Part shown: piece after piece, positions 1-63,409 of the stretch
Layout of the letters: the number at the start of each line of letters is the position of its first letter
Numbering within the stretch: position 1 is the stretch's first letter
Origin: a virus
Lineage: Duplodnaviria > Caudoviricetes
Reading direction: 5' to 3' (one strand)
Virus record (IMG/VR): IMGVR_UViG_3300033125_000241
Span: 1 to 63,409 of that record
DNA: 63,409 nucleotides
Translations under genes and position numbers: made by a program
Notes under the pieces: model-generated
What the model saw: only the letters and a program-made list of their open reading frames with translations
The model's database searches: none
What the model was told of the DNA's origin: nothing

Positions 1-2
1 CC

Positions 3-710
3 ATGAAATTAATATTCAGAATTGGTGATACATTGCAAGTAATAAGCAAGTCAACCACTAGCAACAAAAAAATTGAAGCCGACAATAAAAGAAAGATTGT
101 CCAAACGTACACATTCAGTAGAAAACAGTTTGAATTGATAGCTAATGGAACGAATGACGGAATGAAAACTTTCTTCAGTAACGCTGATACAAATTGTTTG
201 GATTGTCCATTCAATGAATTCGGCAAATGCTATACACATAAATTCAATCAGTATGTTGGTTTTATCAGTATGTTGAAAAGCATTGCAAAAGATCACCCAA
301 CATTCGAAAGTCTACCGACATTCAAATACGACATGATTCTTCAAGCTAGGGAAATGTCGCAAGGTACATACGTTCGATTCGGAACGTATGGTGAACCTTC
401 ACTACATCCAATTAAAATGATAGAAGAAATGTCGATTGTTGCGGATAATTGGACCGGATACACACATCAATGGATTCGAAATGATTTAAGTAAATTCTTC
501 ATGGCTTCAACACATGACATCGAAGGTGAAATTGTCGCAAGGTTAAAAGGCTATAGAAGTTACATTGCTACGGAATCTAAGATAGACGGAATTGTAAATT
601 GTCCTGCAAGCAAGGAAGCAGGAATGAAATCAACATGCAGCAAATGCAATTTGTGTAGTGGTACATTAGGAACGAAATCAAATAAATCTATTTACATTTT
701 AAATCATTAA
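3..710 (+). CDS. Cys-rich phage protein, putative Fe-S/metal-binding enzyme (gp88-like)
   Basis: CxxC…C, RFGTYGEP, WTGYTHQW and CPAS…CxxCxxC motifs; family recalled from memory. Confidence 0.55.
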   Translation: MKLIFRIGDTLQVISKSTTSNKKIEADNKRKIVQTYTFSRKQFELIANGTNDGMKTFFSNADTNCLDCPFNEFGKCYTHKFNQYVGFISMLKSIAKDHPTFESLPTFKYDMILQAREMSQGTYVRFGTYGEPSLHPIKMIEEMSIVADNWTGYTHQWIRNDLSKFFMASTHDIEGEIVARLKGYRSYIATESKIDGIVNCPASKEAGMKSTCSKCNLCSGTLGTKSNKSIYILNH

Positions 711-713
711 ACT

Positions 714-977
714 ATGAAAATTATCATCACATCGAATTACGGATTCGATCACAATTGGACATTACTAATCAAGAATAAAAGTTTTTACCTAGGACAAGAT
801 GTCAAATTTTGTCATCGAGTCTTAGGTATATCACCAAGGGAAGTTGTTCAGCAAATCGGAAGCGCAAATATTCAGGACGAAAAAGTCAATAGAAAGCTCG
901 CTCGATTTATTGTAAAACAGTTAGGAGGAACAAAAACAATTATTAACCTTCAGCCATGGGAATTGTGCGCTGAGTAA
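714..977 (+). CDS. hypothetical early protein
   Basis: ORF in tightly packed array with A-rich start. Confidence 0.7.
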   Translation: MKIIITSNYGFDHNWTLLIKNKSFYLGQDVKFCHRVLGISPREVVQQIGSANIQDEKVNRKLARFIVKQLGGTKTIINLQPWELCAE

Positions 978-989
978 AAACAAATAGCT

Positions 990-1208
990 ATGCATAATAT
1001 AAAAGAATATTCCGTTGATATAGATTTGATTAACGGAGAACAAGAAAGAGAATTAAATTATAAATCATTTGAGAAAGCAAAAAAAATATTTGACAAGTAT
1101 GCTCAAACAATGATTTACGATGATGAACAAATTGATAACATACAACTAGTAGCCGTTTTTAAAAATGGCGATTATGAATCATTAGATGTAAAGTTTTCTG
1201 ATTATTAA
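990..1208 (+). CDS. hypothetical early protein
   Basis: ORF preceded by aaacaaatagctATG. Confidence 0.7.
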   Translation: MHNIKEYSVDIDLINGEQERELNYKSFEKAKKIFDKYAQTMIYDDEQIDNIQLVAVFKNGDYESLDVKFSDY

Positions 1209-1226
1209 TTTAAAAAACAAATAGAT

Positions 1227-1472
1227 ATGGAAGAGATACTAAAACAACTAGCAAAATTAGAACTAGATGTGTTCACTTATTACAAGAGATTTAACATACA
1301 CGATTCAAGAAGTACTGATAAAAAGTTGTATGTTGATACATCTAAGATGACAAAGAAAGGTGACACATTTTATGAGTACAAGAATGACATGTTGGAATTC
1401 TTGAATGAGCCAAAAAAAATTGGTGCATACACATTCGAACGAAATAATAACGATATAATAATAACACTATGA
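1227..1472 (+). CDS. hypothetical early protein
   Basis: ORF preceded by aaacaaatagatATG. Confidence 0.7.
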   Translation: MEEILKQLAKLELDVFTYYKRFNIHDSRSTDKKLYVDTSKMTKKGDTFYEYKNDMLEFLNEPKKIGAYTFERNNNDIIITL

Positions 1473-2026
1473 AAGTACAAACATATCTACCACTATTCAG
1501 TGGTTTCTATGGATCGCACTGGGATGATCCATGTTTTGATGGGGAGGAAGATATCTTCGACCTGCCTAAAGACAAAGAGTTTTGGGAATTTATAAATTGG
1601 AAAGATTATCAAAATCATATTGCAAAGGAGATGTGTAACGAAGTTCAATACTTGTTATCAGACTTTGTATCCGATATTGAATTCGAATGTGTAATCAGCC
1701 CAAAGTACTACAACTTCAGTAATGACTCAATAAATTGCGAGATAACGTTTGATGATTCCAAAATACTAGAATACCTTAACGAAAATCAAGAAGCATTTTC
1801 AGCCTATATAAGAGAGCGATATACATCAAGGGATGGCTTCATATCAAGCTATGAGAATAATGCGTCAGAATGGCTACATGAATGGCAAGAGCATAGTCAC
1901 AAGGTAGGAAGCATACTTCAATTCATATGCGAGAACGAAAGATTTGAAGAACCATGGGATATTGCAGATTGCCATGTAAGTTTATTTTATAACGAAGAAA
2001 TATATCAATATGAGAGACCTGTTTGA
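1469..2026 (+). CDS. acidic hypothetical early protein
   Basis: 185 aa, ATGA-coupled, D/E-rich. Confidence 0.75.
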   Translation: MKVQTYLPLFSGFYGSHWDDPCFDGEEDIFDLPKDKEFWEFINWKDYQNHIAKEMCNEVQYLLSDFVSDIEFECVISPKYYNFSNDSINCEITFDDSKILEYLNENQEAFSAYIRERYTSRDGFISSYENNASEWLHEWQEHSHKVGSILQFICENERFEEPWDIADCHVSLFYNEEIYQYERPV

Positions 2027-2195
2027 AACACCCGAATTAATACCACATGATGTTCAAGCTATACTTGAATCATTCGATGAGGAATCTTCTAACACGTATA
2101 AAGAGTTAGATAGAATAGTAAATGAATTAGAGTTAATCGGATACACATTTGACTACGGCATGGGTGCTGAGCCATATAATTTAAGAAAGTTATGA
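2010..2195 (+). CDS. hypothetical protein
   Basis: coupled small ORF. Confidence 0.7.
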   Translation: MRDLFETPELIPHDVQAILESFDEESSNTYKELDRIVNELELIGYTFDYGMGAEPYNLRKL

Positions 2196-2422
2196 GAGAA
2201 CAAATTTTAGCAACAAACGGAAAGTTCTTCTCCGTATCGTTCATCAAGAAGGATGGAACAGAAAGAAGAATGACAGCTCGATTGGGAGTGAAGAAGGACA
2301 TCAAAGGGGTAGGACTAAAGTTCAACCCCTCAGAACGCAATCTAATCGTAGTCTTTGACATCCATAAGAAAGCATATCGAATGATTAACCTATCAACAAT
2401 ATTAACCTTTAAATTTAAGTAG
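2192..2422 (+). CDS. WYL_2/DUF2693-like SH3-fold protein
   Basis: FSVSFIKKDGTERRM…VFDIHKKAYR signature. Confidence 0.6.
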   Translation: MREQILATNGKFFSVSFIKKDGTERRMTARLGVKKDIKGVGLKFNPSERNLIVVFDIHKKAYRMINLSTILTFKFK

Positions 2423-2424
2423 CC

Positions 2425-2610
2425 ATGAGTAGACACATTTGGGAAGGATGGACCGTTCAAGATTTTATAGATGAACTAGAGGTGACATTCAAGTATCAAA
2501 AATTTAGTACAAAGGATGATGTAAAGAAGTGGTGTAAATCAGAGCAGCCTTACTATAAGAAACACATCCCCGAAGTAGCAAATTATTTTATTAAAAAAGC
2601 AGGACTATGA
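2425..2610 (+). CDS. hypothetical protein
   Basis: coupled small ORF. Confidence 0.7.
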   Translation: MSRHIWEGWTVQDFIDELEVTFKYQKFSTKDDVKKWCKSEQPYYKKHIPEVANYFIKKAGL

Positions 2611-2828
2611 GAACAATAATTGAGGCAGGTTTAAATATCAATACTGGCGATAAATTTACAACCTATCAATGCCATGGAATCTTTACAATTAAAAAAGTAT
2701 TTGATAAATCAATTCAAGCTTATAATAGCGAAGATATTTATACTTACAATATAGATACAGATGATTTAATTAAACTAAAAATTAACTTAATTAAAACCAA
2801 CCAAAATGACAACAGAACAAATGATTGA
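2607..2828 (+). CDS. hypothetical protein
   Basis: coupled small ORF. Confidence 0.6.
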   Translation: MRTIIEAGLNINTGDKFTTYQCHGIFTIKKVFDKSIQAYNSEDIYTYNIDTDDLIKLKINLIKTNQNDNRTND

Positions 2829-2988
2829 ACTAGCGAGCGAACTGGCGCACGATAGAACGTTATATGAATCGGGAGATATATGTAACAATGAGGACGATAT
2901 GTATGACGGTGAGAATTACACCGAAGATATACAGGAACGCTTCAACGAATGGTATGACTATTACTTAACTAAAATTGAATCAATATGA
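2806..2988 (+). CDS. small acidic protein
   Basis: 60 aa, very D/E-rich. Confidence 0.65.
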   Translation: MTTEQMIELASELAHDRTLYESGDICNNEDDMYDGENYTEDIQERFNEWYDYYLTKIESI

Positions 2989-3200
2989 CAACAGTAGAAG
3001 CAAAACAAGTACTCAAGCAAGCAGGATACTTTGTAGACAACCTATGGCACATTCAAGATGTGTATAATGTCGCTGACGGAGACATACAAAAAGACCAAGC
3101 TATGCAAGTATTAAGCATGGCATTGACGAATGAAGCAACGATGGAACAAATTTGGCTAGCAATCCAAATGGCAACCGAAATATTAACCGAACAAAAATAA
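2985..3200 (+). CDS. hypothetical protein
   Basis: coupled small ORF. Confidence 0.7.
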   Translation: MTTVEAKQVLKQAGYFVDNLWHIQDVYNVADGDIQKDQAMQVLSMALTNEATMEQIWLAIQMATEILTEQK

Positions 3201-3275
3201 ATAGCAATGGAACGAGACGAAATAAACGACCTAATAAAAGAATGGTTGGATTGGAATTAATTAAAACTTATAGAT

Positions 3276-3440
3276 ATGAAAAAAGACCAAGCAAGAGAAC
3301 GAGCAATTGAACTGTATAACGAAATGCAATCCATCCAACAGATCAGTCTGGGAGAAATAGTATTATACCAAAATGAAATCAGAAAGATAGGAAAGCGAGC
3401 CGGATTGCTACGAGAGTTCAGGGAGAATGGATTGATATAA
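3276..3440 (+). CDS. hypothetical protein (54 aa, not in ORF track)
   Basis: MKKDQARERAIELY…LLREFRENGLI*, A-rich leader. Confidence 0.6.
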   Translation: MKKDQARERAIELYNEMQSIQQISLGEIVLYQNEIRKIGKRAGLLREFRENGLI

Positions 3441-3818
3441 AGTGTTACGTTAAGTCAGCATACTTAAAGTGTTGATTGTGAGAAAGATAAACTCTAAAAT
3501 TAGAGTTTTGGAATGTTGAAATTTTTTATTTTGTGTTAACTGAAAAAAGTTATTTAATTGATAATCAGTAGATTAGTTAAAAAAAATGTCAAAGTGTCAA
3601 CTTTAAGTCTATACTGCGGAGAATATTTTCTCTATATATGGGGTTTATTTCTTGATTAACCTTATTATTATATGATTAACTTTTTTTTATTTATAATATA
3701 AGGAAGAAAATTACCATTTTAACACAAAGTACTATAGAATAAGGGATTGAACAATAAAATGTTGACAACTTTTAACACAAAAAATAAGAAAAATAACATT
3801 TCGTTTAATTTTTAACAC
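3441..3818. other. candidate replication origin (AT-rich, repeated TGTYRA/TYAACA motifs)
   Basis: gene-free ~380 bp with convergent short repeats around an AT-rich core. Confidence 0.45.
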
Positions 3819-3826
3819 TAATTTTG
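3819..3826 (+). promoter_or_regulatory. Bacteroidota -7 promoter element TAATTTTG
   Basis: matches TAnnTTTG. Confidence 0.65.
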
Positions 3827-3830
3827 TCCT

Positions 3831-3937
3831 TGTTCGGTGCAGGGACAGAAGTTAATCAAAAAATTGAACAACCTTTTCGGTTAGTAGAGCTGCACCCTCG
3901 AAAGCCGAGAAGGTTTTTCGCTTTAAAAAGGTGCAGT
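3831..3937 (+). ncRNA. structured 5' leader (kissing loop + loop E), copy A
   Basis: loop GGTGCAG complementary to loop CTGCACC; AGTA/GAA internal loop; same architecture at 16051. Confidence 0.65.
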
Positions 3938-4585
3938 ATGAAAAGAGTATGCAACACGTGTCACAATGTAAAGTACACAAATGAGTTCAATGGAGAATCT
4001 TACAGGTGTAATGATTGCCAAAGTAAAATAATCCCTAAAAGTGTTCGAGTAAAAGAATACATAAAAAAAAGAAGGGAGGAAGATCCTTTATTCAGATTAA
4101 GGACAAGCATAGTATCAAAAACAGGTCAAGCAATCAAAGCTAAGAAATGGCAAGTAGGAGGATACAACGAAAGATTGTTTGGATGTGATAGAGACACATT
4201 AATAAAACATCTTGAAAGAAAGTTCAAACATGGAATGAGTTGGAGTAACAGACCTTTATGGCACATAGACCATGTTGTACCATTGTCTAGTGCTAAAACT
4301 GAAGAGCAAATGTATAGTTTAGCAAGATACACTAACTTATCTCCGGAGTGGAAGAACGATAATTTAAGAAAATCTTCTAGTATACCATTTCAAGTTTTTA
4401 GAGAGGGTGGAGAGAATGATCACGCTGAGAAAATATTTCAGTGGTATTATTTTAAAACTGATTGCACTAGAAACATTGCAGTAGATTGTGCGATATATGC
4501 AATAGATTTATTATTAATAAATTCATTAGCTCATATATCATATTGGGAAAGAGTAAAAGAAGTATTAAAAAGTTATAAAATATGA
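3938..4585 (+). CDS. HNH endonuclease with N-terminal Zn ribbon and fused C-terminal helical domain
   Basis: CxxC…CxxC; WHIDHVVP…YTNL…DNLRK; start moved from TTG 3824 to ATG 3938. Confidence 0.8.
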   Translation: MKRVCNTCHNVKYTNEFNGESYRCNDCQSKIIPKSVRVKEYIKKRREEDPLFRLRTSIVSKTGQAIKAKKWQVGGYNERLFGCDRDTLIKHLERKFKHGMSWSNRPLWHIDHVVPLSSAKTEEQMYSLARYTNLSPEWKNDNLRKSSSIPFQVFREGGENDHAEKIFQWYYFKTDCTRNIAVDCAIYAIDLLLINSLAHISYWERVKEVLKSYKI

Positions 4586-4605
4586 TTTATTAAAAGAAGG
4601 AAATA

Positions 4606-4791
4606 ATGGAGCTAGATTTTTTGGACAACATATTGAATAGGCTAATAGAGTTACCTATCAATAAGCAGAAAGAGTCGTTGCACAATGCATCGATAATAAT
4701 GGATAACTGGGCTGAGATAAGCCATTCACTAACAAGCAGAGCCATAGACTTGGAGTACTATGAGTTATGCGCAATATTGAGAGACATATGA
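4606..4791 (+). CDS. small protein with UVR-like C-terminal motif
   Basis: AIDLEYYELCAILRD. Confidence 0.6.
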   Translation: MELDFLDNILNRLIELPINKQKESLHNASIIMDNWAEISHSLTSRAIDLEYYELCAILRDI

Positions 4792-5099
4792 AAATAGGAG
4801 ACAAAGTAATTGCGTTAAGCAATGCACCTGACGACCGGTGTCAGTTCAGGATGAAGGGAAGTGTGTACATGGTAAATTCATTATCTTACTGTGTGATGTG
4901 CATGAAAACTTTAATTAACATAGGTCAACGCTCTAATAATCAAGCGGTTATGTGCAAGTGTGGGATGATGTTAGACACAAAGGGATTGATGTGGACACCG
5001 CAGGATGAGTTCGTCTTACTTTCTGACAAGCAAGAAGCACTAGACAAGGCAGTCAAGGAAGAGGACTATGAGTTTGCGGCTAAATTGAGGGACTTATGA
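4788..5099 (+). CDS. Zn-finger + UVR (UvrB/UvrC motif) protein
   Basis: CVMC…CKC; LDKAVKEEDYEFAAKLRD. Confidence 0.7.
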   Translation: MKIGDKVIALSNAPDDRCQFRMKGSVYMVNSLSYCVMCMKTLINIGQRSNNQAVMCKCGMMLDTKGLMWTPQDEFVLLSDKQEALDKAVKEEDYEFAAKLRDL

Positions 5100-5326
5100 C
5101 ACCACACGAGAGAGCAGTAGAGATATTTGAACAATACTTCTTTAAGCTATCATGTCATTTTCATGCTGTTGGAGATGAAGTTGCCAAGCAATGCGCATTA
5201 ATTGCGGTTGATGAGATGTTGGAAGAGATACTAGAAAACTGGTATGGCGAGTACATCAATATCGAATGGGAGAAAGAACGGATTGAGTATTGGAATGAAG
5301 TTAGAAACGAAATAGAAAAATTATGA
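5096..5326 (+). CDS. conserved phage hypothetical protein
   Basis: AKQCALIAVDE…YWNEVRNEIEKL. Confidence 0.75.
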   Translation: MTPHERAVEIFEQYFFKLSCHFHAVGDEVAKQCALIAVDEMLEEILENWYGEYINIEWEKERIEYWNEVRNEIEKL

Positions 5327-5721
5327 GAGCACTACCAAAAAACAAAGTAGATGAGATAAGGCATCAATACATGACTACTGACATAACAATGGATCAGTTG
5401 GGATTAAAGTATGGAGTAACAGCTACGAGTATAAGTAGATATTTAAGGGGGTTTGACTGCGAGAATAAAAAACGAGGTACTGGATCTGTTGAGAACTACT
5501 GTAACTTTACTAAGTTAAGCCGTATGTCTGTAAAGAGGATTATCATACTTAGATTAAAGTATGGGTTAACTCAAAAAAGAATAGCTAAGTTATTTGGTGT
5601 GGATCAGTCAACAATCTCAAAGATGTTAAATGGTCATTCATGGAAGCATTTATTCCAAGGCGCAAAGAAGAAATATAATCAAGAAATTTTAACCTTTAAA
5701 TCAGATGAAAGAAAAACTTGA
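5323..5721 (+). CDS. tandem helix-turn-helix DNA-binding protein
   Basis: TMDQLGLKYGVTATSISRYL and TQKRIAKLFGVDQSTISKML. Confidence 0.75.
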   Translation: MRALPKNKVDEIRHQYMTTDITMDQLGLKYGVTATSISRYLRGFDCENKKRGTGSVENYCNFTKLSRMSVKRIIILRLKYGLTQKRIAKLFGVDQSTISKMLNGHSWKHLFQGAKKKYNQEILTFKSDERKT

Positions 5722-5863
5722 GGAAGCTTCTTGGAAGTACAACCAGCTAAATAAATTGGATGGTGAGTTTATAAGGCATGCCTTTATTGAGGGTGCTAAA
5801 TGGATGTTAGAGCAGTTGCAAGACTTTGACACATGGAAAGAATTTAAGGACGAAGAAATATGA
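5705..5863 (+). CDS. hypothetical protein (52 aa, not in ORF track)
   Basis: MKEKLEEAS…AFIEGAKWM, fills the gap with coupled ends. Confidence 0.6.
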   Translation: MKEKLEEASWKYNQLNKLDGEFIRHAFIEGAKWMLEQLQDFDTWKEFKDEEI

Positions 5864-6120
5864 GTACAACATTTGGAATACCAAGAGAGCCTATCGACAT
5901 AGAGTTAGGTGATGAAGATGGTGTATACTACTACATCGACACAGACATATTTGACAAGGTATGGTTCAGGAGCATGCATAACAGTAGATGGCTAAGTGAT
6001 TTAGCTAAGTTGTTACCTGACGACACTAGGGTGTATGCCTTGGACAACAGTCAGCAGGGAGTTTATACAATTGGAGATATTAAAAATTTAATGAAGCAAG
6101 AACTATGGAAACAGGAGTAG
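5860..6120 (+). CDS. hypothetical protein
   Basis: coupled ORF. Confidence 0.7.
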   Translation: MSTTFGIPREPIDIELGDEDGVYYYIDTDIFDKVWFRSMHNSRWLSDLAKLLPDDTRVYALDNSQQGVYTIGDIKNLMKQELWKQE

Positions 6121-6254
6121 AGATGTTGGTCAGAGAGTTGACCGCTATGGGTATCGAGATACCTCAAGAGATTATTAAGCGAGCGAAGTTTCGTGAGCAG
6201 ATGTTACTTGACTTAGAATGGCAGTTAGGATATGGAGAGAAGGAAAACAGCTAG
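6105..6254 (+). CDS. hypothetical protein (49 aa, not in ORF track)
   Basis: METGVEMLVREL…. Confidence 0.5.
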   Translation: METGVEMLVRELTAMGIEIPQEIIKRAKFREQMLLDLEWQLGYGEKENS

Positions 6255-6744
6255 GTTTGTCGGCCAGTCGTATTTATCGTGCGGTAGGTATGGCTTTCGG
6301 TTTGTCTCCGGGTGGGACAAGCATTTCTCTCGCATATCGATGCGTGAGTTGTATCAAGTATTTAAACCAATATACAAGAACGATGAGTAGTGCATTAATA
6401 GTAGTAGTAATAGGATTTGCTATAGTAGCGATTAGAGTATTCACTGAAACAAATAGAAAAGATGATTAAGTTCCACATTTGTTACCTGGTAGGCAAGGAC
6501 TTGTGTACGGGTATAAACATTCATGCATCTAGTTATGAGGATGCGTTAAAAAGATTTAAACGTAAAAATAAAATTTTGTACATATGCTTAATGGATTGAT
6601 AGTTTTTTTAATGCCAACAATTTTCTTTGCGATCATGGCGGCTAGTAGTTTAATCAAGAATGACATACTTCGGGTTGGTGGGGTATTTATTGGTTTTGCT
6701 GGCATGATGGCATCAGTAATTATATTTATTATAAGTGTAATATT

Positions 6745-7134
6745 ATGGGTAGGTTATTAGTTTCTTTCATGTTACTAGGTAACATGACAGCATTTAGTCA
6801 GTTAGGCTACATGCGTGACTTTAGGATGAACAGTCATGGGTTATATGAGATGACGTTCAAGGATGTCAAGCAGGCTATTCACAAGTACAACTATGTGTTG
6901 GACATGAATGGTTCTGACACGAGTGGTGTTGTGTATAATGTCACAAACAATCCAATTGACTTCGGGTTCTTTAATAACAATCCGAACATTGACAGTGTTG
7001 TTGTCAGTATGTTTTTACGTGACGGCAATCGGTATAAGATAATGTTTGGATACATTGACGCAAGCGTTGAGAAACGTTTCTTTGATGTTATTGACGAGGA
7101 AGGATTTGAAACAACTTTAGTATATAGACCATGA
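6745..7134 (+). CDS. putative exported protein
   Basis: signal-peptide-like N-terminus ending AFS-Q. Confidence 0.6.
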   Translation: MGRLLVSFMLLGNMTAFSQLGYMRDFRMNSHGLYEMTFKDVKQAIHKYNYVLDMNGSDTSGVVYNVTNNPIDFGFFNNNPNIDSVVVSMFLRDGNRYKIMFGYIDASVEKRFFDVIDEEGFETTLVYRP

Positions 7135-8534
7135 AAGTATTATCATTATTTGACGGAATATCAGCAGGCCAGCTTGCACTACAGCGAGCTGGTATTGTTG
7201 TAGATGCGTACTATGCAAGTGAGATTGACAAGTATGCTATAAGTGTAACACAAAAGAACTACCCAAACACCATTCAATTGGGTGACGTAACGAAGTGGCG
7301 AGAGTGGGACATACCATGGGGAGAGATTGACCTAGTGATAGGTGGGTCGCCTTGTCAAGGATTCAGTTTTGCAGGTAAGCAGTTGAACTTCAACGACCCG
7401 AGATCAGCGTTGTTCTTTGTATTCGTTGATATATGTCATCGTGTAGCTGACGAGAATCCTAAGATGCGATTCATGTTAGAGAACGTTCGGATGAAGAAGG
7501 AGTATCAAGATGTGATTACTGGATACTTTGGTGTTGAGCCAATTGCTATCAATAGTTCATTGGTGTCGGCTCAGAACAGATATCGATTGTATTGGACAAA
7601 CATCCCTAACGTCACTCAGCCTGATGACAAGGGGATATTGTTGAGGGATATAATTCAGCATGACGTAAGACTTAATATGTTTAATACATATAATAATGAT
7701 TTATCAACTTCTGATTTAGAAACATTCTCTAATAGAAGAGTTGCTGAATGTACTGAAAGCAATAAAGATGTCATTAACGATGTTTGCATTTTAGATTCTT
7801 ATAACAATAAAGTTTATAATGATAAGTCACCTACAATTACTACTCGTGTATCTGCTAGTAATCTTACTCATTTAGTTAAGAAAGAGAATATGGTTGTCAT
7901 TGACGATAAATATTATTTATCTCAAGAAGCAATTGATTACATGGATAGGTTGCGTAATGGAAAGCCTAGATGGGAATATCACAAGAACAACTTAGATGGC
8001 AAAGCAGCATGTCTAACAGCCAACATGCATAAAGGTGTGCCGTATGGTGTGTTGAGAATAACTGGTGCTAGACAAACAGGAAGATATTTAGTTGATGGCA
8101 AACGTGCCGACCATACTGTTGATAGTATGAAAGGTTTAACTAAACAGCGAATTGAATTTAGAGAGGATGGCAAGTCGAACTGTTTGACAAGCGTTCAAAA
8201 AGATTCTTTGGTTGGGATATTAAAAGTTCCTGAAGCAACAAAGAAAGGTTACGTTGAAGTTCATCCGAACGAAGGAGTTGACTTGACATTTATCAATTCA
8301 AAAACTAGGAGAGGCAGACTTATGAAAGACAAGTCAAATTGTTTAACAGCTACTAACTATGATTATTGTTGGTACGATGGGTATATCTGTCGCAAGTTAA
8401 CACCAATCGAATGCGAACGTCTACAGACCTTTCCTGACAATTGGACGGAAGGTATATCAAACACTCAGAGGTACAAGGCATTGGGTAATAGTTGGACAGT
8501 TGACGTAGTAACACATATATTCAAGAACTTATGA
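7131..8534 (+). CDS. DNA (cytosine-5)-methyltransferase with expanded variable region
   Basis: SLFDGI, GGSPCQGFS, ENV, QNRYRLY, ERLQTFP, YKALGNS motifs. Confidence 0.95.
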   Translation: MKVLSLFDGISAGQLALQRAGIVVDAYYASEIDKYAISVTQKNYPNTIQLGDVTKWREWDIPWGEIDLVIGGSPCQGFSFAGKQLNFNDPRSALFFVFVDICHRVADENPKMRFMLENVRMKKEYQDVITGYFGVEPIAINSSLVSAQNRYRLYWTNIPNVTQPDDKGILLRDIIQHDVRLNMFNTYNNDLSTSDLETFSNRRVAECTESNKDVINDVCILDSYNNKVYNDKSPTITTRVSASNLTHLVKKENMVVIDDKYYLSQEAIDYMDRLRNGKPRWEYHKNNLDGKAACLTANMHKGVPYGVLRITGARQTGRYLVDGKRADHTVDSMKGLTKQRIEFREDGKSNCLTSVQKDSLVGILKVPEATKKGYVEVHPNEGVDLTFINSKTRRGRLMKDKSNCLTATNYDYCWYDGYICRKLTPIECERLQTFPDNWTEGISNTQRYKALGNSWTVDVVTHIFKNL

Positions 8535-8911
8535 AAGCCTGGCAAGACTTAGAAACAAATCCACACGTCTCACTCTATAGAACTAGAGTGAGCGAGTGGT
8601 ACATTGACATGGGAGTAAAGATTGAGAAGTTTGATGATGATGGGCGCATAGAGATCAAGAACACTATGACACCGAACGAGAAGTTCAATGATATCAGTGA
8701 TGAAGAGAGGTTGATCTTTGAGAATGAAGGTTGGAAGGCAGGTTGTTGGACTGTTAATGTCAATGTATTAGAGAAAAAGCTTGAGTGGCAGGAGCATTTA
8801 TTGGAGAGTGGATGTCTAATTGGTCCGGAGACGATGCAGAAAAAAATAAAAATAAATCGTGATAAATTGTTGGATTATCAACAAAGATTAGTTAAGTTTG
8901 TAACCCCTTAA
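8531..8911 (+). CDS. hypothetical protein
   Basis: coupled ORF. Confidence 0.7.
   Translation: MKAWQDLETNPHVSLYRTRVSEWYIDMGVKIEKFDDDGRIEIKNTMTPNEKFNDISDEERLIFENEGWKAGCWTVNVNVLEKKLEWQEHLLESGCLIGPETMQKKIKINRDKLLDYQQRLVKFVTP
8893..8900 (+). promoter_or_regulatory. -7 promoter element TAAGTTTG
   Basis: TAnnTTTG ~21 bp upstream of 8922. Confidence 0.6.
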
Positions 8912-8921
8912 ATTAAATTAA

Positions 8922-9416
8922 ATGAATAAACAAACACACTGGCGCAACATGATGGCCGACAACAAGTACTTGGGTGCTTGGGATTTAGAAGTGAATGGTA
9001 AGTACGAGCCAAGAGTCGTAACAATTGAGAAGGTATACCAAGATACTTTCGTTGGGGAGATGGGTAAGGAGCAGAAGGTATTCATAAAGCTTAAAGAGTT
9101 TAGTAAGCCTATGGTAACAAACCGCACGAACTTCAAGAGACTTGAGGTATTTTTCGACTCGTTCAATCCGGATGACTATACTGGTAAGCAGATAGTATTG
9201 GGAGCTGAGAAGGTCAAGAGTCCTCAAGGCATGGTTGAGGCATTGCGATTTAGCACAAGGCCATTACCTAAGAAGGAGTTACCATTGTTGCCTGACGATA
9301 GGTTTCAAGGAGCTATTGACTCTATTAAATCTAAGCGAACAACATACGATGCAATCAGTAAGCAGTTCAAGTTAACTGATGATCAGATAAAACAATTGAA
9401 GGATGCTGAGGCTTAG
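8922..9416 (+). CDS. recombination-module protein (possible ssDNA annealing/binding)
   Basis: HWR…YLGAWDL; lies before the exonuclease and SSB; function inferred from synteny. Confidence 0.5.
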   Translation: MNKQTHWRNMMADNKYLGAWDLEVNGKYEPRVVTIEKVYQDTFVGEMGKEQKVFIKLKEFSKPMVTNRTNFKRLEVFFDSFNPDDYTGKQIVLGAEKVKSPQGMVEALRFSTRPLPKKELPLLPDDRFQGAIDSIKSKRTTYDAISKQFKLTDDQIKQLKDAEA

Positions 9417-10167
9417 GTCATCTACAGCTAGTCCTGTGTTCCTTGGCGACGATGGTTTGACGGCCAAGCAGAACGAACTCCTCGAGGAGTTGCTCGGTAA
9501 GATAAAGTTAACAGAGAAGCAGGCTGAGAAACGCGATGAGTTGATAGTCAAACGCGATCAGCCTGTTGAACTGTCGGCAGGAGCAAAGACGTTGATCGAG
9601 GAGTATGTTGACAGGAAGGTATATCAATATGAAGAGGACTTTTCTAACCCAAAGACTGAGAAAGGTTGGGCTGTTGAGGCTGAGTCAATTGAGATATACA
9701 ATAGGGTGTTCTTCACTAACTACAAGAAGCTTGATGAAGGTGACAAGTTTTATAGTCTTTCATATGGCATACTTGGTGGTCATCCTGACATTGTTGATTG
9801 TGAGAGAAGAAAGGTTATTGATATCAAGTCATCCTGGACAAAAAAGACATTCCCAAAGACTAAGGAGAAGGCCTTTGACACCGGGTATCAGTGGCAGGTT
9901 AAGTTATACTTATATATGTTGACAAAGATAACGGGTGAGCAGTGGAGACATGGTGAGGTAGCTCATGTGTTAACGACAACACCTGAGGGTATTAAGCCTG
10001 AGTGGGAGAATGACAGTCTGCATTACATGGACAACCTTAGTGACAATTTAAGAGTAACTGTTGTTACAGTTGAGTTGACTGACGATGACATCTTAAAGAT
10101 TGAGCGCAGGATGAAGGCAGCTGCTGATTATGCGAATGAGTACTATAATAAATTAATAAACAAATGA
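9403..10167 (+). CDS. PD-(D/E)XK exonuclease (lambda exo/YqaJ-like)
   Basis: KGWAVE, GHPDIV…DIKSS, YQWQVKLY. Confidence 0.8.
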   Translation: MLRLRSSTASPVFLGDDGLTAKQNELLEELLGKIKLTEKQAEKRDELIVKRDQPVELSAGAKTLIEEYVDRKVYQYEEDFSNPKTEKGWAVEAESIEIYNRVFFTNYKKLDEGDKFYSLSYGILGGHPDIVDCERRKVIDIKSSWTKKTFPKTKEKAFDTGYQWQVKLYLYMLTKITGEQWRHGEVAHVLTTTPEGIKPEWENDSLHYMDNLSDNLRVTVVTVELTDDDILKIERRMKAAADYANEYYNKLINK

Positions 10168-10331
10168 TAGAGGTACAACAAGTAAAGAACGGCTACATCG
10201 TAAGAGATAGCAGTAAGAACGGAACGACTGACTATGTGTTGGTATTTCAAACAATGGCTGAACTATTGAGATATGTCAGCGAACATTTTACCCACAGGCA
10301 GCAAGAGGTGTTGACCGATGGGCCTTTTTAG
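10164..10331 (+). CDS. hypothetical protein (55 aa, not in ORF track)
   Basis: MIEVQQVKNGYIV…, ATGA-coupled. Confidence 0.55.
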   Translation: MIEVQQVKNGYIVRDSSKNGTTDYVLVFQTMAELLRYVSEHFTHRQQEVLTDGPF

Positions 10332-10354
10332 TAATCAATTAAAATCAAATAAAA

Positions 10355-10699
10355 ATGAGTGCATTTAAAATGAAGGGTGTGGTCAAGGTGATCAGACCGA
10401 CACAGCATGTGTCAGAGAAGTTTAGCAAGCGTGAGTTTGTAGTTACTGATAGTTCAGACGACAAGTATCCTCAAGATATCATGTTCGAGTTAACGCAAGA
10501 CAAGACATCATTACTTGATAGTATAATGGAAGGTCAAGATGTTTTAGTATCTTTTAATTTAAGAGGTCGTGAGTGGAAGTCACCACAAGGTGAAGTAAAG
10601 TATTTCAATACATTGAATGCTTTCAAGATTGATACAAATGAAGTAGTTCCGGTTGCTATCACTATTGCGAGCAATGATGACGAAGATTTACCTTTCTAG
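10355..10699 (+). CDS. DUF3127 family OB-fold ssDNA-binding protein
   Basis: KREFVV…YPQ…FNLRGREW…YFN; acidic DDEDLPF tail. Confidence 0.85.
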   Translation: MSAFKMKGVVKVIRPTQHVSEKFSKREFVVTDSSDDKYPQDIMFELTQDKTSLLDSIMEGQDVLVSFNLRGREWKSPQGEVKYFNTLNAFKIDTNEVVPVAITIASNDDEDLPF

Positions 10700-10701
10700 T
10701 T

Positions 10702-10872
10702 ATGGGTTGGTTAGTATTTTATTGGTTATTCTCAGCAGGATTCGCCTTTGGGGTAACACATGGAGAGCATGATAGGTTGTTTGAAACTACAATGAAAATT
10801 ATTTTAAGCATATTAGCTGGTTGGTTCATGATGCCAATATACCTTGGCAGTTGGTTGGATTTAAAACGTTAA
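10702..10872 (+). CDS. small two-TM membrane protein (not in ORF track)
   Basis: MGWLVFYWLFSAGFAFG…ILSILAGWFMMPIYLG. Confidence 0.55.
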   Translation: MGWLVFYWLFSAGFAFGVTHGEHDRLFETTMKIILSILAGWFMMPIYLGSWLDLKR

Positions 10873-10877
10873 CTTTG
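10870..10877 (+). promoter_or_regulatory. -7 promoter element TAACTTTG
   Basis: TAnnTTTG 13 bp upstream of 10891. Confidence 0.65.
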
Positions 10878-10890
10878 TTAAAAAATAATT

Positions 10891-11232
10891 ATGGAAACAG
10901 GTAAATTTATTGGGATGCTATTCCAATCGAGAGACATGATGCACTTGCAGCATTTACAAACAACATCATTTGCAGAGCACAAGGCTTTGGGAGGATATTA
11001 TGATGGGATTTTAGACTTGACTGACTCATTTACTGAGGTATATTTTGGTCGAAACAAGCGAATTCCGATTGTTATTCCTGAGTCAAAGGTTGCTGACGCA
11101 ATGAGTCATTTGAAATCAATGCAGTCATTAATTGACGGAGAGCGTAACAACTATCCAAGTGAGTTGCAGAACATCATGGATGAGATGTTAGCTCTTATCA
11201 ATAAGACGTTGTATCTATTGACGTTAGTGTAA
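10891..11232 (+). CDS. ferritin/Dps-like four-helix protein (DUF5856-like)
   Basis: HLQHLQT-SFAEHKALG-YYD…D…E; LQNIMDE…KTLYLLTL. Confidence 0.75.
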   Translation: METGKFIGMLFQSRDMMHLQHLQTTSFAEHKALGGYYDGILDLTDSFTEVYFGRNKRIPIVIPESKVADAMSHLKSMQSLIDGERNNYPSELQNIMDEMLALINKTLYLLTLV

Positions 11233-11367
11233 GATTAGCCCGAAGTACAAGGGAACGTAGCTCGATGAACGCTTATATGGCGCACCAGTCATTCCTAAAT
11301 CGTAAGTTAGGTGAAGTTGGCAACTCTTACAGGTCAGAAGAAAAGTTGCAACTTACCAAATGGTAAG

Positions 11368-11430
11368 GTTCTCAAGTGGCTGAGTGGTTAAGGCATGATA
11401 GTCGATGGTTCGAATCCATCCTTGAGAACA
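11368..11430 (+). ncRNA. tRNA-like RNA lacking an anticodon arm
   Basis: GTTCTCAAG/CTTGAGAAC stem, TGGCTGAGTGGTTAAGGC D arm, GATGG-TTCGAAT-CCATC T arm, only 9 nt between D and T arms. Confidence 0.75.
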
Positions 11431-11493
11431 AAAGTTCATGGTGAACAGCAGTTATAGTTCTGTGGTTAGCCCTACATACAGGGTAAAAACTAT

Positions 11494-11525
11494 ATGCCGA
11501 TAGGTATGTCTAGTCGGCATTTTTA
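11494..11525 (+). terminator. intrinsic terminator
   Basis: ATGCCGA…TCGGCAT followed by a T-run. Confidence 0.65.
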
Positions 11526-11544
11526 ATCTAATAAAATTTAATAT

Positions 11545-11895
11545 ATGCTAAATAAAGGTCAAAATGTAAGGATAACTATCGATGATAGTTACTTCAAGAA
11601 AGGTCAGATAGTTGAGGTACATGAGCCTGATAAATATGGTGCTTGGTTGATAGGTGATGACAAGTATGGCAGACGCAATGAATGGTATTTCAAGTATGGC
11701 GACTTTGATGTCGTTGATTTAGTTGTCGAGAGTATAATCGAAAAATTTAAAGAAAGATCAGCTGTTGGTATTAAGAAGTACGGCACTACGTTGCACGAGA
11801 ATAATTCTGACGACTTTTTAAATCATCTACAGGAAGAGCTGATGGATGCGATATTGTATATTCAAAAACTAAGACATGAAAAAACCAAAAAATAA
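11545..11895 (+). CDS. SH3-like N-terminus + MazG-like (d)NTP pyrophosphohydrolase-like domain
   Basis: RSAVGIKKYGTTL…HLQEELMDAILY. Confidence 0.55.
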   Translation: MLNKGQNVRITIDDSYFKKGQIVEVHEPDKYGAWLIGDDKYGRRNEWYFKYGDFDVVDLVVESIIEKFKERSAVGIKKYGTTLHENNSDDFLNHLQEELMDAILYIQKLRHEKTKK

Positions 11896-12331
11896 ATACT
11901 ACCTAGGTAAGATAGTTCATGGTTGTCCATACTTTATGCCTAGGAATTTCAATCGAAACATAATAAGTATCCGAAAGAATAGCATCCCAATGGTCAGACG
12001 AGCGAAGGATTGGACGTTCAACCTATTTGGTAATCAGTATTGGATAGAGATAGGTTGGCCAATAAAGATAGTGAGACATGGGTTAGGATGGAAAGATAAG
12101 TATGACACACCTAGGTTCGAATTTGCACCAGGGTTTTATATATACTTTTTCCATTGGCAGTTTTGTATATGGAAGGTATCACCTATAGGTAGAACCGACC
12201 TATACTACGAGCAAAAGTTATGGCTTGAGAAGTATAGTGACAATGATTACAATAAAGCAAAGGAGACATGGCCTTGGGTTGACGGCCACACTAAAAAGTC
12301 AACATGGGATGATAAATTTTTTGATATATGA
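11876..12331 (+). CDS. Trp-rich hypothetical protein
   Basis: coupled ORF. Confidence 0.7.
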   Translation: MKKPKNKYYLGKIVHGCPYFMPRNFNRNIISIRKNSIPMVRRAKDWTFNLFGNQYWIEIGWPIKIVRHGLGWKDKYDTPRFEFAPGFYIYFFHWQFCIWKVSPIGRTDLYYEQKLWLEKYSDNDYNKAKETWPWVDGHTKKSTWDDKFFDI

Positions 12332-12708
12332 GACAGTTAGTTTATAATGCAGTAACATGTGTAGAGTGTTTAAAGACAATAGTTAGTTATCACAGACACG
12401 ACTATAAGTTATGCGGATGTAAGAACGAAGCAATGGTTGATGGTGGAACAGATTACATAAGATATGGTGGTAAAAATTTAAAGAAAGTTGTTCATCATGC
12501 TGTGTATGATGATGATGACTTTGAGAAGGTAAGGCAGTATGCTACACGAGGCAGTCGTGGTAAAGATGGGAAGCAGCCATTATCGTATATCGCGATATGC
12601 AATATGGATGATGATTACTTGCAGGCCGTACTTGATTATGGTGGCGCAGAATGGCATTTAGATTTAATTAGAAAAGAAATAAAATATAGAAAAGATGGAA
12701 AGATGTAG
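12328..12708 (+). CDS. Zn-binding phage protein
   Basis: CVEC…HRHDY..CGC…VDGGTDY. Confidence 0.7.
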   Translation: MRQLVYNAVTCVECLKTIVSYHRHDYKLCGCKNEAMVDGGTDYIRYGGKNLKKVVHHAVYDDDDFEKVRQYATRGSRGKDGKQPLSYIAICNMDDDYLQAVLDYGGAEWHLDLIRKEIKYRKDGKM

Positions 12709-13012
12709 TCACTGTGGATCTCTTATTAGAGATTATAATGTTAGCGAATTTTTAGATAAGGTTATGACCTTAATAGATCAAGATGATTTAAATGTACCTT
12801 CTAGGAGTCAAACTAAGAGTCATAAGAGATACTTCTTGTACAAAAAAATGCGAGACATGGGTTTGACGTATGAAGGGATTGGTGAATATTTTGGAAGAGA
12901 CCATGCAACTATTATTCATGGTGTTAAGAAACATGAGATTTATGTTGAAATAAAAGATTCAAAATATTTAAAAGACATCGAAGATTATGATAACTTATTT
13001 CAAAACAATTAG
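12695..13012 (+). CDS. DnaA C-terminal-like HTH protein
   Basis: IGEYFGRDHATIIHG resembles DnaA domain IV (GGRDHTTV). Confidence 0.7.
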   Translation: MERCSHCGSLIRDYNVSEFLDKVMTLIDQDDLNVPSRSQTKSHKRYFLYKKMRDMGLTYEGIGEYFGRDHATIIHGVKKHEIYVEIKDSKYLKDIEDYDNLFQNN

Positions 13013-15350
13013 TGACACAGCTACACCTTACCATGTTGACGTATCAGTTGCAATTGACAGAATAAAGAGTGGCAAGTCAAAAGAATTAGTTGAGGCTGTA
13101 AGAAGTGAGGATGAGAAGGATAAGCGTAATGAGAAGAAGAAAAAACTTCCTGCTATTTGTTTCTCAGGTACATTCTCAAGACGTGCTGACAATGCTATCA
13201 TTGATCATAGTGGGATAATATGTATTGACTTTGATGGATTTAGAGATGAGCAACATTTATTCACTAAGCGCGAGGAACTTATAAATGACAACTACTCTTA
13301 TTGTGTTTTTATATCACCATCCGGTGATGGCATAAAGGTATTAGTTAGGATACCAAAAGACCCAATGAATCACAAGAAGTACTTCAATGCATTACAGAAG
13401 CACTACAATTGTGATGAGTTTGACGTGACGTGTAAGAACATTAGTCGAGTATGCTATGAGTCGTATGATCCAGACATCTATGTTAATGAGCTATCATTCG
13501 TTTGGTCTGACATGGACAACTCTAATGAGTACAAACCAATGGTTAAACCAATGATACGTGTTGATGACAGCAATGAGATAGTAAGACGATTGACATTGTG
13601 GTGGCAGAAGAACTACGGCATGATACCTGGTCAACGCAATAATAACTTATACATACTTGCATGTGCGTTCAATGAGTTTGGTATTGATAGGCATACTGCT
13701 CGACAAATCATTGACTCATACGACACCAATGGTGACATGGCTAGAGAGATACCATTGTTATTTGAGAGTGCATATAAAAACACATCGACACATAACACCA
13801 AATTCTATGAGGACATTGACAAGACTGTTGCCATAAAGAACGACATAAAGATTGGTGTGCCTTTGCAGAAGATAGCTGAGGTGTATAATGATGTGCCTGC
13901 TGAGGTGATTGAGCATATCAATAGTGAGGAAGATCCGAATAGGTTTTGGACCAAATCATCTAAGGGTAAGATTGACCTAGTGCCAAATTTACTTAGGGAT
14001 TATCTGAGTAACAATGGATTCTATAAGTACTATCCTGATGGATCTAAGAACTTTGTATTTATACATATACAAGACAACGTAATAAAAGATTCAAGCGAAG
14101 AGATTATCAAGGATTTTATATTGGACTACCTTGAGAACATAAACGACATGTCTGTGTATAATTACTTTGCTATGAACACTAAGTTCTTTACTGAGAACTT
14201 CTTGAACTTCCTTCCAAGGATTGATGCCAATTTCATGATGGACAACTCAGATAGTGCTTATTTATACTACAATAATTGTGCTGTCAAAGTAACCAGAAAA
14301 GGTGTTGAGCGTATAGAATATAAAGACTTGAATGGTCTTGTTTGGGATGATCAGAAGATAAAACGAAACTTCACTGAGTCAGCATTTGATGATTGCGAAT
14401 ATAAGAGATTCATAACAAACATTTCAGGCGATGACAAGGAGCGAATTAAATCAGTTGAGTCAACGATTGGTTATTTAATGCATAGCCATAAGCCTGCGAG
14501 CTATTGTCCTGCTGTCATCCTTAATGATGAGGTGATAAGCGACAATCCAGAAGGTGGTACTGGTAAAGGTATCTTTGTTAAGTCAGTGAGTCACATGAAG
14601 AAGATGGTAATCATTGATGGTAAGGGATTCAGCTTTCAGAAGTCATTCCCATATCAGAGGGTGCAGGTTGATACGCAGGTATTGGTATTTGATGACGTTA
14701 GCAAGCACTTTGACTTCGAGCGTTTGTTCTCGGTTATTACTGAGGGTATTACACTTGAGAAGAAGAACAAAGATGAGATACATATTCCATTTGAGAGGTC
14801 ACCAAAGATTGTCATAACAACAAACTATGCTATCAAGGGAGCAGGTAACTCGTTCGAGAGACGTAAATGGGATTTGGAGTTGAAGCAGTACTACAATAAA
14901 TCATTCACACCGGAGACTGAGTTTGGACATATGTTATTCAGTGGCTGGGATGAGTATGAGTGGAATAAGTTTGACAACTACATGATAAATAACCTGCAAT
15001 CTTATTTGAATAAAGGTCTAGTACGTAGTGAGTTTAAGAACTTAAAAACTCGTAAATTTATTGCTGAGACAAGTTCTGACTTTTGGGAGTGGGCTGTATC
15101 GAATGACAATGTGTATACCAAGGCCAATGTTAAGTCTCTTGGTCAAGATCTATTTAATTCATTCACGCAAGAGTATCCTGATTACGCTACATATGGTAGG
15201 TTCAAGATATCACAGAATAAGTTCTATCGATGGATTGATAGCTATGGTGAGTTTGCATTTGGTAAGAAACCAATTGTCACACGAAATGCTCTTGGGAAGA
15301 ATATTGAATTTATAGTTAAAGAAGATGAACAATTAAACTTGAGGTTATGA
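12987..15350 (+). CDS. primase-helicase (VirE-N/BT4734-like primase, PriCT, SF3 helicase)
   Basis: KKKLPAICFSG, IDFD, SPSGDGIK, GQRNNNLY; Walker A GGTGKG, Walker B LVFDD, ITTN, SFERR. Confidence 0.9.
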   Translation: MITYFKTISDTATPYHVDVSVAIDRIKSGKSKELVEAVRSEDEKDKRNEKKKKLPAICFSGTFSRRADNAIIDHSGIICIDFDGFRDEQHLFTKREELINDNYSYCVFISPSGDGIKVLVRIPKDPMNHKKYFNALQKHYNCDEFDVTCKNISRVCYESYDPDIYVNELSFVWSDMDNSNEYKPMVKPMIRVDDSNEIVRRLTLWWQKNYGMIPGQRNNNLYILACAFNEFGIDRHTARQIIDSYDTNGDMAREIPLLFESAYKNTSTHNTKFYEDIDKTVAIKNDIKIGVPLQKIAEVYNDVPAEVIEHINSEEDPNRFWTKSSKGKIDLVPNLLRDYLSNNGFYKYYPDGSKNFVFIHIQDNVIKDSSEEIIKDFILDYLENINDMSVYNYFAMNTKFFTENFLNFLPRIDANFMMDNSDSAYLYYNNCAVKVTRKGVERIEYKDLNGLVWDDQKIKRNFTESAFDDCEYKRFITNISGDDKERIKSVESTIGYLMHSHKPASYCPAVILNDEVISDNPEGGTGKGIFVKSVSHMKKMVIIDGKGFSFQKSFPYQRVQVDTQVLVFDDVSKHFDFERLFSVITEGITLEKKNKDEIHIPFERSPKIVITTNYAIKGAGNSFERRKWDLELKQYYNKSFTPETEFGHMLFSGWDEYEWNKFDNYMINNLQSYLNKGLVRSEFKNLKTRKFIAETSSDFWEWAVSNDNVYTKANVKSLGQDLFNSFTQEYPDYATYGRFKISQNKFYRWIDSYGEFAFGKKPIVTRNALGKNIEFIVKEDEQLNLRL

Positions 15351-15658
15351 ATTTCTGCGAGTCTGTAATTAGAAAGAGATTGGAGTTTGCTGAGAAGCTC
15401 CATGGGTATGCCAAGCATGGTACAAGAAGAAAAAATGAGCTTTCTAAAATGTGTAGAGATTACAAGGAAGCTCATGACTTTCTTACTGGTAAGATTGAAG
15501 CTGTATCTTTTGTTCCGGACTATAGCATTAGAGAAATCAAACGGCAGTTAAATTGGTTGGAATACGACAAAGACTTGCATGCTGAAGCGATTGATGAAGT
15601 AAATTATATTGTAAATAAAATGAAAGAAGATGGAAAAGATAACAGTATTGATAGGTAA
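15347..15658 (+). CDS. hypothetical protein
   Basis: coupled ORF. Confidence 0.7.
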   Translation: MNFCESVIRKRLEFAEKLHGYAKHGTRRKNELSKMCRDYKEAHDFLTGKIEAVSFVPDYSIREIKRQLNWLEYDKDLHAEAIDEVNYIVNKMKEDGKDNSIDR

Positions 15659-16025
15659 TTCAGAAGATAAAATTGCAGAGACAGTTGCTTCATACGACAA
15701 AGATAATGTTGTATTTATTGACTGTGATTATTATTATCCGCATGGAAGAAAACGTAGAAAAATGTTAGTTGGCTTTTCGCGCCATTGTAGTCAAAATACT
15801 GAATTAGTAGTAATAAAGGGCTTTAAATATGCATCTGACATAGGAGAACTAATTAGTGATACGTATGAAGGAATCGCCATAGAGAAACAAGGTAAGGATA
15901 TATTTTATATACATCCAAAAATAATAGTCGTATGTGCTGAAGATATATCCATAGATGATTTTCCTTTGGAGTCAATCTCATTTAAAAGACGTGTTTCAAT
16001 AATAAACTGCAATGTTTGTTTTTAA
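15630..16025 (+). CDS. degenerate SF3 ATPase-like protein
   Basis: EGIAIEKQGKD, PKIIV and SFKRR align with the helicase; Walker A/B lost. Confidence 0.6.
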   Translation: MEKITVLIGNSEDKIAETVASYDKDNVVFIDCDYYYPHGRKRRKMLVGFSRHCSQNTELVVIKGFKYASDIGELISDTYEGIAIEKQGKDIFYIHPKIIVVCAEDISIDDFPLESISFKRRVSIINCNVCF

Positions 16026-16038
16026 TAAAAGTATTTTT

Positions 16039-16046
16039 TATATTTG
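16039..16046 (+). promoter_or_regulatory. -7 promoter element TATATTTG
   Basis: TAnnTTTG. Confidence 0.7.
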
Positions 16047-16050
16047 TGAC

Positions 16051-16138
16051 GTGTAGTTGCGGACACAAGTAGAAATTATAATAATTGCTATTAGGGAGTA
16101 GAGACCGCAACCTCGAAACCTAATAGCATTTTTGTTTT
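16051..16138 (+). ncRNA. structured 5' leader (kissing loop + loop E), copy B
   Basis: loop GTTGCGG complementary to loop CCGCAAC; AGTA/GAA internal loop; T-tract. Confidence 0.65.
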
Positions 16139-16696
16139 ATGGAAATATGGAAGGCAATCGATGGTTTTGAGAATTATGAAATTTCAAACTACGGTAGAGT
16201 GAAAAGGAATGAATGTACTATAGTATATTCTAATGGAATGATAACTAAATATAAAGAAAAGTATTTAAAATTAGAATCAAATAGATGCAATGGAAAAGGG
16301 AGCTACAAAAGGGTTACTTTATGCAAAAACAACAAACCTAAAAGATTTCAAGTTCATAGACTAGTAGCTCAATATTTTATAGATAACCCACATAATAAAA
16401 AATGTGTTAATCACATAGATGGAAATCCTAGCAATAATAATATTAAAAATCTTGAATGGTGTACTCATTCAGAAAACGAAAGACATTCTTATGATATTTT
16501 AGGAAAAATAAATGCAAATAGAAAGTTGTCAAATAAAGCAATTGAAGATATTTTAAAAAATTGTATTAAAGGTGTAAATAAAGTAAATAAAGGAAATGTA
16601 GAGGAATTTATGATAAGGTATAATGTTTCTCAAGGAACTATATTAAATGTAATTAATAAAAAATATTATGTTGGAATTAAGAAGTTATCAAGTTGA
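16139..16696 (+). CDS. NUMOD4-HNH homing endonuclease
   Basis: EIWKAIDGFENYEISNYGRV; VHRLVA…VNHIDGNPSNN…NLEWCT..EN. Confidence 0.92.
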   Translation: MEIWKAIDGFENYEISNYGRVKRNECTIVYSNGMITKYKEKYLKLESNRCNGKGSYKRVTLCKNNKPKRFQVHRLVAQYFIDNPHNKKCVNHIDGNPSNNNIKNLEWCTHSENERHSYDILGKINANRKLSNKAIEDILKNCIKGVNKVNKGNVEEFMIRYNVSQGTILNVINKKYYVGIKKLSS

Positions 16697-17903
16697 CTTA
16701 GCTAATAGAGCTGTTAATATACTTAAAGATAAAAAAATAGTATACCTATCATTGGCCGTACGCGTTGGTAAGACCTTGACGGCTTTAGAAACAGCTAAAC
16801 TATATGGAGCTAAACGAGTTCTATTCTTAACAAAAAAGAAGGCTATATCATCAATACAAAATGACTATAAGAATTTCGGCTATGAATTTGAATTGACAGT
16901 CATAAATGACGAGTCAATGCATAAATTAGAAGATACAGACTACGACTTAGTAATTCATGACGAGCACCATAGATTCGGAGCATTCCCAAAGCCAGGACTA
17001 GCAACAAAGACTTTTAGAGATATGTTTTGTGATGTACCAATGATATTCTTGTCAGGTACAATGACACCAGAGTCATACAGCCAAGTATACCATCAGTTTT
17101 GGGTGTCTATCTATAGTCCATTCAAACATTATGCAAACTTCTACAGGTGGGCTGATGATTATGTTAACAAGTTTCAGAAAAAAATTAATGGGTTTTTAGT
17201 TAATGACTACTCGAAAGGAAATGAGTTGAAGATAATGGCTGCTATTGCACCTTATGTAATTACATTCACACAGCAACAAGCAGGATTCTCTACTGAGATT
17301 GAGGAAGAAGTATTGCATATCGCGATGAGCGATAAGACAAAGATGATTGTGAAGAAGCTCGAAAAAGATTTGGTGGTTGAAGGCAAGGATGAAGTTATAT
17401 TGGCAGACACTCCAGTTAAACTAATGCAAAAACTGCATCAGTTATGGAGTGGTACTGTCAAGTTTGAGAGTGGTAATAGTATGGTTATTGATACCACTAA
17501 GGCTGAGTTTATCAAGTCGCAATTTGCGACATCAAAGATAGGCATATTCTACAAGTTTAAAGAAGAGTTAAACGCACTAAAGCAAGTGTTGGGTGATAGC
17601 TTAACTACAGAGCTTGATAAGTTTGACAATGAGGACTTTCAGTTTATAGCTTTACAAATAGTATCTGGAAGAGAAGGAATTTCTCTTAAAAATGCTGACT
17701 ATGTAGTATTCTATAACATTGACTTTAGTGCTACATCATATTGGCAGGCACGTGATCGTATGACTACTATGGATAGGAATTTCAATAAGGTATACTGGTT
17801 ATTCAGTGAAGGTGGTATTGAGGACAAAATATACAAAGCTGTCAAGGCAAAGAAAAAATATACTGTTAATATATTTAAGAAAGATTATGACAAGAAGGAC
17901 TAA
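16668..17903 (+). CDS. SF2 (SNF2-like) helicase
   Basis: LRSYQ, VRVGKT, DEHH, LSGT, SGREGISL, QARDR. Confidence 0.88.
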   Translation: MLELRSYQVDLANRAVNILKDKKIVYLSLAVRVGKTLTALETAKLYGAKRVLFLTKKKAISSIQNDYKNFGYEFELTVINDESMHKLEDTDYDLVIHDEHHRFGAFPKPGLATKTFRDMFCDVPMIFLSGTMTPESYSQVYHQFWVSIYSPFKHYANFYRWADDYVNKFQKKINGFLVNDYSKGNELKIMAAIAPYVITFTQQQAGFSTEIEEEVLHIAMSDKTKMIVKKLEKDLVVEGKDEVILADTPVKLMQKLHQLWSGTVKFESGNSMVIDTTKAEFIKSQFATSKIGIFYKFKEELNALKQVLGDSLTTELDKFDNEDFQFIALQIVSGREGISLKNADYVVFYNIDFSATSYWQARDRMTTMDRNFNKVYWLFSEGGIEDKIYKAVKAKKKYTVNIFKKDYDKKD

Positions 17904-18183
17904 ACACCAGTTGTATCGAGATGGGATATTGAACTGTTATAGAGAACTATATAAAAAAGCTACACCATCAGTTGACTTTGACGAGTTAATGGCAAGTACT
18001 CCATTGGATGAGAGAGGATTAAAGGTTATTGACTTTAGTGCTTATAAGCTGAATAGATTTATGTATGAAGATATTGTTGATAAGCATATAAAAAGAAATA
18101 AGTTGAAAGGGCCTTTAGCTCAATCATTCAGAATAGAGATGTACATGGGTTGTGGTCCAAAAAGAACGATTGAATGGAATTAG
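17887..18183 (+). CDS. hypothetical protein
   Basis: start moved to ATG 17887 (MTRRTK). Confidence 0.65.
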   Translation: MTRRTKHQLYRDGILNCYRELYKKATPSVDFDELMASTPLDERGLKVIDFSAYKLNRFMYEDIVDKHIKRNKLKGPLAQSFRIEMYMGCGPKRTIEWN

Positions 18184-18206
18184 TTGTATTTTATTAAAAG
18201 TTTGTT

Positions 18207-18214
18207 TAGATTTG
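18207..18214 (+). promoter_or_regulatory. -7 promoter element TAGATTTG
   Basis: 5 nt before the TTG start at 18220. Confidence 0.6.
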
Positions 18215-18219
18215 TCTAA

Positions 18220-18486
18220 TTGGCAACTGAGCAACAAATACAATCTAAATTAATCAAGCAACTCGAGAAGGACGGCTACTATGTTATCAAGTTATCTGTC
18301 ACCAATAAGACAGGCATACCTGACCTTTTAGCGATACCAAAGAATGCAGACGTACATTTTATAGAGGTAAAGCGTCCTGGACAAAAGCCAAGACCTTTAC
18401 AAGTATACAGAATTAAAGAACTAAACAATCATGGCATTAAAGCATCAGTCTACGATGGTACGCAATTCTATAATGTTTCAGAATAA
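18220..18486 (+). CDS. VRR-NUC nuclease / Holliday junction resolvase
   Basis: E..IQ, GIPDL, FIEVK, PLQ. Confidence 0.85.
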   Translation: MATEQQIQSKLIKQLEKDGYYVIKLSVTNKTGIPDLLAIPKNADVHFIEVKRPGQKPRPLQVYRIKELNNHGIKASVYDGTQFYNVSE

Positions 18487-18793
18487 CAAGACGAGAATTA
18501 AAGAATTATGTACAGAAGGAAAGACATTAGAAGAGATAAGTGAAATAACAGGTGTTCCGGCATGGATTATTCAAAAGTTTATTAGAGGGATAATCGTAAA
18601 GCACTATGGTAACATTGATTTAGGGTATAAGGATAGTCCTTACTATGAATCAGAGGAAGAAATGTTTAATGATAAAGAATATAATTTTAATAGTTTAAGC
18701 GATGGAGAAAGAGAAATTTATATCGAACGAGAAAAAGCTGGCGAGCTTGGTAAGTATTTTGCCAGTCCTTATGGACTTCATGGAGGACGTTAA
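18473..18793 (+). CDS. HTH protein
   Basis: GKTLEEISEITGVPAWII; start at MFQNNK. Confidence 0.6.
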   Translation: MFQNNKTRIKELCTEGKTLEEISEITGVPAWIIQKFIRGIIVKHYGNIDLGYKDSPYYESEEEMFNDKEYNFNSLSDGEREIYIEREKAGELGKYFASPYGLHGGR

Positions 18794-18980
18794 GGAAGTC
18801 TACCCAAAGTTATATAACAAGGCAATCAAGAAAGCAGGTAATGATTTTGTAGAACAAGTTCTAAAACAGAGTGACCAGCTCTATAAGAAGATGGACATTG
18901 AGGATGACGATGAGCTAAAAGAATTTTACTTCCAACTAGATAACATGGGTTTAGCATTTAGAACTTGGCTAAAAGAATAA
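18702..18980 (+). CDS. hypothetical protein
   Basis: ORF. Confidence 0.65.
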   Translation: MEKEKFISNEKKLASLVSILPVLMDFMEDVKEVYPKLYNKAIKKAGNDFVEQVLKQSDQLYKKMDIEDDDELKEFYFQLDNMGLAFRTWLKE

Positions 18981-18984
18981 TAGT

Positions 18985-19224
18985 ATGGGAAAGATAATAT
19001 TAGAATTCGATTCAATCGAAGAGAAGATTGATGCACGAGATGCATTGGATGGTTACAAGTGGAAACTAGCTATGTCTGATTTAGATGAGCAGCTAAGATC
19101 TATTGCTAAATATGGTGCTTATGATAATATACAAGTAACTCAAATTGAATGTGATCTTGCTGATAAATTAAGAGAAGAAATAAGAATTATATTAGATGGA
19201 TACGGAATCAACCTCGAACACTAA
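18985..19224 (+). CDS. hypothetical protein
   Basis: ORF. Confidence 0.7.
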   Translation: MGKIILEFDSIEEKIDARDALDGYKWKLAMSDLDEQLRSIAKYGAYDNIQVTQIECDLADKLREEIRIILDGYGINLEH

Positions 19225-19468
19225 AGGAGTCTATTGTGCAGATGTCGTAGTAAAAGCTATTCCAATTTCAATGAATTCAAAACTGCCAAAAGTTGTTAAA
19301 ACTTTGGTAAATATACCAATAGCTTTAGATGATAACTCAAAAGTTATTAGCGAATACTTCATAAATAAAGTGATTAAAAGAGAAAATCTTAGCAAATATA
19401 AGGTTAATTATGAGATAATTACAAAAAAATACTTGTCAGGATTATGTTATGATGTAAATAAATCATAA
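19196..19468 (+). CDS. hypothetical protein
   Basis: ORF. Confidence 0.6.
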   Translation: MDTESTSNTKGVYCADVVVKAIPISMNSKLPKVVKTLVNIPIALDDNSKVISEYFINKVIKRENLSKYKVNYEIITKKYLSGLCYDVNKS

Positions 19469-19482
19469 ATTTGTTTATAATA

Positions 19483-19653
19483 ATGGAGCACATCAACTAT
19501 GTAAATGCAGTAATGACCGAAATCAATGATTTAACGGACTGCATCTACGAGTCTTTAGTTGATGGTGACTACAAAGAAATGAAATCAAATATACAGAGCT
19601 TAATCAGAGCACTGAGAGACTTAGATAGGACACATGAAAAGATACCGGAATAG
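19483..19653 (+). CDS. hypothetical protein
   Basis: ATG 19483 just after TAAATTTG (19466-19473). Confidence 0.6.
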   Translation: MEHINYVNAVMTEINDLTDCIYESLVDGDYKEMKSNIQSLIRALRDLDRTHEKIPE

Positions 19654-20743
19654 AGCCATTGAATTATTTTTTGAAGAGAATAAAAGTCGTAGTAATATAG
19701 CTAAACAAATCACAAAGGAATTCAACTTAACAGAGAATCTATCATCTATAGAAAGAAACATTCGTAACTGGACTAGAGATAGAGGCCTATATGAAGCTTG
19801 TAAAAAAGCAGGTATAGACTATGAAAAAGTCAGTCACTATTGGCATAAAGGTAAGCACTTCAGTATCAATGTAAAGAAGAATGATGAGTTTGACTATGAT
19901 GCATTCAAGCAAGACTTAATCGAAGAAATTTCTAAATGGAGTCCAAGATATCCTACATTCAGAAGAGAGAAGTCATACGAACCTCACTGCCTTGTTTTTG
20001 ATCCTGCTGATATACACATAGGAAAGATTTGTTCTAGCTTTGAGACTGGCGAGAATTACAACATGCAGATAGCTGTTCAGAGAGTTCGTGAAGGCCTGCA
20101 TGGTATATTAAATAAGTCAGCTGCTTTCAGTATTGACAAGATTATTTTTATCGCAGGTAATGACATCTTACATATTGACAATCCAAAACGAACAACAACA
20201 AGTGGTACACCACAGGACACTGATGGGATGTGGTACGATAACTTTATGACGTCCAAGAAACTTCTTATTGAAATCATTGAGACATTGATGACAATAGCTG
20301 ACGTGCATGTTGTATATAACCCAAGCAACCATGATTTTATGTCTGGTTTTATGTTATTACAATGTGTTGAATCATGGTTTAGGAAATGCGATCAAGTTAC
20401 ATTTGACAATGACATGAAGCATCGTAAGTATATTTCTTACGGAAAGAATTTGATTGGTTCTACTCATATGGATGGAGCAAAGCAACAAGACCTACCATTA
20501 CTTATGGCTCATGAGGCGGGTGCTTCTTGGCATGAGTGCAAGCATCGTTATATATATGGACATCACATACATCATAAAACATCAAAAGACTACATGTCAG
20601 TATGTGTAGAGACATTACGATCACCTAGTGGCACTGATGGTTGGCATCATCGTAATGGTTATCAGCATAGCCCAAAAGCAATCGAGGGGTTTATCCATCA
20701 CCCTGAGCATGGACAGATTGCACGTTTAACACATTTATTCTGA
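19634..20743 (+). CDS. calcineurin-like metallophosphoesterase with N-terminal HTH
   Basis: ADIHIG, GNDILH, SNHD, THMD, GHHIHH. Confidence 0.85.
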   Translation: MKRYRNRAIELFFEENKSRSNIAKQITKEFNLTENLSSIERNIRNWTRDRGLYEACKKAGIDYEKVSHYWHKGKHFSINVKKNDEFDYDAFKQDLIEEISKWSPRYPTFRREKSYEPHCLVFDPADIHIGKICSSFETGENYNMQIAVQRVREGLHGILNKSAAFSIDKIIFIAGNDILHIDNPKRTTTSGTPQDTDGMWYDNFMTSKKLLIEIIETLMTIADVHVVYNPSNHDFMSGFMLLQCVESWFRKCDQVTFDNDMKHRKYISYGKNLIGSTHMDGAKQQDLPLLMAHEAGASWHECKHRYIYGHHIHHKTSKDYMSVCVETLRSPSGTDGWHHRNGYQHSPKAIEGFIHHPEHGQIARLTHLF

Positions 20744-20907
20744 TGATAACAGTTGAGGAAATGATAGCTGTTGTAGAAAACTACATCTACGAAAAGAAAA
20801 AAGTAAGGGTGCGCATCGAACTACGATACCACCCTTTCCTTATTCATTCTGACCTCAGCAAACTTAATTACTGTTACGGCATTGCTTTAGATTATTTTAA
20901 AATCTGA
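20743..20907 (+). CDS. hypothetical protein (54 aa, not in ORF track); last gene of the + arm
   Basis: TGATG coupling; converges on the giant gene. Confidence 0.55.
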   Translation: MITVEEMIAVVENYIYEKKKVRVRIELRYHPFLIHSDLSKLNYCYGIALDYFKI

Positions 20908-23900
20908 TCGGCTGTCTTTCCGTCTTTGATATCTATTATATCTCTAATACCTGGCTCACCTATAGCCTTCATAACTTTTATGTACTCCCTTCCTTGACGT
21001 TCTGTCAAACCGCCATTTCTTTCTATGAACTCTATTTCGGAAATGGCTGTTTCGGATTCCTTTTTATTTTTTATCAATTCAACTTCCCAAGATTTAAGAT
21101 TACGTCCTAGTTCTTTTTGTACAGCATCATATCGCTCGTACTGTTTTTCTGTTACTGCTTTTTTCTTAATTCTATTAACGTAGTTTCTCCCTATAGATCC
21201 TATATCTTTTGGTAATAGACCAGTAGAGTATGCTACCATAAATGGAACAGCATATGCGACTTTTTTACGATCTGACTCTAAAAGCTTTTTAGTAGTTTCT
21301 CTTCCTTGATACTCATCAGTAAATTCTCCTGTTGTGGCTAGTTTACCTATTTCACCTAACTCCTGGTAAGTACTTCCTGCTATACCAATCATACCATAAC
21401 TTCTATCAAATTCATCTTCAAAAACTTGATATTTTGCTTCTTCTTTTATTTTATTAATATATTCCGCTTCAGTTTTTTCATCCATTGGATATTCACCTTT
21501 TAACTCTAGTACTTTATTTCTGCTATTAACAGCATCTTTTATTTCCTTATCACTCATCCAAGGATACTGAGCTAATGATTGATTTAATCCCCAAGTAGTT
21601 AAACCATCCATCATAGGGATTGGAGAAACAATATCATTAACAATACTTTTTACTGGGTACTTAGTAGCATTAATTAATTTTTTCTTTTTTGTTTCTTCAT
21701 CATCATCGTCACCAAGTAATGATGCTGCAATCATATCATATAATCTTCTTATACCAAATCCAATCATCTGATATGCAGCTAATTCAGCTCCTAAGCCAGC
21801 TAATGATCTAAACGCAATAATTTTATCTTCTTTAGTTGCTGTCTTACTTGCTATTGTCTGAAAGTCGTTATACATACGAGCTTTTTGATTCAAGATAAAT
21901 GATGCAAATGGAAGAACTATTTTTCTAGCTATCTGTTTTATTGGATCATCACTAGATAAGAACTCACCTGCTAGCATAGGATCAGATATGTTTTGCTGTC
22001 TATCAATCATAGCTTGAGCATATTCAGCAGCTTCCATATCCATTTTATGTGTAGTCCAATCAATATCAGTACTTATACCTCTACGTTTTAAATTTTGTAG
22101 GTAGTAAGATTTAAATGATGACCTAGCAACAAAAACATCAGGTTTAACCAAGAATTGCTTTAAGTACCATTGGTTTAAGTCAGTAACAGACTTTAATGCT
22201 TCTTGAACTCCAGTTCCTTTCATGTCAATTTTTCTATCTATTGATTGAACTGTTGATTGTGATTCAAGACCACGATTTGAAATTGGAAGTCCTGATTCAT
22301 TTAGCCAAGCGTTAAAATCAGCTCCAGCAAAATCAAACCTACCAGCATTCACAACAGTGTTTACCATTACTGGAATTGTCTGACTTACAGCTTGATTAAT
22401 ACCACCAAGAGCCTTACCTACTCCAAGAGCTGTGGCAAAATTAACAAGTTTGTTAAGGTATTGAATTGTATCTGATGGAACAACATTTTTACCTTTTGCT
22501 CTTCTTATATAACTATTAATTCTCTTAGTCAATATTGCTCTATCCTCAGACTCAGGAATTAATTTCTTGAATGATTTTGAATTAATAAAACCATCAACTT
22601 GACGAATAGCAGAAGCAGTATTAATATCAGTAAGTGCCGACTTTAATGCCTTTGAATTATTTGTGTCGAAATCAAGACTAATATATCTACCATCAGGCAT
22701 TACATTTGGTCTTGTTGTTTCCATAAGAACACCAGTCTTATTTTTATCAGTATAATCTATAGATATTGCAAAAGCACCATTTCTTTCAACAGCTCCTTCA
22801 TCAAGTGATTGATTTTCTGAAGATAACCTTTTGTACTTATCTGGTGTATAGTTTAAATCGCTACCAAGTTGAGTGTTGTATACAGACAAACTTATGTCTG
22901 ATAAATCAGAATAGTGTTGAGACCATTGATTAACCCACCAATTTACAGCATCTAAATTATTTTTTGAGGCATTTGAATTAATCACATCCATATCCATTTC
23001 TGATACACCTAGCTTATCATAAATCTTTTGATATAGTTCCCCCATTTTTTGTTCTTTAGAATCACCATCTTCAATTAATTTATTGATAGATTCTTGTATC
23101 ATTCTAACTCTTCTTTCAAACTCTGCTTTCATTTCAGTTGGACTTCCAATCAAGTTTCTTTTCAAGAATGCAAGCATACCTCTTTCGTATACATTCTCAG
23201 CGTCCATGAAATCTTTATTCATGACATATTTACCAAGAGCGTTTTTTGTAGAGTAAAAAGGTTGTTTTGAATATTGATCTAAAATATCATTATGTTGTCT
23301 ATTGGCTTTATTAACTCCATTGATTAATTTAATGAGGCCCATCTTATTCATCATATTTAATGAATTAGTTACACCACCAAACATCTTTTCCATTAACATC
23401 GGAAGAGAGAATAATTGCTCACTATATATTTTACCAACATAATTACTAAAGAACAATCTTAATGACTTAGCTTTCTTTCCTCTAGCAACAAGTGATTTTG
23501 CATTTACAGCTCCCTCATAAGAACTAACTGCTGCCTCAAGACCACTTGTTATTTGATTAGTTATAAAATTCTCTAAGCTTTCAACAATTTTGATTGCATC
23601 TCTTACTGACATTTCATTAAGGTCAATATTCAATGCTCTCTTAATTAGTTCTTTTTGCTTTTCATCAAATGTTATTTCCTCACCAGTCATTGGATCGATA
23701 CCTGTCTTTAACATTGTATCAAGTATTGATGACATAATTCCAAACCTGCCATTTAAGTAATCTTTGACATACTTTTCTTTTTCAGTTGTATCCATTTGAC
23801 TAGTTGGATCTTTCAATGCATTGATTACATCTTGCATGTCTTTCAATGACATCTCATTATCTAAGAAATCATAAGTAGCTAAAAGCTCTTGTTTTTGTAT

Positions 23901-26900
23901 ATCTTCTTGTCTTGTAATTTCTTGATTTGTATACTCAGAAACTTCAGCAATATTTGCAGCTTCTTTCATTACAACATCAAGTCCTTTTACTCGTGAAGGC
24001 TTAACAGCATTTGCAACTTTCTCAGCCATTGCAATATACGTATCAATGTCATCAACCATTGACGGATCAATATTTGCAAACTCCTTAGCCATACCCACTA
24101 CTTCAGCCTGGTTGTCAGTCTTTAATGCCTTACGGATTGATTTTCGTAATTTGAATGCATCGTCTAATCTTTGTTGGTAGTCAGACCTTTCAAATACCTT
24201 AGCAGCATAGTTAACAAATCTCTCAACCAATACCGGATTATCTAAGTTAAGGTTGCTAATTCTTTTAATTAGAACACCTGCTTGAGCGGCTTTAATCTTA
24301 CCAAGTTTAACCATACCACTAATAGCAGCAGCAAGAGCTTTTCTTTTAGCATTTAAATCACCCTTAGCTTCACGAGCAGCTTTTGCCTGCAATCTAAGTT
24401 CATTTTTATATGCTGTCATTTCATTTACAGTAACCTTCTTAGGTTTTGGCTTTCCTAATATCTTAGCAACTGATGGAGCTTTCTTGAGTTTCTCACCAAA
24501 GAACTCTTTTAATTCTCTCTCGGCATTTTCTCTTTGTGTATCATCAGTATTTTTATACCAATCTGACTTTCTTAAATCATTTAATGCAGCATCAACACCT
24601 TGCTTATGTGGATTGCCTCTTTGGTCTACTGACAGTATATATTTCTCTTTTGCTTTTTGTATTGCTTCTTGTTGTGTGTTGGCCTTTTGGAATTTGATAT
24701 TACGTGTCTCAGTACTGAATGTACCTACATTCTCAGTGGCTGACTTTATAGCTTTTGGATTCTTAGTAATGAATACATCTGACTCTATACCTCCATCTCG
24801 TTCAGACAATGGAATAGAATCTAATGTATTTTTTACAATGACTCCATCGTATTTATTTTCATCATAAGATATTTCTTCAGAATTATCTAGTAGGTCACCA
24901 TTAGCATCTATTTCAAATGGATTTCGGATGTTGAGGAATACCTTATACATTTCTCCACCAACATAAGGATTGAATTCTATTCCCTTTGATTTTAAGAAAT
25001 CGACAACTTTACCCATATAACCAAATGAATCATAAGAGTTAGATGGTTGGCTATCATTTTCTATATCTTTTAAAAAGTCTTCATATGACTCGTCATCTTC
25101 ACCTGTAATTTCACCTCCTTTTCGGAAGTGTCTAGTTTTCATAACGGCATCATTAAATTCAACCATTTCATCATAACTCATAGATGAAACAATTTTTGTT
25201 AGCTCGTCAATATTTGGTTCTTGAGAAATAAATTGGAATGTCTTAGCTACATTTTCGTTGTTAGTGAAAAAGAATCCCATTTTAGTTATATCTGCGCCTG
25301 TTGCACCACCTAGATATTCTGTTTTAAATTCATCAAAACCACCTTTGCTACCATGGTATGTCATTAACGGCTCACCATTTTCATCAACTACTTTACTTGC
25401 GTTAACAGGGTCGTTCTCCCAATCTCCAAACCATTTCTTGAACTCAGGTGTTCTTACTTGATTCCATTGCTTATCATTCAGATTGGATGGCTTACCATTA
25501 GGTGCAGTCTTTTGGAATTTAGGTTTTGATGGTTTATTACCTATTGATATTTCAATGTCTGATTCAGAAAGTAAGTTTTCTTCTATTGAAGATTTAAGAC
25601 GCTCTAATGATAATACTTTATCAGTTTTTTTATTTATTAAAGATCTTCTAAATTCAAAATCACTATCTGAGTTAGTAATTTTTCTTGATTGTTTTTCAAG
25701 ATCTTCTTTTAATAAATCTAATCTATAATTTATTGATTTTAAAAGACTATCTCTTAACTCTGTTATTTTTTTGTTTTTACCTCCAAGAAAATCAGGAATA
25801 TTTTTATCTTTAATATCAGCTAAATATTCAAAAGGTATACCTAATTCTTTAAATAAATCGGTAAAATCCTGCCCATAAATATTAATTTTTGATTCTTTCG
25901 TTTCTCCCTTTTGAAATTTAGGTTTTCCTTTCAACTCTAATCCCATTGTAGATACACCAGAAGTTGGGAATAATTTCTTTTGTCTATCCTTAGATATAGT
26001 CTCACCTGTTTCAGGATCTATAAAAACATCAGCCCAATTTTGACGATCTTGTAATATATGAATTTTTACTTTATTGTTTTTATTTTCAGATTGAATAGCT
26101 TTTGGATATGATTCATGTTTATCAGAATCTACAGGCTCTACTTTACCATTAAGTTCAACTATAGCATAAACTTGACCTCCATTTTTTCTATTAATATCTT
26201 CTTTTAATAAAGGTTCAGTAAACATCTCAGATATAGCTTGAGTCATATTTGCAGCTGATATGCTTATTTTACCAGTCTTAGATATTCCCTTGAAGTATTT
26301 ATTTTGAATACCTTCTGAAAACAACTTTCCAAATTGTTCAACAGATTTAGGATTTGATTTTATAATATTAGCAGCTTTTCTTATTAATTCTTCAGCAAAA
26401 GTTTTTCTATCCTCAAATGATGTGATATCTGGATTTAATAATTCCTTTATTCTTGATGTTACAGTATCAATAGAATCCGATTTGTTTATTTTAAATTTAG
26501 TTCCTAAACCAACAATTTTTATTTTATATTGCTTATTTCCTTTTTTGTCAAGAACAGGCACTCCATCTTTCTTTATTAATGTCTTTTTTTCTTCTGTGGC
26601 ATTTGCAGCACTATTAAGTATTGTTTTTAACTGAGTTGGAGTTATAGAGAAGTTTTTATCAAATGCTTTAGATGAAAAGAAATCTAATACTGCATTGGCC
26701 ATAGTAGTACTTGACATCAACTTGTCATATGGAGCTGAAGTTAAAGCCATGTATATAGTACCATTGTTTTGCTCAAATACCTTATTTAAATCTTCAGCCA
26801 TTTTTTTAGCTGTATCTTTTGTACTAGCCCAAAAATATCCATCATCATGGAATTTAATTGGATAGAATACACCACCTTTACCTTCAACTAATAGCTCTCC

Positions 26901-29900
26901 ATCTTTGTATATCGTTCCGGAGAAAGCTGCATCAGGTTGGTGTAAGAATATAATTTTACCTGCAAAGTCAGATAAGTTTTTGTCATCAGTTATATAACCT
27001 TCTTTTTTTAATTGGTCGAATTTTTCTCCATTTTTGTCATATACAAATGTCAATTTAGATAATGGGTCAGAGAAGTCAGCTTGGAATTTTACCTTACCTG
27101 TCTTTTTAACTTCTTCAGTTTTAATCTCTTGTCCAGTTCTAATTGATTTTGTTAAGCTGTTCATGAAGTCAACAGCATTCTTAGCATTTGCTGCTGCTGA
27201 GAACACAGTTGGTAAACCAAGTTTTTGAGCTAACTTATTAATTAAGTTCTTGAATTGTTGAAACTTAGTTGTAGTTAACTCTTGTTGTGCTTCAGCCATG
27301 ATACCACCAAGTTCAGCTATATATTCTTCAGCCGTTTCTGATGCATCATATCCTGATATAAAATTATCTAATCTTTGTTTTAATGCTTTATCTGATACAA
27401 CTGATTTTAAACCTTTAGCTAAATCAAGCATTGCGCCTGACTCAACACCTTTAACAACAAGAGCATGATGCATAGCTTCATGTAACATTGTTACAACGTC
27501 AGCACCATTCTCTAAGTTTATATGAATCTCTCCATCCACATAAGCACCTTTAGAACCTTCAGAAGATTTCTCACCTATACCTTGATCAAAATCAGCTGTA
27601 GTGTTATGCACATATACTTTAACACCTGGTAATGCTTTCATTGCTAACTTAGCAGCAGTATAAATTTTCTGAGCTACAGGAGTAGTCTGCTGAGCTCTTA
27701 ACTGATCAACATTCTCTGAAGTAACCAAGTTCTTTTGTGGTGTCTGTCTAACGGTTGGTTGAGCAGCAGGTTGAGCAACAGGTGCTTGTTGAACTACAGG
27801 CGCAGCTTTAACGTTAGGCACTTTTGTAGATACAAGCGTGTTACCATCTAACTTAAATTTATAAGTTTTATTATTGGCTTTATCATAAATGGTTACCTCA
27901 TCATTTTTCTTTAAGTAATCAATTATTGACTTATAGAAAGGAGTAAAGTCATCCTTAACACTTGTGTCACTTAAATCAGTATATGTAACCTCGTCAGTGT
28001 TATTTGGATTGGTATTTTTACCTAGTTGAACTAATGTTCTTTCAGCATTTGCTAGCTGAGGTAATATCTCTTTAGCCTTAGCATCTTCCTCAGTAGCTGT
28101 TAGTACATCGTAATCATTCTTTAAATCATTCAATATATCATCTTCAATAGGACTTCTATCTTGCTTTGACTCATAAGAATCTATACTTTCTTTAATAGAT
28201 TGTCTAGCATATTCAATTGGATTCTCATCCATTTTTTTCTGCTCTGTCTCACTTAATAAAGACCTTCTTCTATCAATTACTTCTTGGACTGCTTTACTTT
28301 CTTGGGCAGCGACTTGAGGTTCTGCTTGGGATTCTCCTTGCGCCACTTCTCTGCCAACTGCGGCTTCTGGCTGTACAGGAACTTCACCTGTTGTTTCGAC
28401 TTGAACGGCATTTTTACTTATTGTTTTTAGTTCTTCATTAATCTCGTTTATTCTCTCTGTCTGAGCAGTAACGAGAGCAGGGTCTTTCCCTTGTATTTCT
28501 TTAGTTAATCTATTTTTTTCTGATAGCATATTAACAGCATCAATTTGATCCTGCGCATTTAATTCTTCTGGTATTGATTCCATAACGGAAGTCAATTCAT
28601 TCATTGCATCAAGTCTTTCTTGAGCTTCTGATTTTGTAAGGTTACCTTTCAACATTTCTGTCTTTAGGTTACTTACAATTAATTTTTTGAATTCACTATC
28701 TTGAGATATTTCTTTTAAGTAATCTAAATCCTTTTCATCATAAAGCGATATGTTACCATTTTTTAGTCCAGATGCTACAGTTGAAAATGTTCCGATTGTT
28801 GCACCACCAATAGCTTCTGCTAAACCATCTTCAAGGACAGTAGAAAATACATCTCCAACTGTGTCAGGAGTTGCAAAAAATTCACCGCCACTTAGATTCT
28901 GAACTTCCTCTTCAGTCATTCCTGACTGTTTCACTTTATTATATAATGATTTGAGGCCAACATCTAAAACCAATGATTGAGTAGCACCAGTTTCAAATTC
29001 AGCTATTGCACCATTAGCAATTTTTAACAATCCTTTTCCTATTAAGCTCTTGACTTCTTTATCTATTATAGACTGTAGTACTTCACGAGTAGCATTCTTT
29101 GGCATTTTGCTTATTGATTTTGCCAATATATTTTTAACTACACCACCTGCAAATGACTCACCTTTAACTACATTCTTTAAACCATAGTTCTCAAGAACAC
29201 CCATTACTAATGAATACGGTACAGATATCATCGCTCTTTCTCCTACTGATGATGTAGCAAAGTCAGGATCATCTAACATCTCATCTTCAATTGAACTATA
29301 TGATTGAGCAGCGAGGCCAGTAAAGCTAGCAGTTGGATTAATTAATGATAATAACATTGCAGGAGTTGACTCAGCTACTCCATATATAGCTTTTTCAAAA
29401 AATCCTCTATCAGCAGACTTCATATATTCTTTAGTAGTCTGATCTGCACCAATTGCATCTACTAAAACTTTTCTTGACTCTGACTTAAAATCTTTTAATC
29501 TTTCATTTACTAATAAATTTTTTGTTTGTTCTCTTGAATAACCCTTGTTTTTATAAAATTGCTTTTCTTCAGGAGATAATTTATCATAATCATCAGATGC
29601 TTGTGCACCTTGAACAGATATAGCAAGAGTTGCTGGAGCTTCAACAATAGCTTTAGAAAATCCTGTTAAAAATGAATTAACTATACCACCTCCAAAACTA
29701 CCAGCTTTTGCTTTTTCAGTAACATATTTACCTGCTATAACATTTAATTTCTTTTGATTCTTTTGAATTGATTTACCTGATGACATTAAAAAATCAGCTC
29801 TAGTACTTAATGACTCAGCTTGTTCATCCAACATTTTTTTAGTTTGATCAAATTCTTCTTGTGACATTTGACCCGACTGTGATTTTTTATTGAATGTTTC

Positions 29901-31361
29901 AATTGATTGAGCATACTTTTTTTGATCGTTAGCTAGTTTTTTAGCAGCATTATCTAAATCATTTAACTGCATGCTATAATTCTTTACTTGGTCTTGAATT
30001 ACATCATCAGTTAAGAATGCAGTTATTTTTGATTTAATATTTTTTTGAGCAGCTTTGTTTCCTGATGCTTTAGCTGATTGTAGTTCAGTATATAATAAAT
30101 CTATCCTAGCATCTCTAGCTCCAAACTCTTCTTTCTTTTTATTTTTATAAATTTTATATGTTTCTGAATTATAGAATTTTTCTAAATCTTTTATTCCTAA
30201 ACTTGGCTTAATAGATTTATTAATTTGTTCAGTCATTTCATCAAAAGATAAATTAGAGAACTTATCCTTATACTCATCAGATAATACATATTTTACAGTC
30301 TCTGGACGTATAATGAAATTTTTTGTTTTATTAGCTTCATCAAAATTAATAAAGCCACTATTTAATGTTTTTATTTTATTTTCTAATTCTATCGCAGTAT
30401 TGCTTTTTTCTTTAGATGCATTCTGCTCTAAAAAGTTTCTAAGCTTTAAAGCTTCCTCCGGGTTCTTCTCATCAAAACCAACTGTTAATTCTTTTGATTT
30501 ATCTTTATTATATACAGTTACATAGTCAGTACCAAATCCAGTTTGCTCAAAAGTGAATCCATATTTACTATATTTTTTAGCTAAAACATCAACAGCGTTC
30601 TCTTCAGTTTTACTGACTAATGACGTATTTATATCTGCAAATTGTAATTTAGGTTCTTGCTTTACTGTTTTTAATTCAGGCTTGTACTTAACATCTTTAC
30701 CATAACGTCTATTCAAAGCACCAACCGAACCTTCGTTTGTTACTGTTGACCATGACATAGCACCGGGTACTTTTCGTTCCCAATTACCATTATTTATTCT
30801 ATACTGGTTGTCTTTTTTCTCTTCATCATAGTTTGAGTAAACCTTATCAATAGGGTCTAGTGAAGCTGTTTTATTGAACTTTTTATTGAGTGTAGTGATT
30901 CTATTTGGATCAGTTATATCTTTATCATATACACTAAATTCCTTACCATTTTTTGTTTCAGTAAATCCATAGTCATACCATTTACCATCATAGTATCTAC
31001 GAATACCCTTGCCAGGATAGTCTAAATATTCACCAGGTAAAGAGTAATTACCTTGCTGATTTGAAGAGACCGATTGCTGTTTTGTCGCCTTGTTTGATCC
31101 ATCCAAAGAAGTAGCTTTTTGTTTTTGTGTTGATTGTGAAACCTCTTTTTTTTTTAATGGCTGACCACCTATCTTTAGTTCGGGAAACTTAGCATTCACA
31201 ACATCATAATCGTAATTATTTTTTTCTGCTGTTGCAACGTAGTCCTTTAATACTTGTTTGTTATATCCTTTCAATTCAGGGAATTTTCCAAATACAGTAT
31301 TCCAATCGTAGTTGTACTTCTGAGCCGTAGCAATGAAGTCTTTTAGAGTCTGTTCATTCAT
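20892..31361 (-). CDS. giant polyvalent internal-virion/ejection protein (zincin HExxH and ART-PolyVal-like domains)
   Basis: 3,489 aa; HEAMHH…AEEY; APNGKPSNL…FKKWFGDW…VVDENGEPL..YHGS…GFFFT…YDGVIV; last gene of the virion operon. Confidence 0.8.
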   Translation of the reverse strand: MNEQTLKDFIATAQKYNYDWNTVFGKFPELKGYNKQVLKDYVATAEKNNYDYDVVNAKFPELKIGGQPLKKKEVSQSTQKQKATSLDGSNKATKQQSVSSNQQGNYSLPGEYLDYPGKGIRRYYDGKWYDYGFTETKNGKEFSVYDKDITDPNRITTLNKKFNKTASLDPIDKVYSNYDEEKKDNQYRINNGNWERKVPGAMSWSTVTNEGSVGALNRRYGKDVKYKPELKTVKQEPKLQFADINTSLVSKTEENAVDVLAKKYSKYGFTFEQTGFGTDYVTVYNKDKSKELTVGFDEKNPEEALKLRNFLEQNASKEKSNTAIELENKIKTLNSGFINFDEANKTKNFIIRPETVKYVLSDEYKDKFSNLSFDEMTEQINKSIKPSLGIKDLEKFYNSETYKIYKNKKKEEFGARDARIDLLYTELQSAKASGNKAAQKNIKSKITAFLTDDVIQDQVKNYSMQLNDLDNAAKKLANDQKKYAQSIETFNKKSQSGQMSQEEFDQTKKMLDEQAESLSTRADFLMSSGKSIQKNQKKLNVIAGKYVTEKAKAGSFGGGIVNSFLTGFSKAIVEAPATLAISVQGAQASDDYDKLSPEEKQFYKNKGYSREQTKNLLVNERLKDFKSESRKVLVDAIGADQTTKEYMKSADRGFFEKAIYGVAESTPAMLLSLINPTASFTGLAAQSYSSIEDEMLDDPDFATSSVGERAMISVPYSLVMGVLENYGLKNVVKGESFAGGVVKNILAKSISKMPKNATREVLQSIIDKEVKSLIGKGLLKIANGAIAEFETGATQSLVLDVGLKSLYNKVKQSGMTEEEVQNLSGGEFFATPDTVGDVFSTVLEDGLAEAIGGATIGTFSTVASGLKNGNISLYDEKDLDYLKEISQDSEFKKLIVSNLKTEMLKGNLTKSEAQERLDAMNELTSVMESIPEELNAQDQIDAVNMLSEKNRLTKEIQGKDPALVTAQTERINEINEELKTISKNAVQVETTGEVPVQPEAAVGREVAQGESQAEPQVAAQESKAVQEVIDRRRSLLSETEQKKMDENPIEYARQSIKESIDSYESKQDRSPIEDDILNDLKNDYDVLTATEEDAKAKEILPQLANAERTLVQLGKNTNPNNTDEVTYTDLSDTSVKDDFTPFYKSIIDYLKKNDEVTIYDKANNKTYKFKLDGNTLVSTKVPNVKAAPVVQQAPVAQPAAQPTVRQTPQKNLVTSENVDQLRAQQTTPVAQKIYTAAKLAMKALPGVKVYVHNTTADFDQGIGEKSSEGSKGAYVDGEIHINLENGADVVTMLHEAMHHALVVKGVESGAMLDLAKGLKSVVSDKALKQRLDNFISGYDASETAEEYIAELGGIMAEAQQELTTTKFQQFKNLINKLAQKLGLPTVFSAAANAKNAVDFMNSLTKSIRTGQEIKTEEVKKTGKVKFQADFSDPLSKLTFVYDKNGEKFDQLKKEGYITDDKNLSDFAGKIIFLHQPDAAFSGTIYKDGELLVEGKGGVFYPIKFHDDGYFWASTKDTAKKMAEDLNKVFEQNNGTIYMALTSAPYDKLMSSTTMANAVLDFFSSKAFDKNFSITPTQLKTILNSAANATEEKKTLIKKDGVPVLDKKGNKQYKIKIVGLGTKFKINKSDSIDTVTSRIKELLNPDITSFEDRKTFAEELIRKAANIIKSNPKSVEQFGKLFSEGIQNKYFKGISKTGKISISAANMTQAISEMFTEPLLKEDINRKNGGQVYAIVELNGKVEPVDSDKHESYPKAIQSENKNNKVKIHILQDRQNWADVFIDPETGETISKDRQKKLFPTSGVSTMGLELKGKPKFQKGETKESKINIYGQDFTDLFKELGIPFEYLADIKDKNIPDFLGGKNKKITELRDSLLKSINYRLDLLKEDLEKQSRKITNSDSDFEFRRSLINKKTDKVLSLERLKSSIEENLLSESDIEISIGNKPSKPKFQKTAPNGKPSNLNDKQWNQVRTPEFKKWFGDWENDPVNASKVVDENGEPLMTYHGSKGGFDEFKTEYLGGATGADITKMGFFFTNNENVAKTFQFISQEPNIDELTKIVSSMSYDEMVEFNDAVMKTRHFRKGGEITGEDDESYEDFLKDIENDSQPSNSYDSFGYMGKVVDFLKSKGIEFNPYVGGEMYKVFLNIRNPFEIDANGDLLDNSEEISYDENKYDGVIVKNTLDSIPLSERDGGIESDVFITKNPKAIKSATENVGTFSTETRNIKFQKANTQQEAIQKAKEKYILSVDQRGNPHKQGVDAALNDLRKSDWYKNTDDTQRENAERELKEFFGEKLKKAPSVAKILGKPKPKKVTVNEMTAYKNELRLQAKAAREAKGDLNAKRKALAAAISGMVKLGKIKAAQAGVLIKRISNLNLDNPVLVERFVNYAAKVFERSDYQQRLDDAFKLRKSIRKALKTDNQAEVVGMAKEFANIDPSMVDDIDTYIAMAEKVANAVKPSRVKGLDVVMKEAANIAEVSEYTNQEITRQEDIQKQELLATYDFLDNEMSLKDMQDVINALKDPTSQMDTTEKEKYVKDYLNGRFGIMSSILDTMLKTGIDPMTGEEITFDEKQKELIKRALNIDLNEMSVRDAIKIVESLENFITNQITSGLEAAVSSYEGAVNAKSLVARGKKAKSLRLFFSNYVGKIYSEQLFSLPMLMEKMFGGVTNSLNMMNKMGLIKLINGVNKANRQHNDILDQYSKQPFYSTKNALGKYVMNKDFMDAENVYERGMLAFLKRNLIGSPTEMKAEFERRVRMIQESINKLIEDGDSKEQKMGELYQKIYDKLGVSEMDMDVINSNASKNNLDAVNWWVNQWSQHYSDLSDISLSVYNTQLGSDLNYTPDKYKRLSSENQSLDEGAVERNGAFAISIDYTDKNKTGVLMETTRPNVMPDGRYISLDFDTNNSKALKSALTDINTASAIRQVDGFINSKSFKKLIPESEDRAILTKRINSYIRRAKGKNVVPSDTIQYLNKLVNFATALGVGKALGGINQAVSQTIPVMVNTVVNAGRFDFAGADFNAWLNESGLPISNRGLESQSTVQSIDRKIDMKGTGVQEALKSVTDLNQWYLKQFLVKPDVFVARSSFKSYYLQNLKRRGISTDIDWTTHKMDMEAAEYAQAMIDRQQNISDPMLAGEFLSSDDPIKQIARKIVLPFASFILNQKARMYNDFQTIASKTATKEDKIIAFRSLAGLGAELAAYQMIGFGIRRLYDMIAASLLGDDDDEETKKKKLINATKYPVKSIVNDIVSPIPMMDGLTTWGLNQSLAQYPWMSDKEIKDAVNSRNKVLELKGEYPMDEKTEAEYINKIKEEAKYQVFEDEFDRSYGMIGIAGSTYQELGEIGKLATTGEFTDEYQGRETTKKLLESDRKKVAYAVPFMVAYSTGLLPKDIGSIGRNYVNRIKKKAVTEKQYERYDAVQKELGRNLKSWEVELIKNKKESETAISEIEFIERNGGLTERQGREYIKVMKAIGEPGIRDIIDIKDGKTADQILK

Positions 31362-31364
31362 ATG

Positions 31365-31372
31365 CAAATATA
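31365..31372 (-). promoter_or_regulatory. -7 promoter element TATATTTG
   Basis: 3 nt before ATG 31361. Confidence 0.6.
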
Positions 31373-31376
31373 CTTA

Positions 31377-32906
31377 TTATCTAGGATTTCCACCACTATT
31401 ACTAGCTCCTCCTGTTGTATTTCCTCCTGTAGATTGACTACTACCACTTTGACCTACTTTATATGTACCAGGCAATGTGTAATTATTCAACTTGAAGAAA
31501 TCATTCTTACCGCTATTATATATAGAAGTAGGTAGATTTTTTTGCTTATCCATTCCTTTTACATATTGAGATAATCCATCAGCTGAATATACTTTTACTT
31601 TTTTAGCTCTTGGATCATTACTATAAGTTCCACTTCTTTCATCATAAGCTCTTTTTGTAACCTCTACATATTTTTTACCTGAGTCAGAACCTTTTTTGAA
31701 GTTATATTGATCGTTGTCAAGGTTAGAAAAATCACCTTGATCTAATGCTCTATTTGATGCTATATATGCAGCTACTGCAAAATTTTGAGGATCTACTTTG
31801 CTGCTTCCGCCTCCGCCTCCGCCACCACCATAATATTGTGGTTCATCAAGCTCAACCTTTCTCTCTAGTCTTGCCTTAATAGCAGTTTCAGTTGTCTCTC
31901 TTGCTTTTTTGACTTGACTATTTGTTAAGTTAGGTTGATATACACCTTGATCATCTTGAGCTAAAAATATAAATTTGTCTTTCTCCCCGTCAATAAATTT
32001 AGTTAGCTCATCACCACTTAAAGCAGCTTTATTATTTTGTGACCTAAAATCATTTTCTTTGGCCACTCTATCTTCAAGCTTGTTTTTTAAATCATCACTG
32101 CTATAATAAAAATCATAACCTCCGTCAGTATTATCAGTTAAAATACTTGTAATTGCTCTTGGGTTACTCATGATTCCTTGAGTTAAATCATATATTGATT
32201 TTTGAACAGCAGGATTTTGAAGAGCATCCGTTACAGTTTTACTTCCTGATTCAATAATCCAAGAAGCTAATCCTTTAGTTTTTTCATCAGCTATTGAAGC
32301 CAAATCAATTTTATCGTCAAGTATATTACCAGGCTTACCTATAGACCTAACGTCAATTATACTTGATGGGTCAAACATTCCATCTTTATTTAATTGACCA
32401 ATTACAAAATTTCCGTTAGTTGGGTCTATTTGTACTTTTTTATTTTTAAGATCTCCTAGTTGAGCAATTCTACTATTCAATTCTAACTCTAAACCAGAAC
32501 CTAATCCTTCTTGCTGTCTTTTTAATGCTTCTTGCATTTGTTGGTCATAAGTTTTTGCAGTATTAGCAAATGTAGACCAACTATCCATCAAGTTGTTTAT
32601 TCGATTCTTATATTCAAGAGGAGTAATCTGACCAGATTTTAATAAACGATTCCATTGCATCATGGATTGTCTACCATCATTTGACCCTGATAAAATCAAT
32701 TGATTTAAAGATTGACTTTTACCAAGTTCTGTGTTTTGTAATATTAAACTATTATCATATTGTAATTTATCAAGTGCTTTTCTTTCGGCTTCTCTTGACT
32801 CACCAATTTCAGTAATAGTACTAACTAAACCACCAGTAAGCTTAGCCCAATCTATTGGATTACTTGCTGGTATAAATCCTGTATATTCGTTATTTCTAGA
32901 TGCCAT
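31377..32906 (-). CDS. putative internal virion (ejection) protein
   Basis: helical, G/S-rich tail, between the other core genes. Confidence 0.6.
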   Translation of the reverse strand: MASRNNEYTGFIPASNPIDWAKLTGGLVSTITEIGESREAERKALDKLQYDNSLILQNTELGKSQSLNQLILSGSNDGRQSMMQWNRLLKSGQITPLEYKNRINNLMDSWSTFANTAKTYDQQMQEALKRQQEGLGSGLELELNSRIAQLGDLKNKKVQIDPTNGNFVIGQLNKDGMFDPSSIIDVRSIGKPGNILDDKIDLASIADEKTKGLASWIIESGSKTVTDALQNPAVQKSIYDLTQGIMSNPRAITSILTDNTDGGYDFYYSSDDLKNKLEDRVAKENDFRSQNNKAALSGDELTKFIDGEKDKFIFLAQDDQGVYQPNLTNSQVKKARETTETAIKARLERKVELDEPQYYGGGGGGGGSSKVDPQNFAVAAYIASNRALDQGDFSNLDNDQYNFKKGSDSGKKYVEVTKRAYDERSGTYSNDPRAKKVKVYSADGLSQYVKGMDKQKNLPTSIYNSGKNDFFKLNNYTLPGTYKVGQSGSSQSTGGNTTGGASNSGGNPR

Positions 32907-32909
32907 TTT

Positions 32910-33626
32910 TTAAGGTTGTTGTAAAGCCCAATTCCAATTATTTTGATTTGGTTGATTTAATGCCCAATCCCAACTATTTTGTGTAGGTTGTTGAACTTTA
33001 TTAGTCAAAACACCATAACCTGGTTCTCCTTGACTAGCTGTTTGGCCAACATTAAATTTTGTTGTTGCGTTTGACTTTTTGTACAAATCAACCGCTTTAG
33101 ATCCACTAGTTAAAGCAGTACTTGCTGAACTAAACATTCCTTCAATCGCAGCATTACGACTTTCCTCAGCAGCAGCTCTTTGCATTTGAGCACTTTGAAG
33201 CTCATTTATTCCTGCATAAAAATCACGTTCAGCTTTTCTTGATTGAATACCTTGCTCTGCCTCAGCTTGAGCCATATCTCTTTGATATTGAGCTTGATTT
33301 GCTTGAGCAGCTAAATTTAAAGTTTGCTCATTACCAGCTTGTAGTACATTTCCTACACCACCAATAACTCCCTCAGCACCTGCACCTTGCAATGATTGTA
33401 ATGCTTGAGCTTCTGCTTGAGCTTGTGATTGTTGTGCTAAATTAAACCCAAGTGTTGGAACTTGAACTTGCTTAAATGCATTAAACTCTTTGATATTCTT
33501 TAATTCACCTGCCGCTTTAGCTGCCGCTTGTGATGCTGTTTTCATATCTTTACTTGACTTAATTGCTTGAGCTGCACTCAAACCTAGACCACCTAAAGCT
33601 ATTATCGTTCCTGTTACTGCTGCCAT
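32910..33626 (-). CDS. putative internal virion protein (A/Q/G-rich, T7 gp14-like position)
   Basis: hydrophobic MAAVTGTIIALGGLGL start; Ala/Gln coiled coil. Confidence 0.65.
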   Translation of the reverse strand: MAAVTGTIIALGGLGLSAAQAIKSSKDMKTASQAAAKAAGELKNIKEFNAFKQVQVPTLGFNLAQQSQAQAEAQALQSLQGAGAEGVIGGVGNVLQAGNEQTLNLAAQANQAQYQRDMAQAEAEQGIQSRKAERDFYAGINELQSAQMQRAAAEESRNAAIEGMFSSASTALTSGSKAVDLYKKSNATTKFNVGQTASQGEPGYGVLTNKVQQPTQNSWDWALNQPNQNNWNWALQQP

Positions 33627-33627
33627 G

Positions 33628-34029
33628 TTATAATATTTTAACCATTTCTTGACAATTGCTATCACCTTTTTCAAATCCGCAATTGCTATATCTATCAATT
33701 AGACTTTTGCTCTTCAGTGATGTATAAATATATTTAAAATCACCTGCATCTTTAACTAATTCTATCAACACACTTATAAGAAATTCAAGAGCCTCATGCC
33801 TATCATTTTCTCTATAGTGGAAGTTTGAAACAATGAATTCAATCCAGGCTGCTTTTGAGTTAGTAAAATAAACAAAACCAGCACATATCTCAACACCATC
33901 TTTCGAAACCATTACACCGCCTTGACCATTCTCTGGCAACATATCGGCAGGTGGTGGTGTCCATCTCCAATCTTTCCACCATGATGATAATGTCTCATAA
34001 TCATTATTGTTTAAGAATCGAACTTCCAT
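33628..34029 (-). CDS. GNAT-like protein (T7 gp13-like position)
   Basis: ICAGFVY…WIEFIVSN…YSNCGF; TAAATTTG promoter at 34033-34040. Confidence 0.6.
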   Translation of the reverse strand: MEVRFLNNNDYETLSSWWKDWRWTPPPADMLPENGQGGVMVSKDGVEICAGFVYFTNSKAAWIEFIVSNFHYRENDRHEALEFLISVLIELVKDAGDFKYIYTSLKSKSLIDRYSNCGFEKGDSNCQEMVKIL

Positions 34030-34037
34030 ACACAAAT

Positions 34038-35060
34038 TTACAGAAAACTTTTGAATACTGAAGTACCTACGGCAAACAATTTAACTTGCTCTATTGAATC
34101 GTTATATAGATAAACATTCATGTAATAACCTCTTTGACCAAATGACTCAGCTTGGCTATTTTTAACACATATTAAGAAATCAGTTGTTAATGGTATAGTT
34201 CCAATAGTCGTGTCAATAGTAATTGAGTTTATAGATAGGTCAACTATTATACCAACAAGAACTAAAGTTCCACCTGACTCTTTATATAACTTGTCACCTA
34301 TACTAATACTTGAGTCTATATTAAAAAGAAAGTCAGCTACAACAGCAGATGGTGTTGTCGAGTCAACACTATCTGCCGAACCAATTCCTTGAGTAGATAA
34401 TGCCTTCACGTCAATCGTGTTGTCAAATCGTCTTATGTAGGCAAACCATTGATCTTCCTTCTCAACAAAGTATGTGTAGTCAATAGACCCGGCACTTATA
34501 TTGGTATATAAGTCAGCAGTCCATGGATGCGTACTATTAAGTGATAGTGTATTGAATACTTTAGTAACGAGTGGATCAGTATTAAAAATAGTTCTTATAC
34601 TTGATTGATATTGTTGATTATAGAAGTTATTCCTTGTTGTATTTATATTATGTCTCCACAACTCACCTTCTTTAAATGTGTAAAATATGCTATTCATCTC
34701 AGTCATCCAATCAGGCTGATAAGACCAAAATGAATTCCACCCTTCAGCTACCTTTGAGTATGTTATTGTTCTTCTAGGCATGCATTCCTCTATATCGAAC
34801 GCAGAGAAATATGTTGTGTCACTATTATTAACCCAATCACCTATAGGACATTCTACATCATCATTTAAAATCCATAACACTGGCTCTTCTCCGTAAAAAC
34901 CAAAAAGCCAACTTATACCACTCCATGCAATTGTAAAGGTCTCTCCATCATAAACGAATTCATAGTAGTTTCTCTCATTTATAACACCATTGGCAGTTAC
35001 TTCTATGCTTACAGGCTCTTGACCTATGGGGGTGTAGTTTATTTTTATGCAATCACACAT
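34038..35060 (-). CDS. tail nozzle/stabilisation protein, C-terminal part with extra N-terminal domain
   Basis: TITYS…GWNSFWSYQPDW…FYTFKEGELWRH. Confidence 0.6.
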   Translation of the reverse strand: MCDCIKINYTPIGQEPVSIEVTANGVINERNYYEFVYDGETFTIAWSGISWLFGFYGEEPVLWILNDDVECPIGDWVNNSDTTYFSAFDIEECMPRRTITYSKVAEGWNSFWSYQPDWMTEMNSIFYTFKEGELWRHNINTTRNNFYNQQYQSSIRTIFNTDPLVTKVFNTLSLNSTHPWTADLYTNISAGSIDYTYFVEKEDQWFAYIRRFDNTIDVKALSTQGIGSADSVDSTTPSAVVADFLFNIDSSISIGDKLYKESGGTLVLVGIIVDLSINSITIDTTIGTIPLTTDFLICVKNSQAESFGQRGYYMNVYLYNDSIEQVKLFAVGTSVFKSFL

Positions 35061-35065
35061 ATATA

Positions 35066-38000
35066 TTATTTTTTGGCCTTTAATTTAAATTCACCTGGAG
35101 AACTCTCACTTTCTTGAGTTAACGTGAATGTTATACTTTCACTATCGCAATAATCAACTTTAATATCAACAGTTCTTGTTTCTTTTTCATTACTAGTAAC
35201 ATTAGCTATTATATCTTGATCGCCATATCCTGCACTTACATTCAGTGTTAACCAATCAGTGCCATCTCCAGTATCTTCTAAAGCAACATCCCAATATGTA
35301 TTAGACATAATAGAGAACATAATAAATGGAAAACCAAATGTATTCCATGGAAGCGTTAAAACACTTTGACTAATTGAAAGGTCACAACTACCTTGTCTTA
35401 CATTGGTAAATGACAAAACATAAGTCTCATTATATGGGTCATATGTTCCAAGCTTCTGAGTATTAGGATTATCTTTTAATTCATCTCTAAAATAATTCTT
35501 CATACCATTTGCTGATATCTCCATAACTTGATCACCTACCATTTGCAATACTGCTCCTCTCCTAGCGTCAGTAAAGAATACAATATTAGCAAACTTTGCA
35601 AAGCTCTCAGGATTATTACTGATACCATACTCAGATGGATGAACTACTTGGTTACCTAATACTTCAGGAACAGAGGCCACTTGACCACCTCCAACAGCGT
35701 CAACTAACAAGTTCTTTCCATAAAGAACTGAAGTTATTTTGTCCTGCTGTAATACCATTAAGTTAGTATCTAATGCGTACAGTTTTTGAATCGGTCCGTA
35801 CTGCTTATCTAAATTCTTGAAATTCGCTTGAGATAAATTAAAAGAGTTCAATCGATTGGTTGATGTATCTCCCTTATAGATACCACTGTAGCAAAGTGAT
35901 GCAATTTTCTCTTCCTGCTTGTAGTCCTCAATAACGCTTGTTGCTCTTGGACTATATTTCATTGTAGGCCTCAAGAAGTTATCATAAATCCTATATGACT
36001 CAACACCATTACCAAAAGCAAAAGCATTGAAGTCTGAGTTATCTGACGTTACATTGTTTAGTTCAACTACAAGTGAAATTGGTGATGGAGATGCATTTAA
36101 ATCTTGATCACTTTCCCATGGTTTATAGAATACCTTTCCTGGAGTAGATGGACCTGCACCTGGAAATGCTAAGTCTATAACTATGGCATAATCAGTAACA
36201 TAAATTATATTATATGGTGTTGTTGTTGGTGGTGGAGGCCCATAAGATGGGTCACTAGTTTCAACATAAACAACTTCACCAACATTGAATGAGTGCATCA
36301 AATCAGTTGATGTGGGATTATTAGGGTCTAAAGGACCTAATACTGTATATCCTGCTGCTGCTGGAACAGGTGGAACTAATCCACTACCATCAGTAAAATC
36401 AGCATAAGGCCATGATACCATGTGATTACCATTCTCAATTCGATATGTCTTACGCATTTCGTAGAACACATCTATATCTGAAATCAATGGAACTGTCTCA
36501 GCTGATAATTGAACTGTTGGAGTTTGAGTTATTTCTATTTCAGTCTGTATTTCATTTCTATTACAAACATAATTATCTCCAACCCCTCTAATTAGCATGC
36601 ATAAAGTTCCATTTACATCTTCTTCTATATAATTACTTTGGTCAGTTAAAGAAGGGTCTGTAGAGTATTGTGGTGTTGTAGTTGATGATCTTCTAAATAT
36701 TACATTATTAGCAGAAGTAATTAGAGTATCACTAAAATCTTTATATTGAAACGTTTGATAAGCTCCAGATTTCCAAAACCACTCTTCTAAATTTTTATAG
36801 TAATTGTCAGAAGTCCAACTATTATTTTGATTTCTAACAGGTGCTGATGGATCAGTAGGAGCATAATCTCTTAGTATATTAATTTGTATGTTAGCTCCTG
36901 GATATATTGGATCGTTATAAGCTAATATAGCGTGACCTCCATATTCATCTGGAAGTATATTTCCCATGTCATTATCTAAAGGAATACCACTATATGAAGA
37001 TATATCATCTATTACTGTTGATGAAAATATGTACGGACCTACAATAGGTATAGGATTTGTAACTCCATTACATCTTACATTAAATACATATATATCGCCT
37101 ATATTATAATTACCATCATCAAAATATAATTCAAAATCTGGTGGATCTCCATAAGTAGGTGTAAGTGCTATTGCCAAAAAATAAGAAGAAGTTGAAGGAG
37201 GTATTGATATTGATGACCCCCAACCAGTGTCAGAATCTGGAGCAGTAGATACTTGAAATTGTGTTTCTGAAACTATTCTTATTGATATTCTGTAGTCCTT
37301 ACTTAATTCTCCACCTGCATAAGCATATTCTATATTTATGTTAGGAGAACCTGCCTGAAATGGCTCTATTAATGTATTATCGCCTGTTCCAGAATAAAAA
37401 GATTTTTCAAACGTAACATCAGTTGATCTATATACTACTGGACTAACTGTTTGATCTCCAAGACAAGTAATATTTGCATTATTCTTAGGTCCTCTACCTT
37501 GTCCTGAAGCAGTAATGGTTTCTGATTCAGGTTCACTTAAAAATACATCAACAGGATCGGCCTTTATTTTAAAATATAAACCCTCAGTAGAAAAAGGAGC
37601 TGTTGCTGTTTTATACTCAAGCTCAAGTACTTTGAATTGTTTATCTGAATGAGTGGCAATACCATTAGCAGTTTTAAATATAATATAACCACCAACAGTT
37701 ATTTTATCCCTATCTGATTCATTGATTAAGAAATATCTAAATACACCATCAACTACAAATATTCTTGGAAATATGTTGTAATAATCGCCTTGAGCTTGCT
37801 TTATAACAAATCTATAATTTGTAGCCCAATAAGGTGGCTCATTGTTTAGAGTTAATTCTATTGAATTTGCAGTATCTGAATTAAGAGATGGAATATATAG
37901 TGTATTTGTTTTACTTGTTAATGCAGTAGTCATTCTTCCATATTCATCTAAGTATACAATGCCTATCTCATAATCACGATCACTTCTAAATGTTTTCTTA

Positions 38001-39124
38001 GGTTCAGTTGTTATAGTTTCAGGTTCAAGAGATAACGTATAATCAGGAACAATCTTAACACCTTCAGCGTTAACAATGTCTCTAAACTGAACATAGTTAC
38101 CATAAACCAATCTGTTCCCAATTATCTCTTGTGCTTTTGCAGTTAAAGGCACATTATCAAATAGTCTAGTAACCTCACTTGACTCTAATGGAGTATATAT
38201 TTTATTAGCTGAAAATGTTATAGTATATTTTGAATCATCTAATATTGATAAGTCATCTTTGTTATAATTGTCAACTATATAAACATTTAATTTATAAGTA
38301 TCAAAGTAAAGTACTTGAATTTGCTCAACAAACTCATTACCTGTATCAAATGTTACATCTACTTTATTATACTTATTTAACATTCCTTTATTGTCACCTG
38401 TATTGTAATCATATGCAAATCCACTTGCATGAAAAGCAACAGATGAAAATGGAGCTAATGAACTATACTGATTGTCTTTATACTTGAATCGATATGAAAA
38501 GTATATAAACTTATCTTGAATATTATTTGATGTTTCAATAGCAGTATCAAAAGACAAGTCAATCTTTGGGCTATATAAAGGTGGCCTAAGAATAACATTT
38601 ATGTCCTCATCTATTTTAGGGTCGTCAGTCGTGTAACCTTTAGCTCTTGCTATATTTATTCTTCTAGGTGGGTTTAATCCGTCTGTCCAATAAATAAATG
38701 GACCTTCATCTCTAGTAGCAGTAATATAATTAATACCAGTAACAGGATAATTTCTATTAAAGTTAAGTTGACCATTAGTACATAACAATACAATGCTAGT
38801 TAAATTAAACAGCTCACTATACTCAAATATTGCATCAAATGTATCACTAGTAACCAACCAATATATTAAGTTGTTGGCCTCATAAGTGACTGCACCAATC
38901 GTTTTAGCATTTGACCCTACGTAAGTTACACCTTGAGCCTCAACCAATGCTTGAATATCAGAAACCAATAAATTACCAAGTGAATTTGACACAGCACCTA
39001 TATTAGACCCGGACGTAGTGTCAATAGTTACATTTAACGCATCAATAAATTCACCATCAGGAACAAGTCTCTCATCGAGATCTTTATTCATTTTTCCTGA
39101 AATAAAAGTCTTTTTTAATTCCAT
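35066..39124 (-). CDS. tail nozzle/stabilisation protein (beta-propeller)
   Basis: GKMNKDLDERL…YWTDGLNPPRRIN…YGISNNPES…FTDARRG; Bacteroidota podophage type. Confidence 0.75.
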   Translation of the reverse strand: MELKKTFISGKMNKDLDERLVPDGEFIDALNVTIDTTSGSNIGAVSNSLGNLLVSDIQALVEAQGVTYVGSNAKTIGAVTYEANNLIYWLVTSDTFDAIFEYSELFNLTSIVLLCTNGQLNFNRNYPVTGINYITATRDEGPFIYWTDGLNPPRRINIARAKGYTTDDPKIDEDINVILRPPLYSPKIDLSFDTAIETSNNIQDKFIYFSYRFKYKDNQYSSLAPFSSVAFHASGFAYDYNTGDNKGMLNKYNKVDVTFDTGNEFVEQIQVLYFDTYKLNVYIVDNYNKDDLSILDDSKYTITFSANKIYTPLESSEVTRLFDNVPLTAKAQEIIGNRLVYGNYVQFRDIVNAEGVKIVPDYTLSLEPETITTEPKKTFRSDRDYEIGIVYLDEYGRMTTALTSKTNTLYIPSLNSDTANSIELTLNNEPPYWATNYRFVIKQAQGDYYNIFPRIFVVDGVFRYFLINESDRDKITVGGYIIFKTANGIATHSDKQFKVLELEYKTATAPFSTEGLYFKIKADPVDVFLSEPESETITASGQGRGPKNNANITCLGDQTVSPVVYRSTDVTFEKSFYSGTGDNTLIEPFQAGSPNINIEYAYAGGELSKDYRISIRIVSETQFQVSTAPDSDTGWGSSISIPPSTSSYFLAIALTPTYGDPPDFELYFDDGNYNIGDIYVFNVRCNGVTNPIPIVGPYIFSSTVIDDISSYSGIPLDNDMGNILPDEYGGHAILAYNDPIYPGANIQINILRDYAPTDPSAPVRNQNNSWTSDNYYKNLEEWFWKSGAYQTFQYKDFSDTLITSANNVIFRRSSTTTPQYSTDPSLTDQSNYIEEDVNGTLCMLIRGVGDNYVCNRNEIQTEIEITQTPTVQLSAETVPLISDIDVFYEMRKTYRIENGNHMVSWPYADFTDGSGLVPPVPAAAGYTVLGPLDPNNPTSTDLMHSFNVGEVVYVETSDPSYGPPPPTTTPYNIIYVTDYAIVIDLAFPGAGPSTPGKVFYKPWESDQDLNASPSPISLVVELNNVTSDNSDFNAFAFGNGVESYRIYDNFLRPTMKYSPRATSVIEDYKQEEKIASLCYSGIYKGDTSTNRLNSFNLSQANFKNLDKQYGPIQKLYALDTNLMVLQQDKITSVLYGKNLLVDAVGGGQVASVPEVLGNQVVHPSEYGISNNPESFAKFANIVFFTDARRGAVLQMVGDQVMEISANGMKNYFRDELKDNPNTQKLGTYDPYNETYVLSFTNVRQGSCDLSISQSVLTLPWNTFGFPFIMFSIMSNTYWDVALEDTGDGTDWLTLNVSAGYGDQDIIANVTSNEKETRTVDIKVDYCDSESITFTLTQESESSPGEFKLKAKK

Positions 39125-40032
39125 TATTTTATAATTTTATCTCGACCTCTTAATGACATAAGCAGTCTAGCTGGATGCAAATTACTCAATCGTATTTTTG
39201 TGTTTCTCAATGAAGCTGTCTTATCTTTACGAACTCTATTAACTATGTACTCTTGAACACCTGTCTTATTATTAAGAACAGCCCACTTTAAATAATTATA
39301 GATATACTCTTCAGCTAACTTGTTGATTGTGACAAGAGAATCGTCACCATTTTCCATTCCATCTGAAATGTACTCAAGAACAATATGACCATCTTGTACA
39401 CCAGTAGAAAAGTCAATAACACCTGCCGCTTTATTGATAGTAAATTTAGGATTATAGTTTGCTTCATCAGTAGCTAAACCATAACGCCCACCAATATTAT
39501 AACCGAAGTACCACTCACCATTGTATGCCCAACCATAATTTCCGTTATATAGCCCAGGTCCTGTATATAACTGAGCTTCTTGTCTCATTATGTCGAGCTT
39601 TGATTGACCTGTTACAACCTCACCATTGATGTCAAAAATTATATCAAGATTATTGTCTTGTAAGTATCCGGAAGCTGATAATACTGTTCTATTTTCAGTC
39701 AACTGAAGTAACACACCATTTCTAAGTAATGATATTCTTACATAGTTTACATAGTCAGGCGGTAAAACCATTTTTAATTGGCTACCTAACTCTAACTCAA
39801 TTACCTTAATGTTTTTTAATGCGTCATAATTGAGTTCTTGTATAGCCCTCTTTGCATGAAATAATACATTATATCGCTCAACATTATTGACAAGTTTGTC
39901 GTTGCCAACATACATAAGCATGAAGTTGTTAACTATATCTGCAAGGCTAACATATTGATACGAACCCCAATTCGCATCTTCAGGTATTACACCATTGTTA
40001 GTGTAATATTGATAGTTAGTTATATATGCCAT
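39124..40032 (-). CDS. tail ring/tubular protein
   Basis: position; LPPDYVNYVRIS, LEYISDG. Confidence 0.6.
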   Translation of the reverse strand: MAYITNYQYYTNNGVIPEDANWGSYQYVSLADIVNNFMLMYVGNDKLVNNVERYNVLFHAKRAIQELNYDALKNIKVIELELGSQLKMVLPPDYVNYVRISLLRNGVLLQLTENRTVLSASGYLQDNNLDIIFDINGEVVTGQSKLDIMRQEAQLYTGPGLYNGNYGWAYNGEWYFGYNIGGRYGLATDEANYNPKFTINKAAGVIDFSTGVQDGHIVLEYISDGMENGDDSLVTINKLAEEYIYNYLKWAVLNNKTGVQEYIVNRVRKDKTASLRNTKIRLSNLHPARLLMSLRGRDKIIK

Positions 40033-40035
40033 TTA

Positions 40036-40749
40036 TTATTGTTTTTGTTGTATTTCTTGTAACTCCTCAGCCTTAGCTGCTGCAATGACTTCTTGTTCTC
40101 TGATTGATACACCTGCATATTGTAATATCTTAACAACTAAGTCAGAGAAATCACTCATAGGCATCTCAAAATCTTGATAATCTAAAGCTGACTGATTGAA
40201 TAATGGGTCACCTCCAACAGATGTGTATGTCCACTTAGGTTCTTTTGGATATCTTAAATAGTGAGCATCTACATTTGTTATTATTGTATCAGGATAAACC
40301 ATAAAGTTAGACCTTGATGTAGTAGTTCCATCATTATCCATTAATGTATAAACAGGATAAGCAGCCGATGGAGCAGTAAGATTTGAAGCCAATAAGTAAA
40401 GTACTTTTGGATGACTTACTTTCTCTATTTCTTTTGAACCATTTAATACCAACTTCTGAATGAAATAACTATCTGCTGGTGCTTCAAAATATGGAGCTGT
40501 ATAAGTTAATGTGTCTACCTTATAAAAGGTATCCAAAACCTCAGATAGTTTCTTAGGCACATCAGCATAACCCTCACCATGCATTCTTGCATTTTGCTTT
40601 ATAATTGCATTGCTATATAAATAGATATATCGTTCAAATACTTCTAACTGTGCTTGCTTGGCATATAAGTTAAATTCAAATGGTGTGATATAACCTCTAT
40701 TGTCTTTTGCTAATATAGACAGAACAGTATTTCTAACTTCGTTAATCAT
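40036..40749 (-). CDS. head-tail adaptor/ring protein
   Basis: position; GYITPFEFNLYAKQAQ…YLRYP. Confidence 0.6.
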   Translation of the reverse strand: MINEVRNTVLSILAKDNRGYITPFEFNLYAKQAQLEVFERYIYLYSNAIIKQNARMHGEGYADVPKKLSEVLDTFYKVDTLTYTAPYFEAPADSYFIQKLVLNGSKEIEKVSHPKVLYLLASNLTAPSAAYPVYTLMDNDGTTTSRSNFMVYPDTIITNVDAHYLRYPKEPKWTYTSVGGDPLFNQSALDYQDFEMPMSDFSDLVVKILQYAGVSIREQEVIAAAKAEELQEIQQKQ

Positions 40750-40763
40750 CAGATGTCTTTTTA

Positions 40764-40771
40764 CAAAGATA
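40764..40771 (-). promoter_or_regulatory. -7 promoter element TATCTTTG
   Basis: TAnnTTTG upstream of 40749. Confidence 0.6.
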
Positions 40772-40774
40772 AAT

Positions 40775-40800
40775 AAAAAAAGGCACTTAATATAAGTGCC
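40775..40800 (-). terminator. intrinsic terminator
   Basis: GGCACTTA/TAAGTGCC stem + T7 on the - strand. Confidence 0.75.
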
Positions 40801-40824
40801 CTTCCTTTCTAGTTTGATAGTTTA

Positions 40825-41145
40825 TTAAGCGATAGCTACAGATGTAATCAATTGTTGAGTTGCACCAACCAATGGTAATGCAGGAACAATGATAGCGTCT
40901 GGATTCGACCCTGGGCTATTAGCTAAAGCCAAAGCATTAACTACAGCATAGTGAGATGCATAAGTATCATCAGCAGTAGTAAATGTAATAGTAATTACAT
41001 CAGCAGTTGCAACACCACCAATAGAAGTAAGTACTAATGTTGATGTAGATGGCATTGTAATTAAATAATCAGCGTTAGCTGAGATTAATGCCTTTGGAAG
41101 TGCAGTAGCAGCTCCAATAGTGAATTGTAAAAATTTTCTGTTCAT
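40825..41145 (-). CDS. small A/T-rich virion (decoration-like) protein
   Basis: own promoter (41176-41183) and terminator. Confidence 0.55.
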   Translation of the reverse strand: MNRKFLQFTIGAATALPKALISANADYLITMPSTSTLVLTSIGGVATADVITITFTTADDTYASHYAVVNALALANSPGSNPDAIIVPALPLVGATQQLITSVAIA

Positions 41146-41183
41146 CTTAAAACGTTTTAAAAGTTAATAACGATGCAAATATA

Positions 41184-41963
41184 CTAATTATTTGATAATT
41201 TATCATCTAGGAATTGGTATAGCTCAATACCTGCATCAGACTGCAAATATGAAGCTAAAACAGATGTAACGTTGTCACCAAATGGAACTGTAAGTAACTT
41301 CTTTTTATTTTCTTTTAAATTGAAATATAAATCCTTACCATTGTTTTTCAATATTAAATATCCATCAGATAAAGCTCTAGCTGCTATGTTATTTATTTTT
41401 AATGATGGGTCACCTACTGCATCCAAGAAATCCTCTGGATATCTTTTAGCGTAAATCATCATATCTCTTTTGATTTCAGAACTACTCATTTTATCAACTC
41501 TTCCACCAAGTAATATACGAGCAACTGCCTCTAATGTATTAAAGTCATTAGCAGATAAATCTCTAGCAGCTAATTGAGCGTCAAGTTCTGAGTACATTGA
41601 TCTAACATCCTCTTCAGCGTCTCTTTCATTATCAAATTCAATAAATTCAGTTCCATTTCCAGGATGGTAATGCATGAATTGTTGTAGTACAGGATTTGTT
41701 TTTGGCACTATTAAAACACCATCTTCAAATACAATTGGCTCAACAATAACATTTTGATCTTGCTCCTCTTGAAAAGGTGTGTTTGAGTTTCTTGCGTAAC
41801 GAAGTGGATGATTTGTATTCGTTTCCGAACAATAGTAAAGTAGACGTTGTCTAGGGGTGTCCTTTGAAGCTATATAATAAGACAAAGGTGATTGATTGTT
41901 TTTCAGAATATAAGTTCTGTCTTTTGGATCGAGTTTAACTCGATTAATTGCTAATTTTTCCAT
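41184..41963 (-). CDS. conserved protein downstream of the capsid gene
   Basis: LRYARN…PIVFEDG..VPK.NP.LQ. Confidence 0.7.
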   Translation of the reverse strand: MEKLAINRVKLDPKDRTYILKNNQSPLSYYIASKDTPRQRLLYYCSETNTNHPLRYARNSNTPFQEEQDQNVIVEPIVFEDGVLIVPKTNPVLQQFMHYHPGNGTEFIEFDNERDAEEDVRSMYSELDAQLAARDLSANDFNTLEAVARILLGGRVDKMSSSEIKRDMMIYAKRYPEDFLDAVGDPSLKINNIAARALSDGYLILKNNGKDLYFNLKENKKKLLTVPFGDNVTSVLASYLQSDAGIELYQFLDDKLSNN

Positions 41964-41983
41964 TTTATATAATTTAAATTTTT

Positions 41984-42016
41984 AAAAAATAGAGAGGGCC
42001 AATAAAGACCCTCTCT
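41984..42016 (-). terminator. intrinsic terminator after the major capsid gene
   Basis: AGAGAGGG/CCCTCTCT stem + T-run. Confidence 0.75.
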
Positions 42017-42026
42017 GTATTTATTC

Positions 42027-43469
42027 TTATCCTTTGAAGATAAAGAAGTTGTTTGCACCAAGTGTACAAAGAGCTCTCTCAGACAAGAAGTTAACCTCCA
42101 TTGCATCAAGATCGCTAGTTGCAGCACCACCAGCAGAACCAGTCATCCAAGTTTTGTAACGTCTGTTCTCAGCTTCAGAAGCTCGGTAACGAACGTGTAA
42201 GAATGGACGTTTTGCGTTTTTACCAAGAACTTGGTCATAAACTGTAGTTGTACCAGCAGGAACTAAAACTCCGTTTACAGCTCCACCAACTAGACCACCA
42301 CGAAGAGTAGCATCATTAAGATATTTCCAGTCAGTTTTGTAGAACTCATAACCTCTACGGAATCCTGTAAATCCAAGATTTAAAGCCATTTGCTCGCTGT
42401 TATCGAATAATCCGTAAGATGTACCACCAACTCCATAAGAGTTTTGAGCAGCTAACATATCATCGATATCGAAAGAGAACTGACGATTTAAGAACAATGC
42501 ATTCTCAGCGATAGCTCCTTGCTTGTCAAGACGTTGTACGATAGTATCAAAGTCAGCCAAAGCAGATGGATTACCACCAGCCCATACATTTCCTCGGTTT
42601 TCAATTTCGTAGAATAAACCTTTAGTACCAGCAGCAGTTGAACCAGCAGTTGAACCTGGAGCAGCAGCAGTAGATGGAGACAAATAAGCTAATGCATCAG
42701 AAGCAGCTTCAGCAGGAACACCTTCTACCATTGACATTTCTAAGTAATCTTCAAAACGTAAACGAGTCTCATGCTCTGATTTCATATACCACAAATAACC
42801 TGTAGCACCATTCTCAGTAGTTACTTCAACCCATCCGATTTGAGCCATATCAGATCCTGATACAACATACTTGTCTTTAATGATAATTGGTTTAACATCA
42901 AAGAACAAATCTTGAGCCTCAAGAGAACCGCTCATACCACTTGTACCTTTACCAAACTCAGAACCATAAACGAATACAGTTACAAGTTCAGTAGTAATTG
43001 TAAATGGAGAACCAGAAGCGTTATAAAATTTAACTGTGAATGTAGAACCATCAGCAGCAACTGCACTAATAACTGCTTTTGCAGAGTTAGCAGCTACACT
43101 TTGAGATGAAAGAAATACAGTTTGATTAACTCTAAAGTTACATACAGTAGCAGGAACAGTTGTAGCCATTGTAAAAGTAGCTGTATCTGAACCAGCTGCT
43201 GAAGATGGGATAACGTTCGTGTATTTAGTATGTAAACGACCTTGCTCTGCCCACTTAATTAAGTCAGAGTTAGTAGGAATTTCAGCACCAACCATACGCA
43301 AGAAAGATGCGATAGATCGGTTACCATAACGCTCAAATTCTTGCTCGTAAGTATCAGGAAGATACTGATTCAAGAAACTGAAGTTAGTGATGTAGTTTGT
43401 AGGCAATGCTGCCTTAACTGAGCTAGGTGTAATTGCAACACCAGGACTCGCTTGTAGTGTACCAGACAT
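42027..43469 (-). CDS. major capsid protein
   Basis: 480 aa, follows the scaffold, terminator after; QYLPD…WAEQGRLH…SERALCTLGANNF. Confidence 0.8.
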   Translation of the reverse strand: MSGTLQASPGVAITPSSVKAALPTNYITNFSFLNQYLPDTYEQEFERYGNRSIASFLRMVGAEIPTNSDLIKWAEQGRLHTKYTNVIPSSAAGSDTATFTMATTVPATVCNFRVNQTVFLSSQSVAANSAKAVISAVAADGSTFTVKFYNASGSPFTITTELVTVFVYGSEFGKGTSGMSGSLEAQDLFFDVKPIIIKDKYVVSGSDMAQIGWVEVTTENGATGYLWYMKSEHETRLRFEDYLEMSMVEGVPAEAASDALAYLSPSTAAAPGSTAGSTAAGTKGLFYEIENRGNVWAGGNPSALADFDTIVQRLDKQGAIAENALFLNRQFSFDIDDMLAAQNSYGVGGTSYGLFDNSEQMALNLGFTGFRRGYEFYKTDWKYLNDATLRGGLVGGAVNGVLVPAGTTTVYDQVLGKNAKRPFLHVRYRASEAENRRYKTWMTGSAGGAATSDLDAMEVNFLSERALCTLGANNFFIFKG

Positions 43470-43474
43470 TTTTT

Positions 43475-44581
43475 TTAGTTTTTGTTTTTGTTTCTAATTA
43501 CTAATCTATTGCCACGATTATCATCTAGAGCTGTAACTTTGAAACCTGGAGCTGGTGTAACTTGTGTTGCTTGTCGAGTCATGTCTATATTTTTAGACTC
43601 TTTAGCCACATTGTCAACCGCATCTGCCATTCCCTTCTCATAGAAGAACTTAGCAAATTTCTCCGGGTTCGAAGCCACTGCAATAGCACGATGGAAAGCT
43701 TCAGCGTCTTTAAGGTAACCTTCATCATTCAAGAACCTTGATACAAAGTTCTGAAGATTAGATTGCTCTTTCAGTAGGTCAGGTGCTTCAGATGGTTTAT
43801 AAACTAATTTCTTATTCTCATCCAAACTAAATCCGAAACCTTCGAACTTTTCAGAGAATAACTCAGTAGTTTTGTCAGCGAAATACTTTGACCTTTTTGC
43901 TTGCTCCTCCTCCGCTTGAGTCGTAGCTTGTTTATAACTCTTATAAGCTTCGTAAGTTTCTTTTTCTTCTTGCGGAACAAAAGATTCTCTTGACTCAAGA
44001 GGAACTTTATACTGTTCTTTTAATCCGTTAAAGTACTCCTTAGCTTTAGTGAGTTCCTTTTTCTTAGCCAACTGCTTCTTCTTTATTTCTTTCTCGTCAT
44101 CAAAATCTGAATCATATCCAAACTGATTTTCAAGGTCGAATCTAATATCGTCAATGTCAAGATCTTTATCTTTGTTTTTACGATATTCAAATAACAATTG
44201 GTCCTGATCCATAGAATCATAGTCTTTATTTAATTGAATAAAGTCCTCGATTCCACGACCAGTTTCTTTTTTATATTTCAAATAGGTAGCAACCTCTGGG
44301 TCTAAATCTTCATTATTTGATCGTTGTTCAAATAACTCATCAAGATTGCTAATCTCTTTGTTATATCTTTTTCCAATATATGAAAGAACTTTGTTGTCGT
44401 CTATCTCAATCTCTTGAGTTTCAACAGGTGTATTGTTATCAATAACCACTTTATCAACAGGTGTTTCTTCTGTAGAAACAATTCCTGTAGCTTCTTCGTG
44501 TTCTTTGATTAACTGTTCTTCTACTTCTGCAACTGACTTCTCTTCGAACTCAACTGCTCTTACTTTAAATTCTCCTTCCAT
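43475..44581 (-). CDS. capsid scaffolding protein
   Basis: acidic coiled-coil protein directly upstream of the capsid gene. Confidence 0.65.
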   Translation of the reverse strand: MEGEFKVRAVEFEEKSVAEVEEQLIKEHEEATGIVSTEETPVDKVVIDNNTPVETQEIEIDDNKVLSYIGKRYNKEISNLDELFEQRSNNEDLDPEVATYLKYKKETGRGIEDFIQLNKDYDSMDQDQLLFEYRKNKDKDLDIDDIRFDLENQFGYDSDFDDEKEIKKKQLAKKKELTKAKEYFNGLKEQYKVPLESRESFVPQEEKETYEAYKSYKQATTQAEEEQAKRSKYFADKTTELFSEKFEGFGFSLDENKKLVYKPSEAPDLLKEQSNLQNFVSRFLNDEGYLKDAEAFHRAIAVASNPEKFAKFFYEKGMADAVDNVAKESKNIDMTRQATQVTPAPGFKVTALDDNRGNRLVIRNKNKN

Positions 44582-44596
44582 TTGATTAAATTTTTA

Positions 44597-44604
44597 CAAA
44601 GTTA
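44597..44604 (-). promoter_or_regulatory. -7 promoter element TAACTTTG
   Basis: upstream of the scaffold/capsid genes. Confidence 0.65.
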
Positions 44605-44616
44605 ATAATTATTTTA

Positions 44617-44682
44617 TTATATGTATTTGCATACTATATCATACAAATACAGCGTTTTATATGCATTTGCATACTATATCAT
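44617..44682. repeat. 26-bp direct repeat, 40-bp period
   Basis: TTATATG(T/C)ATTTGCATACTATATCAT at 44617 and 44657. Confidence 0.85.
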
Positions 44683-45311
44683 TCATTGTCATAAAACATA
44701 ACATCTGAATCTTCAGTTTGCCACTTGTCATGACCCTCACAATTAAACCAAGCATTGTTAACTAAATAGTCAGGCTTAGATGGGAATTCTTTTGTTACAA
44801 ACGAAGGTTCATACCAACGAACTCGATTGTTTGGTTGTAATGCCATCTGACCATTCTCAAGAAGTATGATGTGATGTGATTTATGTTCTAGTGGATCTTC
44901 AGCTAATGTTATGTCAGTATTTATATCATTAGACCCCCAATTTATTGTGGCATAATAGTTACCCTTGTACCATTGTCTATCCTTCATATATACCTCAACG
45001 TTTGTATCATACACATAAGATAGTTGAGTTAAAGTGAATCTATAACTAAAACAATTCCATATTTGCAGGTAGTGAAATGGTAAATCAGGGTTTGGTAACT
45101 CTGGCTCAGTCAATAATGCGTGTGATGGTAGTTTATCTCTCATAACACCATTCTCAAGTAATACTTGAAATAATGCTGCCTGTCCTGGCATACATCTCAC
45201 CGAAATAATTACTCCCTGAGTAAATTCGCCATGACCCTTTTTAAATTGATACATGTATTCATTTCTAACGAATACCTTCAATGGAAAAAAGTTGTGTTCT
45301 ATATAAGCCAT
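44679..45311 (-). CDS. conserved phage hypothetical protein
   Basis: LQIWNCFS, EHKSHH, QPNNR. Confidence 0.75.
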   Translation of the reverse strand: MAYIEHNFFPLKVFVRNEYMYQFKKGHGEFTQGVIISVRCMPGQAALFQVLLENGVMRDKLPSHALLTEPELPNPDLPFHYLQIWNCFSYRFTLTQLSYVYDTNVEVYMKDRQWYKGNYYATINWGSNDINTDITLAEDPLEHKSHHIILLENGQMALQPNNRVRWYEPSFVTKEFPSKPDYLVNNAWFNCEGHDKWQTEDSDVMFYDNE

Positions 45312-45313
45312 AT

Positions 45314-45529
45314 TTAAAGCTTATTTTTTATTTTAACTTTTTTAGTTATAGGAAACGACATATTTACATCAATATTGGTTTCAGCAGAATAGTCAGAACC
45401 TTTTGATCTAGTTACAGATACAGACAATGGACCTTTAGATACAGTTGCTCCTACACTTGCTTCATAACCACTAGTTGGTGATGCAACAACATTTGCATAT
45501 GGGTTGATTTTTAATTTACTATTTCTCAT
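45314..45529 (-). CDS. hypothetical protein (MRNSKLK N-terminus)
   Basis: ORF between the portal and 45311. Confidence 0.6.
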   Translation of the reverse strand: MRNSKLKINPYANVVASPTSGYEASVGATVSKGPLSVSVTRSKGSDYSAETNIDVNMSFPITKKVKIKNKL

Positions 45530-45530
45530 A

Positions 45531-47960
45531 CTATTTAGGATTAAATGATTCTAAATCAAAACCATCTAAAGAATCTTCAGTACTTTCAAAATTCAATGGA
45601 GGTAAGTTATTCTTTCTTTGATTAATTAGTTCAGATTGTCTTGTTGCTTGAAGATCAACTCGTTTATCTTTAGCTTCTTCCTTCTTCTCTTCACGTTTCA
45701 TTAAGTTATCAGTCTCAATACCTTTTAGTTGCATGTTATATTGGAACTCTTTATCCATTAACTGAGCTTTAATAGCAGCCTCTGCTTGCATTTGTTGAAC
45801 AGCAAAGTTCATCTCAGCCTCTCTAATTTGTATCTTAGATTGAGCTTCAAGTTGAACCAATTGAGCTTTAGATTCAGCAGCAGCTTGTTGAGATTGAATA
45901 TTGCTTTGCATCTGCATTTGGAATTGCATTTCCGTATCTTTCTGCTTCTGCTCCGTTCTCTTTCTTCTCTTCAACTTTAACAACTCATTTGCTAACTTAA
46001 TATTATTTACCATCCTAATATCAATAGCATCTTCTAAATCAATTGTCTGTTGCTGTAATGATACTTGAATATTGGCCTCAAGCATTTGTCTTTGCTCTTC
46101 ATCTGGAGCAAGTTCAATGAATATACCAAAGTCATGTAAATATAAATCTTTAACGTCATCAAGAATCGCAACATTATACTTACCTATCTGCATTGCAAAC
46201 TCTTCAGCAAAGTCAGAATACTCTAATATATCAGCAATTCGTATAGATAGACATTCAGCTAGTTTCTTTGTTATATTAAGACCACCTTCTAATATGTGTC
46301 GTGTAGCTGTATTTGAATTTAATGCAGCTAATTTCTGCACACCAACTAAAGCGTCAGGACTAGGAGTTGAACCATCTCTAACCTCATTAATTCCTGTGAC
46401 ATCACGTATCATATTTAGATAATGATTATAGCTACCTATCAATGCGGACATTTTAGATTGACCGCTATTTGAATTTAACTCTTGAATAGGAACACGAGCA
46501 TTGTTAAACTCGCCATCTTGAGTGTAGCTCCTACCAATAATACTACCTGTTTGGAAGTATAACTTCAATGCATCCTCTGGATTATATGCTGCTCCAGTTC
46601 CTAGGTCGACTTCATTAATACCATCAGCATCAATGAAAACTCCATCAGGAACTATCCTATTCATTACCTGCTGTAACTTTAAGTGAGTTAATTGTATCTG
46701 ATCAGCAAAAGGAATCATACGTCTTACTAATGACTCAGTATTTCCTTTATACATTCTAGGAGCAAACATCACATAGTTAGGAAGTGCGTTTTGTGTAGCT
46801 GACTTGGGTCTAACCATGTTCTTCATCATATCCCATTTCAACATGATGTTAGAGCCACCTACCAATATACCTTCATACCAAACGTCACGAACTGCCTCAA
46901 CTTTCTCAAACATCATTCCTTCCTCAACCGGAGGATTGAATGTGTCATTCTTTCTAATTACTCGCTCACCACCATTCTCAAGAATTTTCTTCTTCCAAAC
47001 AAATCTCTTAGTGGTTTTATAATTGAAATAAAGTAATGTAACAACTTCATTTAAGAATGCATCATCTTGATAATTACGTATAATTGGAAAATAACTATAC
47101 CATGCAGATGAAGCATTACGTATTTCGTTTAATTGCTCGTCTGTTAAATTTGGATTTATTTTTAAAAGCTCAGTATAATGAACTTGCTTTACCTCACCAA
47201 AATAATAACAATCTGAAAAGTCATTTAACTCAGTATAGCTATGAATGAAATTTGCAGGGTCTACATAATCAACTTTCAATCCATCATTAACTAAGAATGT
47301 ATGTCTTAAAATAGCCTTACCCAAAACAGTTAAATCATAATCGACTAACTTTTTTAACTTTGGATATTCATTCATTTTAAGAATCGTATCAATAGCAACC
47401 TCCTCAGCAATCTCAATTGAAGGCTTATATTTTAGTTGCATATATAGTGACAACTCCTCATCGTTCTCAGGTAGTTCATCCGGATTGACATTAAATGCAT
47501 CAATACCAAACTGCTCCTTAGTCATCTGTAAGAAATCTTTTGCTACCATATCAGCTTCAATCATATCCTGGAAGATGTTTTTCTTCTCAGCAGACATAAC
47601 GTCTTGAGATTCAGCCTTAATAGTGAAAAGCCTATCGTTCATTCCATTGACAACAATGTCAACAAACTTAGGTATAATGGGAATAGGAGTCCAGTCTAAA
47701 TTTAACATAGACATGTCTCCATTTACAGCTAATTCATCTTTATATTTTTGCACAGGCTGTTCACCTCTTGCATACAATCTCAATCGATGGTATTCACCCC
47801 ATTGTTCATAGAACCGACATGTATTCGCTTTACGCTTAAACCATTCACCTTCAACGGACTTTGCAACTTTCAAACCATATTCTAAAGTAGCTTTTTCTTC
47901 ATCGCTAGCCATTTGGTTTGGAAAGGGTGATTGATAAATTGCAACTGATAATTTCTCCAT
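45531..47960 (-). CDS. portal protein
   Basis: 809 aa directly after the terminase; PIIPKFVD; Q-rich C-terminal coiled-coil barrel. Confidence 0.85.
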   Translation of the reverse strand: MEKLSVAIYQSPFPNQMASDEEKATLEYGLKVAKSVEGEWFKRKANTCRFYEQWGEYHRLRLYARGEQPVQKYKDELAVNGDMSMLNLDWTPIPIIPKFVDIVVNGMNDRLFTIKAESQDVMSAEKKNIFQDMIEADMVAKDFLQMTKEQFGIDAFNVNPDELPENDEELSLYMQLKYKPSIEIAEEVAIDTILKMNEYPKLKKLVDYDLTVLGKAILRHTFLVNDGLKVDYVDPANFIHSYTELNDFSDCYYFGEVKQVHYTELLKINPNLTDEQLNEIRNASSAWYSYFPIIRNYQDDAFLNEVVTLLYFNYKTTKRFVWKKKILENGGERVIRKNDTFNPPVEEGMMFEKVEAVRDVWYEGILVGGSNIMLKWDMMKNMVRPKSATQNALPNYVMFAPRMYKGNTESLVRRMIPFADQIQLTHLKLQQVMNRIVPDGVFIDADGINEVDLGTGAAYNPEDALKLYFQTGSIIGRSYTQDGEFNNARVPIQELNSNSGQSKMSALIGSYNHYLNMIRDVTGINEVRDGSTPSPDALVGVQKLAALNSNTATRHILEGGLNITKKLAECLSIRIADILEYSDFAEEFAMQIGKYNVAILDDVKDLYLHDFGIFIELAPDEEQRQMLEANIQVSLQQQTIDLEDAIDIRMVNNIKLANELLKLKRRKRTEQKQKDTEMQFQMQMQSNIQSQQAAAESKAQLVQLEAQSKIQIREAEMNFAVQQMQAEAAIKAQLMDKEFQYNMQLKGIETDNLMKREEKKEEAKDKRVDLQATRQSELINQRKNNLPPLNFESTEDSLDGFDLESFNPK

Positions 47961-50179
47961 TATTTTAGTATTTCGCTTCTAATTCCACGATTGTCGTATT
48001 TTACAAATTTAATACTTATTTTCGATTCTTTTTTCTCTGTTTCAAATAAATGCTTACGTGTAGCCATTATAGCTAGACCTGAACTAATAGAGGCATCATA
48101 TTTCGTTCTATTATTCGGATCAAATCTAGCCCAATCCTCTAATGTTTTTGTAAAGTACATTGATCCCATAAAGTCAGGATCTCTGTACGTACCCTCAGTG
48201 TCAAGACCTACGTACTCCTCAATGTACGTCTCAATAGCTGATGCATGTGCCTGCCTAACATCTTCAGATGAGTTAGGTATACCACCTATCTCTATCTCAG
48301 TCTTAGATAGCTTTGTTTTATGCTTATCAGGTCTATTCATTGAGTATGCTCTATAGCCTCTGTTCTTGAAATGGTACAATAACCTAGCCTTGTTGTTCTC
48401 AGCCAATATTGGCATACCATAAAAAATACAAGCCATTAATACATCCTCAAAAAACACCTCAGCTGTTTGCGGTCTTGCTATATATTCCAAAAAGAATTCA
48501 TTCGTTGGTGCTTCTTCCATATGGAACTTAGTCATACCATGCAATGCACCATTCGATCCACCTCCACCAACAACACCTGATATATCATAAGGGTCACATC
48601 CAAATGCACCCATATGCTCATTACCAGGATACTTCTTACCACCTCTAGTTATAACATTATTCCTTAAACGCTGATTTGGAATCCAAGATACTAAAAATCT
48701 ACCATTCTTGTCCGGAGTCCAAATAACCTCACTATCCTTAACACCACCTTTCCAATGAAAATACCCCCTTGTTAGAACTTGATCTTTTATCAATGAATCA
48801 TTGTAATCAATTTGCTGATATATCTTTGTTAGGTTGAATACTGACTGCTTTGATTCATCTCTAAATGCATGCGATTCAGTTCTAGGGAACTGTCGGTAAA
48901 ATTCATTCAATGCGTCAGAGTCACTCTTTAATGCAGCAACCTCATTGTTCCACCAAGTAATTACACCCTGCGTTATCATCTCTCCATCAATACCGACTAT
49001 TGCCTTTTCGGGATCATTAAATACAGGCCAACCGAACTCATCTATATATCCTTCAATATTCCACTCCATTGGTATAAACAATGAATATAAACCACTCTTA
49101 GTCTGTCCATTAGCAGACCTTACTCTAGGGTCGCTATCATTATATAGTTTCTTAAAGTTCTCACCACCTTTTGATAATGCGTTTGATGTAGAACCCATCA
49201 TACATTTACCAACAATCTTACTACCTAACCTCAAACATGTCTTTGTTACTCGCCAGTTATTTAATATGTTCTCAGGCTTCTCCCATTTACCACTTTCGTC
49301 ATGTACAAGTAGCAGTAGTTTCTCACCATCATAACTGTTGTCAGATGTGTTCTTCCAGTCAATTGTTGTGTCAAGACCATCAATGTCATCATCATGTTCT
49401 TGATCCATATTCTTACGAGTAATCTTACTTGCAGGAACACGAAACGCTAACTCAGTTTTTGGATTGTCCATACCATCCTGAATTGGCTTGAAAAAGAATG
49501 GATAGTTCCTTACAATTGGTACAACCTTGTCAGTAAACATCTTCTTGGCATCACCACCAGTCTTTGATAGTATACCAATCCTAGAATCTCGAACTATTGT
49601 ACCTGTATTACTTATCTCAGAACTTGACATAAAAGAGAAACCAGAACGTCTGTTCTTCAAGTAGTCCATACCAAATGACCTATTATCAGCCTTACATGCC
49701 TCCCAGTAGATATAAAATATCCTATTTGATTCTCGGAAGTCCGGTAGACCAATGTCAATCTTAGTCCATTGTAAATACATATAATGCGTTCCTGTTATGT
49801 ATGTAGGAACACCATTATTAATAAACCAATGACCATGCTCTCGCTTATCAAATTCACTCTCAATTAAGTCGACATATTTTGATTTGAAAGCATTATCTCT
49901 TCTATTCCAATCAAATATTGTCTTGATTTTTTGAAGCTCTTGTGGGTATTCTTGCGCCTTCCACTTGTTACCATAGTTGGCAACTTTCTCATGCTTATAT
50001 GGTAAAGCTATCTTTACACTATTAATCTCATATATCTCTCCAATAGTTCCATCCTTAGATATAACTACCAAATCATATTTTGGGTTATAGCCATATTCCC
50101 AAGACTTATTTCTATTCTTGGTTAGGATTACATTTTTTGTAATATGGTCATCAAGTATTCTGTAAAGAGTATTTTCCAT
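47960..50179 (-). CDS. terL: terminase large subunit
   Basis: KNRRSGFS Walker A, LLVHDESGK Walker B, GST, FGCDPYD RNase H-like nuclease, AENN. Confidence 0.9.
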   Translation of the reverse strand: MENTLYRILDDHITKNVILTKNRNKSWEYGYNPKYDLVVISKDGTIGEIYEINSVKIALPYKHEKVANYGNKWKAQEYPQELQKIKTIFDWNRRDNAFKSKYVDLIESEFDKREHGHWFINNGVPTYITGTHYMYLQWTKIDIGLPDFRESNRIFYIYWEACKADNRSFGMDYLKNRRSGFSFMSSSEISNTGTIVRDSRIGILSKTGGDAKKMFTDKVVPIVRNYPFFFKPIQDGMDNPKTELAFRVPASKITRKNMDQEHDDDIDGLDTTIDWKNTSDNSYDGEKLLLLVHDESGKWEKPENILNNWRVTKTCLRLGSKIVGKCMMGSTSNALSKGGENFKKLYNDSDPRVRSANGQTKSGLYSLFIPMEWNIEGYIDEFGWPVFNDPEKAIVGIDGEMITQGVITWWNNEVAALKSDSDALNEFYRQFPRTESHAFRDESKQSVFNLTKIYQQIDYNDSLIKDQVLTRGYFHWKGGVKDSEVIWTPDKNGRFLVSWIPNQRLRNNVITRGGKKYPGNEHMGAFGCDPYDISGVVGGGGSNGALHGMTKFHMEEAPTNEFFLEYIARPQTAEVFFEDVLMACIFYGMPILAENNKARLLYHFKNRGYRAYSMNRPDKHKTKLSKTEIEIGGIPNSSEDVRQAHASAIETYIEEYVGLDTEGTYRDPDFMGSMYFTKTLEDWARFDPNNRTKYDASISSGLAIMATRKHLFETEKKESKISIKFVKYDNRGIRSEILK

Positions 50180-50204
50180 TTACCTATCCTTTTGTAAAAA
50201 GTAT

Positions 50205-50474
50205 TTACTTCTTCTTAGCTCTTCCCTCTGCAAATCCACCTGTACCAGCAGTTACTGTAGGTACAATGTTATTACTTTTATTCTCTTCTTCCTCAATCTT
50301 CTGAAGCATATTCAAGGCATCCTCAAATGCTAACCTCTTAGCTGAGGCAGCATTCTTTAACTTGTCAGCTGATATGTCATCCTCAGATCGAGTAATGATA
50401 GGTTCTTTTAATACCTTTATTAACTCGTCAATAGCTACCTTAGCTGCTTCAAGTATCTCTATTTTTTTAGACAT
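50205..50474 (-). CDS. possible terminase small subunit
   Basis: small helical ORF upstream of terL; ADKLKNAASAKRLAFED. Confidence 0.4.
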   Translation of the reverse strand: MSKKIEILEAAKVAIDELIKVLKEPIITRSEDDISADKLKNAASAKRLAFEDALNMLQKIEEEENKSNNIVPTVTAGTGGFAEGRAKKK

Positions 50475-51019
50475 ATATTTCGATTATACATTCGATAAAG
50501 AATCTCATTATTTATTCTAAACTCATACTCGCTGTCAGGTGTAAAAGACACAATATCTCCAACCTCAACTTCAGTCATATCATCATTCTTAAATACAACC
50601 TCACCCCAAAGTTCTTCAAGCCCGGATAACGTACTAAAAATCTTATCTTCAGATGGTATAGGCTTAATGAAACAAAATGGCGATAATGCTTCCCAATCGT
50701 TCCCATTTTGGGAATGTAGATATACTTGCTCTGGCTCAACAATAAATAGGTCATCCTTTAAATGATGCCAACTACTCTTTTGTCGGCCCTTCATGTCATA
50801 ATAAAACTTGAATACATTATGATGCACTACAACAATGTTACCAGGAATTATTGGCCCATTGTAATAGATTGGAACAGACACTACTTCAGCGAATCTATTT
50901 GAAACTGTGTGATCTTCTTGAGAGGTACTTATAATGAACTCATTTTCTCCGTAAGTCCTTATGTTGTCATACCTCCTACCATCAACAGCCTTGATGATAA
51001 AACAGTATGGTGATTTCAT
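50459..51019 (-). CDS. tandem GroES-like domain protein
   Basis: AEVVSVP…PGNIVVVHHN and GEVVF…VEVGDIVSF. Confidence 0.55.
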   Translation of the reverse strand: MKSPYCFIIKAVDGRRYDNIRTYGENEFIISTSQEDHTVSNRFAEVVSVPIYYNGPIIPGNIVVVHHNVFKFYYDMKGRQKSSWHHLKDDLFIVEPEQVYLHSQNGNDWEALSPFCFIKPIPSEDKIFSTLSGLEELWGEVVFKNDDMTEVEVGDIVSFTPDSEYEFRINNEILYRMYNRNICLKK

Positions 51020-51237
51020 TAGAAATTTATATTATATTCAATTGATACAGGAACAGTGTTTGAAAACTCCTTCCATAAAACTATCTCTCCATCCTTAATT
51101 ATATAAAGCTTAATCCCATCATCATTTCTTATTATCTGATAAATAGAATAACTCCTATCAAGAACTTCCTGCCCTACAGTGTAGTTCATTGATTTCATAT
51201 AATCAGGACCAATAGATATCTTTCTAATTATATTCAC
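51019..51237 (-). CDS. hypothetical protein
   Basis: IIRKISIGPDY…WKEF. Confidence 0.7.
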   Translation of the reverse strand: MNIIRKISIGPDYMKSMNYTVGQEVLDRSYSIYQIIRNDDGIKLYIIKDGEIVLWKEFSNTVPVSIEYNINF

Positions 51238-51460
51238 CTGTTTGTAGGTTTATTGTTATATCGCCATACTTAGCAACTATCTCTTCTTGATACTTTGCTA
51301 GATCATGTGCAGCAATATCTAAATTAGCTAGCGTTGATTTCTTTTTGCTTTTAAGTCTTTCGAATGAAAGCTCAATGTCCGCTACTTCAAATTTTAAATC
51401 TCTAAAGCTGCGATTTAATTCTGTCAATTTAGACAACTCTTCTTGTTCTATCTTTTTCAT
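51224..51460 (-). CDS. small coiled-coil protein
   Basis: start MKKIEQEEL after promoter 51477-51484. Confidence 0.65.
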   Translation of the reverse strand: MKKIEQEELSKLTELNRSFRDLKFEVADIELSFERLKSKKKSTLANLDIAAHDLAKYQEEIVAKYGDITINLQTGEYN

Positions 51461-51491
51461 TTCATTATATTTTTTACAAATATAGTGATTA

Positions 51492-51899
51492 TTACATAGA
51501 TATATACCAAGTAGTGTCAGAGTTGTTATACTGGAAACAAATAGGAGTGTTAGCAACTAATGATGAAGGAGCTCCAACTATAGTAGTAGCACCAGGAGTA
51601 ACCCATGTAGTTGTAGGTCTATTTGTTGTAGACATAATAACATACTTCAACCCATCAATAGACTCACTTGCCGTAGGTAGTGTTATTGCAAAACTAGCAC
51701 CTGCTGTACCTGTGAAGTACGTATTTATACTTACTATGCTATAAGTAGTTAATGTGTTTGTAGAAACTACAGACGGAGCTTGAGTTAGATTTACTACGTC
51801 CTGTATTCTAAAATTAACAGTATCTGAATTAGAACTTTTAGTACCAAAGATTAAATCATTAACACTTGGTGACTCTACTCTATAATTATTTACTTTCAT
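51492..51899 (-). CDS. putative virion/fibre protein
   Basis: T/S-rich, ITLPTAS…DG…WY. Confidence 0.55.
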   Translation of the reverse strand: MKVNNYRVESPSVNDLIFGTKSSNSDTVNFRIQDVVNLTQAPSVVSTNTLTTYSIVSINTYFTGTAGASFAITLPTASESIDGLKYVIMSTTNRPTTTWVTPGATTIVGAPSSLVANTPICFQYNNSDTTWYISM

Positions 51900-52033
51900 C
51901 TTCCTTGTTTTTTATATGCCTTCTTATATAGTTTACTTGTCTTTGTTTTCGATGTTTTAGTTTTTGCATGAACACCCGGTCTGCTTACCTTTGGCTTTGA
52001 TACAAATGATGATATGTCCTTCTGCTTTTTCAT
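51896..52033 (-). CDS. small basic protein (45 aa, not in ORF track)
   Basis: MKKQKD…RPGVHAKTKTSK…YKKAYKKQGR. Confidence 0.6.
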   Translation of the reverse strand: MKKQKDISSFVSKPKVSRPGVHAKTKTSKTKTSKLYKKAYKKQGR

Positions 52034-52680
52034 TACAAATTCTTTAACATCTCAATTACTCTTGGACATGGATACATGTCAGACTTATCTTTCCGTACAG
52101 AGTTGTGTGTAAATATGCCATCTTCACCTTTCATTGCACGTTTACACAAATCCCAGATATCATCATCATAATCTTTCGATATATTATACGTATCACATAA
52201 ATACACCACCAATTGTCTCAAGCTTTCAATTTGAGCGTCAGTATATTTCTGCCAATAGATATGACCTTTGAATGGTTCGTCTAATTCAGTTACTTCACTC
52301 GGATCAAGAACACTATTTACATACGTATAGAACTTACCATCCTTCTTCTTCAATGGACCATAATTACATACCTCAATACCTACTGAAAATTTGTCAAGTG
52401 GCTTATATGGTAACCCCATATTTGAAAATGGTGCATTTTTTAAACCTAAATGATAAGCCCATTCTCTAGACGAAAAACATTGTACGATTGTTCCTTTGTT
52501 TCCTATGATAAATGCAGTGGCTACTCTGTCTTTTGTATTATCCCAATATTTAGCTACAGATACAGCATTTCCTCCACCTGCTGTGTGATGTAAATATATC
52601 TGATTCTTTGGAGTTTCTTCCTGAAAATATTGAGTCTTTTTTAATCGACTTTGAACAATTTTAGTTGTATCTAAATCCAT
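52033..52680 (-). CDS. endolysin, N-acetylmuramoyl-L-alanine amidase (Amidase_2)
   Basis: IYLHHTAG, AYHLG, SVGIEVCN, YTDAQIESL, THNSVRKDKSD. Confidence 0.88.
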   Translation of the reverse strand: MDLDTTKIVQSRLKKTQYFQEETPKNQIYLHHTAGGGNAVSVAKYWDNTKDRVATAFIIGNKGTIVQCFSSREWAYHLGLKNAPFSNMGLPYKPLDKFSVGIEVCNYGPLKKKDGKFYTYVNSVLDPSEVTELDEPFKGHIYWQKYTDAQIESLRQLVVYLCDTYNISKDYDDDIWDLCKRAMKGEDGIFTHNSVRKDKSDMYPCPRVIEMLKNL

Positions 52681-52714
52681 TTCCTTATAATATAATTAAT
52701 GATTAATCCTGTTA

Positions 52715-52722
52715 CAAATATA
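52715..52722 (-). promoter_or_regulatory. -7 promoter element TATATTTG
   Basis: upstream of the endolysin. Confidence 0.55.
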
Positions 52723-52744
52723 AGGATAAAAACAATTAATGGAT

Positions 52745-53170
52745 TCATGTCAATTTATCAGCTTCTTCTTTAGCTCTTGTAACAAACTCTCTAAATGATT
52801 TTAATAAGTTCTTTCCAGTAACTGACTCATAACTCTCGTTAATTGACTTAATCTCTACAGCCACACAAAAGAATGCTACAATCTTAGTCATTACTAAATC
52901 AACAGCTATAAAGTGAGATAACAAGTCAGCAGCTATATACTTCTCAATTAAAAATATAAATAATATAGCACCACAATAAAGAAGTGACTTGCTTACAACA
53001 TGAGACAATCTTCTGCTTCTAATAGCTGACCATCCTCCCTTCTTAACGCTTCTCCAAATACCAAAGCATGTGTCTAAAATAATTGCAAGTATTGCAACAT
53101 ATATCATTGGTTTAACTGGTGAAAGAACTGCTAAAAATGATGTCGCTAGTAAAAGTAATTTTGTTTTCAT
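52745..53170 (-). CDS. holin (phage holin 4-like)
   Basis: 3 TM segments, D..FG, EIKSINE; next to the endolysin. Confidence 0.8.
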   Translation of the reverse strand: MKTKLLLLATSFLAVLSPVKPMIYVAILAIILDTCFGIWRSVKKGGWSAIRSRRLSHVVSKSLLYCGAILFIFLIEKYIAADLLSHFIAVDLVMTKIVAFFCVAVEIKSINESYESVTGKNLLKSFREFVTRAKEEADKLT

Positions 53171-53616
53171 AGTAAGTGTTTTCTGATAATTCTATACGTA
53201 ATATATACTACTAGCAAAGTTAGTAAAATTCCTATAATATTATTAAGCAGTATCTTATACCAAGGAGTCTTTTCATATATCTTTATAGGTATCTTCCTAT
53301 AGACCACTCTCTCGATTGGCTTCTCAATATACACAGTGTCACACTTTCCATTTATATATACCTTATCTCTCACTCGCCATACCTTGATTTTGATACGATC
53401 TTTTGTTAGTATAATTGTATCGTAAAGTTCTTTCACACTTACAATAGTATCAACCTCAACTTCAGGAACAGTGATGCGAATTGTATCACGAATAGTATCC
53501 TTAACAATTAAAGTATCGCTAGTTAAAAGATATGGATACTTTTTTACTAACCTGTCAAACCTTCTTTGAGGTGTACATGCAATAATTACAAATAGTAATG
53601 GTACTAGATATTTCAT
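53167..53616 (-). CDS. putative unimolecular spanin
   Basis: N-terminal lipobox (VIIA-C), beta-rich DT repeats, C-terminal TM helix, in the lysis cassette. Confidence 0.65.
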   Translation of the reverse strand: MKYLVPLLFVIIACTPQRRFDRLVKKYPYLLTSDTLIVKDTIRDTIRITVPEVEVDTIVSVKELYDTIILTKDRIKIKVWRVRDKVYINGKCDTVYIEKPIERVVYRKIPIKIYEKTPWYKILLNNIIGILLTLLVVYITYRIIRKHLL

Positions 53617-54255
53617 TTAGTATGTCTTATTTAATATAAATATGTCTGAATAAATTGAGTTAGATGTAGATGCAGCTCCCCATTGAACAGTTATATCTAA
53701 AGTATTACTAATAGTTGTATCGAATGTTGTGCTATTAACTTGGTTAAATGCAAATCCCTCAGTAACACCATTAGATGTCTTAGTATAATGAAATGTTCCC
53801 AACGTAACAATAGATGCCGTACCTGCTTCTCCTAATTCTCTTATCGTAAAATCTACATTTAAGGAAAATACATCATTTGTAATATTAGATATTGTCTTAG
53901 CTCCACTATCAACCAATATAGTATTGCCATCCTTGACCTTTATTGTTATTGTTTGGTTATTACCTGCATTAAGTACTCCAGCTACAACAGCTCTAAAGCT
54001 ATCTCCTACCTTAAAACCATTTGCTGGAACAATTAACGTACCCACCCCACCATTAACCAACGATGTCTCTACATCAGTATTAGTTATGGGAGTACTATTA
54101 GCCGTTTGAGCGAACAAACCAAAATTTGTTGTTGTTGGAGTTATATCCTCAATAGTATAAACCTCAGTCGGACTGTTAGCCTGTGTTGACTTTCTTTCTA
54201 CCATGTCCACACCTGGTAGTATGCCTATAAATCTTGTGCCTGCTGGTACGCTCAT
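53617..54255 (-). CDS. putative virion/tail appendage protein
   Basis: T/G-rich beta protein. Confidence 0.55.
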   Translation of the reverse strand: MSVPAGTRFIGILPGVDMVERKSTQANSPTEVYTIEDITPTTTNFGLFAQTANSTPITNTDVETSLVNGGVGTLIVPANGFKVGDSFRAVVAGVLNAGNNQTITIKVKDGNTILVDSGAKTISNITNDVFSLNVDFTIRELGEAGTASIVTLGTFHYTKTSNGVTEGFAFNQVNSTTFDTTISNTLDITVQWGAASTSNSIYSDIFILNKTY

Positions 54256-54261
54256 GTGTTA

Positions 54262-54480
54262 TTAAATGAATGGTGATGGTGACGGCTTAGGCTCGAAAGG
54301 AATCAAAGGCAAGTCCTTTACCCAAGCTAATAATTGATTTTCGTTTTGTTCTATTTCTTCTACTGATATAACCCAATTATCATTAATGTCTTGAATTGGA
54401 TTGAAATAAGAATCAGAGTCATAAAGTTGTCCTACTAATTCCTCTTTTTGTGGCAATGTTAAAAGTCCTACTTGTATCAT
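54262..54480 (-). CDS. hypothetical protein (possible fibre chaperone)
   Basis: YFNPIQDINDNWVIS.EE. Confidence 0.55.
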   Translation of the reverse strand: MIQVGLLTLPQKEELVGQLYDSDSYFNPIQDINDNWVISVEEIEQNENQLLAWVKDLPLIPFEPKPSPSPFI

Positions 54481-55280
54481 ACGTTCCTACTTAATGTTGT
54501 TTCGAATGCAACTACTGCTGTGTCTAAATCAGTCATATTTTGAGCTGTTAATCCATCTGCTATATACGCAAATGCAAGTTCCTTAGTATCAAAGAAATTA
54601 GGATTTACACCTCCCAATTGGAAAGCATTTGTATATAATGAATTACTTGTATTGCTTAATGTCGTTTGTGTTCCTCTTATTTGAACTGTAACTTGTGTTG
54701 AGCTTGATCTATTAGCTAATATTAATCCTGTTGATGTAGTGTTCAATGGATATGGATTTGCAATTGTATTAGTGTTAACTCTTGCATATAAATCATTATT
54801 ATTTCTTAGCCATAAAGATGCCTCACCTGTTACTCCTCCAGTGACATTACCAATCGAAGGAGCAAGCCTATCAACATTGGTCCTGGAATAAACACCAAAA
54901 CTTGTTGAGTTCAATCCAAGTGTACCCTGTGAAATTAACTTAGTATCTGCATATGCATTAACTCCATTTGGCGTAGCTCCCGTACTTGCGTGAGTCCATC
55001 CACCATTAAATACTATTCTATATGCAGCGTCTAAGTCTCTAGGGTCTTTTAGATTCCATTTATGAGTTGAACTAGTGCCACCAACTAATGGATATAAAGC
55101 ACGCATCTTAGTCCAAATATTATAACCTTTTAAATCAACAACCAATGTATTAATAGCCGTTTGTTGAATTGGATTAGTAATCCCTGCTGCTGTTATAAAA
55201 GCTTGTGCGTCTGGATCAACAGATGACCCAACAATATCTCTCGATCCTATTGCGTTTGATATGGATATTTGTATCGCCAT
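54477..55280 (-). CDS. putative receptor-binding/lectin-fold virion protein
   Basis: DPDAQAFITAAGIT…LYPLVGGT; LamG-like C-terminus. Confidence 0.55.
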   Translation of the reverse strand: MAIQISISNAIGSRDIVGSSVDPDAQAFITAAGITNPIQQTAINTLVVDLKGYNIWTKMRALYPLVGGTSSTHKWNLKDPRDLDAAYRIVFNGGWTHASTGATPNGVNAYADTKLISQGTLGLNSTSFGVYSRTNVDRLAPSIGNVTGGVTGEASLWLRNNNDLYARVNTNTIANPYPLNTTSTGLILANRSSSTQVTVQIRGTQTTLSNTSNSLYTNAFQLGGVNPNFFDTKELAFAYIADGLTAQNMTDLDTAVVAFETTLSRNV

Positions 55281-55283
55281 AAA

Positions 55284-55559
55284 TTACCAAAGTGCTACAA
55301 TATTACTAGCAGTTGTTGTTGAAGAAAATACACGAATAACTTGAATCGGAATAAATGTACCATTAGGAACATTCTGCAAAGTTACGTCATCACCAGAAGC
55401 AGTCAGAACTCGCAATATACCACCTGTACCTACATACAAAACACATGGCCACTTAGCAGTGTCCGGTGCAGCAGTATCATCACCAGGAAATGGGATGTTA
55501 ACAGTATTACTAGGTGTCACAGCAGCAGCTCTGCTGGTTTGTAATTTTAAATTTGCCAT
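55284..55559 (-). CDS. small virion protein
   Basis: AAAVTPS…LYVGTGG…PIQVIRV. Confidence 0.6.
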   Translation of the reverse strand: MANLKLQTSRAAAVTPSNTVNIPFPGDDTAAPDTAKWPCVLYVGTGGILRVLTASGDDVTLQNVPNGTFIPIQVIRVFSSTTTASNIVALW

Positions 55560-55564
55560 CTTAT

Positions 55565-55825
55565 TTATTTTTTAGTGCTCTTACCATTAGCTCCATTTCT
55601 AGCTCTATTGGTAGATGCTTTTTCTTTTACAAAGTTACCATTTTTTTTCTTACTCATATCAGGACCACCCTTGCCATATAAGTCAGCCTCACGTCTTACC
55701 TTGACATGCTCAGCTCTATACTTCTTGCGCTCAGGTGTTGCATTAAGCTCACGCTGATACTCTCTGCGCTTCTCAGCAGCTTTAGGATTCTCTGCGTAAT
55801 ATTTCGATGTCTTACTTGCTCCCAT
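55565..55825 (-). CDS. basic hypothetical protein (degenerate HNH-like tail)
   Basis: GPDMS…STNRARNG. Confidence 0.6.
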   Translation of the reverse strand: MGASKTSKYYAENPKAAEKRREYQRELNATPERKKYRAEHVKVRREADLYGKGGPDMSKKKNGNFVKEKASTNRARNGANGKSTKK

Positions 55826-56214
55826 TAGTCTCTATATTTCTTAACCTTACTTGCAATACTCTTTGGTTGCTTAACAACATTACCTGTACCACCACCTTGT
55901 CTCTTCGCTCTAGTTGTAGCAGCGTACTCAGCACTGCTTAATGACTTGATAGCCTTCTCAGGCAAATACCTCTCACCTGTCTCACTGCTAGGCTTACCAC
56001 TCTTTGTTCGCCACTTCTGATTCGTCCACTTTGATAGGCTGTTGTCAGAGGACTTCTTACCTGAGTATTTACCACCAGCTTCTTTATACTTAGCAACAGC
56101 TAACTGTGCCTTCCTAGCGGACCATTGGCCTGCATCACCACCCTTTGTGCCTGACTTAACGCTAGACACAATGCGACTCCATAACGCTGGATTGGATTTC
56201 TTAGCGGTTTGCAT
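55825..56214 (-). CDS. basic conserved phage protein (DUF5872-like)
   Basis: GQWSARKAQL…YKEAGGKY…LSKWTNQKW…ERYLP. Confidence 0.7.
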   Translation of the reverse strand: MQTAKKSNPALWSRIVSSVKSGTKGGDAGQWSARKAQLAVAKYKEAGGKYSGKKSSDNSLSKWTNQKWRTKSGKPSSETGERYLPEKAIKSLSSAEYAATTRAKRQGGGTGNVVKQPKSIASKVKKYRD

Positions 56215-56722
56215 TTTTACTTACTGATTTACAAACATATATAAAAAAATCATTATCATATTTATTTTTTATCATGTTTATTTTTTTATGTGTTATTTGT
56301 ATATTTTCAACACTATATCCTTTTTTTGAGTTGATTCTATCAATTGACGCATCGCAGTCTTGTGGAGTACCTGTCTCAGGAAATGAAATATCCCATCCAC
56401 TTAAAACGCATTTAAAATTTTGCTTTTGTATCAATTCAGCAACATCGTCCATTGTTATATTAAATTCTAAACCTCTAGATTCAGCTGAAATTTTAAATTT
56501 ATTAAACCAAGATATTCTAATTCCTTTATACCAACCTCTATGACAATTATCAGTTTCTTTATTGGAGCAGCTCTTACATTTCTTATTTAATTTATAAGAT
56601 TGAAAGGCATAATGATACCTTAAATAATCACACATCTTTCCACATTTAGAACATGGCTTATACCATCTTCCATCAGTTCCCTTATATGGATAATTTTCTA
56701 CCATTTTACTTTGTGACTCCAA
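56201..56722 (-). CDS. HNH-like endonuclease with Zn ribbon
   Basis: CSKC…CKSC; QNFKCVLSG…SIDRINSKKGY…NIQ…INMIK. Confidence 0.75.
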   Translation of the reverse strand: MESQSKMVENYPYKGTDGRWYKPCSKCGKMCDYLRYHYAFQSYKLNKKCKSCSNKETDNCHRGWYKGIRISWFNKFKISAESRGLEFNITMDDVAELIQKQNFKCVLSGWDISFPETGTPQDCDASIDRINSKKGYSVENIQITHKKINMIKNKYDNDFFIYVCKSVSKNANR

Positions 56723-56976
56723 AATCTGGCACTTAATTTACTAGGATTTGGATCTTGAGCATTATGTCTAGCATAATAAGATTTCTTTCTCTCTTTATCT
56801 TTTTTTGTTTTAGGATTCTTTCCAGCACCTACTACTCCCTGCTGACCAAAACGTATCGTCTTAATCTGATCACCTTCCTTAGCCACAACAATATGACTCT
56901 TGGTCGGATGACTTGGTGTTCGCTTAGGCTTATTGAAACCCTCAACACCTGCTCTTTCTAATCTTGGGTCTTTCAT
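56698..56976 (-). CDS. basic conserved phage protein
   Basis: KTIRFGQQG…SYYARH…SARFWS. Confidence 0.7.
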   Translation of the reverse strand: MKDPRLERAGVEGFNKPKRTPSHPTKSHIVVAKEGDQIKTIRFGQQGVVGAGKNPKTKKDKERKKSYYARHNAQDPNPSKLSARFWSHKVKW

Positions 56977-57230
56977 CCTTTTTTCTTAGTAACCGGAAAA
57001 CCATTCTTATCATATCCTGGTTTGTTTTTGTTAAACTGTCGCTTATAATTACTAGAAGCAACATCAGCTTTTTTTCTCCATTTTGCTGCTCTCTCGTCTT
57101 TAGGTCCGCCTATTGCTCCCTCATAAGTCTCTTGCTGTTTAGCATGTTTAAACTGATCCCAATAAATAGCAGAACTGTCTTTTACTTGGGTTGGTTTAAC
57201 AACTTTATTCGTTTTCTTTGGTGTTAACAT
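56973..57230 (-). CDS. basic hypothetical protein
   Basis: coupled ORF. Confidence 0.6.
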   Translation of the reverse strand: MLTPKKTNKVVKPTQVKDSSAIYWDQFKHAKQQETYEGAIGGPKDERAAKWRKKADVASSNYKRQFNKNKPGYDKNGFPVTKKKG

Positions 57231-57235
57231 GACTA

Positions 57236-57478
57236 TTATTTTTTTGCTTTAGCTACTGTTTTAATAGGATTAGGTACACCAGCTTTTTTATACTGTCTAG
57301 CTAAACCACCCAAATATTTGTTAAATTCCTTCTCCTTGCTTTTAGGAACAAATGAACCCTGTGAAATAGCGTCAATTTTCTTATTATAAAAGTTGATACT
57401 GTCTTGAATCGCAGGACTAAATTTTTGAGGTGCTGGCTTACCTGTTGAACTCTTAGGTTTTAATTTAGAATTTCTCAT
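57236..57478 (-). CDS. basic hypothetical protein (MRNSKLK N-terminus)
   Basis: coupled ORF. Confidence 0.6.
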   Translation of the reverse strand: MRNSKLKPKSSTGKPAPQKFSPAIQDSINFYNKKIDAISQGSFVPKSKEKEFNKYLGGLARQYKKAGVPNPIKTVAKAKK

Positions 57479-57627
57479 TACTTTTTGTTTTTAGACATTT
57501 TTTTCATCGCGGCCTTCATGCCATACTCCTTAATCATTTCTTTCTTAGACTCACCTTTCTCGTGTTTAGCCTTTGCCATCTTTGATGGATAAACCTCTTT
57601 GGTTTTCTTTTCTACAATCTTTTTCAT
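57478..57627 (-). CDS. small K/M-rich protein (49 aa, not in ORF track)
   Basis: MKKIVEKKTKEVYPSKMAKAKHEKGE…; promoter at 57641-57648. Confidence 0.6.
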   Translation of the reverse strand: MKKIVEKKTKEVYPSKMAKAKHEKGESKKEMIKEYGMKAAMKKMSKNKK

Positions 57628-57653
57628 AATTTTGTTTTTACAAATATAATAAA

Positions 57654-58169
57654 ATGATTCCTAAAGTTAAAAAGAAAATATATCACAGGCGACCAGAAAA
57701 AGTATACGAAAGGACTGAACCTAAGTATGACTTTCTAAAACATTGGACAATAATCAGAAAGTGGGCCATAGCAAACTATCAGCTTAAATCAACAGCCGAC
57801 CTAGAAATGATACTGTTTCTCTACTCAGAAAAACTTTTCACTAGAACACAATTCGATAATTACTCCAATATTATGTCTTGGGATAGAGAACGATTCAATA
57901 GATTATTAAGAGATGATTGGGTGTATATTTGGCGCAAACGTAGCCACCAAGAAGCTAACTTGTACGAAGTGTCATACAAGGCAAAAAAGATGGTTATATC
58001 CATCTATAAAAAATTGCTTGGACTAGAGCCTATTCCTGAGTCAGATAGACGTAATGTAGTGTTCAAAGAGAAAGCCTCATTTTCTCACAAGACTCTAGCC
58101 TTAGCAATTAAAAGTCATAACAAAGAACTTAAAGAACACAAACAACGTCCTTCTCCTGAATTACAGTAA
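57654..58169 (+). CDS. putative winged-helix regulator (lone + strand gene in the late arm)
   Basis: DLEMILFLY…RFNRLLRDDWV…LYEVSYKAK. Confidence 0.6.
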   Translation: MIPKVKKKIYHRRPEKVYERTEPKYDFLKHWTIIRKWAIANYQLKSTADLEMILFLYSEKLFTRTQFDNYSNIMSWDRERFNRLLRDDWVYIWRKRSHQEANLYEVSYKAKKMVISIYKKLLGLEPIPESDRRNVVFKEKASFSHKTLALAIKSHNKELKEHKQRPSPELQ

Positions 58170-58386
58170 GACGCTTGTTGTCTATCAATACGTCATGTCC
58201 TGCCGCCTTATCGAAGTATATATCGTCAGCTGATCTAATACCCTCAACTAACGAACCTACCTTAACAACTCTAGCCTTATTATATCTCAAATCACGCTTG
58301 TCGTCAATCGTCATTATTAGACCTGACTTATTCTCATTTGCGTCAGCAATTTTCTCGACAATCAAAAACTTATTTAGAACCTTCAT
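58129..58386 (-). CDS. groES: co-chaperonin GroES
   Basis: KSGLIM, ARVVKVG, DVVCVL; next to GroEL. Confidence 0.85.
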   Translation of the reverse strand: MKVLNKFLIVEKIADANENKSGLIMTIDDKRDLRYNKARVVKVGSLVEGIRSADDIYFDKAAGHDVLIDNKRLTVIQEKDVVCVL

Positions 58387-59926
58387 AATCTCTTACATTT
58401 GTGATAATAGCATTTGTACTCATAATTGTCGTTGCAACTGACACAGCATTTAATAGTGCGTTCTTAGTTACTTTTGTTGGGTCAATAATACCTAACTTAA
58501 CCATGTCACCATACTGCTCACCCTTCACGTCATAGCCACATCCATCAGGTCTGTTAAATAATATCTCGTCACTGTTCTTACCAGCATTTGTGACAATCTG
58601 TTTGAATGGTGCTTCTAGCGCATCAATCATTATAGCAGCAGCAGTACTTGAATAATCAGTAGATATGCTCGCATCCAACAACGCAACACCACCACCAGGC
58701 AATATACCATCCTCCAACGCAGCTTGAACCGCACACACAGCATCGTCAATCCGATCCTTCTTTTCCTTCTGCTCAATGTCACTCAACGCTCCTACATAGA
58801 TGACCCCCACACCACCAGACAAGTTAGCAATACGCTCGCTCAAGAAGTTCTTCTCATCCTCATTAGTACACTCACCACGCATCTCCTTCAACTCCTCAAC
58901 TCTTTGATTAATCGCTTCCTCTCTTGACTCACTATGCATGAACACTGTCATGTTGTTGCTAACAATAACCTTGGTAGCTCTACCTAAACTATCTAAGTCA
59001 ATCAACGACAAATCATCACCAGTGTCCTCAGAGTAATACACACCACCTAGGGCTACTGAAAGATCTTCCAGTAAGTCTTTCTTCCGGTATCCAAACGATG
59101 GAGGCAATATCGAACAAGCCTTAATCTTACCACCTGCAACATTAGCATTCAATGTATTCAATGCGTTCTGACCCAACTCACCAATGATCAATAATGACCT
59201 TCCTTGGCTTACTATTGGTACTAAAATACGCTCTAGATTCATGATGTTATTTATCTCATGGTCGCTGATCAAGATATACGGATTGTCTAACACACACTCC
59301 TGCTTCTTGAAATCATTGATGAATACCCTTGAGGCATAGCCTCTGTCGATTTTCATACCCTTAATTATCTCAACATATGTGCTTGTTGTTTGGCTGTTCT
59401 CAACAGTAACCATGTCAACCTCTCCAAAGGCATCAGCGATCATCTTGCCGACCTCTCTGTCATTGTTCGCGCTGATAGTAGCCACGTCAACAAGCTTCTT
59501 ACCGCTTAGCTTTTTAGATTTTTTGTCAAGTTGCTGGACTACTTGTCCAGTGATTTGGTTAATCTCACGTATCACCTCAGTGACGTTGTCTGTCTCTGAC
59601 AAATATTTGTCAGCAGCATCAATAATAGCCTCAGCCAACACAATACTTGTTGTCGTACCATCGCCTGCAACTGTTGCAGTACGCTCTGCCGCCTGACGCA
59701 TCATCATAACAGCCAAGTTCTCAGTCGGATCATACAAGTTGATTGACTTTGCTACAGTTACACCATCCTTTGTGACAGTCATACCCCCAACATGATTCTC
59801 GGATTCAATTAAAACTGTACGTCCTCTCGCTCCTAACGTACTTTTGACAGCTCCTGCTATCGTTTTGATGCCCTTCTTGAGCTTTTTTTGGCCTTCATCG
59901 CCAAAATGTACCTGTTTTACTATCAT
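58370..59926 (-). CDS. groEL: chaperonin GroEL
   Basis: TLGARG, TKDGVTVAK, AGDGTTT, GGGVAL, GIIDPTKV; start MIVKQV. Confidence 0.97.
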   Translation of the reverse strand: MIVKQVHFGDEGQKKLKKGIKTIAGAVKSTLGARGRTVLIESENHVGGMTVTKDGVTVAKSINLYDPTENLAVMMMRQAAERTATVAGDGTTTSIVLAEAIIDAADKYLSETDNVTEVIREINQITGQVVQQLDKKSKKLSGKKLVDVATISANNDREVGKMIADAFGEVDMVTVENSQTTSTYVEIIKGMKIDRGYASRVFINDFKKQECVLDNPYILISDHEINNIMNLERILVPIVSQGRSLLIIGELGQNALNTLNANVAGGKIKACSILPPSFGYRKKDLLEDLSVALGGVYYSEDTGDDLSLIDLDSLGRATKVIVSNNMTVFMHSESREEAINQRVEELKEMRGECTNEDEKNFLSERIANLSGGVGVIYVGALSDIEQKEKKDRIDDAVCAVQAALEDGILPGGGVALLDASISTDYSSTAAAIMIDALEAPFKQIVTNAGKNSDEILFNRPDGCGYDVKGEQYGDMVKLGIIDPTKVTKNALLNAVSVATTIMSTNAIITNVRDYEGSK

Positions 59927-59939
59927 TTTATTAGATTTA

Positions 59940-59968
59940 TGTCGCAAAAATAGTAAATATTTGCGACA
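59940..59968. promoter_or_regulatory. 9-bp inverted repeat overlapping the groEL promoter (TATTTTTG, 59945-59952, - strand)
   Basis: TGTCGCAAA-N11-TTTGCGACA. Confidence 0.55.
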
Positions 59969-59973
59969 AAATG

Positions 59974-60002
59974 AAAAAACCTCGACTTATTTGCCGAGGT
60001 TT
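59974..60002 (-). terminator. intrinsic terminator
   Basis: AAACCTCG/CGAGGTTT stem + T-run. Confidence 0.65.
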
Positions 60003-60031
60003 GGTCCATATTATGCAAATATGGAGTGGAA

Positions 60032-61261
60032 CTATCTATTCCTTCTGTTAGCTAGCTTAATTTTTGAATCAGTAGAGTTCCGATTCACAGCATTGTCAAT
60101 AGACTTGCGGATGTACTTGTCAGATTTAGCATACTTGTCAAATGTGTCTTGATTAGAACCCAAAAATCCAGCAAATGTCTTTGGTGTATTGACCTTAACC
60201 CTGCCAGTATTCTCTAGCTCTTGGCCTGCCGCAACACCAACGTACTCACGACCTACATTCTTGACATACTTACCTGCTAATTTGTTCTGACGCAACTCAG
60301 CATTGTAATCCCTCTTGAGACTCCTTCCTAATGCAACTCGCTCTCTATTACCTTCCTGTCTAGCTGTCTTTATATCAGCCTTCAAATCAGCCTTGCTCGC
60401 CTTCAACTCAGCTCGCTTCTCCTTGATAGAAGCCAGACCTTGATTCTCATAATTACTGAAATAAGCCTTGCCCTGATTTAAATACCGATCTCCCCTCTTA
60501 GCAACCAACTTCTCCTTAGTAACACCTGGTCTTAGTACCGGATTCTTACCTGCAACTCTCTGAGCAGCATACTTTAAGTTCTGTCCAATATACTCACCAG
60601 TCTTAACATCATAAGGCTTTACAATCCTAGACTTAGTCTTAACGCCACCAGCAGGCTTCCAGTCAGCCTTCTCAACTGGCTCAGATGTAGCTGAACCAAT
60701 AGCCAACTCACCCTTCTTAGTGGTTAATTTTGGTTTCAATAAAGTCATTCTATTCAACTTGACGTTCTTAGGATCGCCCAACTCATCTTTTAATTTAAGA
60801 CCATCATATTCCTTAGCCTTCAACCTATCACTCTCAGTCTCATACCTAGATTGATAACCAAAATTAGGAATGAACGATTGACCTGCCGATATACCCTTCT
60901 GACTTAAATACTTGTCGAAATCTTTTCCCTTAGCAGCCGCCCTAAACTCCTCTGGGTTGTAGTCAACACCATATATGTCTTTATAACTACTTGCCTTATA
61001 TCCCTTTGGTATTGCTACATCAGTTCTTTTACCAAGAATATCACTACCACTTATTGCACCCATGACAAACTTCCTAGTAGTCGGATCTATAGATGGGTCA
61101 TTTATACTTACCATCTTACCACTCTTAATAGAACTAGCGTAATCCTTGTTGGCCTGCTCAACAGTATACTTCCCCTCGTTTAAAGAAATCTTCTTTAACT
61201 TTACCTTACCGCCCTTTTTTGATACGGCTGGGTCATCACCATTGCCTCTCTTTAATGCCAT
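60032..61261 (-). CDS. large basic hypothetical protein
   Basis: 409 aa, K-rich. Confidence 0.75.
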   Translation of the reverse strand: MALKRGNGDDPAVSKKGGKVKLKKISLNEGKYTVEQANKDYASSIKSGKMVSINDPSIDPTTRKFVMGAISGSDILGKRTDVAIPKGYKASSYKDIYGVDYNPEEFRAAAKGKDFDKYLSQKGISAGQSFIPNFGYQSRYETESDRLKAKEYDGLKLKDELGDPKNVKLNRMTLLKPKLTTKKGELAIGSATSEPVEKADWKPAGGVKTKSRIVKPYDVKTGEYIGQNLKYAAQRVAGKNPVLRPGVTKEKLVAKRGDRYLNQGKAYFSNYENQGLASIKEKRAELKASKADLKADIKTARQEGNRERVALGRSLKRDYNAELRQNKLAGKYVKNVGREYVGVAAGQELENTGRVKVNTPKTFAGFLGSNQDTFDKYAKSDKYIRKSIDNAVNRNSTDSKIKLANRRNR

Positions 61262-61389
61262 GTTATCGTGAATCTTATAATTAATAAACTAATCTGCAAC
61301 TCATAGAACTCAAATTCCTCGTCAGACCCATAATACTCAAAACCAATTAATAAGCCATGAGGTAATAAATTCTCTATGATTATACTCAT
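61252..61389 (-). CDS. small hypothetical protein (45 aa, not in ORF track)
   Basis: MSIIIENLLPHGLLIGFEYY…; TAAATTTG at 61394-61401. Confidence 0.5.
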   Translation of the reverse strand: MSIIIENLLPHGLLIGFEYYGSDEEFEFYELQISLLIIRFTITWH

Positions 61390-61398
61390 ACCACAAAT

Positions 61399-61749
61399 TT
61401 AAATATTTTTCTTCAATTTGATTCTGTCAATCATACTTATTGGCTTCTCAATCGACTGCTTGCCAGGTCGGCTGACTACCTTCTTGCCCTCAGCTATCGT
61501 AGTAGTCTTTTTTAACTTGCCAGACTTGTCAAACTTCTCAACCTTTAGACTCTTCTCAACTAACGGCTTGCCTCCACGAATAGCCTCGAAATTCTCACCA
61601 GTGATATTCTTGCGGACAACATCACCCCTCTTTACAGCGGTTTTCTTCTCCGTCCAAACAACACCCCTGTAGTTCTCACTCTTGACCATCTTACCTGTCG
61701 ATGGGTCTCTCCGCATAGTCTTGTCAACGACCTTCGTTTCTCTTGGCAT
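61399..61749 (-). CDS. basic hypothetical protein; first gene of the - arm
   Basis: start MPRETKVV. Confidence 0.65.
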   Translation of the reverse strand: MPRETKVVDKTMRRDPSTGKMVKSENYRGVVWTEKKTAVKRGDVVRKNITGENFEAIRGGKPLVEKSLKVEKFDKSGKLKKTTTIAEGKKVVSRPGKQSIEKPISMIDRIKLKKNI

Positions 61750-61900
61750 ATTTATTTTTTGGTAAATGTACGTAATTTTTGGGTAATACCCCCATTCCAC
61801 GAAAAATGTCGCGCGAGGAAAACGATCTGAAAATTGGGTGGGGGGTGTTCGATTTGGTTTTTTTGGCTCAACTTTTCAGCTTTTTGCTAGCTAATCGATC

Positions 61901-61961
61901 TACCTGCCTGCCTGCCAATGAAACCAACATACATATGTACCTACCTACCTACCTACCTACC
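61901..61961. repeat. tetranucleotide repeats (CCTG)3 and (TACC)6
   Basis: direct reading. Confidence 0.85.
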
Positions 61962-62289
61962 TTGTAATATAATTTGCATTATGTTAAATAGAATAGCGCA
62001 CCAATCCGAACGAATGACTGAAAGCCAATTAGCCAAATCGCCATTAAACCAAGTATTATCTAGCGTTTGGGATGAGGGGGTTAGGTCGTATCTACTTTAC
62101 GATTTGCAAAACAATTTTGATCTCATCTATAATTTATTCGTGTAACTATCTAATTCATAACAAGTTAGCTTGTCATATCATTCGAATCATATGTCCCAAC
62201 TAAGTAAAACTACGTAGATCAATCTAAGTGTAAACACGTAATTATATAATCTTTTTGTTGAAAATTGTTGACAATCTAAAAAACTGACG

Positions 62290-62297
62290 TATCTTTG
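62290..62297 (+). promoter_or_regulatory. early promoter TATCTTTG with upstream TTG
   Basis: TAnnTTTG; TTGTTG at 62265-62270. Confidence 0.7.
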
Positions 62298-62517
62298 TTA
62301 TAAGCAAACGAGCTAAAAACAATACTTCAGATGTACGGGTGATGAACTTAGATTGCTGAATGTAGATTGAAACAATAAAACTAGATAGATTGCCTTTCGA
62401 GGATAAACAATTCAGATAGTGGTTTAAAGTAGATTAGTTTTTAGATAACATATTAAAGTTCTTTGATTATCGGCAAGTGAAAAAGATTGCAACAAAAAGA
62501 TAGAACGTAAAATAGCT

Positions 62518-62653
62518 GCTTATATGCTTGTTCTAGAGGTGGAAGACCTTGGTACAATAGACCTAAATTTTCTCTATTGTTTCGATAATATACCAAAGAA
62601 AATTACACAATAAATTTCTAACTTGTGGTAGTTCGATTCTACCTATATAAGCG
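62518..62653 (+). ncRNA. expanded tRNA-like RNA
   Basis: GCTTATATG/TATATAAGC stem, GGTAG-TTCGATT-CTACC T arm, GG-containing D-like loop, oversized anticodon arm. Confidence 0.55.
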
Positions 62654-62673
62654 CGGTGCAAGTTAACAATATA

Positions 62674-62720
62674 GGTGCATTCAGAATGGCTGATTAATGG
62701 AAGCGATATCCAATGCACCA
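62674..62720 (+). ncRNA. minimal tRNA-elbow-like element
   Basis: GGTGCAT/ATGCACC, TCAG-AATGG-CTGA, TGGA-AGCGATA-TCCA. Confidence 0.4.
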
Positions 62721-63341
62721 CTAACCAATTAAACCAATAACCATGAAAGTAGCTGATTTTTTATTAACTGCCATAACTTATTTTATGGGAGCATGCGCAT
62801 TCGTAGGAATCGTAATCGGATTTATTAATGTTGCTCTAGGCAATGTAATTTCATTTTAGCCATGTCAACAAAAATTTTAAAAATTGAGGGATGTTTCGAA
62901 ATTTGGGGATTCTTCTTGAACGGAATGCTAATTAAAACAAGCAAAGTAAAAATACCATTTAGCCATAGACAATGATAAAAGCAATAATCGAATTTTATAC
63001 TCCTTACCACAAAGACATAGTAGTGGTAAATAGAGATTTTAACGACATCAACCACATGAATAACTTCATTAATTATGTCTGCAAGAAATATAAGTATACG
63101 TTAAACGAAATATATTACTAGTCATGTTAGGAACATTTGTATATGTATTATTACTGTATTCAGTAGTAATAACACTAAAGTATTTATCAAAAAAATAGGA
63201 ATCATGGAAATAATAATAATCGGAATTTTAATTCTTTGGACAATCACAATGTTTAGTATTAATTAATTTAAAAATAGAAATTATGAAACGTATGGATAAA
63301 TTACAACGAGCAAGGGAATTTTGGAAAGAAATAAATAGATA

Positions 63342-63397
63342 GGTTAACTGATGATTCCTGAATGGATGAAATGCCGTAGCAATACGGCATATTAACC
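63342..63397 (+). ncRNA. type I hammerhead ribozyme
   Basis: GGTTAA-CTGATGA-stem II-GAAA-TGCCGTA(GCAA)TACGGCA-TA-TTAACC. Confidence 0.85.
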
Positions 63398-63409
63398 AAA
63401 ATAAATTAG

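Follow-up and report, generated by a model that had tools for sequence, protein, structure and literature searches.

A probable type I hammerhead ribozyme directly upstream of a phage gene belongs to a widespread family of phage ribozymes

Inspection of the window, by which we mean the whole 63,409-base phage record analysed here, revealed a complete type I hammerhead at positions 63342–63397 of the + strand, with all consensus core positions present and a U·U at 10.1/11.1 as its sole deviation from the consensus. At a probability of roughly 75%, and judging from its sequence, we consider this element to be a functional type I hammerhead within a + strand operon of small early-type phage genes. 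Hammerheads occur in phage intergenic regions, mostly with unknown roles. The window copy alone adds little; it is the regularities of its family (the spacing to the start codon, stop codons in stem I, arrays, exchange with another RNA and a member in a cultured phage) that make hammerhead function testable.

The window hammerhead is a further member of a widespread phage ribozyme family, whose layout has been in print since 2011, when type I hammerheads in phage DNA were reported (passages of PMC3088659). Reviews (PMC6765202) still call the function of genomic hammerheads in bacteria and phages elusive.

Hammerhead anatomy and predicted fold

All elements that an earlier note on this DNA had picked out, i.e. 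stem I, the core, stem II, the GAA, stem III and the AUA triplet, are present (Table 1). They form three helices round a junction with helix I open, the type I topology; A63371 pairs with T63390 as A15.1–U16.1, and the AUA triplet at the predicted cut puts A63391 at H17, a non-G as hammerheads require. The cut that had been predicted after 63391 is correctly placed by the consensus, and an active element would be expected to cleave at A63391.

Table 1. Coordinates of the hammerhead and of neighbouring features in the window.
Feature	Position	Strand	Basis or remark
Covarying three-way-junction RNA	62674–62719 (also given as 62674–62726)	+	10-sequence alignment
Upstream 19-aa ORF	63283–63342	+	TAG stop (63340–63342) overlaps the first G of the ribozyme
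Unpaired A directly 5′ of stem I	63341	+	Family-invariant, A in 104/104 members
Stem I, 5′ strand GGUUAA (6 bp)	63342–63347	+	Sequence, fold, R2 alignment, covariation
Catalytic core C3 U4 G5 A6 U7 G8 A9 (CTGATGA)	63348–63354	+	Sequence
Stem II, 63355–63358 with 63364–63367 (U63355·U63367, then three pairs)	63355–63367	+	Sequence, R2
Loop II UGAAU	63359–63363	+	Fits family UNAWU
Core G12 A13 A14 (GAA)	63368–63370	+	Invariant in alignments A1 and A3
Stem III, 8 bp, 63371–63378 with 63383–63390 (A15.1–U16.1 plus seven pairs)	63371–63390	+	
Stem III loop GCAA	63379–63382	+	Sequence
A17, predicted cleavage 3′ of this base	63391	+	Consensus position
Stem I, 3′ strand UUAACC; after a cut, the downstream RNA would begin here	63392–63397	+	Sequence, R2
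A-rich leader	63398–63409 and, across the record break, 1–2	+	L002, X7
Downstream gene, 235 aa	3–710	+	PHROG 2554 (function unknown); AUG 14 nt past the end of stem I

Folded as an isolated element, the hammerhead has the three-way junction as its MFE structure (−17.9 kcal/mol, z −3.85), which none of 200 shuffles equalled. It aligned end to end with two covariance models of the family, R1 and R2. The latter was built from 28 family members, with the window and three relatives (L002, L003 and L006) left out, and scored the window hammerhead at 58.5 bits (E 5.5e-14); the next-best R2 match over the 63,409 bases (both strands, filters off) reached 11.0 bits. With filters off, neither model returned a second hammerhead in the window, which holds one copy only.

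At gathering score, Rfam reported no hammerhead in the window, its sole report being a tRNA-like match elsewhere. The Rfam hammerhead search proposed in the earlier note thus came out negative, with RF00163, RF00008, RF02276, RF02275, RF02277 and RF03152 all below their gathering thresholds, and in E-value mode the only hammerhead family to appear was RAGATH-1-hammerhead (RF03152) at 17 bits (E 1.4; gathering score 56.3). Taken by itself, the missing match at gathering score would suit an AT-rich sequence that happens to resemble the hammerhead consensus; given the E of 5.5e-14 with an independent family model and the existence of orthologous copies with compensatory changes, however, we regard the odds of mere chance as negligible. 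Family copies in 14 related loci likewise included none at the gathering score of an Rfam hammerhead, and canonical copies in L071 matched RAGATH-1-hammerhead at 22–24 bits, compared with the gathering score of 56.3. Rfam-based annotation therefore misses these phage ribozymes.

Contiguity across the record ends

The ribozyme lies at one end of the record and the gene that it would serve at the other, and the earlier note had made its reading conditional on the two ends joining. They do: in L002, the last 20 and first 30 bases of the window lie contiguous with one mismatch, and the contig of a relative from run X7 leads from the ribozyme directly to the first codons of gene 1. Two further contigs of 55 and 60 kb (runs X1 and X3), possibly not independent of the record itself, hold the stretch internally and run past the window end, and G001, a relative with terminal repeats, carries two ribozymes mid-record. 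From L002, the X7 and X1/X3 contigs and G001, we conclude that the break at 63409/1 is arbitrary. The ribozyme accordingly precedes the gene at position 3, as had been claimed, yet this gene is the ‘first’ one only through linearisation of the record, as G001 illustrates. The leader of about 20 nt proposed to remain after the cut is exactly 20 nt long (63392–63409 plus bases 1–2) if cleavage occurs there.

A covarying family of phage hammerheads

A pattern search that kept stem I and the core constant retrieved 111 viral stretches, corresponding to 98 unique cores, and R1 produced 165 hits with E ≤ 1 across 100 sources (922,788 bases), many loci having several. Alignment of the 145 distinct rows among the 150 best R1 matches revealed 98.7% of cells to pair, as compared to 26–43% with the partners slid, and changes on both sides in 14 of the 16 modelled pairs. 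All three stems covary, with two-sided changes in five of six pairs of stem I and five of six modelled pairs of stem III. This alignment was fitted to the model; an independent MAFFT alignment (A1), covering stems II and III, yielded 98.4% paired cells (25–41% slid). The consensus pair of stem I was held in 135–145 of the 145 rows per position, a constancy that is inflated because the loci had been collected by the pattern that fixed stem I. The A15.1–U16.1 pair is A–U in all 145 rows, only N7 varies in the core, where it can be U, C or A, and position H17 holds either A or C.

Conservation extends to the periphery. Loop II, considered like the A at −1 in the 104 members with 4 bp in stem II and 5 nt in its loop, follows the consensus UNAWU (U1 in 104/104, A3 in 95/104, U5 in 95/104) and has exactly the window's UGAAU in 11 of them. 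Past stem I, A is found at +1 in 111/118 and at +2 in 101/118 cases, and both are present in the window copy, which carries all family features: the A at −1, a UNAWU loop II and AA at +1/+2. The conserved loop II and the unpaired A's flanking stem I suggest a tertiary contact between helices I and II of the kind found in fast natural hammerheads, for which covariation provides no clear partner. A pseudoknot between loop II and the flanks was considered and rejected, as mutual information did not exceed 0.155 bits and singled out no clear partner.

The exact pattern was found in only five contigs of a prokaryote genome collection, three of the four taxon-named ones being Bacteroidota MAGs. A member from a cultured phage, Flavobacterium phage vB_FspP_elemoA_7-9A (44.1 bits), has a different, compensated stem I and lies 22 nt before the ATG of gp69. 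It occupies 17290–17347 of NC_055852.1 on the − strand, with its cut predicted at GUC|U. Antisense to the family hammerhead of this phage, between co-directional genes, runs an annotated 35-aa ORF, gp68 (NC_055852.1, 17275–17382; L126:976–1083), which is probably a spurious gene call.

Several members occur in arrays, e.g. ten hammerheads within ~4.8 kb of record G003 (L080; 2808–7574) and eight in L119:5576–10953, where they bracket gene after gene; in both arrays ORF stops fall in the first bases of the next ribozyme. The formation of circular or ligated RNAs via identical stem I halves was examined as a possible role and set aside as a remote idea, the window being single-copy and the stem I sequences of array neighbours in L080 non-complementary; a search of the proteins encoded by this phage found no RtcB or RNA_ligase domain. 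In 30 of the 98 unique cores, stem III takes the form of a GC-rich hairpin followed by at least four T, resembling an intrinsic terminator (e.g. L016:4067–4135 and L037:3284–3347), a feature absent from the window copy. The contig L041 contains three hammerheads of this family and, ~400 nt downstream of one of them, a type-P3 twister at Rfam gathering score (L041:6669–6747, 40.3 bits).

The U·U pair and competing folds

G10.1–C11.1 is the most conserved stem pair of hammerheads. In the window, U63355 stands opposite U63367 at this position, so the atypical closing pair of stem II remarked upon in the earlier note is real. Within the family, 10.1/11.1 is G–C in 126 of 145 rows and a non-standard combination in 16; U·U starts stem II in six of the 98 unique cores (with stem II of UUCC/GGAU, UUGC/GCAU and UAGG/CCUU), the remaining pairs of which covary. 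According to passages of PMC3088659, natural hammerheads can begin stem II with U10.1–U11.1, which supports more cleavage than other mismatches. As natural, active hammerheads of this kind are in print there, G10.1–C11.1 is typical rather than obligatory, and the U·U at 10.1/11.1 is a known, tolerated variant, even if it may slow the window ribozyme.

Longer transcripts were predicted to fold differently. In the presence of at least 59 nt of upstream RNA, thermodynamic prediction favoured a competing fold by 2.0 kcal/mol, rising to 10.8 kcal/mol with 218 nt, and the MFE structure predicted for a 187-nt context spanning the junction was not the hammerhead. The 187-nt fold joins the upstream ORF and the AUG of the gene in a helix. 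Across 146 family contexts, flanks paired no better than mismatched partners (−5.23 vs. −5.16 kcal/mol, p 0.34), and this helix was therefore treated as due to chance and rejected; a longer stem I or an enclosing helix fell by the same flank-pairing test (p 0.34).

These observations bear on the possibility that the window copy is decaying or very slow, with the U·U and the competing pairing leaving it mostly uncleaved and serving as a spacer only. The replacement of the most conserved stem pair (G–C in 126/145 rows), the preference for the competing fold by 2.0–10.8 kcal/mol in longer contexts and the patchy presence among close relatives described below all point in this direction. Yet the other core and peripheral positions are intact (A at −1, AA at +1/+2 and a loop II, UGAAU, shared exactly with 11/104 members), U·U is found in at least four sequence contexts with compensated stems (UUCC/GGAU, UUGC/GCAU, UAGG/CCUU) and is the best-tolerated mismatch in the passages of PMC3088659, and the window site scores 58.5 bits with a model that never saw it. 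We therefore consider such decay unlikely and an active hammerhead the better reading of this copy.

Copies at the same site in close relatives

A protein search with the 235-aa gene, which has no Pfam match, identified relatives in 11 viral loci (L001–L011). Four of these (L002, L003, L004 and L006) have a hammerhead in precisely this position before the gene, L004 being identical to L003 at the hammerhead site. Copies in L003 and L006 have a stem III near-identical to that of the window and a stem II of GGAU/AUCC or GUCU/AGAC, respectively; the L002 copy differs in stem III and has two mismatches in stem II. In the relative from run X7, a paired change (C63358>T and G63364>A) has occurred in stem II. 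The hammerhead present at this site in the window, L002, L003 and L006 is absent from directly upstream of the gene in L001 (whose gene is 95% identical), L005 and L011, and no family hammerhead was detected within 3 kb of the gene in L007–L010. As far as these sequence comparisons go, the hammerhead is dispensable at the site before the 235-aa gene. A second site, before a 36-aa gene, carries a hammerhead in L001, L003, L005, L006 and L011 and none in the window, and a third, before a 38/60-aa membrane ORF, has one in L002 and in a relative from run X12. A blastn search of GenBank phage DNA with 62400–63409 found no close relatives.

Ahead of the ribozyme, each close relative has a sequence of its own, and a variable cassette separates a 24-aa ORF from the 235-aa gene (no ORF, or ORFs of 41, 48, 75, 84 or 85+80 aa). 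Moreover, 12 of 13 positions of the window stem II are identical to the other-site copy of L003, while stem III resembles the same-site copies, a mixture that looks like copy exchange. Together with a stem I that is near-constant across unrelated contigs (135–145 of 145 rows), such patterns might be expected of a portable DNA block of ~56 bp whose near-identical ends promote cassette exchange, any RNA activity being incidental. This explanation is nevertheless very improbable in our view: compensatory changes in three stems show selection on RNA pairing, the spacing to the AUG and the co-orientation with genes are RNA-level properties, and the constancy of stem I is inflated by the pattern used to collect the loci.

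Upstream operon and a second structured RNA

Six abutting ORFs of 19–49 aa, two of them hydrophobic, occupy 62743–63342 (+) upstream of the ribozyme, which would thus be internal to an operon; four of the six recur in seven close relatives. The region had been described in the earlier note as an RNA-rich leader. Structured elements are indeed present, but the same stretch also holds the six packed small ORFs. We found no terminator-like site in 61700–63409, and a role of the window stem III as a terminator was discarded on this ground. A candidate promoter near 62290 was not supported by motif enrichment: TAnnTTTG motifs numbered 38 on the + strand against ~42 expected, and sigma-70-like sites nine against 10.1 expected.

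One of the structured elements is a covarying three-way-junction RNA (62674–62719), consisting of a 7-bp outer helix and two hairpins of 3–4 bp, with the conserved loops AAUGR and AGCGAUA. In the alignment of 10 sequences, 99.3% of cells pair (20–58% with partners slid) and two-sided changes are seen in 10 of 15 pairs. Downstream of it come the sequence ACUAACC, which is invariant, then an A-rich leader and the start codon (ATG) of the 38-aa membrane ORF. It was found in the window, five close relatives and five contigs outside the set of gene-1 relatives, and it had no Rfam match at E ≤ 5.

Inspection of the site before the 38/60-aa ORF revealed an exchange: the position occupied by the three-way-junction RNA in the window and five relatives is taken by a hammerhead in L002 and in the relative from run X12, and the same leader follows in either case. 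A swap of hammerhead and structured RNA before one leader would be expected if both were processing signals, and the 62674–62719 RNA may serve as a minimal, tRNA-like substrate for an RNase or as a different signal of this kind. Further upstream, at ~62518–62653 (+), lies a tRNA-like stretch with a canonical T-arm, which is conserved upstream of the three-way junction in L001, L003, L005 and L011. L005 has a plain hairpin at another site.

Spacing to start codons, leaders and stop codons

In 118 of 147 distinct family contexts, the ribozyme is followed after 12–18 nt by an ATG that starts an ORF of 25 aa or more; among 20,000 positions drawn at random from these loci, 4.0% have such an ATG. 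A subclass of 14/147 contexts has a gap of 38–39 nt to the ATG, with short repeated words after the ribozyme (e.g. L016, L048 and L083). Adenine makes up 61% of the family leaders and guanine 3%, and a Shine-Dalgarno-like core is missing from all 118. Leaders of this composition suit hosts without Shine-Dalgarno sequences in their mRNAs: according to PMC6847099, Bacteroidetes mRNAs have none, and secondary structure together with the upstream nucleotides tunes initiation. For the free 3′ product of the window ribozyme, folding predicts no pairing anywhere in the 20-nt leader or the start codon.

Stop codons of upstream ORFs were found inside the ribozyme in 79 of 147 contexts, where stem I offers a TAA, the core offers a TGA and other stops lie further in, and in another 16 contexts, the window included, the stop overlaps the first ribozyme base, giving 95/147 in total (offsets counted: +3, +7, +17 and −2). 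Such overlaps, and the fact that the ribozyme fills the whole gap between the two genes, would also be compatible with a structured intercistronic spacer that does not cut but supplies a stop, blocks read-through or coupling of ribosomes or binds protein, its core being kept for folding. We give this idea little credence: catalytic nucleotides are strictly conserved, with free variation only at N7 and H17 never G, a pattern that marks selection for cleavage, and a plain hairpin, of the kind that L005 has at another site, would suffice for a spacer.

Proposed mechanism

For a self-cleaving hammerhead, the course of events would be as follows. Once transcribed, the 6-bp stem I, the four-position stem II with its U·U start and the 8-bp stem III would fold into the three-way junction, and the RNA would cut itself after A63391 within the + strand operon transcript. 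The upstream product would retain the small ORFs and structured elements, with the stem III hairpin and a 2′,3′-cyclic phosphate at its 3′ end. The downstream product would begin at the 5′-OH of UUAACC and reach the start codon of the 235-aa gene after 14 further, A-rich nucleotides. As a consequence, the two parts of the message might become uncoupled in stability and translation, and the gene might gain a short unstructured leader of the kind used by Shine-Dalgarno-blind Bacteroidota ribosomes.

More generally, and as a tentative suggestion that we think has less than even odds, hammerheads may serve Bacteroidota phages as a means of creating 5′ ends without a promoter, one that is interchangeable with small structured RNAs. 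If so, every cut would make an internal cistron 5′-proximal and give it an A-rich, unstructured 5′-OH leader of 18–24 nt, and the ribozyme would be required for efficient translation initiation of the downstream gene, beyond trimming or stability. Phage hammerheads would then have a defined function, one that would account for the 12–18 nt spacing, the shared leader and the RNA swap, and the interchangeable structured RNAs might be cut by host RNases.

Relation to known hammerheads

Our literature search found no paper on this subfamily or on hammerheads in Flavobacterium phages; the supplementary alignments of PMC3088659 lay outside that search and may include it. The type I hammerheads of Perreault et al. 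2011, as presented in passages of PMC3088659, and the window copy are alike in their junction, which is open at stem I. They have in common a CUGANGA…GAAA core, the A15.1–U16.1 pair, a non-G17 and their location in phage intergenic gaps. The window copy differs from known type I hammerheads in that stem II begins with U·U and that the Rfam hammerhead models fall short, and the family in that stem I is a plain 6-bp helix, with no internal loop or pseudoknot, flanked by A on the 5′ and AA on the 3′ side. RAGATH-1 (RF03152), the best Rfam match, shares the type I topology and the core with the window; its model differs from the family of the window in an additional hairpin upstream and a stem II of one pair.

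Clustered hammerheads in prophages, which flank single genes or short gene blocks (cluster passages of PMC3088659), resemble this family in lying between co-directional small phage genes and in forming arrays, and the role proposed in those passages is the same, namely the conversion of a long transcript into gene-length RNAs. In contrast to these clusters, the window holds a single copy, and the 12–18 nt spacing to the AUG and the stop codons in stem I are family traits that the cluster passages do not state. The haloviruses HF1 and HF2 provide a parallel in position: in the corresponding passages of PMC3088659, their hammerhead (HHphage) lies 13 nt before a start codon, with a 5′ end mapped to within 3 nt of the cut, and like that of the window it sits just before the AUG, within an early polycistronic transcript. 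HHphage differs in its archaeal host and in a core variant with a two-nucleotide insertion, and has no sequence kinship with the window copy.

Type I hammerheads directly preceding ORFs in fungal and plant RNA viruses were proposed in 2026 to have a role in translation (PMC13725137). As in the window, these ribozymes fill a short intergenic gap and cut a few nucleotides before a start codon. They belong to RNA genomes of viruses with eukaryotic hosts, and the authors report no conserved loop–loop contacts, whereas the hammerhead described here has a DNA genome, a bacterial host and a conserved loop II and flanks.

Genome and host

The record (GC ~34%) is linear according to IMG/VR and 100% complete by CheckV estimate. 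Genes on the + strand extend from ~61,900 across the record break to 20,743, and those on the − strand occupy 20,892–61,800; recognisable products are a terminase, a portal, a GroEL-like protein and a primase-helicase. Among 87 GenBank phages matched by the terminase, 68 were Flavobacterium, 15 Cellulophaga, two Tenacibaculum and one Maribacter phages, and one was another Caudoviricetes record. As these matches are mostly to Flavobacterium and Cellulophaga phages, comparison of the terminase very probably makes the host a member of Flavobacteriia, and the phage is probably podovirus-like and infects Flavobacteriia. ARAGORN called no tRNA in the window; at 11370–11428 (+), Rfam gave a tRNA match of 45.1 bits in which the anticodon arm is cut to one position. 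On the − strand, 20892–31367 is taken up by a single ORF of 3,491 aa.
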